Below are positions 1-21,240 of a stretch of DNA of 21,240 nt, in pieces (positions within the stretch are counted from its first letter, which is position 1; the number at the start of each line of letters is the position of its first letter). The notes below the pieces were generated by a model that did no database searches, was not told the origin of the DNA, and saw only the letters and a list, made by a program, of their open reading frames with translations. This DNA comes from Chthoniobacteraceae bacterium. Its GTDB lineage: Bacteria; Verrucomicrobiota; Verrucomicrobiia; Chthoniobacterales; Chthoniobacteraceae. Both the position numbers and the translations under genes were made by a program. Location of the stretch: NCBI GenBank assembly GCA_031409335.1, contig JANNWY010000126.1, positions 1-21,240 of the forward strand, written 5' to 3'.

Positions 1-1256
1 AGCGGGACGAAGCTTCGACCGTCGATTTCCGTATTGCTCGGTAAGCCGAACAGTTCAATGAGCGTAGGATAAAGGACGATCAAGTTCACCAGGCGGGGAC
101 AATCCTGCCGCGCCGTCATTCCCGGCACACGAATGGTCAACGGTAGGCGGGTGGACTCGGCCCAGAGCGTGGCTTTGCGGAGACGCAGTTTCTCGCCCAG
201 ATGCCAACCGTGATCTCCCCAGATGACGACAATCGTGTTGTCCCGGGCCGGACTTTTCTCCAGTGCATCAAGCACGCGCCCCACGCAATCGTCGGCATGG
301 CTGGAGGCGGCTAGATAGGCCTGCACCGCGCGCTTGAACAAGTTCGTATCCTGCTGCACCCAGTTGAAATCATCGCTGGGCTTGAATTTGGCTTTTCCCT
401 TGGCGTCCACGATATCGCCGAGGTCATCAAGGCGGAACTCCGGCAGCTTGATGCTTTCAAGCGGAAAACGATCGAAATACTCCTGCGGCACATACCAGGG
501 CAGATGCGGTTTGGAAATGCCCAGCGCGAGGAAGAAGGGTTTTGCCGATGGCTTGGCCAGTTGCGCCGCCGCCCATTCAGCCGCCTTCCAGTCTTTGGAT
601 TGTTCTTTTGGTCCCTTGGTTGGACCCCAGGCAAAGTCCACGCCTTCACCATCGCCACTATCATTGCCCGCGCTCTTCGACGGAGGGAACGGCGCGGGCT
701 TGCCGTCAATCAGGTTCCGTTTCCGGGAGGTCGTATGCTCTGGGTCAACTTGCGAACCGCTCCCGCCTTGCTTGGGGAACCATTCATCAAATGCCCAGGC
801 TACTTGGCCGCCGTGGAAAATCTTGCCCGTGGACAACGTCCGGCAGCCGTGCTTGGAAAAATACTCCGGCAGCGTGAAATGCGTCTGCACCAACTTGGCA
901 TCGAGCATATCCTGGCTGTTACCATAAACCCCGGTCCGGTTCGGCATGAAGCCCGACAGCAAAGCTGAGCGTGACGGACAGCAAACCGGCCCCGCGCAAT
1001 TGGCCTGCTGAAAAACCACCGACCCGCCCTGGGCAAACTTGTCCATCCGCGGCGTGGCTGACTGCGCCTGCGGTGCCCCACCAAAGGCCCCGACCCAGTC
1101 ATTCAAGTCATCAATGGCGATGAACAGCACGTTGTATTGTTTGCCCGGCGGTTCGCCGGGAGGTTCGGCAAAAAGATGGGCGGTAAAAAATATGGAGAGA
1201 ACGAGGCCCCATCTTTTACCACACATTTTTTTGCCGGGCATGAAGGTTGGTTTCAT
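1..1256 (-). CDS. Secreted formylglycine-dependent sulfatase (iduronate-2-sulfatase/choline-sulfatase-like), 3' end truncated by window edge
   Basis: Absent from the ORF track because it runs off the edge. Manual translation: MKPTFMPGKKMCGKRWGLVLSIFFTAHLFAEPPGEPPGKQYNVLFIAIDDLNDW...CCPSRSALLSG...GKIFH...KPHLPWYVP...GDHGWHLGEK...KATLW. It has the CxPxR signature and no stop through base 1. In-frame ATGs lie at 1277, 1256, 1241 and 1226, so the start is uncertain. Confidence 0.93.
   Translation of the reverse strand, partial: MKPTFMPGKKMCGKRWGLVLSIFFTAHLFAEPPGEPPGKQYNVLFIAIDDLNDWVGAFGGAPQAQSATPRMDKFAQGGSVVFQQANCAGPVCCPSRSALLSGFMPNRTGVYGNSQDMLDAKLVQTHFTLPEYFSKHGCRTLSTGKIFHGGQVAWAFDEWFPKQGGSGSQVDPEHTTSRKRNLIDGKPAPFPPSKSAGNDSGDGEGVDFAWGPTKGPKEQSKDWKAAEWAAAQLAKPSAKPFFLALGISKPHLPWYVPQEYFDRFPLESIKLPEFRLDDLGDIVDAKGKAKFKPSDDFNWVQQDTNLFKRAVQAYLAASSHADDCVGRVLDALEKSPARDNTIVVIWGDHGWHLGEKLRLRKATLWAESTRLPLTIRVPGMTARQDCPRLVNLIVLYPTLIELFGLPSNTEIDGRSFVP
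1166..1236. repeat. Palindromic element copy A (23-bp arms, 25-nt spacer), in frame in the sulfatase 5' end
   Basis: Left arm 1166-1188 is CGGCAAAAAGATGGGCGGTAAAA and right arm 1214-1236 is TTTTACCACACATTTTTTTGCCG (3 mismatches to a perfect inverted repeat). The left arm is identical to 3710-3732. Confidence 0.95.
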
Positions 1257-1289
1257 AGAGGATTGGGTCGTTTGCATTGGGTCAAGGAA

Positions 1290-3770
1290 TCAGCGGTTGA
1301 GGAAGAGTTCACTCGTAACCACGGCTTCAAGGAGTGACCGGAGGCCGTGTTTGTGCTTCGGCATTTCGGCGACGATCTTCTCCACGCTCGCTTCGTCGAG
1401 CGCACCGATGCGGCGACCGCAGGCGTAGGTGAGGAGGCGATCGGTGAGCATGTGGGCGAAGCGTTTCTGGCGCTCGACGAGGATCTTTTTCAGGCCGGAT
1501 ACGTCGGAAAACTTCTCGCCGCTGGGAAGCTCGCCGGCGGCGTCCACTTTGGTTTTACCAACGAGTGTCCGCCAGCCACCGATGGGGTCAAAGTTTTCCA
1601 ACGCGAAGCCGAGCGGATCAATCTTTTGATGGCAGCCGGCGCAGTTCGGCGATTCGCGATGCTTGCTGAGCAGCTCGCGCATGGACTTGGCTCCGCGCAC
1701 ATCGGGATCGATCGCCGGCACGTCATCGGGCGGCGGTGGTGGCGGAGTGCCGAGGATGTTTTCCAGCAGATATACGCCACGCACGACAGGCGAGGTCTCG
1801 ATGCCATTGGCGGTGATTGTGAGCACAGAGCCCATGCCTAGCAGTCCACCGCGCTTGTCGGTCTTGAAGCTGACTTTGCGGAACACATGCGCGTTGGCGG
1901 GATCGCCCAGCTCGCCGAGTTCGTAGTGCGTGGCGAGCGGCTGATTGAGGAGGCTGTAGTCGCAGTCGAGGAAGTTCACGATGCTGGCATCGCGCTCGAT
2001 GAGGTCGCGCATGAAAAGCCGTGTCTCCTGCTTGAAGGCGTGTTCGAGGCCCTTGGAATAGTAGGTTTCAAAGTCCTTCCGGTCCGGCGGCATGCCTCCG
2101 AGGCTGCGGAGGTTCAGCCAACTGTCGAGGAAGCCCGACACGAAGGCATCGGAGCGCGGGCTGGCCAACATGCGGCGCGTCTGGGCGGCGAGCACGTCGG
2201 GCTTGGTGAGTTCCTGGTTTTGTGCGAGCCGGAGCAGTTCCGCATCCGGCATGGAGGACCAGAGGAAATAGGAGAGCCGCGAGGCGAGAGCGTGGCTGTC
2301 GAGCTTGGGTCGGGCCTTCGAGTCCGCTTTCGCGGCGACGGTGTCTTGAGCGAGATAAATAAATGCCGGCGAGCAGAGCGCGGCTTTGAGTGCGTCCTTT
2401 AGACCTTCTTGCGGCGAACGTCCTGTGCTGATGCGTTTCTCCGCCACTGCCACGAGGCGATCCACTTCGTCTTTGGTGGATGGGCGGCGGTAGGCGCGAT
2501 CCGCAAAGGATTGGAGAACGCCGCGCATTCTTTCCGGCCTGAAGGGGGTTTTTCCGATCACGGCCTGCAGGCTCGATGGAGGCCATTGCTCGATGATGGG
2601 TCCGCGAATCTTCACCTCGTGAATTCGGATGTGCGGAATTTTTCCGATCATCACCGCAACATCGCGCGCGTCGCCGATGTCGAGGCGGTCTTTGCCTTTG
2701 TGTCGCCCCTTCGGCCATTTGTCTTTGTGATATTCCGAAATCCGGTGCCAAGATTTGCGGGCATCCTTGGGGCCGTTTGGGAAAACGAATCGAACGGTCT
2801 TCCCGGCATCGAGCCATACTTTCATTTTGTGCCAGACCGGCTCGCCATCGCTCATGGCCTGCTCTGCGAGCAAGGGCTGGAGCGGCTGGGGGAGTTCGAG
2901 CGGACCTGCATTCACGTCCCCGGGCACGACACCGAGCCGGAAAGGCTCGCGGGCGTCGGTGCCAAAAATCTCCGGGTCGTAGGGATGATTCCGGTTCATC
3001 GCGTGAGCGAGCACCTGCACTTCGTAAAAGCCGTCGGCAGGCGCTCCATCCTTGAAGCCGTCGATGAAACCGTAGCCTCCGACGTGCTTCTCCGAGTCCA
3101 TGCACTCGTAAATATTCAGGTGGCGGTTGTCGTATTCCTTTGCCGCCTTCAGGGACTTCTTCGTCGTCTGAAAGTTGTCTTTGAAATGCCACTCGCGCGC
3201 GGCAACCGGCTGCTGGAGTGCGAACACCTTTTCGACAACGGTGTCCGCAGCCTCGAGGTATTGTTCGAGCAAATAGCCGGAGGTTTGAAGCACATCGCCG
3301 AGATTCTCCATGTGTTCTTCGGATTGATCGCGGGGGAACTTCGTCGTGGGATCAAAAGCCGCCATGTTCAGCCCGAAGAGATCCCCGATGGTGTTGATGT
3401 ATTCGAGGCGGTTCAGGCGGCGCAAGACGGTGCTACCACCGGTGCTGGCAAGAGCCTCACGACCATCGGTGAGCGCCAGAGTCGCCTGCTCGATGAAAGC
3501 TCTCTGTTCCGCCGCCGAAGCTTGCTTGGCCTTCTTCGGCGGCATCTCGCCAAGGTGGATTTGATCCAGGATGTCTTTGAGATCGATCAGCGTGTCCAAC
3601 TTGGCGACCGGAAGCGCAAGCCCGTCAAAGCGCCGGTCGCCCTTCTGCTTTTCCGCGCCGTGGCAGTCGTTGCAGTAAGTCGTGAGGAAGCGCTGGATCT
3701 CGGAGGGGCCGGCAAAAAGATGGGCGGTAAAAGATAAGAAAAAAAGGAGTCCCCATTTTTTACCGCACAT
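1290..3770 (-). CDS. DUF1592-family planctomycete-type cytochrome c protein (PSCyt1, DUF1587, DUF1595, DUF1592, DUF1588, DUF1585 architecture)
   Basis: Two CxxCH motifs (YCNDCHG, CAGCHQKIDPLGFALENFD), plus RRLNRLEYINTI, LASRLSYFLWSSMPD and TSPVVRGVYLLENILGTPPPPPP. Start moved from 4073 to ATG 3770 (MCGKKWGLLFFLSFTAHLFA, signal-peptide-like) to avoid overlap with the GxxExxY gene; ~826 aa. Confidence 0.92.
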   Translation of the reverse strand: MCGKKWGLLFFLSFTAHLFAGPSEIQRFLTTYCNDCHGAEKQKGDRRFDGLALPVAKLDTLIDLKDILDQIHLGEMPPKKAKQASAAEQRAFIEQATLALTDGREALASTGGSTVLRRLNRLEYINTIGDLFGLNMAAFDPTTKFPRDQSEEHMENLGDVLQTSGYLLEQYLEAADTVVEKVFALQQPVAAREWHFKDNFQTTKKSLKAAKEYDNRHLNIYECMDSEKHVGGYGFIDGFKDGAPADGFYEVQVLAHAMNRNHPYDPEIFGTDAREPFRLGVVPGDVNAGPLELPQPLQPLLAEQAMSDGEPVWHKMKVWLDAGKTVRFVFPNGPKDARKSWHRISEYHKDKWPKGRHKGKDRLDIGDARDVAVMIGKIPHIRIHEVKIRGPIIEQWPPSSLQAVIGKTPFRPERMRGVLQSFADRAYRRPSTKDEVDRLVAVAEKRISTGRSPQEGLKDALKAALCSPAFIYLAQDTVAAKADSKARPKLDSHALASRLSYFLWSSMPDAELLRLAQNQELTKPDVLAAQTRRMLASPRSDAFVSGFLDSWLNLRSLGGMPPDRKDFETYYSKGLEHAFKQETRLFMRDLIERDASIVNFLDCDYSLLNQPLATHYELGELGDPANAHVFRKVSFKTDKRGGLLGMGSVLTITANGIETSPVVRGVYLLENILGTPPPPPPDDVPAIDPDVRGAKSMRELLSKHRESPNCAGCHQKIDPLGFALENFDPIGGWRTLVGKTKVDAAGELPSGEKFSDVSGLKKILVERQKRFAHMLTDRLLTYACGRRIGALDEASVEKIVAEMPKHKHGLRSLLEAVVTSELFLNR

Positions 3771-3782
3771 CTTTTTGCCGGC
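3708..3782. repeat. Palindromic element copy B (25-bp arms, 25-nt spacer); contains the proposed DUF1592 start codon and signal peptide
   Basis: 3708-3732 is GCCGGCAAAAAGATGGGCGGTAAAA and 3758-3782 is TTTTACCGCACATCTTTTTGCCGGC (1 mismatch). Confidence 0.97.
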
Positions 3783-3789
3783 TAAAAGG

Positions 3790-4575
3790 TCAGCGGATAG
3801 TCGTGAACGTGACATGCTTATGGGTGATGTTGGCCCAGTGAATGACATTGAGTGAAGTGTGCTGAAGGAGGCGGCGAGCATGCACCTCGAAAGCCTCGAT
3901 CCCGTCAGGGAAGACGGTGAGCTTAAAGGCGACATCCGGGGCCAACAAACGCAGCTTTTGCTCGTGAAGTTGTCCTTTGGCTCCCATGACAGGCACCGGC
4001 TGTAGAACCCGCTCTTCGCCACCAAGGAAATGGGTGAGTCCCTCCTCATAAAGCCCCGTCTCAAGGCCAGCACCCCAGTCTTGGATCATGCTGATCAGGT
4101 GGTCATGGAAGATAGATGCCCCAGCAACGGCGGAGTCGAAACTGGAAGTGTCCACGGAAGGATTTCGGAGGGCGTCCAGCCGCAGATGGCAATTCACGAA
4201 CTCATCGCCGACTCGCTCGGGCCGGACGTTGATGATTATTCCGTGCGGCAGATCAAAGAGGAGCAGGTAGTTGATGGTCTGGCCACGATGGCGGGGAACA
4301 ATGCTCTCCGCAGCCTTGAATTCGAAAATGCCTCGTTTGTGCGCCAAGACGTCGAGCTTGGAGAGCTTCGAGAAGGATCCGTGGGAGACGGTCACGGGGA
4401 GTTCCAGCTCCACGCCGGGCATCCTGTCGGCGAGTTCGCGTTTATAGACGGCTTCATCAAAGAAACGGCCGAACTCGTTGTGGATGTCATACACGCACTT
4501 CATCACGTCATAGGCGATCTGGCCGAACTCGGACTGAGTCGGGCGGACCGTTTCGGTGATGCGATGGAATGGCAT
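3790..4575 (-). CDS. GxxExxY family protein (PD-(D/E)XK nuclease-like), double-length with two tandem domains
   Basis: 261 aa. The N-domain has IHNEFGRFFDEAVYKREL, LDVL....IFEFKA (D...ExK) and QTINYL...GIIINV, the usual GxxExxY/PDDEXK_3 pattern. The second half repeats it degenerately (DWGAGLETGLYEEGL). Confidence 0.85.
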   Translation of the reverse strand: MPFHRITETVRPTQSEFGQIAYDVMKCVYDIHNEFGRFFDEAVYKRELADRMPGVELELPVTVSHGSFSKLSKLDVLAHKRGIFEFKAAESIVPRHRGQTINYLLLFDLPHGIIINVRPERVGDEFVNCHLRLDALRNPSVDTSSFDSAVAGASIFHDHLISMIQDWGAGLETGLYEEGLTHFLGGEERVLQPVPVMGAKGQLHEQKLRLLAPDVAFKLTVFPDGIEAFEVHARRLLQHTSLNVIHWANITHKHVTFTTIR

Positions 4576-4587
4576 GGATGGGTTTTA

Positions 4588-4658
4588 GCCGGCAAAAAGA
4601 TGGGCGTTAAAAAATAAATTCAGGGCTTTCAATTTTTACCGCTCTTCTTTTTGCCGGC
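4588..4658. repeat. Palindromic element copy C (26-bp arms), intergenic, non-coding
   Basis: 4588-4613 is GCCGGCAAAAAGATGGGCGTTAAAAA and 4633-4658 is TTTTTACCGCTCTTCTTTTTGCCGGC (3 mismatches). Confidence 0.95.
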
Positions 4659-4670
4659 CTCGTTCACGGT

Positions 4671-5987
4671 TTACGCGAGACCGGTGAGCGTGCCGGTGCT
4701 GGTGCCAAATGTTTTCACCTCCGCGCCGAAGCGATGGAGCATCGACAAATAGAGGTTGCACAACGGCTGACGCCCGAGGCCGCTCGTAGGATACGCCTTG
4801 TGCTCGCCGTGTTTGAAGCCGCCACCAGCAAGGACCAGTGGCAGGTTGCTGTTCGTGTGCGAATTGGCGTTGCCCATGCCGCTGCCGAAAAGGACCATCG
4901 AATGATCGAGCAGCGTGCCCGCGCCGTCCTCGATGGACTTGAGCTTGGCCAAGAAGCGCGCGAACTGCTCCACCTGATAGCGCTCCATCTTGACCAGGGC
5001 TTTGATGGCTTCCTCGCGCATGCCGTGATGCGAAAGCGCATGATAGCTGGACTTCAAATCGAAAGCCGAAGCCTCGAAGTCGCCGCCAATCTCGAACGTG
5101 GCGATGCGGGTGGAATCTGTCTGCAACGCGAGCGCGATGAGGTCATACATCACGGGCAAATCGGAGACAAAATCCTTGTTCTCCGGCTCCGCAATTTTCG
5201 GGTCGGGCTTCGGAACGTGCGCCCATTGGCGGCGCAGCTCGATCTGCTTCTCCACGTCGCGGACAGAGGTGAAATACTCCTCCAGCTTTTCCTTGTCCCG
5301 CTGACCCAGATGGCGCTCTAGCGATTTTGCATCGCCCTGCAACGCGTCGAGAATCGAGCCTTTTAGATCGAGCCGATCCAGCGACGCCCCGATGTCTGCG
5401 GCACCATCGGTAACGAACAGTTTCCGGAACAACTCACGCGGTGTGCTGATCGGCGGCACTCGCGTGCCGCTGCGTGTCCACGACATGAGGCAGCCGCCAT
5501 GGATGCCACTCTCGGATCCCAGGGCGAGCGAGGGAAACCTCGTGGCACCACCCATCGTTTCCGCGGCCCGTTGGTCCACGGTGATGTTGCCCTCGGGCAT
5601 GCCCTTGGCATCGGCGGTGCGCACGCCGCTGAGGAAGGAACTCATCGCAAAGTGCCCGCCCTTCACGCCATGATCGAGGCCGGAGAAGAGCGTGAAGTCT
5701 TTCTGGTGCGGCTTCAGCGCTTCGACGGAAGACGGCAGCACGTAATCCGTCCCCGTTTTCGTCGGGAAAAACGACTGCGGAACGAAACCAAGCAAGTTTC
5801 CGATGCACACCATCCGCTGCGGACGATCAGCGCCCGCCACCTTGCCGGGCAGCGACGCGATGGCAGAGTTTTGCGCGAAGACCCTGCCGCCCAAGGATTC
5901 CAGCAACGGCAACGCAAGGCTCACGCCTGCGGCTCGCAGGAAAACGCGCCGGTTTAGTAATAGAGGAGAAGGATTGGTGTGATTCAT
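4671..5987 (-). CDS. DUF1552 (HXXSHH) domain protein with Tat-like N-terminus
   Basis: NRRVFLRAAGVSLALPLLESL, TRFPSLALG, LALQTDSTRIATF, YHALSHH, TLLDHSMVLFGSGMGNANSH and PLCNLYLSML. Start placed at ATG 5987 (MNHTN) because 6098 overlaps the upstream gene; ~438 aa. Confidence 0.93.
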   Translation of the reverse strand: MNHTNPSPLLLNRRVFLRAAGVSLALPLLESLGGRVFAQNSAIASLPGKVAGADRPQRMVCIGNLLGFVPQSFFPTKTGTDYVLPSSVEALKPHQKDFTLFSGLDHGVKGGHFAMSSFLSGVRTADAKGMPEGNITVDQRAAETMGGATRFPSLALGSESGIHGGCLMSWTRSGTRVPPISTPRELFRKLFVTDGAADIGASLDRLDLKGSILDALQGDAKSLERHLGQRDKEKLEEYFTSVRDVEKQIELRRQWAHVPKPDPKIAEPENKDFVSDLPVMYDLIALALQTDSTRIATFEIGGDFEASAFDLKSSYHALSHHGMREEAIKALVKMERYQVEQFARFLAKLKSIEDGAGTLLDHSMVLFGSGMGNANSHTNSNLPLVLAGGGFKHGEHKAYPTSGLGRQPLCNLYLSMLHRFGAEVKTFGTSTGTLTGLA

Positions 5988-6018
5988 AGAATGCTGGTTT
6001 GGCTCAAAGACGGGGAAC

Positions 6019-6981
6019 TCACGGCTGCGGTGCTTCCGACGTGAGCACCGACACACGGACATCATCCAGATAGTGCGCCGAAGCCTGTGCCGCCGCATCG
6101 TCCACAGGTCCGGCGCCGAGCACGAACACCAGCGTCTTAGCGCCGCGCGGCAGCGGCATTTTCACCGAGAAGGTGTGCCATCCGCGTTCCCCGGGAGATG
6201 TCTCAAACGTCTGCTTCACGGACACCACGCCATCCTCTTCGGTTTTTGGCCAAAAACCTTTCGTCGCCTGCTCAGGCGTTTCATTGAGCGCGAAGGCGCG
6301 GATCAGGTAGCGCGATAACGCATCGCTGTTAGCCGTGAAAAACGAAGCCGTCACCTGCACCTCTGCATCGTCGGCCACAGACATCGGCTGCGAGCGAAGG
6401 TCCAGCACCTGATACACACGCGACATTCGGTTCCTCACTTTCTTCTCCAGAGGGATCGGCTCCAGTCGCAGCATTTGCCTTCCTTCCGGCGGCTTCACTC
6501 CGTTTTCCGTCATCACCACGATGGCGGAATCCGCACCCCACTGTCCGGCCACCCTCGGCAATCCTTTGTCCACAAATGTCTCAGCAGTCTCCAGCCCCGG
6601 GGAGTAAACAACCAGCGGCGTCTTCTTTTCAACGCGGCGCTGCGCTGCGAATCCAAACACCAGCGACGTGCAAAACATCCCGAGAACAATCCCCGCCGCA
6701 GCGGAAATGAGCGGACGCCATGTGAACCACCGTGGCAAGCGGACCACATTTTCCGCCGCCGCCGACGTCGCCGGATCCAGCAGCGACGCAATGCTGTCGT
6801 CCCGTAGTCGGCTGATCAGCGCCTGCTCATCCACCAACAGCCGCGCCATCGCAACACGGGCATCAGGATCGGCGCGCAGCAACTCATTGAGCGCGGCACG
6901 CGCCGAGCCGTCGTGCGTGTCCCGTATGGCTTGAAGCAAGGTGAGCAGCCGGTGATCGAGGGATGAAGAGTCGGAGTTCAT
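6019..6981 (-). CDS. Probable membrane-anchored anti-sigma factor
   Basis: ATGA overlap with the ECF sigma stop. Helical N-terminus (LNELLRADPDARVAMARLL), one hydrophobic segment (LISAAAGIVLGMFCTSLVFGFAA) and a beta-rich C-terminal domain. Confidence 0.75.
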   Translation of the reverse strand: MNSDSSSLDHRLLTLLQAIRDTHDGSARAALNELLRADPDARVAMARLLVDEQALISRLRDDSIASLLDPATSAAAENVVRLPRWFTWRPLISAAAGIVLGMFCTSLVFGFAAQRRVEKKTPLVVYSPGLETAETFVDKGLPRVAGQWGADSAIVVMTENGVKPPEGRQMLRLEPIPLEKKVRNRMSRVYQVLDLRSQPMSVADDAEVQVTASFFTANSDALSRYLIRAFALNETPEQATKGFWPKTEEDGVVSVKQTFETSPGERGWHTFSVKMPLPRGAKTLVFVLGAGPVDDAAAQASAHYLDDVRVSVLTSEAPQP

Positions 6982-7502
6982 GGGCAGATGCGGAGCTGAC
7001 GTTGGATGCAGGCGCTGAGCTGCTCGCGCAGCCGCAGCAAAACCATTTTCACCGCGCTCTCGCTGCGGCCCGTGGTGCCGGAGAGCTGACGCACGCTGTG
7101 TCCGGCGATGTAGTGCTCCTGGAGCAATTCACGCTGCTCCGGCATCAATTTCTCGAGGCAGGCGCCCAGCGCCTCGCGGCGGTCTTCAAACTGAGTCGCC
7201 GCCATCTCCGTCTCCTCGGCCATCGCCAGCACCACATCCTCGTCAAAGACCAGCCGGTCACGCATCCGGTCGCGGATGTGCGAGAGCACGGTGAACCGCG
7301 CCACCGCAAAGGCCCACGGCAGAAACTCCGTCTCCGGGTTCCACTCTCCCGACTTTTCCCACAGCTTCACGCACGTTGCCTGCAATGCTTCCTGAGCATC
7401 CTGCCGGTTCGCCAACTGCGCATGGCAAAACGCTTCCAACGCCGGTTGATGCCGGGTCAGCGCAGCGATGAATCGCGATGAGTCTTGTGCAGAGGTAGCC
7501 AT
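6978..7502 (-). CDS. ECF sigma-70 factor (Rhodopirellula/Verrucomicrobium type)
   Basis: 174 aa. Region 2 is DAQEALQATCVKLWEK...FLPWAFAVARFTVL...RDRLVF and region 4 is CLEKL...QRELL..HY...SVRQLS...SESAVKMVLLRLREQL. Confidence 0.95.
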   Translation of the reverse strand: MATSAQDSSRFIAALTRHQPALEAFCHAQLANRQDAQEALQATCVKLWEKSGEWNPETEFLPWAFAVARFTVLSHIRDRMRDRLVFDEDVVLAMAEETEMAATQFEDRREALGACLEKLMPEQRELLQEHYIAGHSVRQLSGTTGRSESAVKMVLLRLREQLSACIQRQLRICP

Positions 7503-7512
7503 TACACGGGGT

Positions 7513-7548
7513 TAATTCCAACTGAGGCGGCCTCGGTCACAATTTTTT
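7513..7548 (-). promoter_or_regulatory. Possible ECF-type promoter upstream of the sigma gene
   Basis: The minus strand reads AAAAAATT-GTGACC-N16-GAATTA-N10-ATG in the 55-bp intergenic gap. Based on pattern resemblance only. Confidence 0.25.
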
Positions 7549-7557
7549 GCGGGGTTT

Positions 7558-9003
7558 TCACCGTGATGCCGACTTGGCCGTGCGGTAGAGGCGCGTGCCA
7601 CGCGAATCGAAATGCTCGATGACCAGCTCAGTTCCTGCGGTGATTTGGAGAAAGCCGCCGTTCGGAGTTGGCGAGGTGTAGAGTTGTCGAACGAGCGCCT
7701 GCGGGTCGGAGCCATTCTTATCACCGGGCGCGACGCCGAGACGGGAGTTTTCATCGTTCAGCGCACCACACGCGAACTCTTCGACACCCGATGGATGGAT
7801 GCTGTGGTATTGCCAGTGACGGTCTCCGCAGATGATCGTGAAATGACCGATCTGATTTTCCTTCAGCCAGGCGAAGAAGGCAGCCGCTTCGTGGCGGAAG
7901 CCACTGAGATCGGCGTGGTTGTCGATCTTCTTTATGTCGTCGGGCCCGACCATCGGCGTGGGCGAGATGAGGATCTTCCATTTGGCATTGCTCGCCTTGA
8001 GGGTCGTCTTCAACCACTCACGTTGCTCCGCGCCCCAGAGTGATTTTTCGGGCCCGTCGGCCATCTCATTGGGCGAGCGATAGTCACGTCCTTCCGTAAG
8101 CCAGATTTGCAGATCCTTGCTGACACGATGCGTGCGGTAAGTAGGCTTGTCGCTGTCTGCAGACCGCAGGGGCAGTTGCTCGCGGAACATGTCGATGCCG
8201 GTTTTTGGAAGAGGGAGCTGGTCGGTGCTATTGTCCGACTCGTTGTAGCGGAAGTCGTGGTCGTCTTTCGACCAGTAGGTCGGGATGCGGCGGAAGTACT
8301 CGATCATTCGCGGAAACCGAAATTGCTCGTGCCAGCATTGGCGCAACTGCGGGACCGTCCTGGCCACACGCATCGGGTGGTCGTAATAAACGATGTCGCC
8401 GGTGCCGACAAAAAAGTCCGGGCGCAGTTTCAGCATCGCCTCGAAGGAAGGATAGCCGAGACGCTTGTCGCGTTCCGTGGCCGTCTCGGGGCCGCTGGCC
8501 TTGCCCCGTTTGCCGTGCATGAACTTGTTGTAGTTCATGCAACTGCCCACGATAAAGCGCACCGGCGTGGCGATCGCCGCACCTGCCAAGGTCTTGAAGG
8601 AACAGATCGGGCCGGCCTGAGCCGTCGCTTCCGTGGCACCATAGCTGGCACGGTAATGGTAAGTAGTGTTGGGCTTCAGGTCGCTCAGTTCCGCACGCAC
8701 GATGAAGTCATGTCTGTCAGCCGCCGGTTGAAACGGAGTGCGCTGCACATCGGTAAAGTCCTCCTGCGTGCTCCATTCAAAACATGCCACGCCCGCACCT
8801 CCAGGCAGATCACCGTCAGCAGCAAGTTGCGTCGCCAGGGTCAGTCGTGTCTGGAGCAAGACGGAGGAGTCGGTGACTTCACCAGACATCGTTCCCTGCC
8901 CGAGGAAGATGGGAACCGCTTGGGATTCCGCAGCCAACGAGGAAGAACCACGCCACACGAGCAGCGGGAAGAGTTTCAGGAATAAACGGCGGGCGATGTT
9001 CAT
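7558..9003 (-). CDS. Alkaline phosphatase D (PhoD)-family metallophosphoesterase, Tat-exported
   Basis: MNIARRLFLK Tat-like signal; GSCMNY, GTGDIVYYD, KDDHDFRYN, EGRDYRS and ICGDRHWQY motifs. Start placed at ATG 9003; ~481 aa. Confidence 0.9.
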   Translation of the reverse strand: MNIARRLFLKLFPLLVWRGSSSLAAESQAVPIFLGQGTMSGEVTDSSVLLQTRLTLATQLAADGDLPGGAGVACFEWSTQEDFTDVQRTPFQPAADRHDFIVRAELSDLKPNTTYHYRASYGATEATAQAGPICSFKTLAGAAIATPVRFIVGSCMNYNKFMHGKRGKASGPETATERDKRLGYPSFEAMLKLRPDFFVGTGDIVYYDHPMRVARTVPQLRQCWHEQFRFPRMIEYFRRIPTYWSKDDHDFRYNESDNSTDQLPLPKTGIDMFREQLPLRSADSDKPTYRTHRVSKDLQIWLTEGRDYRSPNEMADGPEKSLWGAEQREWLKTTLKASNAKWKILISPTPMVGPDDIKKIDNHADLSGFRHEAAAFFAWLKENQIGHFTIICGDRHWQYHSIHPSGVEEFACGALNDENSRLGVAPGDKNGSDPQALVRQLYTSPTPNGGFLQITAGTELVIEHFDSRGTRLYRTAKSASR

Positions 9004-9065
9004 GAGTGTTTTGGGACAGGTTGAAGAAGGAGATTTTTCATCACATAGATTGGAAGACCGCAGGG

Positions 9066-9230
9066 AAACCTTTCGAGAGTCGGTGCGACGAGTTACTTGT
9101 TCCCGTAACAACCGACGCGCGGAAAGCTATGGTCATCGGAGAGGAAGAGCAGGACGTTCAGTTGCAGCCCGGCGGCGGGCAGCGCGAGTCGCTATGTGAG
9201 CAATGTGAAGCTGACGAGCTGGAGCTTCAT
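9066..9230 (-). pseudogene. Decayed N-terminal fragment of a secreted sulfatase
   Basis: Translation from ATG 9230: MKLQLVSFTLLT*RLALPAAGLQLNVLLFLSDDHSFPRVGCYGNK*LVAPTLERF. This matches the sulfatase N-terminus (PNxxxxxxDD...GCYG...TPNxDR), with stops at 9192-9194 and 9093-9095, and ends before the CxPxR motif. Confidence 0.82.
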
Positions 9231-9263
9231 AAAAGTGCGGGTCAGCGGTGCGGGGAGAATGAG

Positions 9264-11021
9264 CTACGGTTTGGGATTTGCCGCACGCGGGGCGTCGGGT
9301 CTGGGGAGGACGTTCGTGCGTTTCGCCCACGCTTCCCATTTTGCGGACATGTCCTTCACGCGCTCCGGTTGCGAGGCGGCGAGGTCATTCATCTCCACGC
9401 GGTCGGCGTCCATGTCGTATAGCTCCCATAGCGCGGTGCCGGCGGAGACGAGTTTCCATTTACCTTCGCGAATCGCGCGGTTGCCCTCGTGTTCCCAGGC
9501 GAGGAGACGGGGAGGCAGCGAGGCGGAGGAACTGGGAGCCGAAGCCAGTAACGGGCGCAGACTCACGCCTTCCAACGGGAGGACTTTCTTTCCATCCCAC
9601 TCTGCGGGATACTTCGCGCCTGCGATGTCCACACACGTTGCCATGAGGTCAATGAGATGCGCCGGCTCGCGCACGAACCGCCCCTTTGCCGTGTCTTTCC
9701 CAACGGAAGCCGGCCAGTGCGCGATGAGCGGCGTGCCGATGCCGCCTTCGTGGCCGTAATGTTTGTAGAGGCGCCACGGTGTGTTGCACGCGTTTGCCCA
9801 GCCGGAGCCGTAGCTCGGGAACGAACCGGCCTGGCCCATCGTCGCGAGTTCATCGCCGCGGTAGAGTTTGTTCGGGAGCGCCTGCGTGCCCTGGTTGAGG
9901 CCGGTGCCGGGCACGGGATTCGGCGTCGGCAGCATCTCGAATCCGAATGGCTCCCACTCCGCGCATGCGCCGTTGTCGCTGAGGAAAAGGATGAGCGTGT
10001 TGTCGAGTTGTCCGCTGGATCTCAAGTCGGCGAGCAGGCGTCCGATGTTGCGGTCCATGCCCGTGACCATTCCAGCATAGACTGCCATGCGCTGCGCGAG
10101 GTCGGCCCGTCGATCAGCGGGCAGCGAATCCCACGCGGGATTATTCCCGTCATCAGTCCACGAGCCGAGACGCTTGGAAGCGACGGGATGGGTGATCTTG
10201 CTGCGCGGCGTGAGCGCGGTCCCCTCGGGCAGCAGGCCGATTTTCTTCTGCCGCGCGAGGCGTTGCTCGCGGATCTTGTCCCAGCCTTGCGCGTAGATTT
10301 CCGAGTAGCCGGTCATGTCCTCGCGTTTCGACTGCACAGGGAAATGCGGGGCCTGATACCCAATGTAGAGCAGCCACGGCGCGCCCGCTTTTTGCATATC
10401 GGCGAGAAAATCCAGCGCGTGATCGGTGATCGCGTCGGTGGCGAAAAATCCGCCGGGCACGTAGCGGCGCTGCGGGCGGCCCTCGGGCAGGCGCGTCATC
10501 ATGCGCGGTTCCCACGAGTCCACTCCGTAGCCACCGACGAAGCCGTAGAAGTCATCGAAGCCGCGCTTGGTCGGCGGTTCGCTGTCGCCCACGTGCCATT
10601 TACCGGCGGCAGCAGTGCGATAGCCGGCGGGCTTGAGCACCTGCGCGATGGTCAAGCAGTTCGCGTTCAGCGCGCCGCGATAACCGGGGAACGCCTCACC
10701 TTTGTCCCCCGCACCTGGAAACTTCGCGGCCTTATCGGAAGTCATCAGCCCGATGCCCGCTTGATGCGGATAAATCCCTGTGAGTAGCGACGCCCGCGAC
10801 GGACAGCAGCGCGTGGAGGTATAGAACTGCGTGAAGCGCAACCCACCCGTGGCGAGCGAATCGAGATTCGGCGTGCGGATCTCACCGCCAAAGCACCCGA
10901 GGTCCGACCAGCCGAGATCATCAGCGAGGATGATGAGGATGTTTGGCCTGTCAGCCCCGGCGTGCAGCGGGGCCTGCGGCACCAGCAGCAGGGCGATGAT
11001 GAGCGTGACGATGTGTTTCAA
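9264..11021 (-). CDS. Secreted arylsulfatase (AtsA-like formylglycine sulfatase)
   Basis: Signal peptide, RPNILIILADDLGWSD, RCCPSRASLLTG, GKWH, QAPHFP, FLSDNGA and HEGGIGTPLI. The TTG start overlaps the upstream TGA. Confidence 0.96.
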   Translation of the reverse strand: MKHIVTLIIALLLVPQAPLHAGADRPNILIILADDLGWSDLGCFGGEIRTPNLDSLATGGLRFTQFYTSTRCCPSRASLLTGIYPHQAGIGLMTSDKAAKFPGAGDKGEAFPGYRGALNANCLTIAQVLKPAGYRTAAAGKWHVGDSEPPTKRGFDDFYGFVGGYGVDSWEPRMMTRLPEGRPQRRYVPGGFFATDAITDHALDFLADMQKAGAPWLLYIGYQAPHFPVQSKREDMTGYSEIYAQGWDKIREQRLARQKKIGLLPEGTALTPRSKITHPVASKRLGSWTDDGNNPAWDSLPADRRADLAQRMAVYAGMVTGMDRNIGRLLADLRSSGQLDNTLILFLSDNGACAEWEPFGFEMLPTPNPVPGTGLNQGTQALPNKLYRGDELATMGQAGSFPSYGSGWANACNTPWRLYKHYGHEGGIGTPLIAHWPASVGKDTAKGRFVREPAHLIDLMATCVDIAGAKYPAEWDGKKVLPLEGVSLRPLLASAPSSSASLPPRLLAWEHEGNRAIREGKWKLVSAGTALWELYDMDADRVEMNDLAASQPERVKDMSAKWEAWAKRTNVLPRPDAPRAANPKP

Positions 11022-12514
11022 TGCTTTGCCTTCTGGTTCTTCCTTTTCTCCGCCGTGGCTTCGTCGGTCCGGCTTTGCGGGGAAAGGTAATGATCGAACA
11101 CCTCACCCTGGCCGAGGGCGCGTGGGTCGTTCTGTTTCTTGAGTTCGTCCATGAGCGTCCCATGCAGGGTGGCGAGTTTTTCCGCGAAGGAGGGATTGGT
11201 GGCGAGGTTCACGACGCAGTCGGGATCTTTACTGAGGTCGAACAATTGCTCGGCCGGACGTTTGCCGAAGGCGTGCTGCCAGAAAGGATCTTGCTCGCCG
11301 CTTTCCGTCGCGAGAGTTTTGCTCGGACTGGCGTCGGTGTCCTTCGTGCCCAGTTCGGGATTGCCGCACGGCCAGCGGTCCGGGGCGAAGTTGTGGACGT
11401 AAAATAAATCACCCCTGCGAATCGCGCGCGCCGGATAGCCGAGACCCGCCGGCGAGCCCGGACGCGCCAGCACGTCGTTGCGCTCCCGCCCGACGATAAC
11501 CATATCGCGTTCGGCTTTCGCTTCGTTGCGGAGCAAATCGGTGAAGCTCCGACCGGTGATGGGCGACATGCCCTGCGCGGCGCCATTCACGCCGAACAGT
11601 TCGAGGAACGTCGGCGCGAGGTCTATGAAGCTGATGAAGTCCGCGACGCGGCGGCCCGGTTTCGTGATTCCCGCAGGCCATGCGGCGACGAACGGAATAT
11701 GATGCGCGTCGTCGTAGGTGTGACCCTTCACGCGAGGAAACGGCATGCCATGATCCGAGGTGACGATGACCAAGGTGTTCTTCGCCTCGCCGCTTGCTGC
11801 TAGCGCCGCGAGTAGCGAGCCGACCTGCGCGTCATAGGCTTCCACCTCCATCGCATAGTCAAGCATGTCGCCGCGGATGAGATCATTGTCGGGCCAGTAG
11901 GCGGGCACGCGTTCGATGTCGGAGGGTTTCTTGCCGGCGGCGATGCCGGAGCCGGGCTTGTAAGAGCGATGTGGGTTTTTACTGCCAAACCAATAGAGAA
12001 AAGGCGTGCCCGCCGCGCGCTTGTTAAGAAACGCAGTGAGGCCGGCACCGGGATCGCTCGCGTCTTTGCCACCGCCGCCGAGGGCGAAGTCGCGCGGGCT
12101 GCCATCAGCCAGTTTCGCTTCGCCCGGACCCCAGGTCTTGCCCGCAGCGCCGGTTCGGATGCCGGCCTTCGCGAGCGCTTCGCTGAAGGCCATGAACTTC
12201 GCAGGAAAATACGGCTGATGATTCGCGGCGTCCTCGATCTGCCACGGATTGCGGCCAGTGAGAATGGACGCCCTCGACGGCGCGCATTTCGACGTCGGAG
12301 TGTAGGCGTTTTCAAAGACCAGACCATGCTTTGCGAGGCGGTCAATGTTCGGCGTCTTTGCCCAGTTGCAGCCATAGGCTTCGCCAAAATGACGCGACGC
12401 ATCGTCGGCGATGATGAAAAGGACATTGGGCCGGACCGCCGCCGCATCCACCGCCCGCGCGGCGAAATACGGAGCCAGCAGCAGGGCAACGATAAGTGTG
12501 ATTGTATGTTTCAT
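11018..12514 (-). CDS. Secreted sulfatase (N-sulfoglucosamine sulfohydrolase/sulfamidase-like)
   Basis: RPNVLFIIADD, KCAPSRASILTG, NPHRSY, TSDHGMPFPRVKG, GRERND and GYPARAIR. Start placed at ATG 12514 (MKHTITL), with an ATGA overlap with the lactonase stop; ~498 aa. Confidence 0.94.
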   Translation of the reverse strand: MKHTITLIVALLLAPYFAARAVDAAAVRPNVLFIIADDASRHFGEAYGCNWAKTPNIDRLAKHGLVFENAYTPTSKCAPSRASILTGRNPWQIEDAANHQPYFPAKFMAFSEALAKAGIRTGAAGKTWGPGEAKLADGSPRDFALGGGGKDASDPGAGLTAFLNKRAAGTPFLYWFGSKNPHRSYKPGSGIAAGKKPSDIERVPAYWPDNDLIRGDMLDYAMEVEAYDAQVGSLLAALAASGEAKNTLVIVTSDHGMPFPRVKGHTYDDAHHIPFVAAWPAGITKPGRRVADFISFIDLAPTFLELFGVNGAAQGMSPITGRSFTDLLRNEAKAERDMVIVGRERNDVLARPGSPAGLGYPARAIRRGDLFYVHNFAPDRWPCGNPELGTKDTDASPSKTLATESGEQDPFWQHAFGKRPAEQLFDLSKDPDCVVNLATNPSFAEKLATLHGTLMDELKKQNDPRALGQGEVFDHYLSPQSRTDEATAEKRKNQKAKH

Positions 12515-13620
12515 GGTGGGAGAAGATGCCGGTCGAACTTTACGCCCAGCACCCAGGCGGGATTTTTGCCGCAGTCGTAAGTCTGCAGCGGAGTGAGCGC
12601 CCCGGTGGTGGTGTCGCGACGGTAGACGATCAGCCGGTTCGCGCCCTGGCCGGCGGATACGACGAACTTTTCGCCGCCGGGCATCAGGCAAAAGGAGCGT
12701 GGCGTTTTTTCCGTCGGCGTCTGGCCGAGCGACTTCAGTTCACCCGAGTCGGGATGAATCGAGAAGACGGCGAGGCTGTCGTGCCCGCGGTTCGACGCGT
12801 AGGCGAAGCGCCCGTCCGCGCTGACCTGAATGTCCGCGCTCGAGCCCTTCAATTTGTCCCAATTGTCCGGCGTCGTCGAGAGCGTCTGACGGATCTTCAA
12901 AGTGCCCGCTGTTTGATCATAGTCGCACAACGTCACGCTCTGGCCTTGCTCATTGACGAGATACACCCAGCGCCCGTTCGGGTGGAATTGCATGTGCCGT
13001 GGCCCCTGCCCGGGGCCGCCCCCCATCGACGGCGGCGTGTGCGGAGCGAGCGAGCCCGCGACCGGATCGAAGCGGAGCTGCTCGACTTTGTTCATCTCGC
13101 CCACGTGCGGGACAAAGGCGAAGCGATTGGCTGCATCAAGCTTCAAGGAGTGCGCCTTACTGCCCGTTGCCAGTGTCTGGACTGGCGCTCCTGTGATCAC
13201 GCCGTCCGTGATTCGGCTAAGCGTTACGACGCCTTCGCTGTAGGAAGCGGCGAGCAGCCAGCGGCCCGTCTTGTCCACCTGCACGAACGCAGCGTTCATG
13301 CCCGCAGGGCTAAAGACCGGATTGGCCAGCAAGCCGGTGGCGCGATCGATGGCGAGCGTCGCAAACTGCTTACCCGAGCGCACCGCAGCATAGAGGTGCG
13401 TACGATCCGCACCGATCGCCAGGCTACCCGGCGAGCCCGGCAAATCCACCGCGCCCGCACGGGTCAGTTCGCCGGTCTTTTCGTCCATCGAATAGACCGC
13501 GATGCGTTTCTCCCCGCTCTCGGAAACGTAAAGCACCGTCGGTGATGCATCAGCTGCGTGCAGAATTGCGGCCGCCGCAGGGAGCAGAATACCGGCGAAA
13601 AGTGCGAGGGTGTGTTTCAT
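12511..13620 (-). CDS. Lactonase, 7-bladed beta-propeller (Pgl/YbhE family), with signal peptide
   Basis: Motifs KAHS, GPRHMQFHPNGRWVYLVNE, ADIQVSADGRFAYASNRGHDS and TPRSF; hydrophobic N-terminus. Confidence 0.93.
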   Translation of the reverse strand: MKHTLALFAGILLPAAAAILHAADASPTVLYVSESGEKRIAVYSMDEKTGELTRAGAVDLPGSPGSLAIGADRTHLYAAVRSGKQFATLAIDRATGLLANPVFSPAGMNAAFVQVDKTGRWLLAASYSEGVVTLSRITDGVITGAPVQTLATGSKAHSLKLDAANRFAFVPHVGEMNKVEQLRFDPVAGSLAPHTPPSMGGGPGQGPRHMQFHPNGRWVYLVNEQGQSVTLCDYDQTAGTLKIRQTLSTTPDNWDKLKGSSADIQVSADGRFAYASNRGHDSLAVFSIHPDSGELKSLGQTPTEKTPRSFCLMPGGEKFVVSAGQGANRLIVYRRDTTTGALTPLQTYDCGKNPAWVLGVKFDRHLLPP

Positions 13621-13643
13621 AAGTGGGTGGAATTGTTGGATGC

Positions 13644-15593
13644 TTACAGCTTCACGACTCGCTGGCCGGATTCGGCCTTCGGCTTGGGTTCCAATGCGGC
13701 GAGGGTTTGTGTATCCGGTTTGTCCGTGCCGAGTTTGATGCTGTGTTTGCCGGTGGAATAGACCCGCGGTTGGAAACGGGCACCTTGCACGCGGACGGTG
13801 TAGAGGATTTCGCCGGTCGCTTCCTCGATGACCTGCACGACGGGATTCTCCGCGCCTTCAAAGACCAACTCCGGCAGCCAGCCGGCGACTTTGCGACCGT
13901 CGTTGGCGTCTTGCGCGACGGTGATCGGCCAGCCGGGGAACTGCGCCTTGTCGCCCAGCTTCGCATCGCTGAAGCGCGGCCAGCATTCGAAAGTGATGGT
14001 GCGTTTTGTCTTATTGAAGCGGGCGATGCCGTAGCCATCAGCGCGCTTTTTTTCGTCGGCGACATTGGGCGGGTTGGCGTAGGCCATCATGCTGAGCTTG
14101 TTCCCGAGGCCGTCGTGGAAATCACCGGTCCACGGTAGCGGGCTGTTCGGCACGGGGTTCGGGCCGGGCTTTTCATCGAGCGGATGCCACCAGCGTCCGT
14201 AGATCGTGTTCACAAGCGCGGGGCTGGTGAAGCCGTATGGGCCGTCGCCAAAGTGCTCGATGCCATGCTTCACGACGACCGCGAGATGCTGGTCGCCGCA
14301 GAGATGCACGGCCCACGCGCGACGGATTTCCTCAAGGGCACGATTGCGCGGCGTCTGCGGCCAGCCGTTGCAGTCGAGGTCGGCGAGCAGGCGGGCGTCG
14401 CGCTTGCCGTGCATGTGAACGGCGCCGCAGAAAGCCGTGGCGGAAAGCACGCACTTCATCTCCGCACCGCCGCTGTAGTCCTGCCCCCATGCGCGGAGGA
14501 ATTTTTCCTGACGCACACCGAGCAGTTGCAGGCCGGGCAGATCGATCGTCTTCGGGTCGTAGGCGGGATCGTTGATGTGATCCGGTCGCGGCCCCATCTT
14601 GGGAATCTTTCCCTCTGGACCGCTCTTAAACTTACGGTCTTCCAGAATGGCGAAGTCCACACCACCGACGTTGAGCCGCGTGAAATACACGGTCATCCCG
14701 CGCTCGACCGGCGCGGGGTCCACGGGGTCGGGCAGATTCCCCGACTGCTGACGCTGCACCTGGTTCACATACTCGACGGGGTAGCGATAGCCGCCATCGG
14801 CGTCGCCGGGAGTGGTCGAGCGCTTGCCGCTTTCGCCCCAGAGATTGCCGTGGCCCACATCGTGGTCGTCCGGGATGCAGATGGTCGGACGGTCGCGCAT
14901 GATGTCGCGGAACTGCAGGCCGAACTCGATCCAGCCCGCCGTGTGCTCGGTGTGGCGGTAGGTTTGGTCGCCGGCGAAGAACAGCAGGTCGGGATTCTGC
15001 GCCTTGAGATTATCAATGATCTCAGGCCGCAGGCCGGTGGTGCGACTGGAGTTGCAGGACATGTTCGCGATGACGATCTCCTGCTTGTCCACCGGGTCGC
15101 GACGGATCAAACCGTCGAACATCGCCTGCTCACCATGCCGAACGCGGTAGGGCACGTCCTTCGTCGCATCCCATTTCTCGACGCGGAAGTGTGCGTCCCA
15201 GCCGGGGTAAAGAACCGCCGACTTCGCGACCTCGATCCACGCACCGTCGCGCTGCACTTCCAGCCGCGCCTCCCGTGCCTCGCCGGGCTTGAGCGGATAA
15301 AGCTGCGCGCTCATTTTCATCACCCCGCCATGCTGGGTGTAGAGCGCAAAAGCCACGACCTGATCGCGCGGCACATCCATCGGCACGGACTTGTCCCGGT
15401 CTTTGCCTTTACCGGCTGCGCCGACAATTTTTTTGCTCCACCATTCGCCGGTGGCGAGCGAGTCGAGCTCGGGGAACTCCGCACCGAAGGGCTGCGGCGC
15501 TTCGTGCGCGAGCGACGTGGCAGACTTGAGGGCGAGTGCGCCGACTCCGGCGGCGGTCAGTTTGATGGCGGTGCGTCGGTTGATGGATTTCAT
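13644..15593 (-). CDS. Tat-exported PhoD-like metallophosphoesterase
   Basis: NRRTAIKLTAAG Tat signal; MSCN, FAGDQTY, IPDDHDVG, EDRKFKS and LCGDQHL motifs; 649 aa. Confidence 0.85.
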   Translation of the reverse strand: MKSINRRTAIKLTAAGVGALALKSATSLAHEAPQPFGAEFPELDSLATGEWWSKKIVGAAGKGKDRDKSVPMDVPRDQVVAFALYTQHGGVMKMSAQLYPLKPGEAREARLEVQRDGAWIEVAKSAVLYPGWDAHFRVEKWDATKDVPYRVRHGEQAMFDGLIRRDPVDKQEIVIANMSCNSSRTTGLRPEIIDNLKAQNPDLLFFAGDQTYRHTEHTAGWIEFGLQFRDIMRDRPTICIPDDHDVGHGNLWGESGKRSTTPGDADGGYRYPVEYVNQVQRQQSGNLPDPVDPAPVERGMTVYFTRLNVGGVDFAILEDRKFKSGPEGKIPKMGPRPDHINDPAYDPKTIDLPGLQLLGVRQEKFLRAWGQDYSGGAEMKCVLSATAFCGAVHMHGKRDARLLADLDCNGWPQTPRNRALEEIRRAWAVHLCGDQHLAVVVKHGIEHFGDGPYGFTSPALVNTIYGRWWHPLDEKPGPNPVPNSPLPWTGDFHDGLGNKLSMMAYANPPNVADEKKRADGYGIARFNKTKRTITFECWPRFSDAKLGDKAQFPGWPITVAQDANDGRKVAGWLPELVFEGAENPVVQVIEEATGEILYTVRVQGARFQPRVYSTGKHSIKLGTDKPDTQTLAALEPKPKAESGQRVVKL

Positions 15594-15620
15594 GTTGGTC
15601 GGTTAAGGCATTCTGCACCC

Positions 15621-18266
15621 TCAACGCCGAACGACGATCAGCCAGTCCTCGCCCGCGTCGGCGGGGGGATTGCCGAGCGCGACGGTCCCGCCACCTTCAA
15701 TGGATTTTATGGAGCCGTTCGAGAGTTTGCCGCCTTCGCGTGGATTGAACCACTTCACGGTGAACGTGCCCTTGGCGGCAGAGAGGTCGAGTTCGCTCGT
15801 GCCGCCGCTGGGGAAGTACACAAGGTAAAGCTCACCTGTTTTGGCGAAGCAGAACTTCGAGTTGTCGTCCTTCGTATTGCCGATGAGTGCGTTGCTGCTG
15901 GTCATCTCGGCGAACGGGATTTTTTCATCGCGGAAAAAGTTCAGCGCGATGCGGCAGTAGTCCCACGATTTGTCGCGACTGCGGAAGTCCTGGCAGATGA
16001 GATCATTCTCAGAAAGTTGATAGCCGAAGTAGTATTCCACGCCCGCGCCGCCCGCCATGAGGCTGCCCCAGAGCGTGAGCTTGCGGACGTCGTGCATCGT
16101 GTAGGGCTTCGACGCGGTGTAGCCCTCGCCAGCCGGGCCTTTGGGATTCTTCTCTGCGGCGATGCCGTCGTGGCCCTTGTAACCGATGTCAGGCGGGACG
16201 CCGAGACTGGCGGAGTTTTGCTCATCATTCGCGACGACCCATGGGCGGCCCGCTTTGGCGGATTCACGCAGCCAAAGCAGCGTCTTCTGGTGGGCCGCTT
16301 TCCATGAGTTCTGCAACGACACTCCTGTGAGCAGTGACTTATCACCCAGCAGCGGCTGATACACCTTCTCCTGCTCCGGCGGGAAGGTGTGGAGGACGAT
16401 GTTGTGCTGATACGGATCGGTGTCGTGGAGAAATTTCACCATGTCGCGGACCTCGTCGCTGCTCTGCGTGTTCTCCTCGCCGATGTTCCAGTTGAGCGCG
16501 AGCGCGTGGCCGAAGCGCGCGATGAGCTCGCGGCAATACAGCTTGCGCTCGATGCCGAGTTTGCCGCCGTCGAGAGCCTCTGGCAGTTTGCCAGGCTTGC
16601 GACCCATGCCGAGGCGTTCGTCGTCGGATTCATTCTCCTGGAGTTTGAAATGCAGATAGAGACCGAGCGCAGTGGCGTGATCAAACACCACGCCCCACTG
16701 GTCCAGCTTCGAGCAGTCGTAGTGCAGCTTGTCGTCGCGCTCGATGAACGGCCACACGTTGTCGCCGTCGCCCGCCGCGTTGTAGGTGAGGAAAGAGAAC
16801 GCGTTCACGCCTTTGCCCGCGAGGTAGTTCAGCGCACCGATGAGTCCCTTGCCTTTGCCATCGCGCCAAGTCGGGTCGCCCGCCTTCCAATCTCCGATGT
16901 GCGGCTCCCAAGTCTTCAGCGGCACTTTGTCAGCCTTGCCCGCGACGGTGTTGTCGAAGTCGGCATACGCCAGCATGGTCTCCGGCGAGTCGGGACCGGC
17001 TTTGAGGAAGAACTCCTTCGAGCCAGCAAACTGGAGATGATGCTTGCCGACGTATTGCAGGCGTCCATGCGCGCGGAAATCGCGCCCCGCCTTGTCGCTC
17101 GCAGCCACGGTGAACTCCCCGCGCTTGCCATTCAGCGAGGCCACGGGATGCGCCTCTTCCTCGCCTTGGAGCCCTACGGCGAGGTTCTTGCCGCGCCACA
17201 TCTCCGCCGCCCAAGTCCAACGCCCCGGCTTATTCGGCGAAAGATGCGCCCGCCACTTCGTGCCCGATTCGACGGAGCTGTTGCCCGCATTTCCATCCGC
17301 TGCAAAGTAGCCCGGGACAACGTATCGCGGCGCACCGCTCTCGTGCGTGAAGGTGACGTTCAGCCGGATGTCCGTGAACGGATTCGGCTGCGTGTCCCGC
17401 TCATGCACGAACGGTCCGTTGAACGTCAGCGTGACCTTGTGCCACTGCTTCAACTCGCCGCTCACCATCGCTGTGCCATCGCCGTCCGGCTGACGCGGCA
17501 CTGCGGGCGGCGCAGCCTTTGCCACCACCGCCGCGACCGCTGAAAATGGCGTGGGCGCGGCACCGCTCGGCACTTTCACCGGCGGACCGTGGCCCTCGGG
17601 TTTGAACTCGGCGCGGCGGGCGAGCACGAGTTTATCCAATTCAAAACCATCCTCGCGCATCGCCACCGCGACCTCGTGCGCGCCGGGTTTTTCGATGTCG
17701 AGCCAGAGCTGCATCGGCACGCCCGTGTGGACCTCCGCCGTGCGCTGACGGCAGTCCCACGACCACTGATTTTTCTGTGTCGTCTGCCATCGCTGGCCGC
17801 TCGCGGGCCACGCGCCATCGAGTCCGATGTGAAGACCATTGTCCTCCGTGCCGGTCGAAAACGCCCGCGCCCACACGAAGTATCGCCCCGGCGTGGCGAC
17901 GTGGATTTTGTAATGCAGCACCGCCAGCTCGCCCGGCGTGTCCGTGAAATTTTCGCCCTTGATGAGCTTGTCGTCGTGCGTCGCCCGCGTGTCCGGCAGC
18001 GCCTCGACATACGCCCCGCCGCTCGCGCCCGCGAGATGCGCCGCGTCCGAGTCCGGTTTCGCGTCCGGCGAGTGCTTTGGCGAGGCGATGTGCCACGCGC
18101 GTTTGTCGGTGAGGGTCTGTTTGAAAAAATGCTCCGCCTCGACTGCGACGACGCCGTCCACTTCGTCGAAGACGAGGTCAGGCGCGGCGATGGGTTTCGT
18201 GAGGTCTGCGGCGATGCCGGCGAAAGTGCCGGCGAGCAGCAGGAGTGAGGTGATGGTTGTTTGCAT
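15621..18266 (-). CDS. Secreted DUF5060-domain putative glycoside hydrolase (N-terminal CBM-like jelly-roll, DUF5060, TIM-barrel-like region, C-terminal putative collagen-binding beta domain)
   Basis: VAVEAEHF...[14 protein letters not shown]-domain; Ala/Pro linker; WHKVTLTF...NPF...VPGYFAADG...WRAHLSP (DUF5060-like); NWNIGEEN and ANDEQ candidate catalytic Glu motifs; VKWFNPREG...DWL C-domain. Start placed at ATG 18266 ([13 protein letters not shown]); ~881 aa. Confidence 0.8.
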
Positions 18267-18268
18267 GA

Positions 18269-19684
18269 TTACGGATTGGTTCTGATGGTGAGTTTGGAAA
18301 CGGCTTCGCTGAGCGCGTGCGGGCCGCCGACGTTGCCGGGGAAAACGACGTAGTTGAGCGCGGGAAATTTTGCCTCCGCGCCGAGGCACCAGACAGGAAT
18401 GCCAGGCAACAACTGCCCCGCGACGACCGCGCGCTTCACGCCAAGTCCGCGCGTGGCGAGGTCGCTGGACGTGATGCCGCCTTTGGCGATGAGGTAGCGC
18501 GGACGCACCGCGAGTCGCTGCACGATCTCCACGAGCGCCGCTGAGACGCTGTTGCCAATTTGCAGATTGCGCGCGGCATCTTCGCCCGTGACGAGATCGC
18601 GACTGGTGTAGAGCACGACATCTTGTCCCGCGCGAAGTGCGGCGCGGATGCCCTCCAGAGCTTGTTCGATGGACTCGCCGCGTTCATTTTCGGCGAGCAA
18701 AGAAGACACGCGAAGCTCGATGCGGTCGGTCGTGGTGTTCGCCAGGAGGTGCGACAATTGTTCCGTTGTTTTCGGCACATAGCTGCCCACGACGATCAGC
18801 CCGCCGCCGGCACCTCCGGCCTTCATCTCCCCGGCGTCGAGCAATGGCCGTGCCTCCAGACCAAGGCGGGCCGCCACGATCTGCGCGGCGCTGCGGAGCA
18901 GGTAACGGCGGCCTTCGGACTCGGCCATGAGCAGGCCGAGCGCGAACACATCCATGTCTGAAAGAGCGGCGGCATTGACGATGCACACCCTGTCTTTTGC
19001 GAGGCTCATCAATTGAGCGCACACCGCGTCTGCGCCGCCCGTGCGGATGGTTTCGAGCGACACGGAAGCCACGTCGGGAGCCTGCACGTGGCCATTGGTT
19101 TTCTCCTGCACCCACTCGCGGAGATTCGAGCTGCGGTAGCCAAACACGGCGTCCCTGGCAAAAGGCGTGTCGGCGGCGGGCGTGAGTTTGTCGCCCTCGG
19201 CGACATAGTGAACATCGCGGATCGTGTAGCGACCACCGGCCTCGAAGTAAGGAATGATCAGCGTGGCATCAAAGGGGCCGAGTTCGGCGGTCAGCACGTC
19301 AGTCTCCAGCGGGAAGTGTCCGCGCAAGGTCGAGTCGCTGCGGCTGACGACGGTGAAAGGTTTCCCGCCCGCTGCTGCGCGCAGATTGGTCGCGATCTCG
19401 TGGTTCAGCATTTTCGCATTGGCTGCGACGAGGCTGCGCGAGTTGGTGAGAATGTAAAAGCAGGCGCATGACTCGCCGAACTCCGCTCGAAGCGTCGCCA
19501 CGTCCCAACTCGTGAGCACCGGCACTTCATGCACGGTCTGTGTGCCCGTGGGATCATCGTCGAGCACGACGAGCTTGTGCTCGGGACGCTCTGCAAGCAG
19601 CTCGCGGATGCGCGGCTTCACATCCTGCTGCCAAACGGGTGGCAGCGAGGCGAAGACTTCGGCTTTGGAAAGCGGCACGTCCAT
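18269..19684 (-). CDS. Four-carbon acid-sugar kinase family protein (DUF1537; OtnK/DtnK/OiaK-like)
   Basis: Motifs [50 protein letters not shown] and FPGNVG. Confidence 0.92.
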
Positions 19685-20074
19685 TTACTTCCCGGTGACT
19701 TCCACCTGCACGTTTTGGGTCGCTGCTTTGTCGAAAAACAACGCTCGCTTGCCCTGCGTTCCTTGGTGCGGCGTTGAGCCCGTCGGCACGGGAGCGTCCG
19801 CCATTGCTTCTCCCACATCGTCCACCTTGAGGCAGAAGTGATGCAATCCGGGACCGTTCTTCGCGAGCCATGCTTGCAGCGGATGATCGGGCGTGAGCGG
19901 CTCGACGAGTTGCAGGTGAGCATTGCCCATGTCGAGATGCGTGAGCCGCACAGTGCCGCCGTTCACGACCTCGCTGTAGAGCAGCGGAAAGCCCAGCGTG
20001 TCGCGCCACACTTTCAGCGCGGCTTCGGTGTCCGGCACCGCGATGGCGAGGTGATCGAGTCCCTGGTGTTTCAT
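19685..20074 (-). CDS. VOC/glyoxalase family protein (methylmalonyl-CoA epimerase-like)
   Basis: MKHQGLDHLAIAVPD...LQLVEPL...WLAKNGPGLHHFCLKVDD...QVEVT. Start placed at ATG 20074 (ATGA overlap with the upstream stop); 129 aa. Confidence 0.9.
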   Translation of the reverse strand: MKHQGLDHLAIAVPDTEAALKVWRDTLGFPLLYSEVVNGGTVRLTHLDMGNAHLQLVEPLTPDHPLQAWLAKNGPGLHHFCLKVDDVGEAMADAPVPTGSTPHQGTQGKRALFFDKAATQNVQVEVTGK

Positions 20075-21051
20075 GCGTTGGCGATTCGGTAAGCTTCTTC
20101 GCCGAGTGCGGCGGTGCGGAGATAGATGCGGCCTTCGCTTTCCGCAGGCTGTCCCGTGCGGAGGCTGCTGAGGAGGTGCTGCTGTGTGGCGAACACGCTG
20201 TCGCCCTTGTAGCCGAGCGTGGTCGGCGTGAAATCGAGACGCTGGTCGTTGAGAAACAGTTCTCCCTCGGGCGTGATGTGCAGCGTGCCGCTCTCGCCTT
20301 CGACAATCATGCTGCCCATCGCCACGGGTGATGGCACGGGGCCGGTGTGACGGTCGCCGTGGATAAAGCCGGTGGCTCCAGTGGCAAACTGCATGCGCAG
20401 CTCGGCCCAGTCTTCTCCAGCGATGACGGGATTCACGCGTCGCGTCTCGCAGGCGGTGATTTTCAACTCTCCCGCGAGGCAGCGGAAGGTGTCCAGAATA
20501 TGCACGAGGCTCTCGTAGATGATGAGGCGCGGCATCTCGCGGAAGTAAGGCTGCGCGGCGTAAGGCTGCGGGCCGTTGCCGTCGCCTGTGCGCCAATCAA
20601 AGGACAGATGCCGCAGCGCGCCGATGGCTCCGCTTTCAATCAAAGGCAGCGCCTCGCGATACCACGGTTGCCAGCGCCAGTTTTCGTGAATGAGCAGCCG
20701 CACTGCCGCCGTCTCGCAGGCTTCGCACAAGGCGATGCTCTCCGCCATCGTCGGTGCCATCGGTTTCTGGCAGATGACGTGCGCCCGGTGCTGCGCCGCG
20801 AGCTTTGCCAGCGCAAGATGCGTATCGGGCCGCGTGACGATGTCCACGAAGTCCGGCTTCTCCGCGTCGAGCATGGCCTCAACCGACTCGTAGGCGCGAG
20901 CGATGCCGAACTTGGCGGCGAACTCGCGGGCCTTGCCCGCCGTGGAATCCGCGATGGCAACCAACTCGACGTCGGCCATGCGCCTCCACGCCTCGGCTTG
21001 AAACTGCGCGAAGAACCCCGCGCCAATCATGACTGCACGCATTGTCTTCAC
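20071..21051 (-). CDS. Gfo/Idh/MocA NAD(P)-dependent sugar dehydrogenase
   Basis: Rossmann motif IGAGFFA, plus ICQKPMA, HENWRWQP, QPYF and VHILD. The GTG start overlaps the upstream TGA. Confidence 0.93.
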   Translation of the reverse strand: MKTMRAVMIGAGFFAQFQAEAWRRMADVELVAIADSTAGKAREFAAKFGIARAYESVEAMLDAEKPDFVDIVTRPDTHLALAKLAAQHRAHVICQKPMAPTMAESIALCEACETAAVRLLIHENWRWQPWYREALPLIESGAIGALRHLSFDWRTGDGNGPQPYAAQPYFREMPRLIIYESLVHILDTFRCLAGELKITACETRRVNPVIAGEDWAELRMQFATGATGFIHGDRHTGPVPSPVAMGSMIVEGESGTLHITPEGELFLNDQRLDFTPTTLGYKGDSVFATQQHLLSSLRTGQPAESEGRIYLRTAALGEEAYRIANA

Positions 21052-21240
21052 ACTGTCACCTCCATTTTTCGCGATGAATTCGCCAGCAACCAGCAGACAA
21101 TGGCCACGACGCTGAGCGCTGCCGCCGTGTAGAAGAATGCCACGTTGCCGCGCGACGTTTCCGGCAGATAGGCGAAGGCCAGCGCCGTGATGGCCGCGCC
21201 GAGATTGCCCGCCATGTTCATCGTGCCGCTCACGGCGCCG
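21048..21240 (-). CDS. MFS transporter C-terminus (sugar-acid/ACS-like), 5' end outside window
   Basis: GAVSGTMNMAGNLGAAITALAFAYL...AFFYTAAALSVVAIVCWLL is typical of the last two TM helices of MFS anion:cation symporters. The frame is open to the window edge. Confidence 0.8.
   Translation of the reverse strand, partial: GAVSGTMNMAGNLGAAITALAFAYLPETSRGNVAFFYTAAALSVVAIVCWLLANSSRKMEVTV

Follow-up and report, generated by a model that had tools for sequence, protein, structure and literature searches.

Palindromic elements and protein export

Repeats with palindromic structure are known in and beside coding sequence from several bacterial systems, and each has something in common with the locus described here. 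In Yersinia, the RU-2/YPAL MITE contributes to the predicted signal peptide of YPO1552 (Delihas 2007, PMC2759123; review PMC2229807), and the original prediction's statement that no case of a palindrome serving as export signal was known is therefore wrong. Rickettsia palindromic elements lie in frame in unrelated proteins, as here (PMC2229807). With RAYT/REP and TIRYT/TIRtron, palindromes flank an enzyme gene and are also found alone and inside coding regions, again as here, and the paper on them nowhere uses the term 'signal peptide' (PMC3733652). In the Ssn/NTS system hairpin repeats likewise bracket a small nuclease gene, with solo repeats elsewhere (PMC11893778). In the intronless homing of the free-standing endonucleases of T4, too, a nuclease gene lies in the intergenic space between conserved neighbours, is present in some alleles and absent from others, and has altered flanks (PMC2988022). 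The function of GxxExxY proteins (PF13366/TIGR04256) is given as unknown in PMC3424549, and one passage on them from the literature makes no mention of repeats. A literature search, with most subscription papers outside its reach, returned no paper joining signal peptides with palindromic elements and exaptation, and nothing relevant on signal-peptide gain or loss among those listed.

The window considered here is the whole analysed stretch of 21,240 nucleotides of a Chthoniobacteraceae contig (JANNWY010000126.1). Its hairpins B and C are read, with fair though not high confidence, as the ends of a GxxExxY cassette of a kind found at operon junctions, whose right end was likely turned into a signal-peptide module on one occasion and then probably spread by recombination, replacing native leaders; hairpin A would be a gene-less copy. 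Directly visible are the anatomy of the cassette, the in-register substitution of leaders, the scattered occurrence of hairpin leaders across the host tree and a hydrophobic constraint on fused spacers.

Table 1. Features of the window bearing on the hairpin leaders
Feature	Position	Strand	Remarks
Mature sulfatase (PF00884)	3..1166	minus	runs off contig end
Hairpin A, probable gene-less copy of cassette right end	1164..1238	minus	arms 1214-1235 and 1167-1188, 25-nt spacer
Predicted 30-aa sulfatase signal peptide, from native-type ATG 1256	1167..1256	minus	putative start and cleavage
Mature DUF1592-family cytochrome c protein	1290..3710	minus	CxxCH 12 residues past predicted cut
Hairpin B, cassette right end	3708..3782	minus	arms 3758-3779 and 3711-3732, 25-nt spacer
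Predicted 35-aa DUF1592-protein leader, from ATG 3815	3711..3815	minus	putative; alternative start is arm ATG 3770
GxxExxY gene, 261 aa (TIGR04256, PF13366)	3790..4575	minus	D75, E85, K87, Q99, Y103 invariant
Hairpin C, cassette left end, intergenic	4588..4658	minus	21-nt spacer
DUF1552 gene	4671..5984	minus	upstream neighbour of DUF1592, likewise in cassette-free alleles

A predicted nuclease gene between hairpins

On the minus strand hairpin A encodes GKKMCGKRWGLVLSIFFTAHLFA (1167-1235) and hairpin B GKKMCGKKWGLLFFLSFTAHLFA (3711-3779). Both peptides are as first stated, with 22-nt arms and 25-nt spacers, and so are the differences at codons 3, 5, 8 and 10 and the identity of the hosts, A leading into the sulfatase and B into a DUF1592/1588/1585/1595/1587 cytochrome c protein. 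The two coding stretches are identical at 59 of 69 bases, with hairpin z-scores of -5.0 for A and -8.4 for B. Junction A (1107-1439) is spanned with 0 differences by a contig of sequencing run X2, possibly the source sample itself. Absent from the earlier account were the third copy, C, and the GxxExxY gene that B (right) and C (left) bracket.

Inverted-repeat flanks, judged by eye, are present at all four GxxExxY genes of the genome. Left and right arms co-vary, with 1.98 differences within a cassette versus 3.64 between cassettes (16 cassettes, among which kin are not independent), and no target-site duplication of the type expected of a MITE was seen by eye in 16-nt flanks of the 16 cassettes. 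The arm is rare: a search of 7.94 Mb with up to 5 mismatches allowed gave 13 matches, which make up six full hairpins plus an arm without a partner; a relative has up to 30 arm matches. An Rfam scan of positions 1-6000 gave 9 weak miRNA-type matches, all far under the gathering threshold, and no family. The absence of the hairpins from a terminator scan is uninformative, since that scan admits only loops of 3-8 nt.

The flanked gene's product scores above curated HMM cut-offs (54.9 bits against 35 and 55.9 against 22), with matches to PF13366 and TIGR04256 only; GIY-YIG and Y1/HUH transposase domains were not found. D75, E85 and K87, which all 50 aligned sequences share, give the D...ExK arrangement of PD-(D/E)XK enzymes, and the best fold match is Cas4 SSO0001 (E 5e-4, but TM only 0.29). 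From such sequence and fold comparisons the protein is a predicted PD-(D/E)XK nuclease. An internal duplication was considered, given that the order of secondary-structure elements repeats, but BLASTP and Pfam were unsupportive.

Distinct hairpins number 116 in total; the copies share ancestry, so counts are not independent, and in loci of lower GC the codon-model gene caller overlooked genes. Of the 26 distinct GxxExxY 3′ ends, 13 continue straight into an exported-type protein, another 2 are joined to one by way of the final copy in a tandem array and a further 2 by way of a second element that has decayed. The other 9 are unfused: malate synthase follows in 4, an intact native leader in 1, and for 4 no gene on the same strand was found. 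At the other end, left arms often provide the stop codon of the upstream gene. A cassette-free allele is present in sequencing run X5.

Leaders in place of native signal peptides

The reading frame of the right-end hairpin continues into members of at least six protein families, the same module recurring in further unrelated exported-type proteins, and comparison of orthologue N-termini, which the original prediction proposed, places the hairpin peptide in register where orthologues bear native signal peptides. Hairpin leaders occur in 38 of 120 DUF1592 homologues and 0 of 120 sulfatase homologues, those without them having native leaders in the same register, as do all 13 PF06439 loci matching the motif. 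Native leaders are without hairpin arms. Ahead of the catalytic or heme motifs, hairpin-led hosts have no alternative leader and no usable Met. The best 9-residue hydropathy (our own measure, not SignalP) is 2.47 for A and 2.23 for B, within the 5-95% ranges of native leaders, respectively 2.08-3.20 (n = 110/120) and 2.01-3.23 (n = 78/120). Net charge is +2 to +5, with a basic n-region and a hydrophobic h-region, and the predicted L-F-A cut has a small residue at -1 and an allowed one at -3, the position at which 37 of 76 native DUF1592 leaders have Leu. On these sequence properties the right-end hairpin likely serves as the export signal of its host proteins.

The spacer, which would supply the hydrophobic core, is constrained where it is fused. 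Hydropathy of the spacer averages 2.14 over 17 fused copies and 0.03 over 19 left-end hairpins, none of 66 spacer residues is charged, Pro, Gly or a stop, and T at codon position 2 averages 4.4 of 7 versus 2.5 in left ends. Shuffle tests of spacer hydropathy on individual copies are marginal (p 0.011-0.61), and as the 17 fused copies were picked for being in frame, the observation that their length is a multiple of 3 is circular. The proposal of an exapted, portable start codon plus secretion tag is supported for the leader role, through register, hydropathy and recurrence, and unsupported for a start codon drawn from the arm. It was also incomplete, the repeat being one end of a GxxExxY cassette.

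By prediction the arm ATG is base-paired (unpaired probability 0.14-0.17 versus about 0.7 at neighbouring starts). L080, L095 and the leaders of 11 homologues lack it, and ATGs lying upstream are the better fit. The sulfatase has in-frame ATGs at 1277, 1256, 1241 and 1226, the last being that of the arm. ATG 3815 overlaps the GxxExxY 3′ end, being formed by the CAT of His254 plus G. His254 is CAT in 22 of 22 sequences, weak evidence alone with 10 of 82 two-fold sites of the gene invariant; the overlapping ATG is lost in 3 loci, all without a same-strand gene, and kept by deletion remnants in C27 and L162. Judged from sequence, translation probably starts just upstream of the hairpin, at 3815 for B and 1256 for A, and not within it, which would make the buried arm ATG dispensable. 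The bases upstream of A may represent either a native start or what is left of a GxxExxY gene.

Origin and spread of the module

On the host tree the 38 hairpin leaders of DUF1592 homologues are scattered. A single clade is rejected (10 versus 18 rows, p-AU 4e-46), the nearest sister (90%) is hairpin-free with a native leader, and the hairpin-leader label is no more clustered than in shuffles (407/500), in a tree on which gain and loss are indistinguishable. Nearest neighbours are different for the C-terminal half of this protein, so general mosaicism could account for the scatter without cassette activity. Close DUF1592 matches occur in only 6 of 401 genomes of the phylum searched, this one included.

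The best reading of these sequences is one captured leader module, re-used via recombination and filtered by selection. The module would consist of the last nuclease-gene codons, the hairpin and a short tail, and was likely captured once as a signal peptide, its T-rich 3′ arm reading F-T-A-H-L-F-A, a match to the lineage's usual L-x-A cut. Through recombination it would probably reach further alleles as well as unrelated exported proteins, with native leaders replaced, landings that delete the 5′ end of a gene presumably surviving only if joined in frame near the peptidase site. With the native leader lost the module would be retained while nuclease gene and first arm decay. By analogy, the nuclease may act on the hairpins and promote movement.

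The original prediction had a free repeat providing start codon and whole signal peptide, independently for each gene. The arm ATG would indeed give a compact 20-aa leader, with a CxxCH distance of 32 aa that just falls within the low end of native values, and it is the start given in the database for gene call P0121. However, the pairing and repeated absence of that ATG tell against it, and hairpin B adjoins the nuclease gene. Homology of the spacers, and of the tail past the arm, extends over unrelated hosts and points to one module and not independent captures; this version is quite doubtful. The notion that the fused genes are damaged or unexported, the leader look being a by-product of T-rich DNA, has in its favour that T-rich arms yield Phe, Leu and Ile in several frames and that some dispersed 169-bp copies have the leader frame with no gene behind. 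Yet host frames are intact, the leader outlasts decay of the hairpin (its first arm, in L045 and L080; also the P0127-type), and T is concentrated at codon position 2 of fused spacers. Attachment of c-type heme requires export, and the by-product notion is very improbable. Equally hard to credit is origin of the hairpin from native signal-peptide DNA via template switching, with an incidental nuclease link. Two-sided changes in 5 of 22 arm pairs are as expected from it, and in L057 the spacer is flipped, but the same arms, co-varying within a cassette, also stand at the left end, which is non-coding. Arms of this kind are missing from native leaders, unrelated genes bear identical modules, and cassette-free alleles with unrelated leaders largely refute it already.

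A more ambitious possibility, unlikely though worth keeping in view, is a selfish GxxExxY cassette that mends its own insertion damage through a left-arm stop and a right end with coupled start and complete signal peptide, with nuclease-driven conversion of cassette-free alleles, and so actively rewrites export signals of unrelated proteins. Cast by analogy with free-standing homing endonucleases as an adapted design, with portable leader and coupled start as damage control, it is slightly less probable again. Presence of the leader in about a third of DUF1592 homologues without clustering, the upstream stops from left arms and the invariant catalytic-type residues would suit it, as would hairpin leaders being 68% alike where native leaders are 50% alike at similar mature-domain identity. 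However, homologous homing cannot explain jumps into unrelated genes, the distant cassettes C30 and L004 code for no leader and end directly before a native ATG, and in L168 an unrelated heptamer repeat occupies the same leader position, which suggests that leaders tolerate any T-rich repeat.

On the preferred reading of a single captured module, this is a traceable case of mobile DNA turned into a required protein part, with its stages visible: a hairpin upstream of an intact native leader (L059), fusion at the cut site (a homologue, G000:C27), loss of the nuclease gene, and a hairpin that decays while its peptide is retained. PF13366, a widespread and unstudied nuclease family as predicted here, gains a candidate DNA substrate, and overlapping start codons that gene callers miss are predicted. 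Were the selfish-cassette reading true, an element would be actively rewriting the export signals of unrelated proteins.

Comparison with known systems

The described systems differ from the present one in several respects. RU-2/YPAL involves a single locus and a proposed new gene, with neither a nuclease partner nor a replaced native leader, whereas here one module is found in at least six families, orthologous leaders are replaced and selection is visible. RPEs are added to proteins that tolerate them; the present element replaces a required part. The enzymes of RAYT and TIRYT are HUH tyrosine transposases, a family to which the flanked gene has no match. The T4 homing endonucleases are resembled in patchy distribution, but the cassette has hairpin ends and also sits at unrelated loci. 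With Ssn/NTS the co-varying flanking hairpins are shared and the GIY-YIG nuclease is not, SsnA being a GIY-YIG enzyme with shown ssDNA cleavage whereas the GxxExxY protein is a predicted PD-(D/E)XK enzyme known from its sequence. NTS repeats number in the hundreds and are rarely in genes (2%), in contrast to the six full hairpins of this genome, four of which are coding leaders.

Hairpins A, B and C and the GxxExxY cassette

The two hairpin peptides, their 25-nt spacers and the codon differences listed between them exactly match the original description, as do their hosts, a sulfatase for A and a DUF1592-type cytochrome c protein for B. Both hairpins fold far better than shuffled sequence (z-scores of -5.0 for A and -8.4 for B), and the arm is rare, its 13 matches in the 7.94 Mb genome pairing up as six full hairpins, with one arm left on its own. 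Hairpin C, a third copy within the window, brackets together with B a 261-aa GxxExxY gene (TIGR04256, PF13366), close relatives of which were found at 16 loci, in records from Verrucomicrobia and Pirellulaceae. Inverted-repeat flanks, judged by eye on printed sequence, accompany 4/4 GxxExxY genes of the genome. Left hairpins often provide the stop codon of the upstream gene; in a cassette with different arms on contig C30 the left arm does so too, and the right arm ends at a native ATG.

In 16 two-ended cassettes, kin among them not being independent, a left arm is 1.98 bases away from the right arm of its own cassette and 3.64 from that of another; none showed a target-site duplication. A cassette-free allele exists: on a contig of sequencing run X5, 123 letters, different from those here, separate 3695 from 4672, and loci L167 and L177 supply cassette-free junctions of both window genes, their order unchanged.

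D75, E85, K87, Q99 and Y103 of the GxxExxY protein never vary in an alignment of 50 sequences taken from the 120 matches listed. Its predicted structure is confident (pLDDT 95.6), with a weak match to Cas4/RecB-type nucleases (best E 5e-4, TM 0.29). It is presumably an active nuclease, one that might have a role in movement. Since hairpins of the same family lie directly upstream of DUF1016/YhcG PD-(D/E)XK genes (L085, L116), other nucleases may share the arms.

Rearranged copies are also encountered. A unit of ~169 bp (GxxExxY 3' end, hairpin and first host codons) recurs in tandem, which may be an assembly artefact, and as dispersed gene-less copies. Elsewhere a leader-type spacer, inverted relative to the cassette, precedes a short-chain dehydrogenase (L057), which suggests flipping between the arms.

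Locations of hairpins, cassettes and related features
Feature	Location	Remark
Hairpin A	1164-1238, minus	arm ATG 1226
Hairpin B	3708-3782, minus	arm ATG 3770
Hairpin C	4588-4658
GxxExxY gene	3790-4575, minus
Further cassettes, different repeat arms	G000:C155:8500-9700 (L182); G000:C30:33900-34900 (L181)
Hairpins 5' of DUF1016/YhcG genes	L085:1462-1522; L116:1503-1564
~169-bp unit copies	L033:1801-2206; L067:2379-2616; also L051, L064, L073, L079, L100, L103, L105, L138
Inverted spacer	L057:1502-1570
Nested double elements	G000:C27:3200-3480; L121; L037; L038	newer hairpin upstream of older half-hairpin still ending leader
Internal deletion	L162:374-442	GxxExxY first 10 + last ~12 codons, read through into leader region; no left hairpin
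Close paralogue of the window's sulfatase	G000:C27:13116-14158	cut by contig end
Three neighbouring secreted-type genes	10977-11020; 12470-12513; 13576-13619	N-terminal coding DNA 61-77% alike; MKH-type leaders

The right end as a probable leader

Two more proteins of this genome are headed by the 69-nt hairpin, one of family PF06439 (contig C246) and one a cytochrome c protein (C27); at the head of a fifth stands a doubled and decayed copy. Among 26 distinct GxxExxY 3' ends, 13 read directly into an exported-type protein (assigned by domain content and native leaders in homologues), two reach one via the last of tandem copies and two via a second decayed element. The nine unfused ends comprise four preceding malate synthase (identified by Pfam at L035 and L089, by a similar N-terminus at L071 and L074), one preceding an intact native leader (L049) and four where no same-strand gene was found. 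Fused hosts come from families such as DUF1592, PSCyt1-DUF1549, PF06439 and sulfatase, and further include the cytochrome c protein of C27 and an unassigned protein at L095.

Comparison with orthologues lacking the repeat, as originally proposed, places ordinary leaders at the hairpin's register in the sulfatases: 0/120 homologues have a hairpin leader, and all save a few truncated entries have ordinary ones. The hairpin-type leader is present in 38 of 120 DUF1592 homologues, counting the window protein itself (37 by a looser pattern). On a mature-domain tree built with 10 hairpin rows and 18 native ones out of these, the leader label takes nine changes, six forced by strong branches, and a single clade of hairpin leaders is rejected (p-AU 4e-46); the sister of the window protein, 90% identical to it, carries a native leader. 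At similar mature identity hairpin leaders are 68% alike and native ones 50%, suggesting recent lateral spread; the change may have run in either direction between native and hairpin leaders. The DUF1592 gene is mosaic in other parts too.

Upstream of the 13 PF06439 loci that fit the motif (15 fetched), neither arm of this hairpin occurs. At L059 the hairpin lies 5' of an intact native leader, and in the C27 homologue it is joined at the putative cut site. A different, heptamer-type repeat seems to contribute to the signal peptide where the hairpin otherwise does so: in the DUF1592 leader of L168, whose DNA shows it clearly, and apparently in the PF06439 leaders of L188 and L196, seen from peptide only.

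Start codon and selection

The arm, proposed as a portable source of the start codon, probably does not supply it, since base-pairing of its ATG is predicted (0.14-0.17 unpaired versus ~0.7 at neighbouring starts), some leaders lack that ATG, and upstream in-frame ATGs are open. That at 3815, overlapping the GxxExxY 3' end, has a predicted openness of 0.63, and that at 1256, before hairpin A, one of 0.76; the leader read from 1256 starts like those native to sulfatases. Hairpins of L080 and L095 contain no ATG, the arm Met is absent from 11 homologue leaders (a by-eye count, protein only), and the C27 and L162 deletion remnants retain the stretch carrying the 3815-type ATG; together these make a stronger case against an arm start than does the overlapping His codon, CAT in 22/22 loci with His there, an invariance weak alone because 10/82 two-fold sites in the gene are also invariant. 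The 3815-type ATG is absent in 3/26 loci, every one without a same-strand gene. Genome-wide, a Shine-Dalgarno-like 4-mer is found at only 36/510 MK-plus-hydrophobic starts, and upstream bases are C-rich.

Spacers of 17 fused hairpins average a hydropathy of 2.14, compared with 0.03 for 19 left ends and 0.38 for 11 right-type copies that are unfused, these sets being hand-curated from 116 distinct hairpins with those not classifiable by the gene caller omitted; T occupies the second position in 4.4 of 7 codons of fused spacers versus 2.5 in left ends. Across 11 distinct 69-nt copies, hydrophobic residues make up 14/17 of the amino-acid variants, where 55% would be expected, and not one of 66 residues is charged, Pro, Gly or a stop. 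Per-copy shuffle tests of hydropathy are marginal only. In L045 and L080 the leader is kept and the first arm decayed. The A and B leaders, which would direct export, fall within the native hydropathy range, and Leu at -3 of the presumed cleavage site is the commonest native choice (37/76). A start downstream of the hairpin would truncate both proteins, since the next Met past it comes only after the IDD motif in the sulfatase and after CxxCH in the cytochrome c protein.

Origin of the leaders

The reading that we lean towards is that the cassette's right end would have been captured once as a leader, the resulting module re-used through recombination, and its landings filtered by selection. 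Directly shown are the build of the cassette, the in-register replacement, the scattered distribution of hairpin leaders and the constraint towards hydrophobic spacers; export, cleavage, the start positions and any part of the nuclease in movement are inferred. Homology of spacers and of a ~9-base tail past the arm between unrelated hosts argues for re-use of one module. That the cassette is instead an adapted design, or homes, seems rather improbable: the distant cassettes of C30 and L004 stop short of native starts, and the entry of the unrelated heptamer repeat into the same position in L168 marks leaders as permissive sites.

Relation to known systems

No description of GxxExxY hairpin cassettes was found in the literature searched, and PF13366 is listed as of function unknown in PMC3424549. 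Hairpin-bracketed nuclease or transposase genes are already known (PMC11893778, PMC3733652) but differ in enzyme class. Intronless homing (PMC2988022) offers an analogue for allele conversion. New here are the replacement of orthologue leaders, the test on the tree, the contrast that points to selection, and the start codon overlapping the GxxExxY gene.

Follow-up and report, generated by a model that had tools for sequence, protein, structure and literature searches.

Within the window, i.e., the whole stretch of 21,240 nucleotides that was analysed, a GxxExxY (PDDEXK_3) gene encoding a two-domain protein of 261 residues (3790-4575, minus strand) lies between two hairpins. The upstream hairpin (4588-4658, no strand assigned) is non-coding, has two arms and a variable spacer and is located 13 nt past the stop of a DUF1552 (HXXSHH) gene (4671-5984, minus strand, start inferred), which is the upstream host gene. 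The downstream hairpin (3708-3782, minus strand) is coding and is followed on its gene-proximal side by the final codons of the nuclease gene and a linker (3783-3815, minus strand). The host gene downstream of this cassette (1290-3770, minus strand) encodes a DUF1587/1595/1592/1588/1585 protein with an N-terminal CxxCH cytochrome c domain, referred to here as DUF1592. A solo hairpin of the same family (1164-1238, minus strand) is part of the N-terminus of a sulfatase gene truncated by the contig end (1-1256, minus strand; PF00884, E 3e-41), where it is in frame as the predicted signal peptide. The initial annotation had described a GxxExxY gene packaged between two hairpins and separating DUF1552 from DUF1592, with a third hairpin about 2.5 kb away (2544 nt) and with gene-facing arms that form an inverted pair (3755-3787 and 4583-4615; 33 nt, 94% complementary) separated from the stop codon by 2 nt and from the ATG by 7 nt; these observations are confirmed and every coordinate is correct, while the coding nature of the downstream and solo hairpins had been overlooked. 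The TAAAA extension that it reported for the gene-facing arms is present here but not conserved in relatives, and the 33-bp pair is therefore two of four copies of one arm and not a dedicated terminal repeat.

Each arm is built from tandem words of approximately 13 nt, an arm of the upstream hairpin comprising two such words with an A-tract. The outer arms are inverted copies of each other, and arm number and orientation differ between loci. As folded DNA the three hairpins have z-scores of -8.7, -5.8 and -4.3, and for each of them 0 of 200 shuffles was equally stable; against known RNA families they gave only sub-threshold miRNA-hairpin matches. The genome-wide count suggested in the initial annotation yielded 13 arms at ≤5 mismatches and 0 for the reversed control. 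The host genome carries two copies of the gene, 89% identical and at unrelated sites, and three GxxExxY types in total, each with its own repeat (13, 4 and 32 matches). Across seven sites the non-coding upstream arms are 86% alike and the spacer cores 48% alike, and synonymous sites differ by 37-62%.

The 261-residue protein scores 55.9 bits with the PF13366 profile (cut-off 22) and 54.9 bits with TIGR04256 (cut-off 35), and PDDEXK_3 / GxxExxY was its sole match in the Pfam and NCBIfam profile search. The function of this family is listed as unknown, with multiple transfers noted, in the cited part of PMC3424549. The N-terminal domain has E58, D75, E85-x-K87 and Q99-x3-Y103; in the alignment of relatives D75, E85 and K87 are invariant in 95 of 95 and E58 is present in 94 of 95. 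The enzyme is under purifying selection (dN/dS 0.09-0.16 for the nuclease gene). In the model of the full protein (pLDDT 91) one helix/strand order occurs twice, and the C-terminal domain probably represents a degenerated copy of the N-terminal domain that lacks its catalytic residues. BLASTP between the domains gave nothing, and hhalign placed their motifs in register at a probability of only 0.3%, i.e., with weak sequence support; folded alone, the C-terminal domain reached a pLDDT of 45. The best Foldseek match of the N-terminal domain is Cas4 (SSO0001, 4ic1; E 1.7e-4, Z 7.4, rmsd 3.4, 97 residues), a middling match that spans about one third of the protein. The top structural matches are PD-(D/E)XK enzymes, and HUH or GIY-YIG entries do not occur among the matches listed, an absence that does not exclude either fold. 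Look-alikes in the Atlas all belonged to PDDEXK_3 clusters, which we treat as a lead only. A sequence search found no solved relative, the 22 neighbours scanned included no cas genes, and inspection by eye gave nothing clear in terms of residues that track the word. A defence system was considered and rejected, there being no PADLOC match.

The gene and its hairpins are linked, and the words are specific to the nuclease lineage. Among 95 full-length relatives, 94 loci were scored for flanking hairpins (score ≥12, within 140 nt of the gene). In the comparison of homologues that the initial annotation had suggested, a hairpin was present on at least one side in 71/94 loci and on both in 42/94, compared to 7/450 control windows, with none at this threshold in 23/94. 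Moreover, a shared 11-mer scoring ≥8 was detected in 89/95 loci and in 0/69 control pairs. Flank similarity climbs with protein identity, even across different sites (Spearman 0.41, 0/500 permutations; kin are not independent), the linkage persists from 100% down to 32% protein identity, and changes of the word at both ends follow the nuclease lineage; a locus' own downstream flank was the best match in only 36 of 80 cases. These data bear on the suggestion that the role of the hairpins lies in RNA or in regulation, where they would be attenuators, operators or processing sites used by the protein, with the cassette being moved by host recombination only. Stable hairpins at gene boundaries within operons, head-to-head word pairs that could form operator arrays, and a recombinogenic host gene are all in keeping with it. 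We nevertheless consider it unlikely, since it leaves unexplained the dispersal to dozens of unrelated sites, the presence in a single genome of three separate word families, each linked to a nuclease of its own, and the invariant catalytic residues; nor does any terminator-like or sigma-70-like promoter site coincide with the hairpins.

The cassette is found at many unrelated sites in freshwater bacteria, with nine neighbour clusters among 25 loci at ≥76% identity. The empty site sought in related DUF1552-DUF1592 loci exists: of the closest 19 DUF1592 orthologues nine are native with a plain junction, three have the cassette, six have scars and one has another hairpin. In addition, one contig of the same study joins position 3697 directly to 4669; this joint was kept, while other read joints, with short sides, were left out. 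The comparison of filled and empty junctions revealed replacement with several different ends and, in agreement with the initial annotation, no target-site duplication, nor any fixed junction or conserved terminus. Filled and empty alleles are intermixed on the DUF1592 tree (trees were quick trees), which can stem from ordinary homologous recombination since the host DUF1592 gene is mosaic among relatives; being mosaic throughout, with short divergent tracts beside one locus (L099), it also makes co-conversion tracts uninformative. At the DUF1501-DUF1549 site the nucleases do not form one clade (p-AU 0.00135), and one locus (L012) has retained an upstream hairpin of the type seen at another (L027) together with a different gene and downstream hairpin. 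The DUF1552-DUF1592 site occurs as empty, filled and scarred alleles, the cassette occupies many sites, and different nuclease lineages are present at one site. The hairpins might alternatively be MITE-like elements moved in trans by another transposase, the GxxExxY gene being a captured passenger; the layout resembles a composite element, and in two genomes (G121 and G142), with 9 and 12 arms, the search detected no close nuclease. The lack of a target duplication and of a conserved terminus, the word shifts at both ends with nuclease lineage, and a linkage that extends down to 32% protein identity argue against this explanation, to which we assign very little probability.

The gene is multi-copy, patchy and cross-phylum in its distribution. 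Up to 8 family members are present within one genome, of 61 genomes from the host's kin only 4 gave matches, none of them close outside G000, and an 84%-identical copy is present in a record labelled Pirellulaceae. Phage or plasmid carriage was rejected, as viral contigs had no relative and 72,556 plasmids gave one partial 33% match. There were at most 20 arm matches per genome in 145 genomes, a number that draft assemblies may undercount; 8-20 arms occur in each of the four genomes that contain a full-length relative at ≥84%, while ≥8 arms were seen in 3 of the 141 others. Some solo hairpins are scars of lost cassettes; most gene-less hairpins examined had no nuclease remnant, and at the sulfatase solo hairpin none was detected above shuffle level. 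For the latter hairpin no empty site was identified, a search of 145 genomes at E≤1e-150 having given no orthologue. Solo hairpins also cluster locally, e.g. about 17 kb of G062 contain six hairpin sites, and a 14 kb stretch of G128 has eight arms. Such clusters, the hairpins lacking remnants, the arm numbers in genomes with a close relative, and a dN/dS of about 0.1 would fit a RAYT-like domestication, where a mostly stationary nuclease is kept for host benefit and spreads only gene-less hairpins. That scenario is weakened by the multi-site occurrence, including the two 89%-identical copies in the host genome, by the number of family members per genome, the near absence from the host's kin, the Pirellulaceae-labelled copy, the existence of empty alleles, and the few repeats, and we judge it improbable.

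The downstream hairpin is in frame with the 806-codon downstream frame and supplies the DUF1592 start (ATG 3770-3768) together with a 20-residue predicted Sec signal peptide (3770-3711), while orthologues without the cassette have an unrelated signal peptide at that position. At the sequence level, the hairpin has replaced the native DUF1592 N-terminus in frame. The signal peptide is predicted from anatomy and position, both of which fit the Sec criteria (basic n-region, hydrophobic core, small residue at -1, location before the mature domain). The same 69-nt hairpin serves as start and predicted signal peptide of eight different genes, the solo copy included. Downstream hairpins are 69 nt long in 17/23 cases and mostly begin 10 nt past the stop, whereas upstream hairpins have this length in only 2/24; an in-frame stop is found in 20/24 upstream compared to 5/23 downstream hairpins, and the upstream hairpin at 4588-4658 has stop codons in the frame left open in the downstream copy. 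The 69-nt coding hairpin persists as a scar after nuclease loss, and scar alleles without the cassette likely start DUF1592 from the second in-frame ATG (3815-3813), which overlaps the end of the nuclease gene.

The initial annotation had named three findings that would speak against a selfish element, and in each case the opposite was observed: the repeat is tied to GxxExxY genes, homologues come with palindromes of their own, and the gene lacks stable synteny. These results give good support to a selfish unit of nuclease plus palindrome. We think it probable that the gene and its hairpins constitute a small cassette, which is found at numerous unrelated sites and missing from orthologous sites that are empty. 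It would spread as the predicted PD-(D/E)XK nuclease binds and nicks its own word and host recombination-repair copies the unit, and translation in frame through its downstream hairpin would yield a predicted signal peptide in place of the neighbour's own. By analogy the cassette would most likely work like Ssn/NTS or a TIRtron, with the enzyme nicking its own words and host repair making the copies. The protein may read a word of approximately 11-13 nt, probably on single-stranded or extruded DNA as the Ssn and RAYT enzymes do. The moving unit is probably the gene plus the downstream hairpin, and an arriving unit would land beside an existing hairpin, which becomes the upstream hairpin. Insertions at the starts of genes for exported proteins would be tolerated because the hairpin supplies a signal peptide; the host gene would then depend on the hairpin and keep it once the nuclease is lost. 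As a broader and more tentative proposal, GxxExxY proteins might be the enzymes of an undescribed class of mobile elements that need no transposase to move, the PD-(D/E)XK nuclease recognising short tandem words within the hairpins that belong to it. In the two-domain lineage, a signal peptide that reads outward would have evolved at the right end; this would allow harmless invasion of secreted-protein gene starts and leave the host gene dependent on element DNA.

PF13366 is a widespread family listed as of unknown function, and with a likely substrate beside each homologue its function is directly testable; dozens of natural enzyme-word pairs are suited for specificity swaps, as happened for Ssn. 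If true, HUH and GIY-YIG would be joined by a third enzyme fold that is paired with its own palindromes. The predicted signal-peptide takeover, with native, invaded and scarred states at one locus, provides a clear case of a mobile element that donates a predicted export signal and leaves it behind, and it affects the start-codon annotation of many PVC secreted proteins.

In the literature we found no description of such a cassette, nor of a link between GxxExxY and flanking repeats. The nuclease is a PDDEXK_3 / GxxExxY member by both HMMs but belongs to a two-domain subfamily of 261 residues. As for homing endonuclease genes, filled and empty alleles of one site exist, but the cassette occupies many sites instead of one fixed site, and in contrast to insertion sequences and MITEs its junctions lack target-site duplications. 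Cas4 has a QxxxY motif after ExK and four conserved cysteines for an Fe-S cluster; the motif is common to both, whereas the four-cysteine set is absent in the cassette nuclease, which has one invariant Cys (C129) across 27 aligned proteins.

The REPIN/RAYT-like layout suggested initially holds insofar as inverted doublets with a variable spacer occur both next to the gene and as solos, but not for enzyme fold, copy number, fixity or repeat count, and the cassette is not a REPIN-RAYT member. According to the cited parts of 10.1101/2021.07.10.451892 and PMC3733652, REPIN-RAYT systems, REPtrons and TIRtrons resemble it in that doublet palindromes with a variable spacer delimit an enzyme gene and copies lacking the gene are dispersed, and RAYTs are present in a single copy, do not jump and are inherited vertically, alongside hundreds of REPINs. 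The cassette enzyme, on the other hand, has no HUH/Y1 fold by its profile matches, its gene is neither single-copy nor fixed (two copies, empty alleles, nine sites among 25 close loci), it is patchy and cross-phylum and itself changes site with its hairpins moving along, and it has 13 arms here and at most 20 in 145 genomes, where drafts may undercount. On inspection, the GTAG/CGTC tag was absent at the foot of the two cassette hairpins.

Ssn/NTS (SsnA, GIY-YIG cd10448), as covered in the cited part of PMC11893778, likewise has a small nuclease gene with hairpin repeats of its own on its flanks, repeats that are homologue-specific, and dispersed solos. Repeats are reported there near 71% of homologues and on both sides of 42%, to be compared with 71/94 and 42/94 here, where a different test was used. 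The cassette differs in that its predicted nuclease is PD-(D/E)XK with a Cas4/RecB-like fold and two domains, no GIY-YIG domain being found, in having tens and not hundreds of repeats, and in its arms of tandem words and the coding use of its hairpin as a predicted signal peptide. A repeat translated in frame within a host protein is also known for RU-2, which lies in the YPO1552 signal peptide (PMC2759123), and for Rickettsia palindromic elements (PMC10969869). Compared to what the cited parts of these two sources describe, the cassette has a cognate enzyme gene attached, its own end forms a complete predicted signal peptide that eight genes use, and a single site is seen in native, filled and scarred form.

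The GxxExxY nuclease gene (gene call at 3790-4575, minus strand) is flanked by a hairpin pair at 3708-3782 (downstream) and 4588-4658 (upstream), and a solo hairpin, i.e. a copy without a nuclease gene, lies 2544 nt from this cassette; the coordinates that the initial annotation had assigned to gene, hairpins and solo were all borne out on re-measurement. The gene-facing arms (hairpin halves) pair over 33 nt with 94% complementarity. The cassette lies between a DUF1552 gene and one whose product, here referred to as DUF1592, combines DUF1587/1595/1592/1588/1585 with a CxxCH motif at the N-terminus. Across the 7.9-Mb draft genome, 13 arms were found at ≤5 mismatches (reversed control, 0); eight of these sit in two cassettes, the one in the window and a second, 89% identical to it, on contig C246, and the other five make up three solos.

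Residues 19-120 of the 261-aa protein pass PF13366 and TIGR04256 in profile searches. Relatives were gathered from species genomes (80 loci), metagenomes (19) and kin searches (6), and among these 105 loci with a match the 95 full-length ones were kept for analysis and 10 partial ones were left out. D75, E85 and K87 are invariant in 95/95, while Q99 is present in 93 and Y103 in 94; QxxxY marks RecB/Cas4-like nucleases that act on ssDNA. Over eight pairwise comparisons of nuclease genes dN/dS was 0.09-0.16, with selection acting on both halves of the protein. In the structure model, which is of high confidence (pLDDT 91), one helix/strand order appears twice, and the C-terminal half, which has a GxxExxY-like motif and lacks D-ExK, is read as a degenerate duplicate of the N-terminal domain, a duplication that profile comparison of the two halves did not confirm. 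The top structural match, for the N-terminal domain only, is Cas4 SSO0001 (E 1.7e-4; rmsd 3.4, 97 residues; Z 7.4, which is middling, as is any value below 8). The four cysteines of Cas4 are absent from the family alignment.

The hairpins are linked to the nuclease gene. Requiring a score ≥12 within 140 nt of the gene, we found a hairpin upstream in 56/94 loci, downstream in 57/95, on at least one side in 71/94 and on both sides in 42/94, and 7/450 control windows reached that score. An arm consists of two tandem words of ~13 nt around an A-tract, the commonest layout per flank being two forward words plus two reverse, and a shared 11-mer scores ≥8 in 89/95 loci vs 0/69 control pairs. The word varies by nuclease lineage and both ends change in concert: in 80 non-redundant loci the mean upstream-downstream flank similarity was 27.6 within a locus vs 13.0 between loci (the own flank being the best match in only 36/80), and similarity between different sites climbs with protein identity (rho 0.41, 0/500 permutations; kin are not independent). 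The word itself is constrained, since non-coding upstream arms at seven sites are 86% alike and their spacer cores only 48%. Elsewhere in the genome, a two-domain paralogue on contig C30 (L002:1338-2329; 34% identical) has different hairpins of its own on both sides (four arms), without solo copies in this genome, and a single-domain GxxExxY gene on C155 (L001:1384-1925) lies in the loop formed by inverted 9-mer arrays, the repeat of which has 32 related matches across the genome.

All three window hairpins fold far more stably than shuffled sequences (z -8.7, -5.8 and -4.3). A role of the hairpins at the RNA level or in regulation is regarded as unlikely. The hairpin at 3708-3782 is coding, which the initial annotation had overlooked: the ATG at 3770 reads MCGKKWGLLFFLSFTAHLFA directly into the mature DUF1592 domain, the basic end of this predicted signal peptide coming from the A-rich arm and the hydrophobic end from the T-rich arm. 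At the equivalent position, native DUF1592 alleles (plain DUF1552-DUF1592 junction) have an unrelated putative signal peptide. A CxxCH cytochrome requires export for heme attachment, and the window contains no other candidate signal for this protein. One 69-nt hairpin opens eight different genes, namely two DUF1592 paralogues, a DUF1549 protein, a 3-keto-disaccharide hydrolase, a sulfatase (the window solo), a contig C27 gene at 7577 and two proteins without Pfam match. All three solos of this genome, and the downstream hairpins of both cassettes, are in frame with the gene they open, which holds for neither upstream hairpin. Among loci matching the window arm, 17/23 downstream hairpins measure 69 nt, most begin 10 nt past the stop, and 5/23 contain an in-frame stop; of the upstream hairpins, 2/24 measure 69 nt and 20/24 contain an in-frame stop. 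With one locus per site, the 69-nt length occurs in 7/13 downstream vs 2/11 upstream. Intermediates exist, with the hairpin fused to a retained native core (L037 group) or followed by an intact native start (L048 and L128).

Other repeats were observed at gene starts. Three 44-nt copies in the window (10977-11020, 12470-12513 and 13576-13619; 61-77% alike) open consecutive minus-strand genes and are probably similar signal-peptide starts. Before DUF1592 paralogues of 55-60% identity (L161-L165, L167 and L170), the junction holds repeats of other short-word families, which likewise make up the hydrophobic portion of the predicted signal peptide; in L164 and L167 it also contains a small inserted gene, the product of which resembles a four-helix-bundle protein.

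On evolutionary timescales the cassette is mobile. By neighbour clustering the 95 loci occupy no more than 52 sites, those without a usable neighbour each being counted singly, and 25 loci at ≥76% identity fall into 9 sites. Among the host's kin only 4/61 genomes have a nuclease match, none of them close outside the genome under study, and relatives occur in records labelled Planctomycetota, Acidobacteria and Abditibacteriaceae, bin labels that are possibly wrong. The DUF1592 orthologue search covered 145 genomes of a related family, and the 19 best orthologues (70-75%) comprise 9 with a plain junction, 3 with a cassette, 6 scars (nuclease gene lost, trace of the downstream hairpin left) and 1 with another hairpin. 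In a run from the same study one contig joins 3697 to 4669 (join points only, not the letters between). In filled alleles, which show two or more right junctions and several left ones, neither the native spacer nor the native signal peptide is left; no target duplication was found at filled vs empty DUF1592 junctions. Filled and empty alleles are intermixed in the host-gene tree, which alone is no proof of homing because the host gene is a mosaic. At the DUF1501-DUF1549 site, for a group fixed by its neighbours before the tree was made, the nucleases do not form one clade (p-AU 0.00135), and locus L012 retains an L027-type upstream hairpin before a different nuclease gene and a different downstream hairpin.

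Like linkage, mobility and replacement of the native signal, the scars are established. They retain the T-rich arm and likely start at an ATG within the last codons of the nuclease gene; the nuclease remnant is well above shuffles in L144, L146, L153 and C27:7577 and weak in L143 (L145 and L148 were left out of this scoring). In L143-L146, L148 and L153 the stretch from the DUF1552 stop to the scar, formerly the upstream-hairpin/nuclease position, holds a different 9-mer tandem repeat, which suggests that a second element overwrote the cassette. Tandem duplications with units of ~170-280 nt centred on the hairpin (L014:1801-2206, L096:4406-4643, L044:3578-5218 and L124:1501-1843), some of which extend over the 3' end of the nuclease gene and into the beginning of the next one, could be repair products of hairpin breaks or assembly artefacts. 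Tail-to-tail arm pairs with little or no spacer (L110:1501-1570, L130:1479-1522 and L134:1501-1544) have the appearance of gene-facing arms that lost the gene between them; L110 retains the native signal peptide downstream of its pair.

Arm matches are present in 44/145 genomes, with a maximum of 20 arms per genome. Each of the four genomes with a full-length relative at ≥84% contains 8-20 arms when those of its cassettes are counted. Of the other 141, three have at least 8 arms: one of these contains a 58% relative with similar arms, and in two (G121 and G142) no close nuclease was found. Since most solos show no nuclease remnant, the others being scars, the hairpins probably also spread by themselves, often in local clusters. 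One ~14-kb stretch (L172; genome G128, contig C63) has eight clustered arms on one strand, with no matching partner arm at the search threshold and no close nuclease. Solos in genomes where no close nuclease was found speak for, and the concerted change of word and nuclease lineage speaks against, the proposal that the GxxExxY gene rides as a passenger in a MITE that another enzyme mobilises, which we consider very improbable.

Word-specific nicking by the nuclease followed by copying through host repair is the reading we hold to be probable, with recognition, cutting and the order of steps inferred. The nuclease would bind its word and nick at or near the hairpin, the target probably being single-stranded or extruded DNA, and host repair would then copy either a hairpin alone or the gene together with the hairpin downstream of it. 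This second unit would land beside a pre-existing hairpin, as the L012 chimera and a geometry fixed downstream but variable upstream suggest. Insertion at the start of an exported-protein gene may be tolerated where the hairpin is in frame with it; loss of the native signal would follow, and the host gene would come to need the hairpin.

The initial annotation had proposed a REPIN/RAYT-like system driven by a PD-(D/E)XK protein. Of this proposal, a selfish unit of nuclease and palindromes is well supported. The cassette most likely works like Ssn/NTS (PMC11893778) and REPtrons/TIRtrons (PMC3733652, 10.1101/2021.07.10.451892), but it belongs to neither, having a different enzyme fold; nor does it show the single copy, fixed site and hundreds of repeats of RAYTs. 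A static enzyme of the RAYT kind is an unlikely alternative to word-specific nicking and repair. Translated repeats are on record, as described for RPE (PMC10969869) and for RU-2, which forms part of the YPO1552 signal peptide (PMC2759123), and PMC3424549 lists PF13366 as of unknown function, with multiple transfers. A literature search over the main texts of openly available papers found no link between the GxxExxY family and flanking repeats. The feature is real and is a nuclease-plus-own-palindrome arrangement of an already known type; new relative to the known systems are the unreported enzyme fold and the reusable putative signal-peptide end.
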